Made by a program: the position numbers and the translations under genes. 64,000 nt of DNA, taken from assembly GCA_000388065.2 (NCBI GenBank), contig KB932205.1, one strand, 5' to 3'. Under the pieces are notes generated by a model. That model made no database searches. It worked only from the letters and a program-made list of their open reading frames with translations, and had not been told where the DNA came from. Origin of the DNA: Fonticula alba ATCC 38817 (taxonomy: Eukaryota; Protista; Nucleariida). Below, one piece after another: positions 1-64,000 of the stretch (its first letter is position 1; the number at the start of each line of letters is the position of its first letter).

Positions 1-995
1 CCCCCCCCCCCCTCGGCACCTGGTGTTGGAGCGGTATTCCTTCGTAATTGCCCACGGGCCCAGCACATTCCCCGAAAAACGCATCGCCCTCCCCCTCGCA
101 TGCTCTCGCGGCCGGCCGCTTGTCATGCACTTGGAGGCACCTCCGGAACGCGCGCAACCGCCCCTCAGGCCAGCGCCTCCATCCACCCCGGCGGTTGTGT
201 CCAAAGCACCCCCCCCCCCCACTGGGCGCCACCGCACACCAAGGGGCCGGAGGAACAACAGCGGCCCGCGGAATTCCCACCCCGGCCAGCAACGCGCCCA
301 AGGCACGGAGCCCATGCCGTGCCAGTCCGCGGGCTCCCCCGGCAGGGGCAAGCCCCGCCGGTCCGTCCACAACCTTCGCCGGCCACGCGCGTGCACACCT
401 CCACCCACGCACGCCGAGTCCCCCCGGCCCTGGCAAGAGTGCCTCCCTGCGCGGACGCTAGCTGCCCGGGTGCGGCGGGCGCGTTGTGCGGCCCCGCCGC
501 GCGTCCTGCCAGGATCTAAACACACCGCACACAAACCCCCCTCCCGCCCCTGCCCCGGAGAGGTTAAGGGCAGGCTGTATTTGGGAGCGCGCCGCCCGGG
601 ACCCAGGGAGAACGGGGCACGCAGGGGCAGGCGCGCCCGCCGAGAGCGCTTGGGACGGAGGGGGGGGGGCACAGGCATGGCGGACGCCGGCCCGCCGGGC
701 TGGCCGGCTGGGGCTCGCCGCAGAGTAAGCAAAAGCGCCGAACGCCGTCGTAACTCCCCCGCCCCGCGTCCGGCATTGAGCAAATTCCGGCGCCATCAGC
801 CCCAATGGCCGGACATCCGCGTGATCCGCTCCGCGACCGCATGATTGGGAGCGTGATCATGGCCTGGAATCCTCCGTCGGCTTGTGGCGCGGCCCCCGGC
901 CGAGAGGAGGGCTCTGATGGGCATTTTCGGCCCAGGCCGGCGTGGGACACGAGAAATAAAACCCCGGGCACGCGCCGGCAAGGTCGCTGCCCGCG

Positions 996-997
<2 letters not shown>

Positions 998-1069
<72 letters not shown>
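998..1069. repeat. (CT)n microsatellite, about 36 units
   Basis: Perfect dinucleotide run. Confidence 0.99.
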
Positions 1070-1071
<2 letters not shown>

Positions 1072-1785
1072 CCAGCAACGCCCGGAGAACGCCGCTGGCT
1101 ATTTGGCTGTGCTGCAGGCCCCCCCCCCCCCCCCATGCGCACACCCCGGGGGGCGCACGCACATCACCAAATTCCGAGGGAAAGGCCGCAAGCACAAGCA
1201 TAGGGGAGGGGGCAAAGATTTTGCGGGATATATTTGGAGGACAGGGCGCATGGGTGTGCTTCCGTGCGGACATCCGAGGGTGTGGATGGGCACACGCGGC
1301 TATGTGTGAGGGGGAGGGGGGGGGGGGAGAACAGGAGTAGGGAACGGGGGCAGCAAAGAGACACCTACGCGTAGTTATGCGGGGATAAAAAGACGAGGTC
1401 AAGGACAGGAGGAACGGAGGGACGGAAGGGGGAGGGAGACAAGATGCCGTTGGCTGCGTGCATGGCCTCCTCCCAAGGGTGCACAGCTTCGCACAAGCGG
1501 TATATGGAAATCGGCGCGGAGACACGAGCACACACGCGCACACGCACGCCCGGGCACTGGCAACAGGATGCAATGCAGTGCCAAGTGTACGTGCAAGCAC
1601 CCCAGGCCAATGCCACCGAGGCATCCCATCGTGCATGGGCGCCGACGGGGTGGGTGGGAGGGAGGGGGGGGGGGAGGGACCGAGGGGGCGCACGAGGGCA
1701 ACGGCCTTAGCTCCTCTCCCTCCCTCTCTGGAGGCGAGAAACTCGTATGCCGCCAGACGTGACACATACAAGGAGTATATGTGTA

Positions 1786-1877
<92 letters not shown>
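1786..1877. repeat. (TGCG)n microsatellite, about 23 units
   Basis: Perfect alternating purine-pyrimidine tetranucleotide run downstream of the Ras stop. Confidence 0.99.
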
Positions 1878-1878
<1 letters not shown>

Positions 1879-2062
1879 GCCAGGGCAGATGGGTGTGCGT
1901 TGGCGGGCCTGCCGTGTGGTGGTGCACATGTATGCGCGCGTGCGGCAATCTCTTCGGGAGGAGGGGAGGGGAGAGGGGAGGGGGAGAGAGAGAGAAAGGA
2001 AGGCGCAATGGCGCGAGAAGGACACAAGAGAGGGTCGCGCGCACGCGCATACATGCACGCCA

Positions 2063-2802
2063 TTAAACAAGGATGCACAGCTTGCCGGAGGAGCCCCCGG
2101 AGGAGGACCCCTTATCGCCGGACTGGCCGCGCCGGCCACGGCGCCTCCCACCGCCGGACGATGAGGACTTGGACCCGCTGGCCGAAAGGTCCCCCTGCGC
2201 ACCGGCCGACGCCGACCCCGCGGCGGAGGACTGCGCCAGGTCGGCAGCCTGCTCTGGCGACGGCGGGGCATTTGATACCGCGCGGAACTTTCGCAGCTCG
2301 GTGATGAGCGCATGGAAGGCGGCCTCCACGCCATGGGAAGTCTGCCGAGACACGGTGGACAGAGGGAGCAGGGAGAGGGAGGGAGCAGGGAGAAGGAGCA
2401 GGGGGCAGGGAGAAGGGAGCAGGGAGAAGGGAGCAGGGAGAAGGAGAGGGAGAAGGAGAGGGAGAGGCCGAGGCATAGGCAGAGGGAGAGGAATAGCAGC
2501 GTTAGCGGTGACTGCACTTGTGGGAGGAGAAGTTGATGCATAAGTGGGCTCCGTCCCGAAAAAGGGGGCAAGCAAACCGAGCGACATGCGGGGAGGGATC
2601 ACAGAGGCGGACCTTTGCCGACGTCTCGAAGAAAGGAATGCCGAGCTCGGTGGCGTATGCGCTCGCGTCGCGGGTGCTCACCTGGCGATCGGCCTCAAGG
2701 TCCTGTGTGGGCATGAGACAGGAGGGAGGAAGGGGTGTGCATGTGTGGATGGATGGGCAGGTGCAATGTCAGAAGGGGGTGTCTCATGGAGGGTGTGAGG
2801 GG

Positions 2803-2876
<74 letters not shown>

Positions 2877-3217
2877 TGATGACACCTCACCACCCCCGGG
2901 CCGACAAAGGGCGGAGAGGCCGGATGTCAGGGGGGGAGGGAGAGAAGCCCGCGGGCAACGCACAATCTTGTTGCCCACCAAAACCACCGGCGTGGCCACG
3001 GTCTGGTGCTCGTTGACCCGCTCGATGGCCTCCTTCAGGGCCTTGGCCTCATCGAAGGAGGTGGCATCGCAGATGGAGTATACCAAGAGGAACCCCTCGG
3101 CATGGCGGAGCTGGTGGTCCCGCAGCGAGGTGTACTCCTGCTGCCCGGCCGTGTCGGTGATGTTGACCACGCACTCGTAGCCGGATGGGAGCATGACACG
3201 CTTGCGGAAGTTTTCCT
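2063..3217 (-). CDS. Ras-family small GTPase, 5'-partial (3 visible exons: 3217-2964, 2702-2613, 2341-2063)
   Basis: Spliced translation gives EENFRKRVMLPSGYECVVNITDTAGQQEYTSLRDHQLRHAEGFLLVYSI...VVLVGNKI|DLEADRQVSTRDASAYATELGIPFFETSAK|TSHGVEAAFHALITELRK...KLCILV*. G3 (DTAGQ), G4 (NKID), G5 (ETSAK) and a terminal CAAX (CILV) are present; all junctions GT-AG and in phase. The G1/P-loop exon is not visible and probably lies in the 3377-4146 gap. Confidence 0.93.
2363..2470. repeat. Purine-rich imperfect tandem repeat (GGGAGCAGGGAGAA-like) in Ras intron
   Basis: Several imperfect 11-14 nt copies. Confidence 0.85.
2805..2875. repeat. Poly-G tract, 71 nt, in Ras intron
   Basis: Uninterrupted G run. 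Confidence 0.99.
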
Positions 3218-3376
3218 CTGTGCGTGTGTGCGTGTGCGAGTGGATGCATGGCGGCGATGGTAAGCGGCATCATCGAGGCAGGAGCGTGAGACAAGCGACG
3301 AAGGGGGAGAGGTGCGGGAGGTCATGGCTCAAGGGCCGGCAAAGGGAGAGCGGGGGCGAGGACCAAAGGCACAGCG

Positions 3377-4146
3377 NNNNNNNNNNNNNNNNNNNNNNNN
3401 NNNNNNNNNNNNNNNNNNNNNNNNNNNNNNNNNNNNNNNNNNNNNNNNNNNNNNNNNNNNNNNNNNNNNNNNNNNNNNNNNNNNNNNNNNNNNNNNNNNN
3501 NNNNNNNNNNNNNNNNNNNNNNNNNNNNNNNNNNNNNNNNNNNNNNNNNNNNNNNNNNNNNNNNNNNNNNNNNNNNNNNNNNNNNNNNNNNNNNNNNNNN
3601 NNNNNNNNNNNNNNNNNNNNNNNNNNNNNNNNNNNNNNNNNNNNNNNNNNNNNNNNNNNNNNNNNNNNNNNNNNNNNNNNNNNNNNNNNNNNNNNNNNNN
3701 NNNNNNNNNNNNNNNNNNNNNNNNNNNNNNNNNNNNNNNNNNNNNNNNNNNNNNNNNNNNNNNNNNNNNNNNNNNNNNNNNNNNNNNNNNNNNNNNNNNN
3801 NNNNNNNNNNNNNNNNNNNNNNNNNNNNNNNNNNNNNNNNNNNNNNNNNNNNNNNNNNNNNNNNNNNNNNNNNNNNNNNNNNNNNNNNNNNNNNNNNNNN
3901 NNNNNNNNNNNNNNNNNNNNNNNNNNNNNNNNNNNNNNNNNNNNNNNNNNNNNNNNNNNNNNNNNNNNNNNNNNNNNNNNNNNNNNNNNNNNNNNNNNNN
4001 NNNNNNNNNNNNNNNNNNNNNNNNNNNNNNNNNNNNNNNNNNNNNNNNNNNNNNNNNNNNNNNNNNNNNNNNNNNNNNNNNNNNNNNNNNNNNNNNNNNN
4101 NNNNNNNNNNNNNNNNNNNNNNNNNNNNNNNNNNNNNNNNNNNNNG
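3377..4146. other. Assembly gap (770 N)
   Basis: Run of N; probably hides the Ras first coding exon. Confidence 1.
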
Positions 4147-7100
4147 GGGGGAGGGGGGGGAGCGAGATGCGACGCGGGACCGGACAGCGGAGAGAGGGGA
4201 GACGAAGAGACAGGGAGAGAGGGAGGGATATAGGGGGGAGGGAAGGAGAGGGGGAGGGGGGGGGGCGAGGGGAAAGCAGAGACGGGGAGGTGGGGGAGTT
4301 TGTATGTCGGAGCCCCGCCGGTCGAGGCGGGGCATGCCGAGGCAGTTGCCCTTCGGGCACGGCCGCGCCCTTGTCCCCACCGGCGCGCGGGGACGTGCGC
4401 CCTTGCGTCGGGGTTGGGTCTGCCGGCCGGGAAGGTGGGGAGAACGACCTGGCGATTCATTTGATCTGTGGGCCGGCCCCCGAGGGGGAGGGCGGGGCCA
4501 GGGGCGCGGGGACGGGGGGCGGGGACCGGGGGGCGGCGGGTCTAATTCCAGCCGCGCTGTTGGCTGATGGAGCGCTCGCACGCTGCACGCGACCCTGCAG
4601 CGACTGGGGGCGCGCGTGTATGTGTGTGTGTCTGTGTGTCTGTGTGTCTGTGTGTGTGTCTGTGTGTGTATGCGGTGTGCGGTGAGCGGTGCGCGGTGTG
4701 CCTGGCCGCTCACATGGAGTGGGGAGGCAGGCACATGCGCGCCCGCGTTCGCGGGCAGACCAGCGCCCCATTGCATGTGGGGCTGCTAACTCATGATCCA
4801 CTCGCACACCAACTTGTCCCGGCCCGGGCCAGCAGCCACGGGCCGGGGCGGGAGCGGGAGGAATGCCGCGCCCGAGGCCGGAGCGCCCTGGTGCCCTCGG
4901 CCTCGGGCTCCTCCCGGGGGCGTGGGGCACCGGCCGCCACCCCCTTGCTGGCCCAGTTATGTGCGCGAGCGCGCGCGCGCCCTTTCGCCCGAAGCGGGCA
5001 CACACCCTTCCGCTGGTACATGATGGGACTGGGTGGTGCGAGCGCGAGCGCGCGCGCGCGCGCGTATTCAAGCATGCAGGCGGGGGCGACACACCCGCGG
5101 GCCCCGGGTTCGCAGCGGGACCTGGGCTCGAGCCTGCCCCTGCCCCCCCCTCCCGCCCCCGGGTTCCCAGTGGCGTGTGCATGTGCATGTGTGCGCGCTG
5201 ATGTGCGCGCGCATGCGCGGCGGCCCGGGCCGGCCGTGTCTCCCCCGATCCTGGACGGGGGGGGGGGACATGGTGCGAGATGCCCGCCTCCGCCCCGTCA
5301 CAGACCCCAGCACTATGCGGCCCGACACCGGGGGCAGGCGACGGACTGCCGGAAAGAGAGCGCCCGCTTGCCTCCCCGCCCTCGGGACTTCCGGCCAAGC
5401 TCTGTTGCGTGGAAGGCTGGGAAGGTGCGCGCGCGTTGGCCCTGGCCAACTGTCAGGGCTCTCTCGCCCAGGGAGGAGTCGCGCGCGATGCACCAGGCGC
5501 CTTGGCCAGGGCCCGGCAGCCTGCCCCGCCCGAGTCCCGATGGCTCGGCGAGTCCCCCGCCCCCGCCCCCGGCTCCCGGGGTGTGAAGGCACCCAGGGCG
5601 CCGTGCCCCCACTGTCAGCGGATCCCACCCGGCGGGACCGGGACTAGGTGCCTTCTCTCGCGCCGATCGCTGGCTCCCGCGGCGGGCCGTGGGGCCCGCG
5701 GCGACGCCCCCGCCCCTCTCAGCGGAGGGAGGGGGGACGGGGGGGGGGGGGGCGGCCCCGGCGTGTGTGGAGAAGTCTCGCCCCGGGGTCCACACGGGCA
5801 ATTGCCTGCAAAGAGGACGTCCCGCCTCGGGCATGCACTTGCCCTCCCTGCCTCGGGGTCTTTTTTCTTTTTTGCCCTCGCCTTCGTGTGGGGGGCACGA
5901 GAGCTCGCCGCTGCCCTTGCCGAGCGAAGGACGGGGGGTGGATTGCGCCCCCGCATGCCTCAGCGCCCGGAGGCGCCCCCGGGGGATATGGCGACGGGAC
6001 GCCGGTGTGCCTGTTTAACCAGGTGCCCCCGCCCCTGTGGGTGCCGGTGAAAGTGCCCGTGTGTCGGATAGCGCAGGGGCGGAGACTCCGGGCAGAAGGA
6101 AACACCCACCAGATGGCTATGTGCCACATTGACCCACATAAAAAAGGGCCAATATTCCACCGGGTGTCGATCGATTTGCCAGCCTGCAAGGCAGTCGTCC
6201 CCAGGACGCCTTCTCGCCCGGGGCCGGCCGGCCGGCCGGCCGGAGGCGGCGACTGGCACAGAGAGAACAGGGTGTGGGAGTCAGCCCCCGGCGCCGGGTA
6301 ATAACTGCTCCCACCCCGCAGCCCCCCTGTCACCGACTCCCGGTCCCCCCCCCCACCCCCCCGGGGGCGGGGGATTCCCCCCCCCCCCCCCCCCCTCCGG
6401 TGGGGGGTCCGCCCGTGGCCGAGGGGTCTTCATTTCCCGGTAATGATCCTCGCGGCCGCACTGGCCGAGCTCTTCTTTGGCCTTGCTGGGCGGCGGCCGG
6501 AGCGGCGCGGCCAACCATGCCCCACCGGCTAGAGCGTACACACCCGTGCTTCCGCCGGCTCCCGCCGGCCATTCGGGGCAGGGTGGCCAGTGCGCGCGCC
6601 CACCACCCGGCAGGTGTGCACCCGATGCGCGGCCCAGCGCACACCTGGCCCGGAAAGCCAGCCGGTCTATCCCCTGTGCCGTCGCCCCCCGTCCCCCGCC
6701 CCGTCCCCCCTTTTTCCGCTGTGCCGAGCTGGATCCCATCACACCCCCGGCCTGCCATTGCCCCCCCCCGGGCCCTGAACAAGGTCGTCGCTGGGCGGCC
6801 GGCGGATTCTTCGAGGGAGCAGCACGCTCAGAAACCAGAACCCGATCACGCGCACACATGGGTTAAGAATATTCGGACCTCGGTTAAAGGTGCTCCCTCG
6901 TCTCGAGCGCGTTCGTGAGGGCGTGTGCGAATACGTGGGGCGGGCTTGCATGTAAACCGTGTGTATTTTCTGGGCCTCTCGTGTGCCCCCCTCTCGCCGG
7001 CCTCCCTGCCTCTACTGCGCTTGGGCATCCCCGCGACCGAAGCCGAGAGGGACCATGGCGCCGGTTCAAGTGAAATGCCCCCCATTCTCTGCTTGGACCT

Positions 7101-7321
7101 CGCCCTTGCCGACCAACTCGACGGACACCGGGGAGGGCGCAACAGGCAAGGGCTTTTCCGCTGCCCAGGGGGGGGGGGGAGGGGTGTCACATCACACACA
7201 GGCCCAGAACAGCGAGATGGATGGGGCGCAGCGGGCGGGGGCAGGGAGGGAAAATGTCTATGCCTAAGCCTAGGGCATTGTGTGTGTGTGTGAGCGCGCG
7301 CGCGCGCGCGGGCCTTTGTGT

Positions 7322-8790
7322 TCAGATATCCGCAGGATGGAGCGTGGTCTGGGTGTGCACCAACGGGCTGGACCGATGCCCGGCCAGCAGGGTCCGTTCT
7401 AGCAGTGACAGATCCTCCACCCGGTAGGGCTTGCGAATAAAGGCATGGAAGAGTCCGGGGAAGCGCTGCTCCAGGGCCTCCGTGCGCTGGTCGAATTTTC
7501 GCTTCCACGAGGGCTCCAGCCGCCGCAGGACGGCCTCTTGATCGTGGCGGTGGTCGCACTTGCAGAAGTCCACCACCGGCGGCTGGGGCTCATCCGAGCG
7601 GGTTGTGGTGGCAGCCCCTCCCTCGTCGGATGCCGGCCCCCGGGCCGATGGGGGAGGCGGCACCCGGCGCCCTGGCAACGGCCCCTCCGGGGGGCGATGG
7701 CACTCCGAGCACACATAATGGTACCCCTGTCGGCTGAGGGCAGTTGTGATGGTCAAGGCGGCGACCACCTTGGCGTTTCGATTCGGCCCGCGGGTGGATC
7801 TATCCACGAGAGTCGGAGGGGCAGGGAAAGGGATGGACGAGGGAAGAGGAGGAGAGGGGAGAGATGAGGCGAGGGGAGGCGAGAAGGAGGAGGCGGGTTA
7901 GCCAGAATCCAAGGATGTATGATGGTCTGCTCTCTCGGTCGACCCGTAGCAGACCCAGCAGGCGCAGGGCAAAAGACGGCCCCGATCCCCCCACCCCGAC
8001 CCACCACCCACAGGCATATCACGTACTGGAGAATGCGCAGCACGGCGCACACGGTCTCCGGGCGGCGGTCACAATCCACGAAGATGATGTTCCACTTGTT
8101 GACGGGCCTCTGATAGTCCAGGCACAGGCATTCATCGCCCAGGGTGTCATTCTCCTCGTCAACCTGCTCCACCTCGCGGATCCAGAACAGCCAATTTTTG
8201 ATGGGCTGCCCGCCGATGAGGTTGGCCAGGTCGTGGCGCCGGCCGATGCCTGGCAGGTGGGGCCCCCACTGCCGGGGCCCGCCCAGGGCCGGGCCCTTCA
8301 TGTTGTGGCGATGGTACAGCAGGCCTATGATGGAGGAGAAGGGGTCGAGTTCCTCCGGCGGCGTGTCATTGCGCCGGCCCAGCCGGAAGCCCGATGTGTC
8401 CTGCAGGTCGTCCAGGCTCAGGGGACACGGCGAGGGAGGCGGCTCCGGGCCCGGGGCCGCATCCGCCAGGGCCACGTTCTGGCCGTGGGGCAGCAAGAAC
8501 ATGGACGAGGTATTGGGCATGATGTCCAGGCGCCGAGACAATTCCAGGCGATCATTGAAGTGGTCTTCCTCGGAGGTGGGCCGGGCAGGGTCCAGTGACC
8601 GGGGGCGCGCGGGGCCGAGCCCGCCGCCCGGCACTTCGACCAAGATCCGGCCGGCGCAAAAGTTGCAGGTCTCAACATGCCGCGAGCTCAGGGACAGATC
8701 CCCCATGCTGGGCAGGCTGACCAGGCTGCCCGAGGCCGATGGCGAGAGGTCCTGCAGGGAGATGTCCATGCTCGGCGACCTGGAGCACCA

Positions 8791-8826
<36 letters not shown>

Positions 8827-11467
8827 GTGGTGGTGGTGGTGGTGATGGTGGTGGTGGTGATGGTGATGGTGGTGGTGATGAGGATGATGATGCGGATGAT
8901 TGTGGTGAAGGTCGCCCGGCCTGGGTGCACTGGAGCTGGAAGTCTGGCCTGGGTGGCCCGGCGGCGGGGAGCTTGGGTAATGGTGAAGGGAATCCGGCTG
9001 CGGCTGCGGCTGCGACTGTTGGTGATGGGAGCTGCTCTCACCACACCCGGCACTGGAGCACGGCGAGGAGAGGGGATGCTCGTGGACGACGCGCGCCGCG
9101 TAGCCGTCGACGATGATCAGCGGCTCCTCGCAGCCAGACCCCGACCCGAGAGTCAGCTCCAGGCTGCCGACCACCGACCGGAGCATGTCCACCCGGTGGA
9201 AGATATAGGTCAGGTGGCACAGCCGCGCCGGAAGGCGCTGATAGCCGCCCGGGGGGTCTGGCGTGGCCGGAGGCCTGGGCCACACCGGGGCGGCCTCCGG
9301 CCGGGGGGACGACCCCCGGGGGGCGGGCCGCGGCAGGCCGGTTGCCGGGCCGAGGGAGATGTCGCCAGCCACATAGGTCGAGCTGACGGCATGCAAGTCC
9401 GACGAGACCGAGGGGTCGACGGCCGCCGGGTCCGGCGCCTCGAAGCCGGGGCCGGGCCCCATGCCGGGCGAGCTCATGTGCCTCGGGCTGGCCAAGGGAA
9501 CCGGCTGCGGGCCGTCCCGCATGGCAGGCAGGCTGCCCTGGGCCTCGGCGGTGTCGCAGCGAATGCCCTTTGCCTCGCCGCAGGACACGGTGCCGATGGC
9601 CATGGTGCCCGGCGCCGTGCCGCCTGCCGGGGCATCACCGGCCATGGCCAGGGCGGCAGGCAGGTGGCCGGGCGGCCGGTGCGGCGACGAGTCCAAGGCG
9701 CCCGGGCGCCGGGGCCTGGCGAGTTCCTGGTCCCCAAGGCAGGCCCCCATGAGCAGGTCCTTCAGGTAGGTGGCATTGTCGGTGACCGTGTCGCAAATGA
9801 GGGCCGTCAGGAGCCGCGGGGCCCGCAGGGCCAGCAGGCGGCGGGCGATTCGCGCCGCGCGGCTGCCCGCCAGCCGGGCCTGCAGCAGGTTGCTGGCCGC
9901 CTCGGCCGCCGTGCGGGGCGACATCTGCGACAGCTGGAAGGGCTGCCCGGCGGCCGGGTCCTCGCCGTCGGAGTCCGGCTCGACGCGGGGCAGGAATTGC
10001 CCGACGGCCGTCCACCCGGTGGCCGCGTCCACCGGGCCGCCTTCCGGGACCGGGTGCATGGGCGGCCCGGTGGGCACGCTGGCCAGGAGCAATGGCCCCG
10101 ACAGGGAATAGAGGAGCCCGCTGCCGGGCCCGCGGATCAGGCCCGGCCCGCCGCCGGACGACGAGGAGGAGGATGCCGTGGAGGAGGCGGACGATGAGCA
10201 GGGCGAGCCGGACCGCGAGGACCCCAGGATGAAGGCGTCCTCCCCGGGTCCGGGCCCGGGGCCGGGGCCGGGGCCGAGGCCGGCCGGGCGGAGGGGCGAC
10301 GTGATGGCGATCGAGGGGCCCGGCTGGCCGCCGGGCATCCGGGCGCCTGGGCCACTGCCCCCGGGCCCGCCCCCGCGCGAGGCGTACTCCGACACGGAGG
10401 AGATGGACCCACGCCGGGGGGCCCGCCAGGCGAAGGGCTGGTGGTAGCCCTGCTGCTGGAGCTGGAGCTGCTGCAGCTGCTGCTGCTGCTGGTGGTGAAG
10501 CTGCATGTATGGGTGGGAGGCCGGGTCGCCGGGGCCCGGGGCCAGCACGGCCGATTGGGACCGGTGGTGTCGCGGCCCGGGCACCGTGGCCAGGAAGGGG
10601 GCATGCTGGGCCGGGCCCGGGGGCGGGGTCCCGGCCCCGTCCGGCCCGTCGGCCATCGGTGGCCCGGCCCCGGGGAAGTCCGACAGGGGGGACGATTCGT
10701 CGGGGCTGCGCCAGGCCCCGGCGGCCGAGCGCCAGCCCTGGGGCGAGTTCAAGGCCGAGGAGGACCCGGTCACCCAGAACTTGGACTGGCCCAGCGGGGT
10801 GCGCGGGGTGCGCGGGGTGCGCGGCGTACGCGGCGTGGTCGTGGTCCGCGGCGGCCCGGGGATGGTGCCGGCGCCGGTGATGCCGCCGGGCCCGATGCCG
10901 GTCGGGCCGGTCCCCTGCAAGTGGAACCGGTGCAGCGAGCCGGAGGAGAAGTTCCGCCGAAGGGCCCCCCCGCCCCCGGCCGAGGGCCCGGGCGCCCCGA
11001 GGGAGCTGGGGCTGATGCCGACGCTGCCGGGCGGCCCGGCCGGGCCGTACTCCCCGGCCGGCAGCAGGGGCAGCAAGTCGTCCGGCCGGTGGTTGGCCCG
11101 GTGGTGGCCCGACCGGGGGGGATACCCGGGCGGCGAGGCGGCCGACATCGAGGCCACCGACGAGGAGGAGGACGACCGCGCGATGCCGGCCGAGTGGGGG
11201 GACGAGGAGCAGGAGGGGGATGGCCGGGGCCCGGCGGCCGCGGCGGCCAGTGCCGGGTCCAGCGTCCGTGCCAGCTGCGCCGCCTCGCCGGAGGAGGTGT
11301 CCGACTCGCCGATGCCAAACATGCGGCCGGGTGCCGGGCCGCCGGGCACCGGGGCCGGCGCCAGCGGGGGCGGATGCCCGCCATACGGCGACGGGCCTTG
11401 CCCCCCGCCGGGGGCCTGGTACCAGAAGCCGGTGTCCAGCGGGTCGTGGCGACTGCCGCCGGCGGGT

Positions 11468-11510
<43 letters not shown>

Positions 11511-14500
11511 GCGTGGTCGGCCGACTGCCAGCCATGTCGGACAGGTGCGCCGAGAAGGAGGACGACCCGCTGGACCGGGCGCTGCACGGGTACTCCGACA
11601 GCGGGGACGAGGGGGGCGCCGAGAGGAAGGGGGCAAATTCGCTGGCGCTCGTGGACCGGCAGATGCCCGTGCGCGGGCCCCGGTGCGTGGCGGTCGGGTG
11701 GCCGGCTGCCGGGTAGGGCCCGGCAAAGGGGTGGTACACGGCCGTGGGCGAGTGCGACCGGTCGGACAGCGAGCCGCTCGGCAGGCCGGCGGCATTCAGA
11801 GCCAGCGGCGACAGGCCCGGGCCGCCGGGGGACAGCATCGGCGGCGAGACATTGCGCCGGATGCCGGGGGTCGGCGGCGGCGGCGGAGCCAGCCCGGTCC
11901 ACGGGCTGTCCAGGCCGCTGGCCGAGGAGCTGGCCGAGGAGGGCGCCTGCGACGGGGGGAAGCCCGACGAGGCATGGGGGTGGAAGTGGGCCTGGCTGCC
12001 GGGGCCGGGACCGGCGGCCGGGGGTCCGCCATAGTGCTGCTGCGTCGGGGGTTCCGCGAGGGGCACCGGCGTGACGATGCCGCTCGGTGGCCCGGCCCCG
12101 GGGGCCAGGTGCGGGTGTTGCAGGAGCAGCGACGGGTTGCCGGTGCTGATGCTGCGCACATGGTGCGGCCCGGGGCCGGGGCCGCCGGAGCCGGGCCCCG
12201 GGCCCGGGCCCAGCGGCGAAAGGATGTGCCCCAGGGCCCCGGGGGCCCCGGGGGACCCGGCGCTGCTCAGGCCGCCCAGGTCGCTGGTGCTCGGGGCGGC
12301 CGCGGTCCCGGGCCCCGGGCGATGCTGGCCGCTGAAGCTGGCTCGCCGGGCCCCGGGGCTGGATGTGCCGGACCCGATGCTGCCCCGGCGCTCGGGGTTG
12401 AAGGGCGAGCTGGTGGCCGGGGCATTGGGGCCGCTGGCGCCGGGCCCGAGCCAGGCGCCCCCGGCCGCGGGGACACTCGTGCTGGCGAAGCCGCCCATCG
12501 GCGAGGAGGAGGAGGTCGGCGAGGAGGAGGTCGAAACCGGGGTCGTCACCAGGGACTTGATGTTGGACAGGCCACTGGGGGAGGAGGTGGACAGGCGCCG
12601 GGCCAGCAGCAGGTTGTCCTCCCGCAGGACGCCATAATTCCGGTACCCGAAGCCGGAGCACTCGCCAAGCATGAAGCCCCCGCCGGAGGAGACCGTCGGG
12701 CAGCTGGTGCTGCCGCACATGGTGCACCGGAGCCCGGCCCCGGTCCCGACCAGGGCCGGCACCATGGACGTCATGGAGGGCGTGGCGCTGACCAGGCCGC
12801 TGCCGGTGGCCGACAGCCCGGACAGGGTGGCCGACGAGGACTCGGACGGGGTGCGCGGGGGGAGCGGCGAGCCGGGGCGCGGGGGCGCCGGCCCGGCCCC
12901 GGCCGCCGGCCCCCCGGCCGCCGTGCCGCCGGAGGTGATGACCCCGGCGGCCAGGTGCGGCCGTGAGGTGGCCAGGGGGCTGGCCACCTGCAGGGGGCTT
13001 CGCCCGGCGCCGGCGCCGGCGCCGGCGCCGGCGCCGGAGGTGGTGCTGGTGCTGGCGCTGGTGCTGGTGCTCGGGGGGTCCGGCGTGGTGGAGGTCCCGC
13101 CCCCGGTGGCGGAGGACGCCCCCCCGGCGGCCGATGGGCGGGAGGGCTGGTCGGCGGCCGGGCCGCTGGACGCCGCATGCGGCGCCCGGTCCTGCGAGGG
13201 CAGGCCGCCCATTGGTCCTGCCGGTGGCCGGGCCGTGGGGGCCGGGCCCGGGGCGGCTGCCTCACCGGCCGGCCGCCGGGCCGGGGGACCTCCCTCGCCG
13301 GCCGGGGCCGAGCTCTCCAGCGGTGTGTTGGGGGTGGAGGGCGGCGGCGGCCGGCGGCCGGGCTCCGCGTCCATGCCGGCCGGCGGCAGGTCCAGCCGCA
13401 CCACCGGCCGGCCGGCATCACTGAAGACCCCGGTCGGGGTCGGGGTCGGGCCCGAGCCGGACAGAGCCCCCGAGTCCGACTGCGACTCGGTGGCCTGGGC
13501 CTCGGCCGAGTAGACGGCCCCGGTGCGCAGCGGGCTGGGGCGCTTGGCCGGCGCCGTGGACAGGGCCGCGGCCTGGGGAGCCAGCCGCCGGCCGCGGCCC
13601 AGGCCACGGGTGCCCGGGTCCGGCGACACGGGCGTCGAGGGCCCGGCGATCGGGCCCGGCACGGCGATCGGGCCCGGCACGGCGGAGGTGCCGGCCGCCA
13701 GGCGCGGGCTGGCGGCCGGGCTGCGCGGCGCGGCCGAGCGCCGGGTCGCGCGGTCGGTGCTCGACCGGCCGGCCGACGCTGCCGCCGCCGCCGGCGAGGG
13801 GGGCGGGGACCCGGTGGCGACGGCGCTGGCCGTGCTGGCGGCCAGCGCCGCCTGGCTGCTGTCGCCCACCTCGCTCTCGGACGAGGAAGCGGGCACCACG
13901 GCCTCGCTAGGGATCGTGGTGAGCGCAGGTCAGTAAGGCACGTTTGCACCGGGGGTGGGGTGGGGTGGGGGGGGGGGGGCGGAGGTGTGGCTTTTTTCCG
14001 CTGTGCTTCTCTGTCTCGCTGCCTCGCACTTGCCTCGCCTTCCCCCGCAGCCGTTTTCGCTCTGTCTCTCTCTGTCTCTCTCTCTCTCTCTCTCACTCGC
14101 TCGCTCGCTCGGGCACCCACCCTCGGGGCCATGCAGCATGCGTGGCCAGTGGCGTACCGGTTCACCTGAAGCAGCAGGGCCTCAGCATGCGGGCTCTTGC
14201 CGGTGGCCAGCGAGGCCCCCCCCCGGTCCCGGTGGTGCCAGGTCGAGTAGCGCCCCGACTGGCCGAAGGCGTATTTGCCGCCGGCCGGGGGGGCAGCCGC
14301 AAGCGAGCCCCCGGGCCCGGAGGTGGCCGACGAGCTGATCGCAGCCGAGGACGTGGCGGTGGAGGCCGACCCGGCGGAGCCAGTGCCCCCGGTGGGCACC
14401 CCGGCCTCGGCCGCCAGGTCCGCCAGGACCGACGCCGGCTCCGACCGCTCGTGCGAGGTGGCCCGGCTGGAGGGCAGTCGCACCGTGGCAATGAGGTTGG

Positions 14501-17500
14501 CCGACGAGGCGGCCGACGTCAGCAGCACTGCCCCCGAGTCCATGGAGATGGCCGAAAGCCCGGACGCGGCCAGGGACTCCGGGTAATCCTCCAAGGTCCG
14601 GAGGAGCGACAGGTCCGACCGCGAGGCCGACATGACGGTGCGCTTGCCGCCGAAGGTTTGCGAGTGGTAGTTGCCGATCTTGCCGGACCGGCTGGCCGAG
14701 CTTGCCTGGCCGTTGGTCGTATCGGTGGAGGACTGGCCGCTGTAGCCGACATCACGCGAGGAGGACCCGCCGAGCAGGCTGGACAGCGACCGGCCGCCGG
14801 ACAGGGCCTGCCGCGCGGCCGCCGGGCTGCCCGGCGCCGGCGACGGGGCCGGCGACGAGGACAGGCTCCCGGCCGGGGTGATGCCGGCCCCGGGGCGGTC
14901 GTCGGCCGCGGCCAGCCGGCGCATGTATTGCTGGGCCTGGATTCGCAGGACCGAGGCGCTGCGGTCGGCCGGCGGCGAGGCCGCCCGGCCCCGCTGCCAG
15001 GGATACAACTTGACGGCGGCCGCCGGGCTGGCCCCCGGCCGCGAGGGCGGCGTGCCCACCGGCGAAAGTGGGGCCTGGGCCGCGGGGCGCGCCCGGGCCG
15101 GGGTCACGACCACCGTCGGCGGCTCGGCCACCCGGAGGGCCTCCATCGTGGCCGGCCGCGAGCTGTGGATGGTTGCATGGCCGGCGGCCGGGGGCGGGGC
15201 CGCCAGGGGTGGCGGCGGCCTCGGCAGGACGCCGGGGCCGTGCTCCCGGCCGGGGGGGCCCCCGGCGGCCGGCCGCCCGGCCGCCCGCGCGCTGGCCTCT
15301 TCCTGGCCGGCCTGTGGCCAGGGTGCTGGCAGCGGCGGCGGCGGCGGCGGCCGGGTGAGGGTCTCCTCCGAGACGTCGGCCTCGGCGCCGGAGTCGATTG
15401 CGCGCGAGGACGAGCGCGACAGGCCCGCCCGCCGGGCCTCCGCCTCCTCCTCGGGCGATGATGAGGCGGCCGACCCGCGCGAGGGCTGGCCCGCACGCGG
15501 TGCCACCAGCGCCAACGGCGGCGGCGGCGGCGGCGGCGGCCCCTGGGGCACCTGCGGCGGCTGTGGCAGCGGCGGCGGCGGCAGCGGCGGCAGCGGCAGC
15601 GGCGACGGCCCCAGGACCTTGCTCGATGACAGGTAGCCCGCCGGCCCGGGGGCCGGGTGGAGTTGATAGTGCAGCAGCAGCGGGTCCCCATCGGACAGCG
15701 AGGAGGACGAGGCCGACAGCCGGGGCCGGCGTGGCTGCTCCGAATTCTCCGACGATGCCACATCCCCGGTGGCCAGGCTGTCGGCCAGCAGCTCATTGGA
15801 GGAGGTGGTCAGGGCGAGCGGCGGCGGCAGTGGCGGCAGTGGCGGCGGCGGCGGCGGCGAGGGCGACGCCGAGGGCGGCATGGCCGACGCCGGGCCCGGG
15901 TCCTCGGGCGCCGGGTCCCCGGGCGCCGGGTGCTCGGGCGCCGGGTCCCCGGGCGCCGGGTCCGGGCCCGCCACCAGCGGGGCCGGCAGGGGCACCGAAG
16001 CACTGGCGCCGGAGGGCGTGCCGATAGACATGCTGTCGGTGATGGTGACACTGGTGTCGGTGATGGTGACACTGGTGTTGGTGTTGGTGGTGATGGTGGC
16101 CGCGACCGAGGTGGCCGCCGTGAGGTCCGTGTCATCGCCATCGATGTCGGTCATGGGGCCGACGCCGCGCTGGTCGAAGTACGACACATCGGCGTCGTCC
16201 TGCAGGCGCGGGATGAAGAAGGCCTCGGCGTGGGCCAAGTTCCGCCAGTTGATCTGCTCCGCCTCCGGGGGCTCCTCCCAGATGTACACCGGCTGCGGCA
16301 GGCCCCGGGGGTTGCCGTAGGTCCGCTGGCGCCGGGGGATGGACCCGGCGCGCGGGGACACCGGCGAGCTGCCGGCTGCCGAGCCGGGCCCCGCGCCCGG
16401 CCCCCCGGGCAGGTCGCCGGCGGCCATCGGCTGCCCGGGCCCGCGCCCGGGCGACACCGGCGGCGAGGGGGAGTTGCCGGATCCGCCCTGCGCCCGGGGG
16501 GTCTGGTCCAGCAGCGGGCTGTTGTCCGGGCCCAGCATGAGCCCGGGCCAGGGGCCGAAGTACCGGTGGGCCTTGACGGCCTGCGAGCCGCCGGTCACAA
16601 AGGACCCGAGCCGGCGCTCCGGGTCCGCATTCAGCAGGTGGTTGATGATGTTGTAGGAGTGCCAGGAAATCGGGATGTACGTGGCCTCCTCCGACGGCAT
16701 GGGCCCCCCGTCGGAGCTGCTGGAGCCGCCCATCGACGCGCGGCCGATGTCCAGGCGGAGGTCGGCCCTCGGGGAGGGGGTCCCGCCGGGGGCGCTGGCC
16801 GGGGTGGTGGCCGGGCTGTCGGCCCCGCTGGCGCCGGCGGACGGTGTCTGCGGGTGCTGCGGATGCTCGGCATTGCCCAGGCGGCCACGGCCGCCGACCA
16901 TGCCATCCGACAGCTGCAAGTTGGAGGGGTCGCTGTAGAAGGCCGACAGAGATGGCCCGGCCGTGCGGCCGGCCCCGCTGTGCAGGTCCAAGTCCCCGTG
17001 GGAGGAGGCCCCGCCATGGAGAACGCCCAGGCGCCGGAGGGCCACCATTCGCCGGCGGAGGTCCTCCTCGCCGCCGGGGCTGGCGCCGGCCATGCTGCTG
17101 CTCGGGCCCAGCAGCGGCGAGTGCGAGGCCGAGAGGGAGGTCGACCCGGACACCGGCGAGGGCGATGCCCGGGCCATGGGCGGCAGGGGCGGCTGGGGCT
17201 GCAGGAAGATCGGCCTCGCCAGGAGCTCCGGCTCGCCGCCAGGCCCGCCGGGCCCGCCGAGGTCCGGCGAATTCCGCAGCAGCCGATCGCGCTCCTCGGC
17301 GTGATGCCGCTCCCAGGCCAGCAGCTCCCCCGGGCCGCGGACATTCGACCAAAAGCCCGACAGGGGCCTGGAGTCGTTGCTGTTCCGGTCCCAGCGCTGC
17401 TTCTTCACCCGGCGCAGGGTCCCGGACAGGTAGTGGAAGCGCCCGCGCTGCTCGGTGGCCAGGCGCCGGCTGGGGAAGGTCCCATGGTCGCCGGCGGGCG

Positions 17501-20500
17501 AGTCATCGCTCGGCCCGGCGACGGCGGCCGCCGCCTCGGCCCGGGCCGCGGCCGCCATCCGGTGCAGGCGCTCCTGCGACCAGGAGGTGGCCAGCTGCTC
17601 CTCCAAATCGCGGCGCAGCCCGGCCGCCGGGGTCAGCGCCTCCGGCGAGGCCGGCGCCGACAAGTTGGCAATGGCCTGCCCCCCGGCTTCGGCCATGTCG
17701 GTGGGCTCGGCGTACAGGGTCCGGTCGGAGTCGTCCGAGGACACGGCCCCGGTGGTGGTGGTGGTGGTGGTGGTGGTGGTGGTGGTGGTGGAGCCCCGAC
17801 TTGGGCTGGCATCCGATGTCGACCCGGCGTCCACATCCTCCAGGTCGCTGGCGAACTCCACCGACCAGGAGATGTCCCGCAGGACGATGCGGCCGAAAAT
17901 CTGCTCGCGCGTCGGCGCGTGGAAGGGCGGCACGCCATACAGGAACTCGTAGAGAATGACGCCGAGGGCCCACTGGCGGGCAGGCAGGGCCGGGCGAGCG
18001 GGCAACGCCGAACGAGCGGGCGGGCGTGAGAAGAGGCAGGAGGATCAGCGGGGCGGGNNNNNNNNNNNNNNNNNNNNNNNNNNNNNNNNNNNNNNNNNNN
18101 NNNNNNNNNNNNNNNNNNNNNNNNNNNNNNNNNNNNNNNNNNNNNNNNNNNNNNNNNNNNNNNNNNNNNNNNNNNNNNNNNNNNNNNNNNNNNNNNNNNN
18201 NNNNNNNNNNNNNNNNNNNNGGGGGGCGGGGACAGAGGGGCTGCCAGCCCGGCGCCAGGGGTCCAGGCGAGCACCGCCAGGTGCCCGGGAGGAGGCAAGC
18301 GTACCCAGTCGACTTCCGGGCCGCCGGCATCGCCGCCGATCACCTCCGGGGCCATGTAGTCCGGCGTGCCGACGGCCGCGCGCTCCTGGCGGTAGGGCGG
18401 TAAGGGGTGCTGGGCTCCGGCCGACCCGGCGAAGGGGTCGTCAAAGGGCCCGCGGCCCGAGTCCCCGGCCGCGGCATTCCCGATGCCGGTGCCGTCACTG
18501 CCGTAGGCCGACCCCCCGGCGGACCGGGGGAAGAGGAAGTCTTCGGCCGTGGCGCCGATGCGGGCCAGGCCGAAATCCGCCACCTTGATGCGGCCGGTCT
18601 GCGCGCAGAGCAGCAAATTGTCCGGCTTCAGGTCCCGGTGGGCGATGCCGCGCTCGTGCAAGTGCGCCAGGGCCGCGGCCGTCTGTGCGATGTACAGCCG
18701 GGCCCACAGCTCATCGAGGCTGCCGATGTTCTGGATGTGTTTTCGCCGGGGGGCATCATGGGGACGGGAAGGGGGCGGGCAGGCGGCCGGGCGGCCGGGC
18801 CGGGCCGCGCACGGCGGGCCGGCAGGGGCAGACGCAGGACCGGGTAAGAGGGCGAAGAGGGGGGACAGCAGGCGCGGGGCGGCGCGTGACCCGGCCTGGC
18901 CCGGCCAGAGGCCGGACCACCGAGCAGGCACGGCCGGCACACGCAAGGGGCAAGTGGGACCAGCGGGGGGCGGGGGGTGGCGGGGGGGGGGGGGGGGGCC
19001 CGCCGGGCGGGCCCCACCGCGCCCGCTCTCCGGGGGGGTCCGCGCTGTGCGGGCGCCCAGCCGGGGGGGGGGGGGGGGGGGGTCCCCAGCCAGCACATAC
19101 CTTTAGCAGTGACGCGCAATCGCCACCGGCCACATACTCCATCACAAGGCAGAGGCTGCGCTCGGTTTCGAAGGCGTAATACATGCGCACCAGGAATGGG
19201 CACCCGATGCCGGCCTCGATCATGACCTCGCGCTCGATGCGAGCCCCGGCCGCGGCGATGGCCGACTTGTCTTCCTGGCCGGCGCCGGCCGGTCCGTCGC
19301 CGCCGGCGCCGCCGCCAGGGCCCCCGCCAGCCGCGGCGGCCGCTGCCGCCGCCGCGGCCGCGGCCGCGGCCGCCGCCGAGGCGTCCGTCGGAACCATCCG
19401 CTTGGGGACGGCCTTCACCGCGAAGAGGGCCCCGGTGCGGCGTTGCCGGGCCAGGACCACGCGGCCGAAGGCCCCCCGCGAAATGGGCTTAATCACCTGG
19501 AAGTCATTGACCGACACGCTGGCACTCGGCGGGGCCAGGAGCTTGCCGGAGTCGCCGACGTGCGGCAGGGGAATGCCGGCCCCCGGCAGGAGGGCCTGGC
19601 GGAGCTCGCTCAGGAAGTTGTTCTCCATGCTGACGCCGGCCATGTGGCGGAAGATCCCCCGGATGGAGGCCAGCGAGTGGCCCTCCAGGCGCAGGAGGGC
19701 CGGCGTCAGGAGCTTGCCCGAGGGCGAGCGCGGCAACTCGACGATGCTCGGGGCAACGCGCGCATGGGGGTCCGGCGGGGGCAGGGAGATGGGCGCGGCA
19801 CCGGGCTGCGCATCGGCCCGGCCCCCGGCCAGGGCCCCGACCGGCATCATGACCGACGACCAGGACCGCTGCAATGGCAGCCGCGCCTCGGTGGACACGG
19901 CGTCGCCAAATTGCAGCATTGTTTCCTGCAGGCCGAAGGCCACTTGCGAGAGGCCGGGCATGCGCAGGCCCGGCCTGCCGGGCCCGGTCCCGGTGGCCAT
20001 CCCCCCCCCGGGGCCGCGCTGGACATACGCCAGCTCCGGCATGCCCACCATGAGGGCCGCCTCGGTCAGCAGGAAGTCCCCGATCAGGTAGGCCTGGGCC
20101 AGGGCCGACCGGGCGAAGCGCCGCAGGGCCGGCAGATTCCGCGGGATGTGCGGCACGATGTCGGCCGCGTGCAGGGCCGCCACCCCGGCCGCCGCGTCGT
20201 CCGAATTGATGGCCCCCCGGTGGAGCGAGCCAAAGTCGAAGGCCGTCATCTCGGCAAAGTCCTCCGGCGCATTGGGCCCCTCCATGGTGGCGTTCCCATG
20301 CGCCAGCGGGTCCAATGTCAGCAGGGTCACATGCGTGCCCTGGGAGAGCAGGGCCCGGAAGCACTCGGCGCATTGGCAGGACTCCGGATCGGAAAGGGGC
20401 TCCTGCAGGTGCCCCGGCACGAAGGCCTGGTGCCGCAGGAGGACCTGCATCTCGCTGCCGTGGATGAAGAGCTTCGGGTTGGCCTCGATGAGATTCCAAT

Positions 20501-21597
20501 CGGCCGGGTGCCGCGGAGGGGCCCGCGTCCGGCCGGCCAGGCTGAGGGACGAGGCGCCCCGGCTGGGCCCGCCCGACTGGGCCGTCTGGTGGTGCAGGCG
20601 CTCCCGGCCGTGGAACAGGACCACCGGGCCGTCCGGGGGCCAGGTGGCCCGGCCGCCCGGGCAGCCGGCCGGCATGCCATCCAATCGCAGGAGGGTTTTC
20701 ACCTCTTCCAGGGAGTCGGCACTGGCCGGGCCGGCCAGATGCACCGGCGACTGGCAGCCACTGCTGCATGCACTCGCATGCCCGGTCGCCATGGCGCTGC
20801 TATGCCCGGGGCCCAGGGCGCTGGTGGCCCCTTCCAAGCGCAGAGGCTCGGAATGCAGATGCTGCTGCCCGGCCGGCAGCAGCAGCATGGCCGCCGAATC
20901 GTCCGCCTCGTCGTCGCGCTCGGCGCCGCTGTCCTCGGAGGACTCCGGCCCCGGGGAGGGGCTGGTGCTGCCGTCTTCCGCCCCCGGCCGGAGCCCCGAG
21001 CCGGAGCTGCTGCTGCTGCTGAGCTCGGTGTCGGCCTCGGTGCCCTCGTCATCGGTCGGCGGTCGCAAGCGCCGAAGGACCGGGTGGTTCCAGTAGGCCG
21101 GCATGGGGGCCGCGGCCGGGGCATGGCCACCCGCCGGCCACGGCGTCCCTGCCCCGGGGCTGGAGTCCTCGGCATAGATGTCCTCGGCGAAATCGGACAC
21201 CATCCCACCGGCGACCGAGCTCCGGGGCGAGTGGATCAGCATCTCGGCCTCGGAGCCGGCACTGACAAGGGCCGATCCGGCGGCCATCGCCGGCGCCACC
21301 GCCATGCTCGCCCCGGGTGACGGGCCCAGGCCCGTGCCCAGGGGAGCCGGGCCCTCCGGCAACTGGACCTGGAGGAGGCCGGCCATGCTGGTGTGGGGGT
21401 CCTCCTGGTGCTGGGGCTGCTCCGGCGCCCGGTGCTGGCGGTGGTGCTCATGCCCGGGCAGGAAGTGCAGCCGGTCGTGCGGAAGCCCCGCCTGCGAGGG
21501 GTGTTGGCGAAGGGCATCCATGTCTTCGGGCGCGTGCATGTCCCCGCACTGGGGAACATTGCAAGCATCCCATCCCATGCAGCGGGCCTGGTGACTG

Positions 21598-21648
<51 letters not shown>

Positions 21649-24399
21649 AGGGACTGCTGCTGTTGCAGGTACTGCTGCTGTAGGTACTGCTGCTGCAGGT
21701 ACTGCTGCTGCAGGTACTGCTGCTGCTGCAAGTACTGCTGCTGATGTTCATGGTGCTGGCCCGGGTCGCGCTGCGAGTGCAGCGACTCGGCCGAGGTCTG
21801 ACGCATGGTGCTCGAGGACTGGTCGCTGATGCGCGGGCTGATGGAGGCCACCGGCGAGGAGAAGCGCCCGCGCGGCCAGAGCGCCGGATCCGGCTTGGAT
21901 TCCAAGCGCGACACCACCGCCAGCAGGGCCTCGGAAAAGGTCTTGCCATTGAACATGCCGAAGGTGTCGTTGCTGTCGCTGTTGAACTGCCCGGGGATGT
22001 ACTCGCGCAGGCCGAGCTCATGGAAGTTCAAGTCCACGGACCAGCCATTGGCCAGGGAGCACTCGCGCGGGCTGTACCGCGACCGCCAGAGGTTGATCTG
22101 CCGGCAGAGCTCATTCAGCGGCGTCAGGCGCCGGTTGATGCGCGATGGCAGCAGGCGCGTGCTCTCGGCCACGAAGCCCGAGCACAGGGAGATGCGCATC
22201 TGCCCGGACACGCGCTCGAACTGCCGCAAAGCCTTGCGCATGTGCCGGGGGAGGCCCTTGCGCGCGCCGGAGCGGCCCAGTGACTGGATGACGGTCGTGG
22301 CCGGGAGGGCCGCCTGGCGGGGCTGGCCGGTGGACACCCCGGCCGGCGAGGTCCCGGTCATCGGCACCCACAAGTTCATGCGGACAATGGCCCGGCGAAT
22401 TTGCACCAGCAGCACCAGATCGTCCCACTGGGGGGCACGCCGGGCGCCGACGCGGGACGACCGCCTGGGCGCCAGCAGCTCCGAGGGGTTTGGCGACTCG
22501 GAGAGGGTGCTGCTGGAGAGGGTGCTTGAGGTGGGCTGGTCGCCGGTCCCGGCGCCGGGGGTCGATCCCACCGAAGCGCTCTGCCGGCTGGCCAAGTGCG
22601 AAGGGTCCCCGGCCGGGGGCCCGGTGCTCGGCCGGGGGCTGGCGACCGGCGGCGCCGGCCCCGGCGCCAGGTCCGGTGACATTGGCGCCCCGCGATCCAG
22701 CGACCCGGGCGAATTGGAGCTGGAGTTTGGCGGCGACCGCGACAGGGCGAAGGCGTCCATGGCACGGGCGCGCGTGCTGCCCGGGGGCGAAGTGGGGCCC
22801 GGTGCCGCCAGGGCCCCGGCATGGCGGGCCCCCGGCCCGGGGGATGCGGCCGCCCCGGCGCCCGGCGTCAGCATGGCCGCCTCCTTGCCGGGGTCGCTGG
22901 CGCGCGAGGTGTCCGGGCTGAGGGCCGCGGCCGGGGAGGACTCCGTCGTCGGGGGCGTCCAGGGGGTGGACGTCCAGGACTTGGGGCGCTCGCGCGGGGG
23001 CCCGCCATTCCGGCGACCGGGGGCCGGGCGGCTCCGCGGCGGGTCCAGCTCGGTGGCCTGCGCCTCGGCCGGGGGCCCGGGCAGCTGCGGCAGGACGCCC
23101 GGCCGATGGGGCTTCGGCGCCTCGGGCAGCTCTTCGCCCTCCGAGGGCGAGGGGCTGGTCGGCGGGCTGAGGATCAATTGGGACCCGGTGCCGGAGGTGG
23201 GCCCGGGCGTGCCCGGACCCTCGCCGGCACCCGGAGGACAGAACTCCGGCAACACGCCATCCGACTTGGAGGCGGTCAACTTGGCCCGGCCGGCCTGGCG
23301 AGCAGGCCCACCCGAGGGGGGCCCATCCTCGCCGGCCCGCCGGCGAAGGGCCACCATGCGAGCCGTGGCATTGGCCCAGGTGCTGCTTTGTGGCAGGCCG
23401 CCGGGCGCCGGGGGCGGGGCCGTGCTGGCGCCGGGCCCGGCTGGGCCGGCGGGAGGGGTGTTGCCGGTGTCGCTACTGCCGCCGCCCGGTGCCCCTGGCA
23501 GGCTCCGGGTGGCCATGGCCGCCGGAATGGCCACCGGCGAGTTGACCATCACTTCGGCGGACGAGGAGCCATCAGCGGCCGGCGCCCCGGGCGAAGGGCT
23601 GGCCACCGGCGAGGCGAGGCCCGGCTCGGCAGGCCCGCCGGCAGGGCTGCCCTTGCGGCCGGCCGCGGCGCCGTGCCGCCGGCCGCCGGACCCCACCCGC
23701 GCCCGAGGGGCAATCATATGCCGGAGCTTGGAGAAGAGGCCGCCGCCACGATGGGAGCGGTCGCGTGCGGGCCCGGGCCCGGGCCCGGCCAGGCCAGTCG
23801 GACCGGCCGCCGGGGCGTGGTGGTCCGTGCTGGCCGATGCCCGGGCCTCGGGCCCATCCTGGCTGTGGCCCGGGTCGGCCGCCGCCACCGGTGGCCGGTG
23901 TTCCTCCTCCGGCGAGGGGGGCCGGACATCCATGCGCTCGGGGCCGGGCCCGGGCGTGCTGGCGGGCGCGCCCGCGCCCATGCCCATGCCCGTGGTGGCG
24001 GCCTCGGGCACCGGCACGGGCTCCTGCCCGGCCGTCGGGGGTGCCTCGGCGTCCGGCGACGGCGCCACATGCCTGGGCCCGGACCTGGAGGCGGGGCGAG
24101 TGTCCTGGCAGGAGGTCGTGGTGCTGGCGGGCCTGGAAGCATAGAACAGGTAGGCGCTCCGGTGGTAGCCACGGAGGACGTTGAAGAGCCGGTCGCGCGA
24201 GTCGCGTATCCGCCACAGGACCTCGGGCACGGGGAAGGCCCCGGGCAGGATGCGCACGCAGGCGGCCGCGTGTGTGGCGAAGTCCTGGAGCACAAGTGGT
24301 CAGTCAGTCGGTCAGGGGGGGAGGGGGGGGGGGGCGGGCAGGGGAATGGGCTGCCTCTTTGGCGGGCCGGGGGCTCCTCCTCCCTCGTCGCCGCCGCCG

Positions 24400-24447
<48 letters not shown>

Positions 24448-27400
24448 CGCCCCATCCGCCGGACCGCCGGGATGGGGCGCGGCCAGCCACAGATGCCCGT
24501 CGGGCAGCCGCGCCGCCGGAAGCCCTCCCGCCGGTCGGCAGCGGGAAAAGCAAACAGCATGTACCTCAACCGCGATCGGGTATTCGCACAGCCGGCAAAT
24601 CTCGCTCTCGGGCTCGGGCACCTCGGTGGACGTGGGAGACCGTGCTGGCGCGTCGCCGCGCGGGGGGGGGCGCCGGGCGCCGGGCCCGGGGGCCGGAGCA
24701 TCGCCCGGGGCCGGCGGCGACTCGGCCACCGGCCCCGGCGCCCTGGGGCCGGCGCTCGGGGAAGTTGGCACGGCGGCCGCCTCTTCCATTGGCATGTCTC
24801 GGCCGGCGGTCAGGGCCAACGCCCAAGTGGTGCTGGTGTTGACCACCCGCTCGATCATGATGCGTGCCAGGCCCACCGCCTCCACCTGGAGGCGATCCAG
24901 CCGGAAGCCGGGCTCCGGCCCGGCGCCCCCGTCGGCCCGGTCGCCGTCGATGCGGCCGCGGGCATCCGGCCGGCTTGGATCCGTCTGGCCGGCCGGGGCC
25001 GGAGCCGCGGCCGGCGTTCGGGCCAGGCCCGCGGCCAGGCCCTCCGACGGGGCCCGTGTCACGTCGGCCGGGGCCTCGGGCCCGCGAGACCCGGGCTCCC
25101 TCGCGGGCCGGGACAAGAAGGCGGCCTCGCCACCGGAACGATGCCCGCTGGAAAGATCGTCCTCCTCCTCCCCCTCCTCCTCCTCCTCCTCCTCCTCCTC
25201 CTGCAGGTCGTCCATGGTGTTGAGGACCACCGACCGGAGGAAGCTCTCCTGCTGGATGTCCTTCTCCTCGACGTCGACCGTCCACCAGCCCCACCACCAG
25301 CCGCAGATGGCCGACTGGTTGTAGGGCGAGCGTCGGCCCAGCAGCGACCGGACCCCATGGAGGTAGGTGTCCACCTCGGACACGGGGGCATGGCTGCTGT
25401 GTGCCAGGCGCCTCCGGCGCCGGCACAGGCCCGATCGCGACACCAGCCCCAGCATCGGCGGTGGCCGGCCCGTGGTGGCCAGGTACTGGAACTGCTGTTC
25501 GATGGACATTCGCCGGCCGGCCTGCCAGGGGGCCGGGCCGGGGGCCGGCGCGTTGTCGGCACCGGCCCCCGGGCCGAGTGTCCTGCCCGATGCCGGGGGC
25601 GTTTTTTCCGCCTCCTCCTCCAGGCCCCCCATGCTGGAGCAGTAGCCATCCGAATCCCCGGACGAGGGCACCACCGAGGTGGTGTCGGCCCCGAGGGAGC
25701 TGCTGGACCCGGACCACCAGCCGCCGGTCGACATCGGCCGCCGATCGTCCGACGTCTGGGTGGTGGTGCAGCCGCCGGCGCAGCCCTCGTGCGGATTGTC
25801 CAGGCTCAGCCTGGCATCCGGGGCCGTGTCCCAGCCAAGGGGCACTCCCACGTGTGCGCAGCCGACATCCGGCGACCTGACCCTCATCGTGGCCACCCAC
25901 ACCGTGCTCAGGGGGAAGCCATCCTTCGAGGGCCCGCACACCAGCACGGTCCGGCACTGGAGGGGGACCAGCTGTCGGCCGGCGCGCGGGACCACCACAT
26001 GGCTGCATTAGTAAAAGACCAGTTGGCTGGATGGGTTGACTGCTGCTCTTTTCCTCGCGCTGCTTCTCGCTCCCTCTCTCTCTCTCTCTCGTCTTGCCTC
26101 CTGCGGGGCGCGCCCTCGCGACTCGGCGCCTGCCCTGGGCCATTTAACCGCGGGCGGGGGGGGGGGGGGGGGGGGGGGGGGGGAAACCCGGCGGAAGGGC
26201 GCACGCACCGGGCGACAGATCTTGTCCCCCCGGGGGGTGGGGCGGGGCGGGACGTTCGCGTCATCTCACACAAGAGGCGCATCACCCCCACCCCCACCAC
26301 CACCACCACCACCACCACCACCAATACTACTTCTACAACTACTACTTCTACAACTACTACTTCTACTAACACCACCGCCATGCCAAGGGGCGTACCCGTC
26401 CGGAAATGTGTCGAAAGAGAATGACCGACTCGATGAAGCCCTCGGCGGTGGCGGGGTCCGTCTCTTGGTCCGAGGAGGAAGTCGAGTGGGAGGGCATGGG
26501 CGCCGGGGAGCCGGACGTGGCCCCGGCATTTTCGGGCGTCATCGTGCCGGACCGCCGGTCCGCCCCATGGCGCTGGCGCTGGATTTCCGCCTGGTGCACT
26601 CGCCATAGCTGGACCAGCCGGGCTGTCACCGCGTCGAAGCTGGCCAACGACCGAGAAACAGTGCTGCCTTGCTGGTCGGCATCGGCCGGCGGGTCGATGG
26701 AGCTGAGATTGAGCCGCGGCCCGGCCGGATTGGCGGCCAGCGATGCTGCCCGGTCGTCGCTCGGGGCTCCGAGGAGGTGGACATTTTCATCGGCGAGCCG
26801 AGGCACGCGCCCGGCACCCGGGGGGTCCTGAATGAAGTTCTGAATGTATGTGTCTAGGATTTGGCTCGGGTCATAGCTGTGGCCCGTCACAGAGGGGCGG
26901 ATGGCGAGGCCGCGCGAGGCAGTGCAAAGGGACCGGGCGAGGCAGGAAGGGCGTTTGCGAGATGTCAGTGCCAGGCGTCCTGCCAGGAAGAGGCCGAAGC
27001 CCGGGCATGGGGCCGCGTGCCGGGCCGCCCCCCCCCCCCCCCCCCCTCGCCCTTTGGGCAGCAACCAGGGCCGAGGCACGTGCCGCGGCCGCCGGACCCG
27101 GCAGGCGCCGCCGAGGCAATGCCGCCACCGGCACCGGTGTCCCTCGGGCCACGGCCCAGGCCGCCGGTCGATCGTGGCGAGCACCCTCGCAAGCCCCCCA
27201 CGCACCCTAGAACATGCCGGACCAGGGGCGACATGTAGCGCAGGCGCCCGTCGATGGTGCACTCGAAGTAGATGTTGAGCTCCTGCAGCCCCTGGACCTG
27301 GGAAGTCAGCGAGAGCCCTGGCGCCTCGAAGATCACCGACTCGGGCGGCCCGACGGGCTGCGGCCCCACTTGCGGCAGCATGCCGCGGGGGCTGTGGCCG

Positions 27401-29219
27401 CGATAGGAATCCACCATGGCCGGCGACATGTTGCCCCCCGCGAGGCCCATGCTACCATCCGGCCCCACGAGCAACGGCTCGGCCGTGGGCTCGCCGCCCC
27501 ACTGGCGATAGGAGCTGGAATGCGGCACGCCGGTGTACTGCCGAGTCCGGTGGGTGGATGCGTTCCAGATGTCCGGGGGGTCGGCCGCCTCGGCGAGCCG
27601 GATGCCCGGCTGGCTGGCCGGCCGCGGCCCGTGCCCGGAGACGCTGAGGCGCCGGCGGAGATTCCCGGCCGCCGAGGTGGCCGTGTCAATTTGGTTGATG
27701 ATCTTCACCAGGCCACTGCGGTGCTCCACCGGCATGAGATTCAGCTCCGGGCGGATGTCCAAGATCCGCAGGTTGGTAATTCGTCGGGCCAGCTGGCAGC
27801 AAGCCACCAGCAGTGAGAGAACCCAAAAACGCCCCTCCAGCCGGGACTCCTCGCCGGGGCTGAGCTCCCGCCAGTCGAACATCTGATTGCGATACCAGGA
27901 GTAAAGCATCCCATGGTGATCGTTGCAACAATCGCCGGGGATGGCGTCGCCGCGGAAGGCGTCCCGGTCGGCGGCCTGGCTGCCGTTGGGGCCGCCGGCC
28001 TCGGCCCCGGTGCCGTTGGCCGGGGTGCTGATGCCGCTGCCGTGCGAGTCGTTGCTGGCCTCGCCGTCGCTGGAAAGGACCTGGCGATACCGGCAGTCAT
28101 TGGCCCGGCAGGTGGGCCACGCCAGGACCACCAGCTGCAGAGCGCGCGAGGCCCGGGTGAGGATCTTGTCCACGGCCGCCAGATCGCGCGGGGCCGAGAA
28201 GAGCCGCGTCAGCCAGGCGTGATGGGTGTCGAGCGCGGCGCCGGCCTGCGATGTGGAGGTTGTGGAAGCCGACTCGGATGTCGGCGGCGTGGAGTAGGCA
28301 GCCATCCGGGCCCGCATGCCATGGAGCGGGTGCCTCCGGCCGGGGGTCAGCCTGGCCGAGTCGTACACCAGGCGACCGGGTTCCGGCATGGCGCCATTCT
28401 GGAAGGCATCGCGGCGCGAGCCCCGGCGCCGGCATCGGAGCTGCTGCTGGCGCCGGCGGACATTTTGCAAGCGCCGCTGATGCCGGGCCACCAGCTCGGC
28501 CGACATGTGCACCGACCCCAGCGAGGCGATGTCCTCGCACACCATGCGCAGAAGCCACACGAGCGTTGCCCACAGCAGGCGCGACTGGTCGGCCCGCTCG
28601 GTGTCCGACGTCAGGAGGACGGACCCGCGCAGGGAGAACCCCATTTCCGCGGGCGGCGGCTCGGGATTCGGCATGGACCCGGCGTCGCTCGGCTCGCCAT
28701 TCGACCATCGCGACGGGGGGGCGCCCTCATGAAACCCCTCATACAGCCCGCGGTACAGGTCCAGCTCGGAGTCCGGGACCTTCCACAGGCGCAGGAGAGC
28801 CTGCTGGGCGAGGCTCAGCTCGCGCACGGGATTCGTCGGCGGCATGAACCGCGGCAGGGCTGCCATGGCCCGGTGCATTTGGAGGTGGATCCAGGGCCAC
28901 AGTGCGGGCGGGGGCGGGGCGGACCCCAAACATTCGCGACCACGGCGGGCGGTTAGACATGGCCGATGGCCGATGGCCAGGCGACCGGGGCCCGGAGGGT
29001 CCATGGGACCGGCGTACCGGAACGAATGCGCGATGACAGATCCTGGCAGGCATTGAGGGTGATGATGTAGCGCTGGCGTTGGGTCCGGTAGACATGGAGA
29101 TACTCGGATACCTCGCGCATCTGGAGCAGGTCCTCCAATGGGCAGCGGCCGTCATCTTGCCCGGAGAAGTTACCATCGCCGGTAGCCGCCTCGGGACCAG
29201 CAGCACGACCGGGGCTCAT
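7322..29219 (-). CDS. RIM15: Giant Rim15/Cek1/Greatwall-like AGC Ser/Thr kinase (PAS, C2HC zinc finger, kinase, receiver), about 6,500 aa
   Basis: Exons 29219-29018, 28859-27206, 26876-26396, 25971-24565, 24284-19101, 18730-18305, 17972-14158, 13906-8027, 7799-7322 join in phase through GT-AG introns (19,527 nt, 6,508 aa from the first visible ATG). Motifs: [66 protein letters not shown]; PAS and CRLC..H..C upstream; receiver at C-terminus. True start may lie upstream because an acceptor-like ctgattgccag precedes 29221 next to a gap. Orthology name is by domain architecture. Confidence 0.88.
7400..9810 (-). other. Response-regulator receiver domain of the kinase, interrupted by insertions
   Basis: beta1-alpha1 [22 protein letters not shown] (about 9730-9810); beta3 KWNIIFVD (Asp at 8074-8076); ILQ|[16 protein letters not shown] (beta4 Thr); [14 protein letters not shown] (beta5 Lys-Pro). 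Order and spacing of the C-terminal half resemble fungal Rim15 receivers. Confidence 0.75.
16170..19520 (-). other. AGC protein kinase catalytic domain and C-tail
   Basis: [31 protein letters not shown] through ERE (alphaC), [60 protein letters not shown]; all catalytic residues present. Confidence 0.97.
18058..18220. other. Assembly gap (163 N) inside a kinase intron
   Basis: Run of N; flanking exons join in phase (DW|WALG) so no coding sequence appears lost. Confidence 1.
24250..24600 (-). other. C2HC zinc finger of the kinase, split by an intron
   Basis: Removing intron 24564-24285 gives [12 protein letters not shown]|DFATHAAAC (C-x2-C-x11-H-x3-C), the CRIC..H...C finger typical of Rim15/IRE kinases. 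Confidence 0.85.
25880..27290 (-). other. PAS domain of the kinase, split over three exons
   Basis: Spliced: [23 protein letters not shown]|[17 protein letters not shown] ... [16 protein letters not shown]|[30 protein letters not shown], matching PAS N-terminal (S-P...LG-Y-x-P) and C-terminal (FRH..G, then the TxW strand of Rim15 PAS) patterns. Confidence 0.8.
26324..26370. repeat. 15-mer tandem repeat (ACTACTACTTCTACA)x3 in kinase intron
   Basis: Three adjacent near-perfect copies next to a (CAC)n run. Confidence 0.85.
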
Positions 29220-29251
29220 GCCTGGCAATCAGGATGCCTGTGTGTCTGGGG

Positions 29252-29443
29252 NNNNNNNNNNNNNNNNNNNNNNNNNNNNNNNNNNNNNNNNNNNNNNNNN
29301 NNNNNNNNNNNNNNNNNNNNNNNNNNNNNNNNNNNNNNNNNNNNNNNNNNNNNNNNNNNNNNNNNNNNNNNNNNNNNNNNNNNNNNNNNNNNNNNNNNNN
29401 NNNNNNNNNNNNNNNNNNNNNNNNNNNNNNNNNNNNNNNNNNN
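29252..29443. other. Assembly gap (192 N) at the kinase 5' end
   Basis: Run of N. Confidence 1.
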
Positions 29444-30317
29444 GGGGGTGAGGGAAGTGGAGGAAACTAGTGTCCATGTGGTGGAGATGCAGGCCCAGGG
29501 GGGTGGCAAAAAAAAAAAAAGAACGATGCAACCTGCAGGGCTGGCCCGATGCCTCCCCTCCCTCAGCGTCGGCTGTGTGGGGAGGGGCAGGGGGGAAGGC
29601 GCCGGTGCGAATGTCTGCCGTGCGTTTTTCCTCCTGGTGGCTCTGTCTCTTGCGCGCCTTCCCCGGCCTCGCTCCCGATCCGCCGGCGGCCAGATGTGGC
29701 GCCAGGCTGTGCGCGGCCTCTCAGTCCCCCGGCCGCGGGGCGGCCTTTGCGCGTGCCGCGGAGCACCCTGCGCACGTATGCGCCATCATGCTCACCGGTC
29801 TGCCTCTTCTCTGTCTCATGCCGGGGGCCGAAGTGTCTGGCAACCCCCCGCCCCGGGATCTTCAGGCCGCACCTCATCACCACCCGCCGGCTGGCCGGCC
29901 GAGAGGGTGGGGGCAACCCGGGCCCGGTGTCGAGGCCCAGGATCGGGGGCCCTTCGACAAGGGCTCCCCGATTCCGAGGCCCGAAGGGGCCTACCAGCGG
30001 CCAACGGAGGCGGGGGCGGGGGGGGGGGGGGGGGTGGGGGCGGGGGGGGGGGCGGGGGGGGGGGGGGGGGGCAGTAGCCATGTTGCATGTTGACCGGGGC
30101 CGGGCACCTCCTCTGCCATCCCAGCATCCGGGAGAGGCGGGAAGCCTTGTTGTCCGGGGGCAGGGGGAACGGGAGGTCTCGCCCGTCTAGTGGAGCATGA
30201 AGCCGCGCAAAATGGTCGCGCCCATGGAGAAAGGGCCGAGCCCCTTGGGGGTGCATGCGCGCTTGCACCCACACTCGCACGCGCACCCGCATCCACCGAG
30301 GGGGGGCCAACCTCTGG

Positions 30318-30318
<1 letters not shown>

Positions 30319-30355
<37 letters not shown>
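30319..30355. repeat. Poly-G tract, 37 nt
   Basis: Uninterrupted G run. Confidence 0.97.
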
Positions 30356-30356
<1 letters not shown>

Positions 30357-33121
30357 CAAGGGAAAAGGGGGCGGGTGGTGGTAAAAAAGTAAAAATTCCC
30401 GGTCGACGGCCCGCGGCCAAGCCGCGGCCACGGGATGGAAGGCCCCCGAGACCGGGTGGCCCCCTCTTTCGCCCGCCCGCCCCCCGCCCCCTCCCTCCGG
30501 CCCCGCCTCTCGTGGGCGGTTCCTGCCCCCATCATGCTGAAGGCGTTGCCTCGCGCGCGCGCGCGCGCGCGCGACGGCGTACACCACGCATGGCCCTCGG
30601 GACAAACGGACCGGGCCAGCGCAGGGCCCATCAAGGGGGCCGCATGTGGGCAGGGGGCGACACGATCGAGGGGAGCACCGGGGCGCGACCTTCCCCGGGA
30701 GCCGACGTTCGCCGGGCCTCGGCCGCCGGGTTCCGGCACATGTGCAGCCGCGCCCGAGCGCCGAGGTGTGGATGCGCCTGGGCACATGCGTGTTTTTTTT
30801 TCTTTCCCCCACCAGGACGAGCATTTGGCGTCCCTCCGTGGTCCCCTCTCCCTGCCCCTTGCCTTCCGCCGGACCGGCGGCCTGCCAGGGAAGCACACGG
30901 CCTCCAGTGCGGGGCCCCATGGCCGCGGGGCTTTCCCCTCCCCCGGCCCCAGCAGGCGGCCGCCTTGACCGGGGACCGACGTCAGAGACTGCGACACAGG
31001 CCGGAGGGTTGGGAGCAGTGGCGAGCCGTGCTCTCCGCGCGTCATCTACATGTGGAAATGCTGGCAACTGGGGGGGGGGGGGGGGGTCCCCCCGCCGCTG
31101 TGTCGGCCGGCCCGCGTGCTGGCCCTGCCTCTTGCATGTGCCTACCCCGCTGGCCCATGCCCAATGATGACAGATGGAGGCACCTTGTGGTTGAAAGAGC
31201 CGACAGCCCAGGCACCTTGGCGCTGGCCCCATCATGAAGATGAGCGCACCGGCGATGCCAAGGAGCATGGTCTGATTGCGTACATTTGAGCTGAATCTGT
31301 TCGGGGAGGGGGGGGGGCGGGGACGGGGCAGGACATCGAGAGTGCGAGGGCAGGGGCGTCCCGCAGGTGCAGGCAGGCAAACACCCGAATGCCCCCGACT
31401 CGGCCCTTGAGCGGGGAGAAAGGGAAGAGATGTCTCACACCCCACAACCTCAGTTGCCTCCCAGGGTGTGGGGGTCACGCGCGCGGCCCCCCGCCCCCCG
31501 TCCCCCGCCCCCCGCTCCATTCCCGCGGGCCCCGAGGCGACAGGGATCTCCGAAGGTGCTGGCGGCACGCGCACACCCACACCCACATGGAGCCGGGGTG
31601 ATCTCATGGTGTACATCCTCCGTGCGAGACCCCGGCCACGGGCATGACACACCGACACCCGGGGCGAGACAGCGAGCGCGGGTCTATCGGGCACCTGGTG
31701 CGAGCGAAAGCCCGGGCGGCGGGGACCGAGACCCGGCACGCCCAGTCCCCTCGGCCTGTCTCCGGCGAGCAGGGCATGCATAGCGGGCGCAGGCCCTCCC
31801 GCGCCAAGGTGTCAGGCAACAAACAAACGCATGCTCCGACGGCAGGGCTCCCCCGAGCGCTGGCAGTGCTCGATGGGGATTGTGGGGAGAGAAGTCGGGG
31901 CAGATGCGGGGCCGCGGGCACGCCCCAGGGGTTGTGGGCTAACCCCATGGTACTGGGCCTGTGTGGAAGGCTGGCAACATTCCCGCCTGTTTTGCGCGCA
32001 GTGCCAACGGAGGTGTCCCTCGGGCCCGTGACCCTGGCCTCGGGGTGGCCCTTCCGATCACGCCTGTGGGAGGATGATTTCGGGCCGCGCTCTGGCGGTC
32101 GAACTACGAGACGTGTCTCTCTAGACGGCTCGGCCGCCAGCCGGTCCGCCGGGCGCGTGAGTGTCCCGCCGCCGGTATGCTGCGCCTCCCTGAACCGGGA
32201 AGGCCGCAATGTATGTGTTCGCCCTGGAGGTAGGGGGCGGCTGGGAGGGGTACCTGCGCCTGCCCTGGCCCCCGCGCCCAGTGTGCACCGCCAGCGAGGG
32301 GCTCTTTTTTCTTCTTCTTCTTCTTCTTTTTTGGGCTCTCGCCGCGCCTCTGAGGAATTATCGGCCCCAATGGCGTGCATCCTGCGTCGCTGCTCCAAAG
32401 GGTCCCACTCGCGGGGCAGGCACCATGGAATCAAGCCGCGACGGGACGCGACGCGACGCGACGCGACGGGGGAGGGGGGGATCAAAGGGCGGATGGACGT
32501 GGTGCCCCTCCCTGCCTGGGGCTCGCGTCGGAGGGGTCCGGATCTCGGGCCCTGGAACAAAGTCAGGGCCTCACATGAGGCCTGCCAGAGGAACGGGGAC
32601 GGGGCGGGACCGGGCGAGGGAGGGCCGGGGAGGGGGGGAGGGGGCGCACCCGGGAGTTCCCACACTTTTTGACATGTGCGCTCGGGGCGGGGGGGGGGGG
32701 CGGGAGACCGGCCCACTCGGATGGGAGTGGGCTCTCAAAGGTGGTGCATCGCCGGCCGGGCGCTTGGGCCGCCGTTCGCCCGGGCGCACTTCTCCGTGTT
32801 CCATGGCTTTCTCTCCTCATCCCGGTCGCAGGCCGGGCGGGAGAGTGAGACACCGGCCCCAAGAAGCCCGAGGAAGCGCGTCGGGCGGCGGGGATCATGG
32901 ATCCGCGCGATCGCTCGATTGTGTCGCCGTCGGCCCCCGCGTGTGAAACCGCCTTCGCCACAGGGGCCCGCCACGCCAGCATCCCCGTCTGAGTGCGCAC
33001 TCGTGCGGGGATTTGTGAGTCACCCGCGCCCGCGCCCGCGCCCGTGCCTGCCCCGTGTCTGGCCCTCTCGGCTACCCCGCCTTTTGTGGCCCAGGCGTGC
33101 TGTGTGCGTGTGTGGGAACAG

Positions 33122-33122
<1 letters not shown>

Positions 33123-33179
<57 letters not shown>
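33123..33179. repeat. Poly-G tract, 57 nt
   Basis: Uninterrupted G run. Confidence 0.98.
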
Positions 33180-33185
<6 letters not shown>

Positions 33186-34546
33186 GACGGATGAATGTTG
33201 GTCCATGCGTGCGCGCCTGTGTACATGCGTGCGTGTGACTGGCCACCCTCTGCCTCTATGTTTGGTCCTGTCTCGCTTGCAGAGGTCCCCATTGTCCATG
33301 CACACCACCAGGGCAGGATGCGTTTCCCAAGTGGACCGGGCGAATGTTTGATGCGCTCGCGGAGGATGTAGGACGCGGTTGGCCGATGAGAGGGGACAGA
33401 GGCACGGGGACGGAAGGCCGGGCTACCATGGCCACGCCCTTGCTTGGCTCCCTGTTCTCCAGCACCCTCCTCGCGCCCCGGCCCGCACAGCCCCCCTGGA
33501 GCAGGCCGGCTCCTGAGAGAGCGAATCAGTTGGAGGGGGGGGGGGGCGCGCTCGGGCACGCACGATAACGGCACCATGTCACCCTCTGGTACATTGGCCA
33601 GGCCGCCCCCTGGCCACCTCGGGAAGGAGCGCAGCCAGGCGGCGGCGGCAGGCCGCCCCCCCCCCCCTTTCACCTCCTGTCCCCTCTTTCGGCGGCCGCG
33701 GGCGGCGCGCATGCCCATGCATGTGAGGGGACCGAGGGGTCGAAAGAGAGAGGGAGAGCAAGTGGCCAGGCACTTAATCAGGCACCCGGCACCTCGGGGC
33801 ATATTGCCCTGCCCAATTCCCCAAGGCTACGCTGGTCAAGTCAGGCACCTGGGTCCTGGGCTCCGCCGGCCGGGGCCGGGCCGCTTTCCATGGCGGCGCC
33901 ACGAAACCGAGCGCGTACAGGCCTCTCTCCGGGCCCTGCTCGGTCGGTCCCTCCCCGGCAAGGCCCTCTGGTGTCCCCCCCTCCCCCCCGCCCGCCGGAG
34001 GGCCATTTGACCTGTACCACGGCGGGCCGGCACGCGAGGCAGGCACAAATGAATCATCGTCCCTGGTCGGGCCCTGCTCGCGCCAGTCAGTTAGCCGCCC
34101 CGCCGGGCCCAGACGTGCGGCCACATCTAACACCAGCGCACTGGGGCCCGGGGAGGGGGGGGGGGAATGTCAGGTCTGAAGGGCCCCAGGCGAAGTTGGT
34201 GCGTGCACGGTCGCAAATTCCCCGGTGCCACGTTACACGCACACATCGAGGGCGCGGGCGCCGGGGGGGGGGGGGGGGGGGGGGGGGGGGAGACCACCGC
34301 GAGCCGTCTGACGGAGCACGTTCGAATGCGTGCGGGCTTAACGCGTACCCCGGCGCGCCTGCTTTTTGACAGCGCCCCCGCCTTCGGCAATGGCGCCGCT
34401 GGCGGCCGGCCCGGTCTTCCGCTGGACCAGGCGCCGGGGCCCCGGCCCTAGGCGCCCTGCAGATGTCCCTCCCGCCCCTCTGTTGGCGGAGGTCGGGGGG
34501 TGGGGGTGCTCCACTTGTTCCGCCCAGTCCCGCACACGCACACGCA

Positions 34547-34612
34547 CAGAGACAGACAGACAGACAGACCGACAGACAGACAGACAGACAGACACACAGA
34601 CAGACAGACACA
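34547..34612. repeat. (AGAC)n microsatellite
   Basis: Imperfect tetranucleotide run. Confidence 0.95.
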
Positions 34613-34900
34613 GCCTCGCCCACCCTCTATTCCTCGGCTCCTCCTCCGTGTGCCCCGGGGTAGGGGGATGCGAATGGGGGGAAAAGGGGCCACCAGCTGG
34701 TTCAGCCAGGGCAAGGGCACCGCGCGACCAGGCCTGTCCTATCTCTTCCTCCTCCGACCGTCCCCTGGCCCGGCCAGTGACACGGCACGCCAGGGGCGGT
34801 CGGCCGAAGGGGCGCCCTTCAGGTCGGGGATGACGCTCGGAAAATAGCCCCAGCGATGGTAACCGGCAGGGCGGCCGCGCAGCACTTCCTAGTCACAAAC

Positions 34901-34967
34901 NNNNNNNNNNNNNNNNNNNNNNNNNNNNNNNNNNNNNNNNNNNNNNNNNNNNNNNNNNNNNNNNNNN
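34901..34967. other. Assembly gap (67 N)
   Basis: Run of N. Confidence 1.
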
Positions 34968-36437
34968 GGGGGGGGGGGGGGGAGGATGTACACGGCTCTC
35001 TGTCGCCGCGGGGGCAGACCGGCGCCCACACCCAGGAGACCGGGTGCCCATTGTGTGTGGCCGACTGTCGACGAGCAGGAGACCAGCGGGAGGCGGCTTG
35101 GGCGCGGGCCGGGGCGGCGGCCAACAGGGGCGGGCGGACAGGGGGGGGGAATCATCGCCGGGGATGGGCCTGGCGCCCGATGCGGCTGTGCCGAGGCCTG
35201 CCCACACCGAACCACAGGACGGACCCGGGCGCGCGCGCGCACCTCCGCCCCGGCCCTCGGCGACAAGCCGGCACACCGCCGGCACCGGGCCGGCCCCAGA
35301 AAAGGAGATGCTCCAATCGCCCATAACCGACACACTGCCACATGCTGCAGTTGCGCCGGCTCACAGGCCAATGCCCGTCGAGCTTTCGGCGCCATTTGAC
35401 GAGCGCACTGGTTGCACGTCGCTGCTGCTCAGCGGCGACAGCCCGCCGCGGGGCGGAGGGAGGAGGACCGACGACGCGCCGCGCCGCGCCGCGCCGCGCC
35501 ATACCAGACCAGTCGCCCTCGGTTGATGCCCTGCCGAGGATGGGGGAGCGCGGGCTTGTACGCGCGCTCGCACACACACACACACGCACGCACGCACGCA
35601 CGCACGCGCACACGCACACACACACACACACCTTCATTTACAACAAGGCATCCAGGCGCCAAGAATGGCAGCAATAACAGCCCGCACTGGGGCCGCCTTC
35701 GCCCGGTCCTCCCTCCACCTTCACGGGCGTCGGCGTGTCTCCTTCGGGCCTTGCCTCGTCATCTGTAAGCCCCATGCCGGCCCCTGCCGCACTGCGCTTC
35801 AGGTATGCGCAGGCATTGGAGTTCTAGGAATCGGCCGCCGGGGCGTGGACATTTGCTCGCCTTTTCTCACCCTCCGGAATGGGCAACACCGGTCGGCCGT
35901 GGAGGGCCCAAGGCCGGGGCGCATGTCCGCATGCGACACGCGCCGTCTCGGCTTGCGGGTGTGGGAATGGACGGGATTCCATCGGCCACCCTCGCTCTGC
36001 CGCGTGCGCGCACAGACACCCACACACACATACACACACACACACACATCTCCCTGGCGTGCATGCATGCATGTGAGTCCTCTACTCCCTCAGTCGCCAT
36101 GTCCCCTCACATAGACAGGCCCCTGGCGCGGTGTCTTCGCGCCTCGCTGGCCCTGGGCAGGGAAGGGGTCATTCAGAGGCAAGGACCCACTTGCGTCCCC
36201 ACCTGCAGCTCGGGCACGTCTAGCTTCGAAGCGGGCAGCCCGGGCGCCCGGATGATTTCCGGCTCCTCCAACTCGCTAGACGGAGGCAGACGGGCGGCTC
36301 GGAGGACGGGTCCCGGCCTGGCGCATCTGGGGACGCCGGGGCGGGACGACAATCTGAGACAGGAACCCATGGTAGGGAGCGAACATGATCCGCGCCGGAG
36401 GATATTTCGAGGCCAGGGGTGCATGTGCGCCGGCATA

Positions 36438-36459
36438 ATATATATATATATATATATAT
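36438..36459. repeat. (TA)n microsatellite
   Basis: The longest AT-only dinucleotide run I noticed in the window. Confidence 0.95.
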
Positions 36460-37740
36460 GTGCCACATTAAATGGGGGTTTACGAGCGGCTGGCGGGTTT
36501 ACAATGGGGAGGCGGCTGGCGAGGGGGAGCACAGCTGCAAGGGGCCGATGGGCGGGCGGGCGGGCGGGCGGGCGGGCGGGCGGGCGGAGGGAAAAGCGGC
36601 CTGGACGCCGGCACTATCCCCAGGTCCGCCTCCGATGACCCTCTCTTGGCTGACATCTCCTCCCGGCCGGAGCCGGCTCCCCCCGGTGCAACACGCCACC
36701 GCGGGCCCATTAGTGGCCTCGCCGCGGCTGTGGTGCCTCCGGCTGTCTGGGCTTGGGCCCTTTGCAGACACCTTGGAGAAAGAAGCACCGGTCCGGGCGC
36801 ACGTGCGTGTGCATGTGTGTGTGTGTGTGTGTGCGCACATGTATGCATGCATGCTTGTCCGCAAGAAGTGGGCAGGTGTGCCTGTGCGCTCGTGCGTGGG
36901 TCTGTTAAGTGCCACACTTTATGGCCAGGGGCCAGGGCAGCACCCTCCCTCGGCCGGTGGATTTACACCTGCCCAAGCCCATTCCATGTGGAAGGCCGCC
37001 TCCAAGTGCGCCGCGGCCGTCCGGCATGCCGCGAAGGTGCTTTCCTTGGTGTGCCTCGCAAAGGCCTTCTCCTGACTCGTTCCCTCGCGGGGCTCCCGCC
37101 TGTGGCGCCTTCTGCCTGCCCTCGTCCTTTGGGGTCGCCTAAGAACTTTGTGGCCGTCGACGCACGCCGGGGGGGGAGGGGGGGGGGCAGTCCACGGCAG
37201 GGGACGGAAGGGGGAAATGAGGGGAGGCGCCGGGCGCCCCTTTTTTTGGCGGCCAATTCTGCACGCGGTGCCTTTGGCGGCTGCTGGCGCCCGCACCGGT
37301 GCCAGTAGCCGTGGGGTAGGCAGAGAGTGGTAAGTTCATGGGTTTAGGAGGGGGGGGGGGAAATACTTGGGTCTTGTCTCATGGCGCACACCACCCGCGG
37401 GTCTGTTGTTGGCGGGATCTTCCCCAGCCCAGCCTCGGATGGGGGGGGGGGGGGAGCGTCGGGGGTGGCTTATTGGCACATGCGCCGGGGACTCTTTGCC
37501 CAGCTGGGAACCTCCTCATGTCCTGGCCCTCCCATCGGCACATCGGCACATCGCCCTTCAACGGAGCTCTCCCCACCGGCCGTGTGAGTGTCGCCCTATC
37601 GGTTTATCCGGGCAAGGGAGGAACTGGATGGCATGCACGCACATGCGACAAAGTGTCTCGGTGTATATCCCACAAGCAGGGACACAGGCACACGCGCACT
37701 TCCCCACCCATGACCATGCCCATGTCCGGAGTGTGAGGCA

Positions 37741-37830
37741 CAACGCCCAACACACAACGCCCAACACACAACGCCCAACACACAACGCCCAATACACAAC
37801 GCCCAACACACAACGCCCAAATACACAACA
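37741..37830. repeat. 14-mer minisatellite (CAACGCCCAACACA)x6
   Basis: About six tandem copies, two with a C-to-T variant, decaying into (CA)n. Confidence 0.93.
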
Positions 37831-40800
37831 CACACACACACACACGCACAACACGCAACACATGAGCGATGTTCGCGCCTGCCCGCCCGCCCGCGCGTGT
37901 GCGCGCCCGCGCCCCCATTCGCCTCGGTGTCCCAGAGCCAACTTATCGCCTACCCCCATGCCGACCAACGGCCGCATGGCGATGGGAACCCACCCCTTCC
38001 CCTTTCTTGCATTTTCCCACCTCCCCGCTTTCACCCTGCCCTTTTGCCTCCCACCTTCCCCTCTGCCGGCCTACTCTCCAGACCTGTGCCACGGACGATC
38101 CCCTCCCAAGCGGACACGCAAACGAGCCACCATCGCAAGCGCACGCGCCTGCGAGAGCGAGAGCGTGAGCGAGCGCGACGCCCAGACAGCGAGCGCGAGA
38201 AAGACACACAGAGAGCGAGAGCGAGACAAACAGAAAGACACAGACCGACCGATAGACGACAGACCCGCTGATCTGGTACGTCGCGAGGCCACGGCTTTTG
38301 CCGCCGGTGCGCCGGCCGCCACAGGCCCCTTCCCTTTGGGCGGGAGTCCGTCCGAGACTTCCTCCTGCTCCTCCGCCCCGCCCGGAGCGGTGGGCCTTTC
38401 CCGGATGCCCCGTCCGAGTCCCGGCTGACAGGATTGACATGAATGCTTGCCTTTCGCTGGCCCTTTCGCGATAGATCTCCGCCCATCGAGGATCCCCCCT
38501 CCCTCTGCCGATCTCCTGGGCTCGACTCCCATCAGCAGGCCATAGTGCACATTGGAGGAGATCCCTCTGCGTCTGCCTTCATCTTCAACATCCTCGGTGC
38601 GTCCCTGCTGTCGTGGCTCCTGCCGCCTGTGTGACACGACCGGCTGCAGTGGGCCGTACTCGACGTCCCGTTGAGAGGCACACGCACGCACGCACGCACG
38701 CACGCACATGTACCACGCCCCCTTTTCGAGGATGAAGACCACTCACAAATGGGAGGTCGCTCCAGATTACGTGCGTCTTCGCGCCGCCGTAGTCGACGCG
38801 TCCACCCTTCTTTCTCTCTCTCTCTCTCTCTTCGTGGTATCGTCCTCCTCCTTCCGAACAGCGAGAAGGACAGCTTACTCAGCACGAGGGAACACGCACA
38901 CTCGCAGCAGGGAGCAACTCGCCAGCAAAACGAATCGAAGTACGTGCACGCGAGCATGAGAACACTCGAGACGCCGGGCCAGGCAGAGGGACATGCCGGC
39001 CACGAGGCAGGAGCACGAGCAGCGCGGGGGGGGGGGGGGGAGGAGGATCTACCTGAGCACTGGGTCGTGAAAGCGCGGGAAAGTCCCATTGCGTCGCCTC
39101 CCCCCAATCCTGCCCCGCATGCGCAAACACACAGCATCCTCCGCTTGCGCCTCCCCCCCCCCCTTGCCCGCCCTATTCCACCGTCGCTGACAATTCTGTC
39201 CCACGCCTGCCCCTGGCCTTTCCGGCCCCGCCCCGGGCCAGTTCAGGGATTTCCGCCCGGCCAGGTGCCCGTGATGTACGCATTTTACCGAGTGAATCGC
39301 TACATTCATGTACCAACGCACAAGGTTCGTCCACCACCGCTTCGTTGGCATGCCTCGGGCTCGTGCGGCCGGCCGCCGGGCCCGGAGTGAAGACCGATGC
39401 TTACGGGCGGAGCGCCCCTCTGAGCGCGGGGGGGGTGGGGGGGTGGGGGCGGGATGCGCCGGAGCAGGGCATCTGGCGGCGGGGACGCCCCATGCGCCCC
39501 GCTGCTGAGCCAGGGATCGCACCTGCCATCGAGCCCTGTATATCCGACCATCTGGAGTCCTGGCGGGGGGGGCGGGGGAGGTGGCTGGCCGGCAGGCGCG
39601 CACCCACGCCCATACACATCCCCGGCACACGAGGGCGGAGGTTGGTCCATCCGAAACATACACGCTAACCCTGTTCCGCCGTTGTTTCCCATGCCCGAAT
39701 GCGGCCCCGCATTGATCCACGCGAAGGAATCAGAGTGAAAGGGGCCCACTTCGGTAGCCCCCCTTCGGCCGCGGCCCCCTTCCCTGCTGGCGCCGTGTGC
39801 CTGGCGACCGGCTCCGCTCTGGATGCCTCACTGGCCGCCGGAGCAACGAGCTGACATGTGAAGCCGGGCCTGGGCGAGGGGGGGGGGGGGGGGGGGGGGA
39901 CAGAGTCCGACACAGTCATGCTCGGGGCTTATTTCTGGCCCGGATGTGCCCCTTGAGCCTGCCCATCGCAACGCCGGGGGGCTGCCTGGGCCTCCCCCTT
40001 GGGCTCCTGGCCAACGCCGACAGCGTGAGGGCAGGGCCCGGGTCGGGAGAATGCTCCCCTCCCGCCCCTCCCCTCCTCCTGCGGTGGGGGCCCATCTGTG
40101 CCGCGAGTCGGGTCCCTCGCGGCCACGCACACCCATGTGCCGACAGGCCCCGACGGGAACCGGGCCCGAGAAAGAGAGAGAGAGAGGGGGAAGGGAGCGG
40201 GAGACACACGACCCATGGTCCCGCCACATCTTGGCAACTAACACCGGCATCCTGTGACTGGCTCATGCCGGCCCGAAGCGTGCGTCCCCGCTTCCTCCCC
40301 TTGCCTCGGGTGACCCAGCGACGGAGGACGAGAGTTAGAGCGCGCGCGCGCGCCGCTGCCACGACAAAGCTCTGCCGGGCCCCTGCGCCGGCGCACTGCC
40401 CCCCCCCCCCCCCCCCCCTGCCCACCGAAGACTATCCACCCAGCGAGGTGCGTTATCGCCCGGCTTACGGGGCCGGTTTCCCTGTGCGCTAGCCTTGGCA
40501 ACGCGCTCCCTGTGCGGCCTCTCATGCGGGGCATTCCCTAGGGGTTCCCTGGGCTCTCTCCGCCCCTTAAGGAGGGGTCCTTCCGAAGAATGACCGCGAT
40601 GAGCAGGCGTCCACGCGAGGGTGCCACGGTCGAGGAAGCCACATGGCCCTCTTTTTTTTTTTCGGCGCCCCCGGCCGCCTCCCCCGTCTCGGCCGGCCCG
40701 CACCTCACGGGGGCGGGGCCGGGGAGCGCGCGGCCCGCCGTTGTGTGCCCTTTGCGCGGCCGACTGACGTATCGGCCCTCGTGCCCCGGGGACGCGCCCG

Positions 40801-41119
40801 CCCGCAGCCGCCCACCGGTCGTCCCTTCGACGCTGCACCATGCCGCTGGCGCAAAGTCAGGCCGCCGCCGCGGCCTCACCCTCGGCCGCAGGGCACACGC
40901 TCGTCGGGGAGCCCGGCGTCGGGATGGACTTCCATCATGCGCACCACCACCGGAAGGGCAGCCACACGGGGGCCTTTTGGCCCGCCCGTGAGACGATCGC
41001 CCCGCAGGACGACCCGGCCGAGGCTGCCCCCGCCTACTGTACGTCCTCCACGCATACGCGACAGGGGCAGGGGGGCCTTGCCCCTGCCGCCTCTTTCGCT
41101 TCTCAGTCCCCGAGTGTCC

Positions 41120-41154
<35 letters not shown>

Positions 41155-41486
41155 TTTGTATATGTCTACCTTGTGCTCATGTCGAAGCCCGGGAGGGGGC
41201 GGGGTGTTCGCTCGTGCGAGTTGCAGGCGGTCGGTCGTGGCACACGAGGGTTCCACTGTGCGTCGGGTGCGCGGCGCGCCAACCGACGCCAAGACGCCCT
41301 CACACTCTTCCCGCGGTGGCGACGAACACCCCTGCGCTGGCGCCGACTGAAACATCCCGTCTGGCGGTGCATCGTGGCCGGCGGCGCTCGCACGCGAATC
41401 CGCGCACACACCCACACACATCGAACCGAGCCCGCCGGCACGGGTCGGGGGCGGGGAGGGGGGCCGATGCAAGGACGGGCGAGAAG

Positions 41487-41517
<31 letters not shown>

Positions 41518-44500
41518 CGGCCGGCGCCGGCAGCGGCCTCCCGCCGGGCTGGGGGAGGGGGCCCCAGCCGCGCGTGCCGCTTATGCAGCCGGGCCCCTCC
41601 CTAGCCGGGTTGTCGTCTCCGGGCTCAGGGGCAGCAACCGAGGGGCGCCGAAGAACCCAGCCACGCCAGCCAGGGTGGCAGGGCCACTCAGTCACGCCGC
41701 CGGCGCCGGGCTCCAGACCGGGTGAGGCGGACGAGGGACCGCCCCCGTGTCCAGGCAGGTGGCCCGGAGCGGCGGCGCTCTCTCTCTCTCTCTCTTGCGC
41801 TCCCGGGGGGAGGGGGGCCAGGGCCCGGTCTGGGCGAGCAGGCGGCGCGGGCCGGGCCGGTGGATGCTCGGCCCCTTGGTCCGCCGCCGCCCGTCCGTGT
41901 CTCGGCCTGTTTTGAAACACCCGCGGCCGCATGTGTGGCGGTGCGAGTGCGCGCCGAGATGCTCGGCTGGGCCCAGACGCCGCCGCCGACCGCTGGCCGC
42001 CGGCCGGCCTCGGTCTCCAGTGGTGTTGGAAGGAGGCGAAGACCGGGCCAGGCGCTTGCGGGCGCCGCTTCCAGATGCGGGCTGGATCGCGTGCCCCGCG
42101 CACCGGGGGCAAGGGAGGGGGGGGGCCGTCCCCCGGACCGTAAAGCCTCGCTCCAACTCCCGCCACTCGAGTCCCGGGAGTGCGAGGGCCGAGGCAAGGG
42201 ACGGGCGGAGACCATACCGCCCGCGCTACACACACACACACACATATGTATATATTGATATGCTGCCTGAGCCGTGTGGCACGCTGGCGAATCTCTGACC
42301 GTGAACACCCCCGCTCGTTGGAAAAAAAAAAAACACCACGCCGGCGCCGGCAAAAACAATCCGCCCGCGCCCGCACCGATGATGCTGCCGCACAACAGTC
42401 ACCGGCCCGCGGATGGACCTGGACGCGGGTGCCGCCGACCAGACATGGAAAAACTCCAGCGAAAAGGTACACCGAACCTCCATTGCTTCGTAGAATTATT
42501 CGCATGCCAATTTTGGCCTCGGGTGGGGCATTTTCGGCCCGGCCCATTTTGGACATGCCCCGAACCCCCTAATTGGGCCAGTTCCACTTCCCCCGGCGGA
42601 TGGAGTTCCCGCTTCTTTCCCCGGGCCCGGGGGGGGGGGACGGGGGACGGGGGCGAGGCCCCTGGTCTCCCCCGCATCCACGCTCCCCTGAGTGCAAGTT
42701 CTTCCTCCGATGCGCATCTCCCGCTCGCCCCCCGGCCCTCGTGCCTCGCCCTGTCCCTGTGTATGTGCATCCGCCGGGGACACGACCAGGCTTCGGTCGT
42801 GGGTCATTCACTCGAGTTGCTGGCCCTTTCACCCGTCCCCCACGCCCCGGCTGTAGTCAGCCCGGCTGGCCCAAGTGATTTGACCTCCGGGGGGGGGGGG
42901 GGGGCGTTCCGCCGACCTCGTCCGGCGCACGCTGCCCGGGCGGATGTCGTCGGTCCGTCCTCCGCCCATTCGCCAACCTGCCCGTGCACGACCTTGATCG
43001 AGCAGCGGGCCTACGGCTGGGGCTTGTTTTTTTTTCTTTTCTTTTCCGCCCACGCCCTGCCCCGCACGCCGGGGCCGGGGCCGAAGGCCGAGCGGCAGCC
43101 AGTTGGAAGGAGCAAGAGACTGGCAGGGCAGCCGCTCGGCCTCGGAGTTGGGGTGTTGGGGTCTACGCTAAGTCGTTGCCGTGGAGGACGCCCGCCAGGC
43201 AGCGCTGCCAATGCTTTTTTATTTCATCCCCGGGCGACGGCCCTTCCGCGAGGCGCATTCATCGCGTCGCTCACGCCCCCGGTCCTGATTGCGGTTGCCC
43301 TTCTCGAGGCCGCACCGGGGGCGGGGGGGGGGGGGGGGCATGAGGGGGACAGAGGCCGGCATCGTTGGGCAGGAAGGCCGCAAGCTGGCCCGCCTCGGAC
43401 GCCTCCCGAGTCGGTGTCCAACCGGCAGCCGCGCCTGTGCAGCCGCGCCCCGTGTGTCGTACAATTATCCGCCCCCCCCCCCCCCCCCCCCCCCCCTGGG
43501 GAGAAAATGGTGGCGACGGTCGTGCGCCAAGGGAGGAAGTCCCCGGTGGCTCCTGCCGACTCGACATCGGCCAATTGCCGGGCCAGGGGGCTTCTCTGCC
43601 TTTCGCGCGTCTGCCGGCGCGGCGCGGTGGCCGAGGAGTCTTGTCTCATGAGTGTGTGTGTGTGTGTGTGTGTGTGCCCCCCCCCCCCGCCCCGCCCCCG
43701 GGTAGACTCTCTCCCTCGGACGCGGGCGGCCCCGGGAGAGAGCCAATGACGCCGGGTACGGTCGCAGGACGGGCGGCCTGCTCGCAAACGACTGGTGGGG
43801 CCCCGCCCGCAACTTTCCCCCGTTTATCGCCCCACGCATTCCCCCGGGGCGCCCTGCTGGCGTCTGCCCCAAGGGTGCAGGTTGTGCTCACCGAGAGAGT
43901 CCCAGCGCCGGTGAGGGCCCTCGCCGGCGCCGGCACCCGGGCGGGGGTGTGCTCATCCCACCGGGCGTGCGTATGCCGTACATGCGCCAGTGTAGGCAGG
44001 CATATATGACCGCGGTCGGGCCTCTGGGGGGGGCCTCGAACAGGCCAGCGCGCAGACCAGGTCCATCTCACACTGGATCGACCCCAGACCGGCGCCCTGT
44101 TCGCCCGTCCCAACACGCCTGGTGCAACCTTTACGCAGACCCCGTCCCATGTGGTGTTCACAGTCGACCGCTGTGGACATACCACACCGGTGCACGCCGC
44201 ACCTCCCGGGGGCCCGGGACGCACACACGCACATGCGCGAGAGCGTGCACACGCGAGGGCGCTGCCGGGTCCCTCGCACCCCGTCCGGCGGGGGGCCCCC
44301 TTCCGCGGCTTTTCCCCGGCTTCGCCCCTCCGGCCTTGCGAGTGTGACGCGCCTCGCTGAGTGTGTGTGTGTGTGTGTGTGTGTGGTCCCGCGGTGGCAG
44401 CGAGGCCCTGCGCCCGCACCAAACACTGGCTCATGCTGGTCACATATTGGGACCCCCCTATCCCTCGGTCCCCCACCTACCTGGGCTCTTCTGAGGACGG

Positions 44501-46745
44501 GGGGGGGTGGGGGGGGGGCCGGCCAGCGACACAGCACCGGGTGTCTTCCCATTTTGTGGGCGGTCCAGAAGACGCCTTGGCGGCGATATGGGGTTCGGCC
44601 GGTGGCTGCAGGGCGACCCCGGGCTTCCCATGGCACCTGCGTGCCGGTGTCCGTCTCTGCGCCTGCTCTGCCGCACTTCGCCCCCCCGCTCGCCTGTTCT
44701 CGCGACCTGCGAGGCGCATCCTGGGCGAAAGCGGGGCCGCGGAAGCCGACAAGACCGCGGACAGGGGGGACCACCAGCACCCTGCTCCCCTCTTTGCGGG
44801 CGGCTGCACAGGCACACACTCACACACAGCCAGCCAGCCAGCCAGCCAGCCAGACCCACACATGCATGCGCACACACACACACACACACACAGGGGGCCC
44901 AAGTTGCCCGATTGTTGAGTACCTTGTCATTTTCACCCGCATGTGCCCCCCTTCCCGTCGCACCACCCCCTGGGCTGGCGTGGCGGATGTTCCACCCGGC
45001 CGGTTCGTCCTGGCGAAAGGCGCAATTCACCGCCCCCCCCCCCTACCTGGGCGCCTTTTGGACAAAATGCGCTTTCCACGCCCCGGTCCCCCGGCCCGTG
45101 GTCCCGAGAGACGCGCCTGTGTTTCATCATGGCGCCGTGAGCCTCTGATGCACGTTTGGCGACCGACCTCCGTGCGAATGGCCTGCCCCACGGCTCCTGA
45201 CGACCCAACGAGCGGCCCGGGCCAGGGCCAGCCACAGCGCGAAAGCGAGTGGGAGAAAGAGGGCGACAGGGGGGGGGGGGAGAGAGGCACCGGGCCCAGC
45301 TCACCGCGTACACAGCCGCCGCATCCATGGAGAGTGGGCACGTCTCTGCCGCCGTTGCCCGCCGGCAAGCCACCGGCCGACGGGGCATGCGTGCACCCCC
45401 TCCGCATGCGGCCGACAAGTGTGCCTCCCGTGTGGCCGGGCCTGCCGGCCGTGTTCTCCCCTGTGGCCGAGCAGATGGGCGCAGGCCGGGAACAGGAGAC
45501 GGGGCGCCCCGACGTGCGAACGCGTCCGTACACATACCCCCCTTTCTGTTGTTTGGCCCGGAACATTTCCCCCCACCCCCGTCCCCACTCCTCCCCCCGG
45601 AGGGACGGCACACGGGAACGGCGCGAGCAGCCGCTCCCACACCGCCCACCCGCCGCCGGGACGATATGCTCCCCCCCCCCCTCCCGCTCTCGGACTGCAA
45701 AATGTCCCGACCGGCCGCAGGTGCCCCACAGCCGCGCCTGCTTTTTTTTTCCCACATTCACGGCTCCTCCCGAGAGTCTGGGTGCCGGCGCCATTGCCGA
45801 AGTACTCGCTCAACATGCGAGAGCAAGAACGGGGCGGGGGCGGGGGCGAGGTGCCATCCGGGTTGGCAACGAGCTCCCCTCCTGCCCCACTCAGCTGTGC
45901 ACAGACGCACGGGGGTGGGTGGGGGGGGGGGGGAACGATGTGGCAAGGCAGGCGGATTTCCGCTCGTCTCACGCCCACCCCCCTCCCCCCCTTTCCGGAG
46001 GTGGGTGGCTGGCTGGGGGCAGAGACGTGCTGGAGCGAGCGAACTGGCAGCAATGCCCGTCGATGATCGACGCGCTCGGAGCTGGCGCACGCGCGCTTTC
46101 CGGCGATTTTCGCCGAGCCATGCTCCGGAACAGGCGCGCGAGGCGAGGGCGCCCCGGCGGCCGCCAAAGAGAGATTCCCGCCCGCGATCCCGCTCGCCAC
46201 CGAGCCACCCCCCCCCACCCCCCCCCCCCCCCCCCTCCACCACCCCCACGAAAAAACAGACCACCAACAGCCGCCTCCCAGACCCGCCTGCTCGGCTTGG
46301 TGGTCTGCATCCCTATTGCCCTCTTCTCTCCCTTTGCCAGTCTGCACGCGCACTCCCCCCCTCCTCGCTCGTGGTCGCTCCCGCCTGCGCCCCCATCCCC
46401 CCCCCCTTTCCGTGCGCGGCCAGCTGCCCTATTTAGAGTACATGTCCTTCGCCGGCCTTGCGCCCGGCAGCCTCCCCACTTTTGGGCACTGGCCCCGGAC
46501 GCGATCGCATGACCATGGCCCCATCTCGCGCTTCTGCATACTCCCCCCGCCCTGCCCCGCCCCGCCCCGCCCCCTCGCCCCTTTGCCTCCTCTTGCGGCT
46601 GCCGCGCCTCCTGCGCAGCACCCCCTACCCTTGCCTGTCCCATCTGCCGTTCCCTATCCCCGCGTCCTGACCCCTCCCCCCCCTCCCCCCGCGCCCACCA
46701 ACCTGGCACCCGTTGCTCCTTCACGTCCTGCCCCATGCTTTCCAG

Positions 46746-46863
46746 CTTCCGAGCTTGCACCTGACTGGCAACCAGGACTCGATCAAGCGCCACTGCTCTG
46801 TGGCCCCCAGCTCCAGTCAGCCGGAGCTCCATTCTGCCGAGGATCAGGCAGCTATTGTGTTGC

Positions 46864-46896
<33 letters not shown>

Positions 46897-49800
46897 TCCA
46901 CCAGCTTCAGGGGGAGTATCTTTCGCCGCAGCCGCCCCCTCCCGGGGCGACCACCTTGCCCAGCGCCACTGCCGACAGCGCGGCGGCCCCTGCCGCCTCG
47001 CCTGGGATGTACTCGGTCGACAACGGCCCCGCGACATCCCCCCAGCGCGGCCAGCCAGGCCAGGTGCGCACCCCGCTCCAGGCACCACCCTACCAACAGT
47101 CGTCGACGCCCTACCAGTCGACATCGTACCAGCTGTCTCCGCAGTCCTACGGCCAACAGCAGCAGCAGCAGCAGCTGCTACTGCAATCCTACATCCAGCA
47201 GCAGACGCGGCAGCTTCCCGCCACGAGCAGCACCGCTGGCAATTCCCAAGCCGACCAGCAGCACCTGCTGCTGCCCGCGGCTGGTGCCGTGAACGCCGGC
47301 TTCCCCTCGGCCACAGCAGGCAGCACTCCCATCGCTGCCCAGTACGTCCAGTCGGCCGGCAGCCAGTACGCACTGGCTCCCCAGTCAGCCTCGTACTCCC
47401 CGTCTCCCTATCAGCCAGCAGGCTCGTACACACAGTCGGCCTCTCCGCAGTACCTTCTGCAGCAGCTGGCCCCAGCCCAACAGTCGGGCCAATATCACGG
47501 CCAGTCGCAGCCGCCGCCGCCGCCGTCGTCGCAGCAACAGCAGCAGCAGCAACAACAACAACAACAACAACAACCTCACAACGGTGCCTGGGCTCTCGCG
47601 TCCGGCCAGCACCAGCCGATCACCGAGCCGCATCACGGCGACATGCCGCCAGCCAGTGATGCCTACCTCCTGGACGCCGGGCTCCTGCTGCCGAATGGAG
47701 GCAAGGTCACCGGGCTCCTTTCTTCGGCCTCCGCGAGCGGGCTGTCCGGGTCGGCCGGGCCAGCGGAGGAAGGCCCGCCGGTCCTCGGGGACTCGGGGCT
47801 CGCGTGCGGGCGCCCGCCCACTGGCATGGCCCTTCTCATGGACCCGGCGGGTCCCTCTCAGGGGGGGCCCGGCGCGGCCGGGGCCACCATCGGCCCGGCT
47901 GCGGCCGCGGGAAACACCCCCCACGGCGCCATCGCCGCCACTCCGAGCGGTGGGAATCCGATGCCGGAGGCCTCCCCCTCCGACGAGGCATTCGGCTTCC
48001 TCTCGGCACTGGTCAACACCGGCACGGGGGCCGGCGGCATGGCAGGTGGCCAGCCGCTCAAGCGCCGCCGCCAGCAGCTGGATGACATGCAGCATCTCAT
48101 CAGCAGCGCCGGCCTCGGCAGCAGCAGCACCGGCGCCCTGTCCACAGCAGACCCGGAGGACGACATGCTGCGAACCGCCGACATGGCGGAGTACCTTCAG
48201 GCGCCCGGGGCTGGCGGCGGCCCCGGCGGCGGGGGCGGCACCGCCCGCCGGTCATCCTCCTCGCCCCCCGGCGGGGTGGGCGATCTGTCGGACCCGCAAT
48301 CCGCCGGCGAGGAGCTGGCCGATGCCGACACGCGCCAATCGGCCGCCGGGGCAGCCGGTGCCGCCAGCGGCGCCGGCCAGCGCCGGGGAAAGAGCATGCG
48401 CCAGCGCCGCAGCGAGATCGAGCAGCGCTCCCGGCAACTCCAGCGCCGCAACTTCCAGTACATCACCGAGACCCTGATCGATCGCAGCCTGACCGAGGCG
48501 GCCGTCATGCGGTGTGAGAGCGTCGCGCAGCACACTCTCTCGGCGCAGCTCCGTGGGTGCGTCCTCTGCCTGGAGGGCCGGCCGGCGGGGGGAGGGTGTC
48601 TTAGTTTGTTTGTTTGTTTGTTTGTTTTTTTGCCCGTCCCTCCTGCCGAGGCCGGGCTAGCCAGCCGGCCGGCCGGCCGGCCGAAAGGGGGGCGGGGGAG
48701 GATCATGGCGCATGGTGCCCCCAGGCATGGTGCCCCCCGCTCCGGCCCCGCTCCTGAAGCGTCCACACTTTGAAGATATTGACATTTGCGGATGCTGTTT
48801 TTGTCCATGTGCCCCCCCCCCCTCCCTTGGCACGACTGGCCCCCATCTTGGCCATCTCGCGTCCGTCTGCTCGCTCGGTCTTCGGGTTTCCCGTCATGAT
48901 GACCCCACGTGCGGCCACCATGACCATATCGTCCACACGCTCGCGTATCCAGCATTGTCGAGCAGTTCAAAAACCAGAGCACCACCGACCAGCTCAAGGG
49001 CGATGGCACCAGCGCGGTACGCCGGCCGCGCCTCTGCCCGGGCCTTTCCGGAATGAAGAAGAAAGCCCATGTGAATACGTGCCACAAGGAATGCTGACAG
49101 CTCATCGCGCGAACAATTCGCCCCTCCCTTCGGCCCGGGTCCTGCCTCCTGGTCTCGGGGATCGCGAAGAGCCTCTTCCCCATGCCGGAGCCCAATCTCA
49201 TCAAAAACAAGGAGCAGGTCCAGGAGTACATCAAGTCGGTATGTCGCCCGCGCTCCGCCCTCTCGCCGGGCCAATTGTGTCCCTGGCGCGTGCACGCATG
49301 CACGCATGCACAGCACACGCCCCCCCCTTCTCCCGCCTGCCCCCTCCCTCCCCACCCTACACACACAGACACACACGCACACACGTACAGGGGGGAGGAA
49401 GTGGGCTTATTTTTCCGGGGCCCGCCCTGTTGCCGTCAGTCAAGCCTGGTGATCGGGTCTGCCGTCACGCCGCCGAGGCTGCCTTAACTAGGCGCTGAGT
49501 CCGGCTGCCGGCGCCTCTCGCCTCCTCTCCACCGCCCCTCGAGTTAAGTCGCGCCCGCGAGCGAGCACCAACTGACCCTCGACGCTGCTTTGCGCATGCA
49601 CCCAGCTGAATGCCCTGCCCAATCAGAATGTCCCCTCGCGCACGGTCCAGTCCAAGATGTACACCTTTCTGCGGAATATCTTCGACGCCGGGTCAGTAGA
49701 GGGGCGCCGGCGTTTCCGGTGGGATGTCAGCACGGAATTCACCGGCGTCGACGTCAAGCTCATGCGCATGTGGCTGGACATGTGCGTGTCCCTCTCTCTC

Positions 49801-50706
49801 TCTCTCGCCTCCTCTCTCTCTCTCGCGCACGCGCGCCCACCTTTTGTGGGGCAGCAGGCGGGGGCGGTGAACAGCGACAGCTGCCTCCCATAACCGCGCT
49901 GGCCTCCAAGAATGTGTACTGACATCGTCCCACGGGCCGGGTCCCTGGCGGATGTGCCTGTACGGCGCACCTGTGTGTGTGTGTGTGTGTGCTGTTTCTC
50001 CCGCCCGGCCCCCAGCTTCCTGGCCCAGTTCCTTGCCGCCAGCATCCAGAGCACCCACCACGTGGGGAAGGAGTCCTATGCGGCGGCGCTGGCATCCAGC
50101 TCCGGTGCCGGCCGGGGGCTGGCCGGGTCGGAGGCCCCCGGGTCGCACTTGGCACCGGCGGCGCATCATCATCTGCTGGCGGCGGCAGTCTATGACGGGG
50201 GAATGGCCGTCGAGCAGGCGGCACAGCATTCGACATCGACAAGCCCGCCGGCCGGGGCCGGCGGCGGAGGGGCCCCCGATCCGCAGCCCCAGTCGGGCTA
50301 CCACCATGCAGGTGCCCTTGGATTTGGCGAGCCCGCCACCTCGGCCGCGGCGCACTCGGCCATCTTTCACCAGCAGGCGAACCAATTCCACCTCCAGCAG
50401 CAGCAGGTCGAGCGGGACCTGCAGCAGCAGCAGCAGCTCCACCATGGGCTCCAGCACCAGCAACAGGTCCACCAGCTTCAGCGACGTATCCAGGCCCAGC
50501 AGCAGCTGGCCCTGCTGACCCAGGCGACGGGGCCGGCCACGGTCGGCGCCACCCCCTCCCCGGGGGGGGGTGACCCGGCCGCGGCCGCCCCGGCCATGCA
50601 CTTTGTCGCGGATCAAGTCCACACCGCGGGACGCCCACAACAGACCAGCAGCCACGGGCCGGGCATGGTTGCCGGGGTGTATGGCCTCGGCGAGTCGCTT
50701 TCCACC

Positions 50707-50742
<36 letters not shown>

Positions 50743-51615
50743 CACCATCCCCACGGCGGATTCGGTGGTTCCGCGGGCGGAACGCTTCCGGTGGCCGCCG
50801 CAGGGGGACCAGATGCGGTGGAGTATGGCCCGAATAGCGGGCACACGCCCCCCGTGGCGCCGCACCACCACCAGCACCACCACCAGCCGGCACATCACCA
50901 CCATCATCAGCACCGGATACCGGCGGTCCTGTCGCCGGCCGAGGCGATGGCCGAGACCGGCCCGGCCATGACTGGCAGCTACTTCAAACTGTCGGCCACG
51001 CCGCCGATCATCAAACAGCCGCCCGCCACGACGTCGCCGCCGCCGCCGCCGCCGCCGTCGACCACGGCCACGGCGCTGGTCAGCAGCCTCACCGGAGCCG
51101 GGCCTGGATGGGCCGACCCGCGCAATGGCGCCGCCGGCGCCAATGGCGGCGCCACCTACGAGCAACAATACTTCGCCCCGCAGCCGCCGCCGCCGCAGCA
51201 GCAGCAGCAGCAGCAGCAGCCGCAGCAGCCGCAGTACCCCCTGCATTTGGTGACGGGCCTGGGCGAGGGCCCCGGGCCCGGGGCCACGGCCGCCATTTTG
51301 GCCTCCTCGCTGCCTGGGCTGTTCGAGCAATTGGGGGCCGTGGCGGCACCGCGAACGGCGGGCCCGGCAGCCACCAGCCCCGGGCGGTCGTCGGATGCGG
51401 CTCCCGCGGCCGGGCCCGGGGGCAGTGCGGGCCCCTGCCCGCGGCTGGATTCGCCCCTGGTGGCCGCCACCACGGGGGTCCTCATGGCCACCGGGTCGGG
51501 GGGCATCATGCGCCTGCAGCCGCAGCCGCAGCCGCAGCACCAACAGTCGCACAACCTCCACAACTTGCAGCTCCAGCTTCAGATCCAGAAGCTCCAGCAG
51601 CAGCAACTGTTGCAA

Positions 51616-51646
<31 letters not shown>

Positions 51647-52230
51647 GACAAGAGCAGGACCCGACGGCCGGGGATAGATTCCCAAGCCCGGCGCCGGGGG
51701 TGGCGACGATCGCCCCGGGCTCGGCCCCGGTCGCCGCCGGGACCACCATGGCTGCCGCCCAATCGGGCGATGCGCTGTTCCTCAGCCAGTATGCCGCGGT
51801 GCTGTCCCAACTGACAGCAGCCGACCAGCCGGCGGCGGCCACGCACCATCCCCACCAGGGACATGCTGCCGCTGCTGCTGCTGCTGCTGCTGCTGGGAAC
51901 CCCGCCGGGGGGCCGGCATTGCCGGGGCCGTTATTCGCCCCGCCGATGGCCGCGGCCCATCAACAGACACAACTCCCCCCCTCTGGCGGAGGGGGGGGAC
52001 TCACGGCAGCCGCATCGCCGGTGGCGGGCTCCAGCCCCGGGGGGGCGAGCGCCACCGCCGGGACGGCAGCGCCCCCGACGGCGGCCGGTAGCCACCAGCA
52101 ACACCATGCCTTCATCCTGCATCATGCTGTGGCCGGTGGCGGGAGAGCGGCCACGGCGACCGGCGGCAGCACGACCGCACCCGACTCAGACATTTTGCCG
52201 CCAGCCTCGCAGGCGGTCTTGCTGCACCTT

Positions 52231-52272
<42 letters not shown>

Positions 52273-52664
52273 TCGCATGACGGCTTCATCCGCCTGGTCG
52301 CGGCGGCGGCCGCCCCGACACCGCCGCAACAGGGGGCCCAGCAGTTTGCCGAGTACGTTCCGTGGTTTCGGCTCGGCCCTCGAGCATTTTTCCCGACATA
52401 TTCCAGGGGGGCCGCGTGCATGCGGCCTTTCTGCCCCGCCCGCGCGCCCCCCCGTGAACAGAGAGTGCACACACACACACACACACATGCCCCGCGTGCC
52501 CCTTCTTCCCCCGCTAACCCTGTGAATGTGTCTGGCATGGCAACACTTGTGCCCTGGCAAAAAAAAACAGCGACGCCCGCCCTTGGGACTACCACCAGCA
52601 GCAAGCGAGCGGCTCCGGCGACATACCCCCCTCCGGCGGCGGCGGCGGCGGCGGGTCATACTAG
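46746..52664 (+). CDS. Gln/His/Ala-rich putative transcription factor with divergent bHLH-like segment, about 1,540 aa, start uncertain
   Basis: Exons 46746-48556, 48953-49016, 49101-49238, 49606-49781, 50016-52352, 52571-52664 join in phase via GT-AG introns (4,620 nt to TAG). A folded-looking core (MRQRRSEIEQRSRQLQRRNFQYITETL...MRMWLDIFLAQFL) is flanked by polyQ/polyH/Tyr-Gln-Ser tracts typical of activation domains. Gene existence well supported; function is inference. Confidence 0.75.
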
Positions 52665-55600
52665 CGTGGCATCAGGGTGCCTTCCCTGGGCGAGCCCCCA
52701 CACCATAGGGCGCGAGGCAGCACCTCCCCGCGCGGACATGACGCATGCCACTCGCGTCGGAAGACACAGACACAGACCCCAGAAGGGGATCCCGCAGAGG
52801 GGAACATGTATGCCACGTAAGATCGTGCGTGCATGTCCGCGCGCCCGCCCCCACGCGCGCGCCCGCATGCCAAACGACACCCCCGGGGACCGAAACAAAA
52901 AGAGAGATGCACCGCGCAGGCTCCCCCCCCCCCTCTTTAAGACCAATACACCCCAAATGCATCAGCAGCCATCGGAGAAGGCACTTTCGCCGTGTCTCGC
53001 CAGAGGCGGCGCAGGACGAAGACATGTGTGTGCTTGCCGCACGCTCCGGGGACGCACCGGGAGCCGGGGGGGGGGGGGGGGGGGGCACACGCGCCAGGCC
53101 GTGCTACTGAGACACCCGGGCCGGAAGCGGCTGCCAAGACTCTAAACGTCGTCCGGACCAACCCCCGGCTCCGCCCCCTGTTCGTTCGACTGAATGCCTC
53201 ACCGACCAGGGGGCTCGCGGCGCCCGATCTACCAGCGTCGACCTCCTCCCCCGACTATCCGGGGAGTTCCCCGCCGATCAGCGTGGCCATGTCTCAAGTG
53301 AGCGCTCAAGAGAGAGAGAGCGAGAGAGCGAGAGAGAGCGAGAGAGGGAGGCACACACGGCTGGTCGGGAAAAGGCCGAGACAAAGGGCCCGGCTGCCTC
53401 TCGCATCGGGCAGGCACGCGCCCGCGGCCGCCGAGCCCAGCCCAATACCAGGGGAGGGGATATGCCCACCTCCAGGGAGGGTTCCCACGCCCCTGAATTG
53501 TAGAAGCCACTCCCCCGCGCGGAACCCGGCCAGTAGGGCAGGAGGGGCCGACCCATCGCCAGGAGCAAGTCGCGCAGAGGGGGGAGGGACACGGATCGGC
53601 GGCCGAGAAACAGGCACCGGGGCACAGGGAGGCGGCCCCCGGCCCCCGGCACCCCGCCCCGGTGCCCGTGCCGCCGCCGGGCGGAGACCTCGTCCCTCCG
53701 GGATCTGGAAATCCCCGGTCTCCAGGGGGCAGCATCGGGACTCTCTAAGACCAGAGAGGTCTTTGGTGTGATTGTATACATTAAACACGTGGATTACGGA
53801 ATGCTGTTTGCACATGTGACATGCGTCTCTGAAGTCGGGGCTCGCGCGGCTGGCCGCCTGACCGGCCTGTTGCACGCGGTTGGGGCGTCCCAGCCGGGCG
53901 GGCCGGGGCGGGGACGGGGGTAAAGCCCTTGCCGTCGCTATTCCCGCCGCCTGGGCCTTTGTGCCACAGCATCCTGAGCGGCGTGCCGGGAGGGGGGGGA
54001 GCGGCGGAAAAAAAAAGAGGATCCAAGCAGGCCGGGTGTAGGTCTCTGAAAGCAGGGCTATGCAATGGTGCCGGCCGACGCGCGGTGCGGCAGTTGGCAC
54101 ACCATCAAGCGAGCCCCACTCGACAACGGTATCCCCACGGCTGGTTCTCCGGGCGGGCACGGAAGGGACGAGGGGCAGGGGCGCCGGGAAAATGGGGCCA
54201 TGGCCAGCGGCCCACCCGGCCACCTCCAGGTGGGCGTGTGTGTGTCCCCTCCGGGAGAAAAAAGAGCACACACGCACCCGAAGGCCTTTCGCGGTGGGGG
54301 TGGGCAGGGGTGGGGAGGGGGGGGGGGGCAGACCTCGACCCTTGAGCCGCCTCGGAAAATATTGCCCCCTCGCCTCGGGCGGAGGACCTTCGGTGGCGTC
54401 CTCCGCTCGTGTGGTTGACTGCATCACGCAGCCCGGCCATGTCCATCACATATATGTTGGGGGAATACTTTTTCCCTCGATAAGGCTGGCTCAGGTGGCT
54501 GTGGGCTTCCTGGTGTGTTCGGCCGGCTGGCCGGCCAGCCACGGCCTTGCCGGTTCCCCCCCCCCCTCCTCCGCCGTGGGTTCCGGGCCTCGTCGTCTAG
54601 CGCCAGAGTGGCTAGGCATCGCACCCTGGGGTGCAACACGTTTTCCTCTGGCGCGCGCGTCCGGGGAAAAACCCTCAGGCGCTCCACCCCCCCCCCACCC
54701 CGCTCCCCCAGCCGGGCCCTGTCGTCGGTCCCCCTTCGCAGATGGCGTCCGGGCCGTTTCTTTGCACCGGCGCGCGCTCCTCTGTATTCCATTTTGAACT
54801 TGTACCCCCCCCCCCCCCCCCCGGTCCCCCCCGGGGGTGGGAGGGCGGGCGAGAGGACGGATGTCCCAGCTGGAGAGGGGCCCTCCTGCCCCGGCGGCGG
54901 TCTCGTGGCCACATCCTCCCCTCTATCTGCGGCCGTTTCCTCCTCGTGCATACGTGCCCAAGGGCGGAGCCGGATGGAGGGGACCCGGAGCCAGGGCAGG
55001 GCAGGACACGCCGCCGGGCTGCGTGTGTGTGCATGGGCGAACATGCCAGCCCCGCCGGCCAAGTGTTCCCAACCAGTTCTGAAGTTGTATGCCGGTGCGC
55101 CGCCGGGCGGCCCTCCCCCCCCCGCCCGCCCGCCCGCCCGCCCGCCCGCCCCCCGGTTCCTTCGCCCGGGCCGGCGCGCAAGCGAGACCGCGCGCCGGTT
55201 TGGGGGAGAGGGGGCCGGGAGGGGGGGGGGGCGGGGGCGCGAGTTAGCTCTCCCCCGGCCCAGGTGGCCCCCGGCTCTGTGGGCAACACGCCTATGCCTC
55301 GCGTTTCCCCCACACCCAAGTGCCCTCCCGGCATGATCGTGCCTGTGGGGGTAGAGACCCCATTTTCGCGGCCACCGGGCAGGCGCCCCCGGACAATGAC
55401 TCCTGGCACCCCCCCCGGCCGCCCGTCCGCCCGGGGTGTGTGGGGTCCAGGCGGCCGGCCCGGGGACACCAGCCCCCTGAGTCATCTGCCCTGGCCGGGC
55501 TGGCGGCCGGCGCGCTCTCGCGACACCTCCAACCTCGCCTGCCCGAGGCGGGGTGCGGGGGGGGGGGTGCCCAGCCCAGTCGGGGCTCCGGGTCGTGTGC

Positions 55601-56080
55601 CCTCGCGCGGCAAGGTGTCGCGCAGCGCACGCTAGTCTCGGGGCGCCGGTATCCCGGCCCCGCCCGGTGCTGGCGCCCCGGTGGCCGGGCGAGGGGGGCA
55701 ACTAGAGCACCGGCCCCGGCGGCGCTGCCCAGGCACCCCCCTCCCCCGGCACCGGCACCGGCGCCGGGCGCCCGGGCGCCCGGGCTTCGCCCTCTCCTGC
55801 CCCCGGCAGTCAAGAGGCCCCCCGTCACCGGGAACTGGCTGCGCCGGTCCCGGCAGCGACCCTGTATTGTTGTTGTAGTACGACTTCCTCCCGTCCCCCT
55901 CCCCCCCGTTCCTCCCTCTCCGCGTGTTGCACCTCGCCCGGCCCTGGCCCCCGCCCCCCCCCTCATATACACGCCCCCCACAACTCCCCCCCCCCCCCGC
56001 CCCCGCCGCCCTGCCGCTCGGGCACGCATATGCTGCGCAGGTAGTCCTCGCAACAGGCTCGTTCCTCCCCACCCTTCAAG

Positions 56081-57598
56081 ATGTTCTCCCTTGTCGCCAA
56101 GACCACTGCCCCGTCCGTCGCCCCGCGCGCGGCCTTCATCGCCTCGCGCCTGATGTCCTCGGCCGCGGCCAGCTCCCCCCAGCCGGAGGGCGAGCCCCGC
56201 TTCCTGGAGATGGTCAAGCTGAACTTCGACCGCGCCGCCGCCCTGACCAAGTACTCTGACGACCTGCTCGATGTTGTCAAGCAGTGCAACAGCGTCATCC
56301 GCTTCTCCTTCCCCATCCGCCGCGATGATGGCACCATCGAGTCCATCCACGGCTACCGCGCCCAGCACTCCCACCACCGCGTCCCCTGCAAGGGTGGTAT
56401 CCGCTACGCCGATGAGGTCAACCTCCAGGAGGTCGAGGCCCTGGCCGGTCTGATGACCTACAAGTGCGCCGTCGCCGCCATCCCCTTCGGCGGTGCCAAG
56501 GGTGGTGTCCGCATCGACCCGAAGAAGTACTCCGTCGCCGAGCTCGAGCGCATCACTCGTCGCTTCACCATGGAGCTGGCCAAGAAGGGCTTCATCGGCC
56601 CCGGCATTGATGTCCCGGCCCCGGACATGGGTACCGGCCAGCGCGAGATGGGCTGGATCAAGGACACCTACCAGATGCTCTTCGGCAACAACGACATCAA
56701 CTCCCTCGGTGTCGTCACCGGCAAGCCCCTCTCCCAGGGTGGTATCTGCGGCCGCGCTGAGGCCACCGGTCTCGGTGTCTTCTACGGTGTCGTGGAGTTC
56801 CTCAACAACCCCCAGATGCTGGAGAAGGTTGGCCTCACCCGCCCCGGCCTCAAGGACCTGACCTTCGCCGTTCAGGGTCTCGGCAACGTCGGCTTCAGCG
56901 CCGCCAAGTTCTTCACCCAGGCCGGCGCCAAGTGCGTGTCCGTCGTCGAGTACAACTCCGCCGTCTACAACGAGAACGGCCTCGATGTCGAGGCCCTCAA
57001 GCAGTACATGAGCCAGAAGGGCACCCTCGAGGGCTTCCCCGGCGCCACCAAGAGCTTCGCCTCCAACCCCAAGGAGGGTCTCGAGGTCGAGTGCGACTTC
57101 CTGGTCCCCGCCGCCCTGGAGTGCCAGCTAAACATGCACAACGCCGCCAACATCAAGTGCCGCTTCATCGCCGAGGCCGCCAACGGCCCGACCACCCCGG
57201 CCGCCGATGAGATCTTCGCCAAGAAGGGCATCGTCGTCATCCCCGACATCATGCTCAACGCCGGTGGTGTCACCGTCTCCTACTTCGAGTGGCTCAAGAA
57301 CCTGAGCCACGTCCGCTTCGGCCGCCTCACCCGCAAGTGGGAGGAGCGCTCCAAGCGCGACCTGGTCGACCTGATCACCAACACCGCCGGCATCAACCCG
57401 ATCGAGTCCTCCAAGGTCTTCGACGGCCCCTCCGAGCTGGACATCGTCTACTCCGGCCTCGAGGAGACCATGGTCACCTCCATCAACGACATCATCAACG
57501 TCTCCAACGAGCTTGGCTGCTCTCTGCGTGACGCCGCCTACGTCCTGGCCATCCGCCGCATCATGGTTGTCCACCAGGAGGCCGGTATCACCATCTAA
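56081..57598 (+). CDS. GLUD1: NAD(P)-dependent glutamate dehydrogenase, mitochondrial (GLUD1-like), 505 aa, intronless
   Basis: Clean ORF with strong C-ending codon bias; motifs HSHHRVPCKGGIRY, LMTYKCAV, GGAKGG, DVPAPDMGTG, VTGKP, GRAEATGLG, QGLGNVG, EAANGP, IPDIMLNAGGVTVSYFEWLKN; N-terminal Arg/Ser/Ala-rich segment resembles a mitochondrial presequence. Confidence 0.98.
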   Translation: MFSLVAKTTAPSVAPRAAFIASRLMSSAAASSPQPEGEPRFLEMVKLNFDRAAALTKYSDDLLDVVKQCNSVIRFSFPIRRDDGTIESIHGYRAQHSHHRVPCKGGIRYADEVNLQEVEALAGLMTYKCAVAAIPFGGAKGGVRIDPKKYSVAELERITRRFTMELAKKGFIGPGIDVPAPDMGTGQREMGWIKDTYQMLFGNNDINSLGVVTGKPLSQGGICGRAEATGLGVFYGVVEFLNNPQMLEKVGLTRPGLKDLTFAVQGLGNVGFSAAKFFTQAGAKCVSVVEYNSAVYNENGLDVEALKQYMSQKGTLEGFPGATKSFASNPKEGLEVECDFLVPAALECQLNMHNAANIKCRFIAEAANGPTTPAADEIFAKKGIVVIPDIMLNAGGVTVSYFEWLKNLSHVRFGRLTRKWEERSKRDLVDLITNTAGINPIESSKVFDGPSELDIVYSGLEETMVTSINDIINVSNELGCSLRDAAYVLAIRRIMVVHQEAGITI

Positions 57599-57645
57599 GC
57601 GCGTGGTGTGTTGTCCATGCGTGCGTGCGCGTGTGCATGCCTGCG

Positions 57646-57676
<31 letters not shown>

Positions 57677-58016
57677 TCCCATGTCTCCCATGTGTAGCCG
57701 CGTCTAGTGCGTGCCTATGCGTGTGAAGCGCCGCCAATCACCACATCCCCACTGCGCGTCTCTCGTTGTGTGTGTGTGTGTGTGTGGTGTGCCGCGATGG
57801 GGGACGGGGGGCGGGACCGAGCGAGAGAGGGGGCTGGGCGGGGAGCTGTCGGGGGGCGGGCGGGGGGGCAACCTGTGCAATCCCTGCACTTGTGCCTTCC
57901 TCCCCCTCTCCCCCCCCTCCTCGCTGTGCGCGCATTCAGGGCCCCGGTTGCCTTTCTCTTTCTCCTCCCTGTTGTATTGCGCGCGCGCGCGGGTCCCTCC
58001 GAAGAAATGCACATAT

Positions 58017-58039
58017 GTCCTCTCTCTCTCTCTCTCTCC

Positions 58040-58091
<52 letters not shown>

Positions 58092-58092
58092 G
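58017..58092. repeat. (CT)n followed by (GC)n between convergent GDH and Lgl-like genes
   Basis: Imperfect CT run abutting a GC run. Confidence 0.93.
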
Positions 58093-58258
58093 TGATGTGC
58101 TCTTTGCTTGTCCTTTGTTTGTCTATTTTTTCTTCCGGCGGCTCCTAGATTGAGGGGAGCGGGGCGCGAGGAAAGACGCCTTGACTAAGGTCCTTCCTGG
58201 AGAGCGGGCGAGCGCTGCCGGCCCCGCCACCTCGGCCCGGCGCGGCAGAGCGCCCCTT

Positions 58259-58460
58259 TCATGACAGGGAGTGGCGACTGCCCTCGGAGCGGCCGCCCTC
58301 CGACTGGGCGTCACTCGTGTGCTTCTTTCCACTCCCCGGCGACCGGAGGCCAATCTTCCGACGCCAGCCGCCCTTGCCGCCGGCCGACCCCGCCGCCGTG
58401 CCAGGCTCGGCCCCGGCGGCGCCACCATTCGCCCCTGCCTGCCCGGGCGCCCGGCCATCG

Positions 58461-58493
<33 letters not shown>

Positions 58494-59744
58494 CTGTCGA
58501 AGTAGTCCGACAGCCGGCCCTGGGAGGAGGATCGCGACATGGCCCCCGATCGGCTGGTTCCCTGGCTGATGGTGTCGCCGACGGCGGTGCCGGCCCCGCG
58601 CAAGCCGTCGGCCACGGCTTCGGCCGAGGTGGCCGCCATGCGGGCCATGCCGCGGAAGCGCGCCGTCACCCCGGCCACCAGGCGCCGGTCGGCGGCCCAC
58701 TGCCCGGCCGAGGTTGCCACCCCGGGACGCACTTCGAAAGATTGCCCGGCCATGCGTGGCGTGACGAGGGACTTCCGGCTGAGGGCCGGCGGGATGGCCG
58801 CCGCCTGGCCGCCGGGCTCAAAGCAAAACCCGCTCCCCGGGGCCAGGTCGACCGCCGGGTCGCCGGATCCGCCGAACAGCGACAGGCGAATGAGCTCCCC
58901 GCCCGGGGCGGTCAAGATCAGCAGGTCATCATCTCCGATGGGCGGCGTGCAGATGCGCGCCTCGCTGGGCACATTTCGCGGTGCACATCGGGGCAGGGCA
59001 TGTGCCGGCCAATGGCCGCGTGTGTCAGTTGCCGAAGGCCGCCCGGTCGTCACTTGCATCCTCCCCCTTCCCTCCCCTCTGCCCCTTTCCCGTGAATATG
59101 GGCCCATAGCCATCGATCCGGGCTGGCCTGCCGGCTCATTGGCCACGGTGTGATGCAGCAGCCAGCACGCACAGTACCGAGAAGGGCAGCAGTTGGTGGC
59201 AGGCAATCTTGAAGGTGGGCAGACTGTAGACAACAAGGGCGCCATGCGGGGCCGTGGTGAGGGCCTGCATGCGGGGCCCGGCCGGCGTCGGGGCCGACCG
59301 GGAGTGGTTCCCCTGTGCTCGGGCAATCGCTGCCAGCTGGCCCTGCGCGGCATCATGGTCCACCAGGCACTGGCATGCCGGGGCTCCGGCCCCGGAGCCG
59401 GGGACTTGCTCCTCGCGCAGGCAGGCCGCCAGGGCCACGACAAAGCACTGGCCGCCCAATTGGCGGAAGGCCGCCGCACAGATGCGCGTATCGGGCGAGT
59501 GCTTGTTCAGATAGGCGCACGTGGGCATGGAGTACACGCGCCAGTGCGACGCAGACAGCACCACCAGCGGGTAGGTGCCTCGTGGATTGGCTCGGGCTGG
59601 GTCGGTCGGAGGGTGAGTACTTTTTCTGCATGCATGTGCAGTCGCACGGGGCACGCTGGGCAAGAGGCAGGGCACTGTCGCACGGTTGGTCAAGTCGAAG
59701 GGGAAGGGCGCTGCCGATGATGGGGAACCCACGCCCGGGGTGGT

Positions 59745-59794
<50 letters not shown>

Positions 59795-60914
59795 CCGCAT
59801 GGCCGCCAGGGGGGCTGGCCGGCGGCGGGGCCGAGTCCGAGCGCCATGTCCAGGCGGCGTCGAACCCTGCGATGGCCAGTGTCCGGCTGGGCTTCTTGGC
59901 CGTACGGGCGATGTGCGGCACAACTTGAGCCGCATCAATGTCCACGGCCACGAGCGTGCCATCCGCCAAGCCGATGAAGGCGATCTTCCCCGAGGCCGGG
60001 CCTGTGGCCGGGCAGATGGTGTGGCCGGGCCGGTCCGGTCAGTGTGCATGGGATGGTGCCATGGCACGCGGCCAGTGGGGCGGCAGGTCTCACCATGCCC
60101 GGGAGTGGGGCATGCGGCGGGTGATGTCGTACCGGTGGGCTCCTGTCCGAAGGTGAGCGATTCGACTGTGGTCACCTCGTTGAGGCGGCGCGGGGCGACC
60201 GGCCGCGCCGGGGGGGCTGCGTCTGCCGCGCCGGTCGACCCTCCGGCCGGGGCCGGAGCCGGAGCCGCGAAAAGGTCCACTGTTCGGCTGGTCATGTCGC
60301 GCAAGCGAAGGATCGTGCAGTGGCCATCCCGGCCACCGAAGAAGACCCTGAAAGGGGGGGGGGGAAGGAGGCGCGGGCCGGGCGTGTGTCAGCGCGGCAT
60401 CCGGCCAGCGCAAGGGGTTTTTGTTTGGTCCGCGCGGCCGCCTGCACGCCAAGTGGGGGCGTGCGCGTCTCGGCACGCAGGATGGACCAGGGGGCGGGCG
60501 GGGGAGGGGAGGGGGGACGGATCGACGCACGTTTCATTGTCCAACTGGCGGGCGAACGAGTAGCCCCGGCCGCCGGGCGCCGGGCAGGCGACAAACGCTA
60601 GGCGGAAGGCGCACTGATGCCCAAGGGTCAGGCCCAGCCCCGGGCCCGGATCGGGGGATCCCACCTCGAACAGGAAGATCTGCCCTGCCCGCGTGGCGGC
60701 TGCCACATACTGGTGCGAGGCGCCGGCCGTGGGGAAGGCCGGATCCTCGGACCAGGTGCACATGGCCACGGCACTGACCGCCGCGCTGGACGCGCCCCAG
60801 GAGGCCACCCCGGCCGGTAGGAGGTGCATGACCAGCCGCAGGGGGATGGTGGCCACATGGCGCAGGAAGCTGGGGGCCTCCTCCCACACGCGGACGATTC
60901 CCTCCTCGTGCCTA

Positions 60915-60946
<32 letters not shown>

Positions 60947-63900
60947 AGGGTGCGCGCGCGGGCAGCCCGATTAGTTCCACATATTGGCGGCATGACCTGT
61001 GCCATGCGGCAGCTGACATTGCCTGGCCCAGGGGCAGGGGCGGGGCGAGCGGCTGGCAGCATGCCCATGTTCGTACCCGGTGCACAGGAAGGTGGCCTTG
61101 GAGAATTCGCCCGGAGTGAAGGTGCGCGTCCCGCCAAAGAGCGGCGTGTCGGGGCCGGAAAAGTGCGCCAGCGCCCCGCGCAGGGATTGCAAGGCCGCCG
61201 ACCCGACGGATGTCGTGCCGGCGGCGGGCGTCGGGGCGGTGTCGGGCGCCGTGCGCTCGGTCTTCGACGTCTTGACCCGGAGGCCGGCGAAGCCGGGGCG
61301 CTTTTTCTTCTCGGATGGCGGCTCCGATGCTGGCGGCTGCGGCGGGCCGGACGCCTCGCCGCCGGGGTGGACATGTGCCTGGGGGGAGGTGGCACTGCCG
61401 CCGGGGACCCGCCACCGGCGCACCGCCTCGGCCGTGGTGGCGGCCGAGGTGGACCCCGGGTCGGCCAGGCCCAGGGCCGCGGCCCAAGTCTCCAACTCTC
61501 GAGCCACCGGCCGGCTCCAGGTGCACATGGCCGGGGCCAGGGCCGTGCAGGGGGGCTGCGTGAAGCCCGGCGCGCCGATCGGCTGTGGCAGCAGGGCCCG
61601 CACATGTCCGGTTGTCAAATGGGCCGGCGGGGCCGGCGGCTGTGACTGGCAGGGGCTGGGCGCGGTGGCGACCGGGGCCCCGGCTTCGGGGGCCGGGGCA
61701 TCGGCCGGCCGTGCGGCGCGCCCCGGGCTGAAAAGCCGATCCAGCCCGAGCTTCTGGCCGGGGGTCTTTTTGCCCGGGGTGGCGGGGGCATCGGCGGCCC
61801 GCGGGCCCGGGGCCGAGCTCGTGCCCAGGCCCGGGGGCAGCGCGACCGGGTCATCCGGCGAAGGCTTCTGCCCCGGCTCCGGGATGGCCGCCAGCAGGAG
61901 GCCCCCATGGCCGGGGGCCAAAACCACCAAGGAGGTGGGCTGCTCGGCCACATCCCGATGCGGCGTGCCATACATCACCATCATGGTCCGGGCGTTGGAA
62001 AAGGGCGTGGTCGGGCCGGGGGCCGTCGGAGAAACCGGGCTCCCGACCGGCGCGGCACTGGCGCCTCCATCGCCCGGCAGGCGCGGGGACCCGGTCGGAT
62101 GCAGGGACAGCTGGTCCGGCAGGGGCAGCAGCAGGGTCCGCCGCCGGGGGATGGAGATCGCCACGCTCGCGGGCGTGTCCTGCTGCTTGCCGGCCGAGGG
62201 GGACAGGGGCAGGGCCTCGGCCAGCTGGACCATGACCACGCCGTACGGCTCAAAGAGGGCCATTCCGCCGAGCACATACACCGGCGAGGGGTTCTTGGAG
62301 CTGGCTCGGGCCGTCAGCGGGGCCGCGAGGCGAGGGGGGCTCCCCATGCGAAGGGGCATCTGCGTGTTTGATTCTTCTTTTTTTCCTCCCTCCACCCACC
62401 CCGCTAATGGCCAACGCACCCGAGAGGCCCGCCAGACCGGCACCAGTTGAGAGCGCGCACGGGGTGCGCGTCGCCCGCAGCCGCGGCCACTGCTCGGGCA
62501 GCGCCATCGGCGGCAGGGGCGAGGCCGGGGGGGGGGGGGGGGGCAGCGGAGTCAGCGTGGGCACTGGTCCCGAATCCGGGAGATGTCCAGGGGAGGGATG
62601 GCCCGAGGGGCATGGGCAGGGGTGCATCAAGCGTGAGGTACACTTTCGATGAGCTCCGCGTTGAAGGAGTGTTCCAGCGCCGCGCGGCCCAGGACATAGG
62701 TGTAGATGCGACCGCCGGCGAAGGACACCAGGACCTGCTTCTTGTCGCGCGGGTCGGCGGCCATCACCCCGACGGGAAAGAACCTGGCCCGCCACGCGAC
62801 ACATGGGTCAGTCTGTGTGCGGGGGCGGGGGCGGGGGATGGGGCGGGAGGAGAGGGCGCACTTGACTTGGGGCGGGTCGGCCACCACCGGGAGGAGTGTG
62901 GGCATGCCGGACTTGAAGTCGTAGCACACAACCTGGCCCCGGGTCAGGGCAACAAACAGGCGCTTGGAGCAGGCGGACACCGTGGCGCAAGTCCAGCTGG
63001 CGGGCGGAACAGGCAAGGCAGAGGGCAAATGCGCAGGCGCCCGGTGAGCTTTCGAAAGGAGGGAAGGAGGAAGGGCGACGGCGCAGCATGCGGCCCAGTG
63101 GGGGGCACGTACGACTCGTCCCACACGGACTGGTGAATCAGGGCATTTTCCTCCAGCGACCAGAGGCACAGGACGTTGGTCCGGTCGATGGACAGCAGCG
63201 TGTGTCCCTTCGGGCACGGCCGCGATGTCGAGTACCGAAAGGTGCGTGTCAGATCCCCCCCGGTGCGGGTGGCAGGGATGGGGGGCAGCGCGCGAAGGCC
63301 CGGGCCGCCGGGCGCCATTCAATCATACCTGGTTGGTGCGCAGGAATGCCATGAAGCGCACAGGCGTCTGGTGGAGGTGGGCGGCCGTGATTTGTAGGCC
63401 CTCCGCCCCGTAGCTGTGCCCGGTGTGGATGGGTCAGTGGCCGAGGCGCGCGGGCAGGCATTCCGGGTGATCGGCCGACAGCGCACAAGTTAACAACACC
63501 ACTGCGGGCCCCGACGGCGACAATGCCCAGGGCAGGGCAATGGGCCAGGTGCGTCGCATCGGAGGAGATGCCGTGGCGATTGACCTGGCGGGGCGGGCGG
63601 GCAGTCGCGACAGGGGAAAAAAAAAGCAGCCCGAGAGAGTCCGCGTGTGCGTGTGTGTCAGCGACTATGTAAGTTGGGGGGGGGGAGGGACCGGGCTGGA
63701 GGGGGTGCGTGACACGAGCACCATCAGGCCCGGGGCCTCGTGGAAGAGGCTGGAGCGGAATCGAAGGGACTGGCGGAGATCTAGGCCGTCGGTGCATCTG
63801 TGCCTCCCCTTGCTCCTGTGCCTCCTCCTCGCCCGCCTGGCACCGTTCGCTCGCCGGGGCTTCCCGCCCCCCTCCCCCATCCCGGGAAATGGCCCAGGCG

Positions 63901-64000
63901 CACCAGTTGAGGCTTGAACTGATCGGGGTCGAAGTTGACCTCGAATTCCGGCCCTAGGTAGGTGATCTTCTTGAGGAAACGCAGCCCGGCAAAAAGGGCC
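58259..64000 (-). CDS. Lgl/tomosyn (STXBP5)/Sro7-family WD40 protein, 5'-partial, multi-exon
   Basis: In-phase exons from the window edge (to 63904, 63584-63487, 63413-63329, then about 63210 onward) give FDPDQFKPQL|VNRHGISSDATHLAHCPALGIVAVGARSGVVNF|YGAEGLQIT..FMAFLRTNQ|GHTLLSIDRTNVLCLWSL, then SKRLFVALTRGQV, DPRDKKQVLVSFAGGRIYTY; later YPLVVLSASHWRVYSMP and HGALVVYSLPTFK. These follow the characteristic Lgl/tomosyn propeller sequence. Internal exon boundaries below 63200 not all resolved; stop TGA at 58259. Confidence 0.85.

Follow-up and report, generated by a model that had tools for sequence, protein, structure and literature searches.

In Greatwall/MASTL, a long middle region without conservation interrupts the kinase domain, which means that this kinase family tolerates large inserts within a folded domain; animal Greatwall is not known to have a receiver domain. 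Fungal Rim15 kinases, which act in nutrient signalling, end in one. In the Basidiomycota and Mucoromycota this receiver possesses the acidic pair (DD), the phosphoacceptor Asp (D) and the conserved Thr and Lys (T and K) (PMC8510515), which is also the case for non-Ascomycota in general (PMC12632262) and for the chytrid Geranomyces proteins P0027-P0029. A sequence-only reading of the locus described here started from the premise that the Asp is generally absent from the Rim15 receivers of fungi, which is therefore true of the Ascomycota only (PMC8510515, PMC12632262); there, its place is taken by Glu or, in S. cerevisiae and C. albicans, by Ala or Gly, and a His is found at DD+1 (PMC8510515). 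The DD pair's second acid directly binds the metal (PMC12632262), and Pro at D+4 together with Gly at D+8, in the beta3-alpha3 turn, is present in some 90% of receivers (PMC8510515). Disordered inserts are frequent in the loops of fungal receivers, as in Ssk1 and in the group VII, VIII, XI and XV hybrid kinases; these inserts are Pro/Ser-rich, face away from the active site (alpha2-beta3 and alpha3-beta4 loops) and have been proposed to serve as docking sites (PMC8510515).

The window analyzed here is a 64,000-nucleotide stretch of contig KB932205.1 from the amoeba Fonticula alba ATCC 38817. The four motifs singled out earlier, TALICD (9807-9790), NIIFVD (8091-8074), VVAALT (7768-7751) and FIRKP (7441-7427), all lie on the minus strand where they had been placed, and the region that contains them is the 3' end of one predicted Rim15/Greatwall-family AGC kinase gene of ~5,300 codons, the receiver motifs occupying its last two exons (Table 1). 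Between 24300 and 7325, each exon has one frame with a GC3 of at least 0.8, and four introns with common GTAYGY donors make in-phase joins, both of which argue for a single gene running from the kinase to the receiver. Intron C connects the kinase-bearing exon in frame to a 1,960-codon exon whose end is beta3-alpha3. NIIFVD and VVAALT lie in different frames, which are joined by intron D (donor GTACGT at 8026; acceptor at the first AG, 7801-7800; ...RILQ junction), and this junction is supported by a receiver alignment that runs across it. An alternative AG for intron D exists at 7770-7769; were it used, the reading frame would close after another four codons. A further intron within exon 5, which would shorten the beta4-beta5 spacing, was rejected for want of a GTAYGY donor and because GC3 stays coding-like. 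With the repeats at 7250-7321 and 8782-8901 left out, three RNA runs yielded no reads, and the sole product of a small run from 2012, whose type is uncertain, was a 152-base contig (8262-8413). A word search and an exhaustive search of representatives returned neither a self hit to an annotated protein nor relatives.

Table 1. Predicted features of the Fonticula Rim15-type kinase gene, in the order of its transcription (positions in the window)
Feature	Position	Strand	Basis or remark
Long 5' exon	ORF reaches 24293	-	Ends with kinase N-lobe, 19101-19511
Kinase N-lobe (Gly-loop ... CASLLK, poly-Ala/Gly insert)	19101-19511	-	Pfam Pkinase, word search, local BLAST
Intron A	18731-19100	-	GTATGT ... 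CAG; sequence and frame change
Kinase catalytic exon	18305-18730	-	Pfam Pkinase, E 3e-21
Intron B	17973-18304	-	GTACGC ... CAG; assembly gap 18058-18220 inside
Kinase C-lobe piece 1 (PPFHA)	17865-17972	-	70% identity to chytrid Rim15-like kinases
Kinase C-lobe piece 2, subdomains X-XI	16557-16673	-	Local BLAST; GC3 continuity
AGC-type C-terminal tail piece (INW..L....FIP...D.SYFD)	16164-16268	-	~96 residues past piece 2
Intron C	13907-14157	-	GTACGC ... CAG; GC3 collapse and sole stop-free in-phase GTAYGY/AG pairing
Candidate beta1-alpha1	9736-9822	-	Best gapless register: Asp 9792-9790 and Thr 9789-9787 as DD pair
Possible beta2/alpha2 remnant (IRCDTAEA ...)	9478-9590	-	Proline-rich
Large insert, in-frame	8101-9477	-	9222-9070 more structured-looking; poly-His/poly-Gln ~8901-8782
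Receiver beta3-alpha3	8027-8100	-	Gapless block test, HMM alignment; best match within exon 4 for 14/14 Rim15 proteins
Intron D	7800-8026	-	GTACGT, pyrimidine tract, TAG; phase 2, split codon = Gln
Alpha3-beta4 loop and beta4	7748-7799	-	Rank 1-27 of 127,894 positions
Beta4-alpha4 insert, ~85 residues	7487-7747	-	Same frame, stop-free, GC3 ~0.8
Alpha4 end, beta5, alpha5	7376-7486	-	Lys 7432-7430, Pro 7429-7427
Stop codon TGA	7322-7324	-	

Pfam Pkinase matches are distributed over three exons. A word search with the N-lobe leads to fungal Rim15-type PAS+kinase+REC proteins, IREH and MAST, and the full-coverage best matches of the kinase are fungal kinase+REC proteins, again together with IREH and MAST. 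The catalytic exon holds HRDLKPDN (18640-18617), the DFG motif as DFGLA (18577-18563) and GTPDYMAPE (18370-18344), the last two being separated by a T-loop insert of ~60 residues, which is shorter than that of ascomycete Rim15. Identity between the C-lobe and chytrid kinase+REC proteins amounts to 70-72% over 36-37 residues. Its two pieces are ~400 residues apart (4-6 in relatives), with another ~96 before the tail, and large inserts inside folded domains thus occur in this protein outside its receiver as well; compared with Greatwall/MASTL, a member of the same kinase family, the largest kinase insert comes later, in the C-lobe and not in the T-loop. On the strength of similarity searches, with a comparison set of 30 proteins, the kinase is assigned to the Rim15/Greatwall family, AGC type, closest to Rim15, IREH and MAST, with a C-terminal receiver in the same predicted polypeptide. 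The earlier identification of the gene as a kinase of this family with a C-terminal receiver-like region is thereby upheld by Pfam Pkinase, by the fungal kinase+REC best matches and by the block test described below. A Pfam scan detected no PAS domain in the 1,845-residue upstream ORF. PAS and zinc-finger domains are features of ascomycete Rim15, the chytrid kinase+REC proteins are likewise devoid of a Pfam PAS hit, and an N-terminal PAS domain may perhaps not be a defining element of the wider Rim15 family.

Evidence for the receiver itself comes from a test in which the beta3-alpha3-beta4 block of Rim15 (41 positions, gapless across the intron at 8026-7800) was compared with the 127,750 positions that the window offers in six frames. 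The Fonticula block outscores every one of these positions for 13 of 14 Rim15 proteins, and for the chytrid, basidiomycete-like and several ascomycete proteins it reaches 31-39, the best of the window positions scoring 16-22 (z 5.6-5.9); the test presupposes predicted intron D, and were every GT-AG pair of the window taken as a possible junction, its significance would be roughly 0.1. Identity in the block is 27%, with 44-49% positives, and it includes the Rim15-specific 'ST..N.N' loop (sequences in PMC8510515 Text S2). In both the gapless and the HMM alignments the Asp at 8076-8074 falls on the phosphoacceptor column of the 14 Rim15 receivers, which is Asp in the chytrid and basidiomycete-like proteins and Glu in the ascomycete ones, in agreement with the proposal that the Asp of NIIFVD is the equivalent of CheY D57. 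At the level of sequence, homology of the beta3-alpha3-beta4 core to Rim15 receivers is thus shown. That the core is real follows from the block, which spans the junction and beats the positions of the window, and from where it lies, at the C terminus of a kinase of the Rim15 type.

Profile and structure searches of single exons would by themselves have suggested that there is no receiver at all and that all four motifs arose by chance in a protein that is long and of low complexity. Up to an E of 10, Response_reg of Pfam matched none of the exons taken singly, the HH-suite and PDB searches of single exons gave no significant receiver, and an ESM-Atlas feature search with exon 5 brought no usable hit. 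When six-frame tiles were scanned with a Rim15-REC profile, the candidate pieces were not outstanding, random tiles scoring as high, and no single fragment was significant on its own against shuffled queries. The same Pfam result on single exons bears out the expectation that domain scanners would miss this receiver. An apparent co-linear receiver set at 2400-1700 was discarded, as Pfam gave no confirmation. Chance resemblance is nevertheless very improbable in our estimation, given that, with proteins from three lineages of fungi, the junction-spanning block scores 10-22 BLOSUM units more than any position of the window, that it sits at the end of a Rim15-type kinase where this family has its receiver, and that the Rim15-specific loop is shared.

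How much of the fold surrounds this core is a question of the remaining pieces. On the C-terminal side, the Lys-Pro of FIRKP falls on the K and K+1 columns in hhalign and HMM alignments, and the beta5 region ranks 1 of 127,822 against P0012 and 45-1,642 against the others. On the N-terminal side, the 9822-9736 piece ranks 1-3 among 127,828 positions when compared with chytrid beta1-alpha1 and 9-61 when compared with most ascomycetes; corrected for the ~3,300 post-kinase positions in the coding frame, P = 0.09. A rival register of the same piece, as the end of alpha1 plus beta2, scores equally well and is the one chosen by hhalign; its 13-mer ranks 1 against ascomycetes (corrected P 0.004-0.55). 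Assignment of this piece to beta1-alpha1 is accordingly marginal and its register ambiguous. Beta2/alpha2 is barely recognizable: the P0030 16-mer places the candidate remnant at rank 1 of 127,000 and 1 of 3,343 (P = 0.003), and other proteins match it weakly. The stretch just before beta3 was tried as beta2/alpha2 and found no support. Chain-of-ranks tests with loose spacing were not significant or had no power.

These results could conceivably mean that the domain is a decayed remnant: of the ancestral receiver just the C-terminal half, beta3 to alpha5, would be left, the resemblance of the upstream piece to beta1-alpha1 would be fortuitous, and the receiver fold would have been lost. Such decay would account for an N-terminal piece that is not significant given the search space and fits two registers, for an alpha2 that would have to be proline-rich and for the lack of any generic receiver profile match on any exon. 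Set against this, the best beta1-alpha1, alpha1/beta2 and beta2/alpha2 matches among the ~3,300 post-kinase positions lie within 115 residues of one another, correctly ordered and upstream of beta3; persistence of the Asp, the Thr and the Lys-Pro would be unexpected in the absence of constraint; and the kinase domain of the very same protein is split and yet clearly homologous. We therefore regard decay to such a remnant as rather unlikely. Instead, the Fonticula Rim15-type kinase probably ends in a far-drifted receiver-type domain, in which short alignable blocks are separated by long, low-complexity loop inserts.

The main insert, ahead of beta3, comprises about 460-545 residues. An insertion of ~520 residues had been described as splitting the receiver after alpha1, and ~545 residues from 9736 to 8100, coding by GC3, are indeed found there, whereas the designation of the upstream piece as alpha1 is only marginal. 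GC3 of the insert is 0.78-0.96 in the ORF frame, falling to 0.72 in the poly-His/Gln window owing to its CAC/CAG codons, and since this in-frame composition is coding-like, the insert is predicted to be translated. No relatives of 8029-8700 were found among 1.84 billion representatives, and a single-sequence AF2 prediction of the unspliced 9870-8029 region has a pLDDT of 35. The shorter beta4-alpha4 insert contains CxxCH (7711-7697) and CxCxH (7564-7550) motifs and has a weak PDB similarity to SP-RING (E 0.15). In comparison with the inserts of Ssk1, which measure 38 +/- 16 residues, the main insert of Fonticula is ten times longer, and the second one follows beta4, near the active site.

Comparison with the fungal proteins is instructive also for the catalytic residues. 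Fonticula shares with non-Ascomycota Rim15 the succession of a Greatwall/Rim15-type AGC kinase and a C-terminal receiver with Asp, Thr and Lys-Pro, the 'ST..N.N..hhhA' alpha3-beta4 loop and a very long protein (2,600-4,000 residues in some fungi), and with Ascomycota Rim15 (Capronia and other Pezizomycotina, P0002-P0017; S. cerevisiae) the architecture, the IIF motif of beta3 and the K-P blocks. However, the non-Ascomycota receivers are compact (~115 residues), are recognized by Pfam Response_reg (E 1e-15) and, in addition to DD, carry Asn, Pro D+4 and Gly D+8, whereas the Fonticula domain is invisible to Pfam, is interrupted by both inserts and presents Asp-Thr as its metal-binding acidic pair in the best gapless register. 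A second Asp lies three residues past the Asp-Thr pair, where a loop insertion is possible. The phosphoacceptor Asp is followed by C-D-R-R-P-E-T-V, which puts Pro at D+5 rather than D+4 and Val rather than Gly at D+8, and the Thr (7753-7751), at the end of the hydrophobic strand beta4, comes one residue later than in the gapless register of fungal Rim15. The "full canonical set" of receiver residues that had been claimed for this domain consequently does not hold: the Asp, the Thr with its one-residue shift and the Lys-Pro are kept, and the two turn residues and, in the best register, the second acid of the pair are not.

A fully competent receiver, which folds around its insert, receives phosphate on its Asp (8076-8074) by way of a relay of hybrid histidine kinase and HPt, and thereby directly controls the Rim15-type kinase, would be in keeping with these conserved residues and with the true receivers present in non-ascomycete fungal Rim15 (PMC8510515, PMC12632262). 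It is at odds with the Thr that replaces the metal-binding second acid in the best register (PMC12632262), with the missing Pro D+4 and Gly D+8 and with the ~85-residue insert adjoining the active-site loop after beta4; moreover, the literature contains no biochemical data for Rim15 receivers (PMC8510515). Competence in this full sense is unlikely. By the definition of PMC12632262, the Fonticula domain would be classed as a pseudo-receiver, its second acid being Thr in the best alignment, and the lack of a second acid in the metal-binding pair, of Pro D+4 and of Gly D+8 makes an atypical or pseudo-receiver more likely than an efficient phosphoacceptor despite the Asp. It is quite doubtful that, in this non-fungal relative of the Fungi, a working phosphoacceptor receiver, folded around a disordered insert of >450 residues, forms a direct link between a His-Asp phosphorelay and a Greatwall/Rim15 kinase; were this true, the coupling would predate Fungi, and a CheY-like fold would tolerate an insert four times its own size.

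Taken together, we favor a far-drifted receiver-type domain at the end of the Fonticula protein, as in fungal Rim15, one that would have diverged strongly while its loops filled with low-complexity sequence. The 9822-9736 piece may supply beta1-alpha1 and so complete a whole (beta/alpha)5 fold around disordered loops, and the domain might serve the kinase in regulation or docking. Retention of the Asp in an outgroup of the Fungi is the expected state, since non-ascomycete Rim15 receivers keep it; provided that the gene model is correct, the occurrence of a kinase-receiver fusion with Asp in this lineage agrees with published work in which the pseudo-receivers of Ascomycota, with Glu, Ala or Gly, are regarded as derived. 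With non-ascomycete fungi already known to keep the Asp, the locus represents a modest evolutionary data point; it opens no long-standing question, and its incomplete metal site makes it a poor first model for the role of the Rim15 receiver. Together with the split kinase domain, it does provide a clear case of the degree to which low-complexity inserts inflate folded domains in this GC-rich genome, and of the reason that such domains are under-reported by standard domain annotation. If the gene model holds, its presence in the Fonticula lineage would make the fusion of a Rim15-type kinase with an Asp-bearing receiver older than Fungi.

The gene predicted on the minus strand from splice signals and GC3 would encode a giant Rim15/Greatwall kinase of ~5,300 residues terminating in a diverged Rim15-type receiver, one that appears to have kept its phosphoacceptor Asp, to possess an incomplete metal site and to carry large translated inserts in its loops. 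The window is very GC-rich (65-82% per 1-kb window; the apparent dip at 3001-4000 is due to an assembly gap), and from ~24300 to 7325 (-) the GC3 periodicity of 0.8-0.98 follows a single frame per exon, interrupted by four introns. More coding-type GC3, without Pfam matches, is seen upstream of the long ORF at 28800-27100 and 25800-24700 (-), and these stretches may belong to a neighbouring gene or be extra 5' exons of this one. At the other end, a (GT)n/(GC)n microsatellite (7278-7311) closely follows the stop codon, within what would be the 3' UTR.

Introns of the predicted gene and assembly gaps in the window
Feature	Position	Strand	Remarks
Intron	19100-18731	-	GTAYGY donor, in-phase join
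Intron	18304-17973	-	GTAYGY donor, in-phase join; contains assembly gap 18058-18220
Intron	14157-13907	-	GTAYGY donor, in-phase join
Intron	8026-7800	-	GTACGT donor (GTAYGY), in-phase join; long pyrimidine tract, first AG
Assembly gap (run of N)	3377-4145		basis of the apparent GC dip
Assembly gap (run of N)	18058-18220		inside kinase-domain intron
Assembly gap (run of N)	29252-29443		
Assembly gap (run of N)	34901-34967		

Pfam places Pkinase pieces on three exons, with ~60 residues from DFG to APE. Searches with the N-lobe matched plant IREH and animal MAST kinases in addition to fungal PAS+kinase+receiver proteins, and over 36-37 residues the C-lobe piece shares 70-72% identity with kinase+receiver proteins of chytrids (Geranomyces); on these alignments we assign the predicted kinase to the Rim15/Greatwall family. 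Its C-lobe is split within one exon (17972-16164, -), with spacings of ~400 and ~96 residues versus 4-6 in relatives, the pieces being separated by Thr-rich and further low-complexity sequence; inserts inside folded domains thus occur in this protein outside the receiver as well. A 991-residue "plant" hypothetical protein (P0026, labelled Cichorium endivia) shares 60% identity with the Fonticula protein in its kinase C-lobe, has a poly-Thr tail, and looks like a non-plant contaminant of the C. endivia assembly.

The four receiver motifs named by the sequence-only reading (TALICD, NIIFVD, VVAALT and FIRKP) all lie where it had placed them. On single exons, Pfam gave no receiver match at E values up to 10, phmmer against the PDB found no receiver, and hhalign against the ascomycete Rim15 receiver alignment returned nothing significant. 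Rim15-receiver HMMs run over six-frame tiles of the window did not distinguish the candidate pieces from the rest, and neither fragments scored singly against shuffled queries nor chain tests with a loose definition reached significance. The last intron connects NIIFVD and VVAALT, which lie in different frames, and its removal yields ...RILQ|[16 protein letters not shown]. Were the alternative downstream AG at 7770-7769 used instead, the protein would stop four codons later; against this acceptor, exon 5 retains coding-type GC3 in the receiver frame.

With the predicted junction, the contiguous beta3-alpha3-beta4 block of 14 Rim15 receivers (10 ascomycete, 3 chytrid and 1 basidiomycete-like) was set, ungapped, against the 24 residues that close exon 4 and the 17 that open exon 5, the split codon being left out. 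Scores were 31-39 for all non-ascomycete and two ascomycete proteins, 21-25 for seven other ascomycete proteins and 17 for one, the window-wide maximum for the same block being 16-22. With 13 of the 14 proteins, none of the 127,750 contiguous six-frame positions reached the score of the block (the six best have z = 5.6-5.9); identity is 27%, positives are 44-49%, and the block contains the Rim15-specific 'ST..N.N' loop, present in the Rim15 sequences of Text S2 of PMC8510515. The test presupposes the junction: its significance is ~1e-3 or better with the junction given from splice signals and GC3, and ~0.1 if all GT-AG pairs in the window are counted as candidate junctions. Because of this test, and because the block lies at the C-terminal end of a Rim15-type kinase, we regard homology of the core to Rim15 receivers as quite probable.

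The Asp at 8076-8074, proposed earlier as the phosphoacceptor, indeed falls on that column, both in the gapless block and in the HMM alignment to Rim15 receivers; chytrid and basidiomycete-like proteins have Asp there and ascomycete ones Glu. The further claim of a full canonical set does not hold. Both hhalign and the HMM assign Lys 7432-7430 and Pro 7429-7427 to K and K+1 (this piece stands at rank 1 window-wide with one ascomycete protein and at ranks 45-1,642 with all the others), and Thr 7753-7751 ends a hydrophobic beta4 strand, one residue off the gapless register, but the acidic pair in the beta1 register is Asp-Thr, with a further Asp three residues on; a non-acidic second position of the pair defines a pseudo-receiver (PMC12632262). 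Pro stands at D+5, not D+4, and D+8 is Val instead of Gly; D+4 Pro and D+8 Gly are each ~90% conserved among receivers (PMC8510515).

The best beta1-alpha1 candidate, 9822-9736 (-), takes ranks 1-3 of 127,828 with chytrid proteins and 9-61 with most ascomycete ones, and is also the top such match within the final 724 residues of exon 4; correction for ~3,300 post-kinase positions leaves P = 0.09 at best. An even better match for this piece is the ascomycete Rim15 alpha1-end/beta2 13-mer (rank 1, P 0.004-0.03), with no match to the chytrid and basidiomycete-like equivalents. A possible beta2/alpha2 remnant at 9590-9478 (-) is significant with one protein only. The best N-terminal matches all lie within 115 residues, in the correct order and upstream of beta3, and the balance tips slightly towards an N-terminal half being present. 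Within the large insert, the stretch 9222-9070 (-) is not of low complexity ([12 protein letters not shown]...[13 protein letters not shown]) and shows hydrophobic patterns of a beta-alpha kind, and next to it AF2 predicts two short strands (9120-9091) at low confidence; the stretch is an alternative, weaker candidate for the N-terminal elements of the receiver.

An insertion of ~520 residues had been said to split the receiver. In-frame residues of about that number do precede beta3 (~545 from 9736 to 8100; ~460 if the 9590-9478 remnant is assigned to the domain), but the N-terminal piece that would make this a split fits in two registers, with P = 0.09 at best as beta1-alpha1. The insert is in frame throughout at GC3 0.78-0.96, except in the poly-His/Gln window (0.72), whereas the signal collapses in the intron that follows. 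For its 8029-8700 portion no relatives turned up in 1.84 billion representatives, and AF2 on an unspliced stretch gave pLDDT 35. Disordered loop inserts known in fungal receivers measure tens of residues (PMC8510515), in contrast to the ~460-545 here. A second insert, of ~85 residues, separates beta4 from alpha4. It holds CxxCH and CxCxH motifs ~45 residues apart (7711-7550, -), shows weak PDB similarity to the NSE2 SP-RING (E 0.15) and could form a small zinc-binding element.

The premise that fungal Rim15 receivers lack the Asp holds for Ascomycota, where the site is Glu in most species and Ala or Gly in S. cerevisiae and C. albicans (Bourret et al., PMC8510515), but not for other fungi: Basidiomycota and Mucoromycota have Asp at the site and Asn at DD+1 (PMC8510515), non-Ascomycota Rim15 proteins mostly carry true receivers (PMC12632262), and in the chytrid proteins compared here DD, D, T and K are all present (Pfam Response_reg E 1e-15). 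The Fonticula receiver may be wired to a phosphorelay, though we consider this rather unlikely. Since non-Ascomycota Rim15 receivers keep the Asp, its presence in a fungal outgroup is the expected ancestral state. Our literature search found no paper joining Rim15 with Fonticula; what is new here is the lineage, together with the extent of divergence and insertion.
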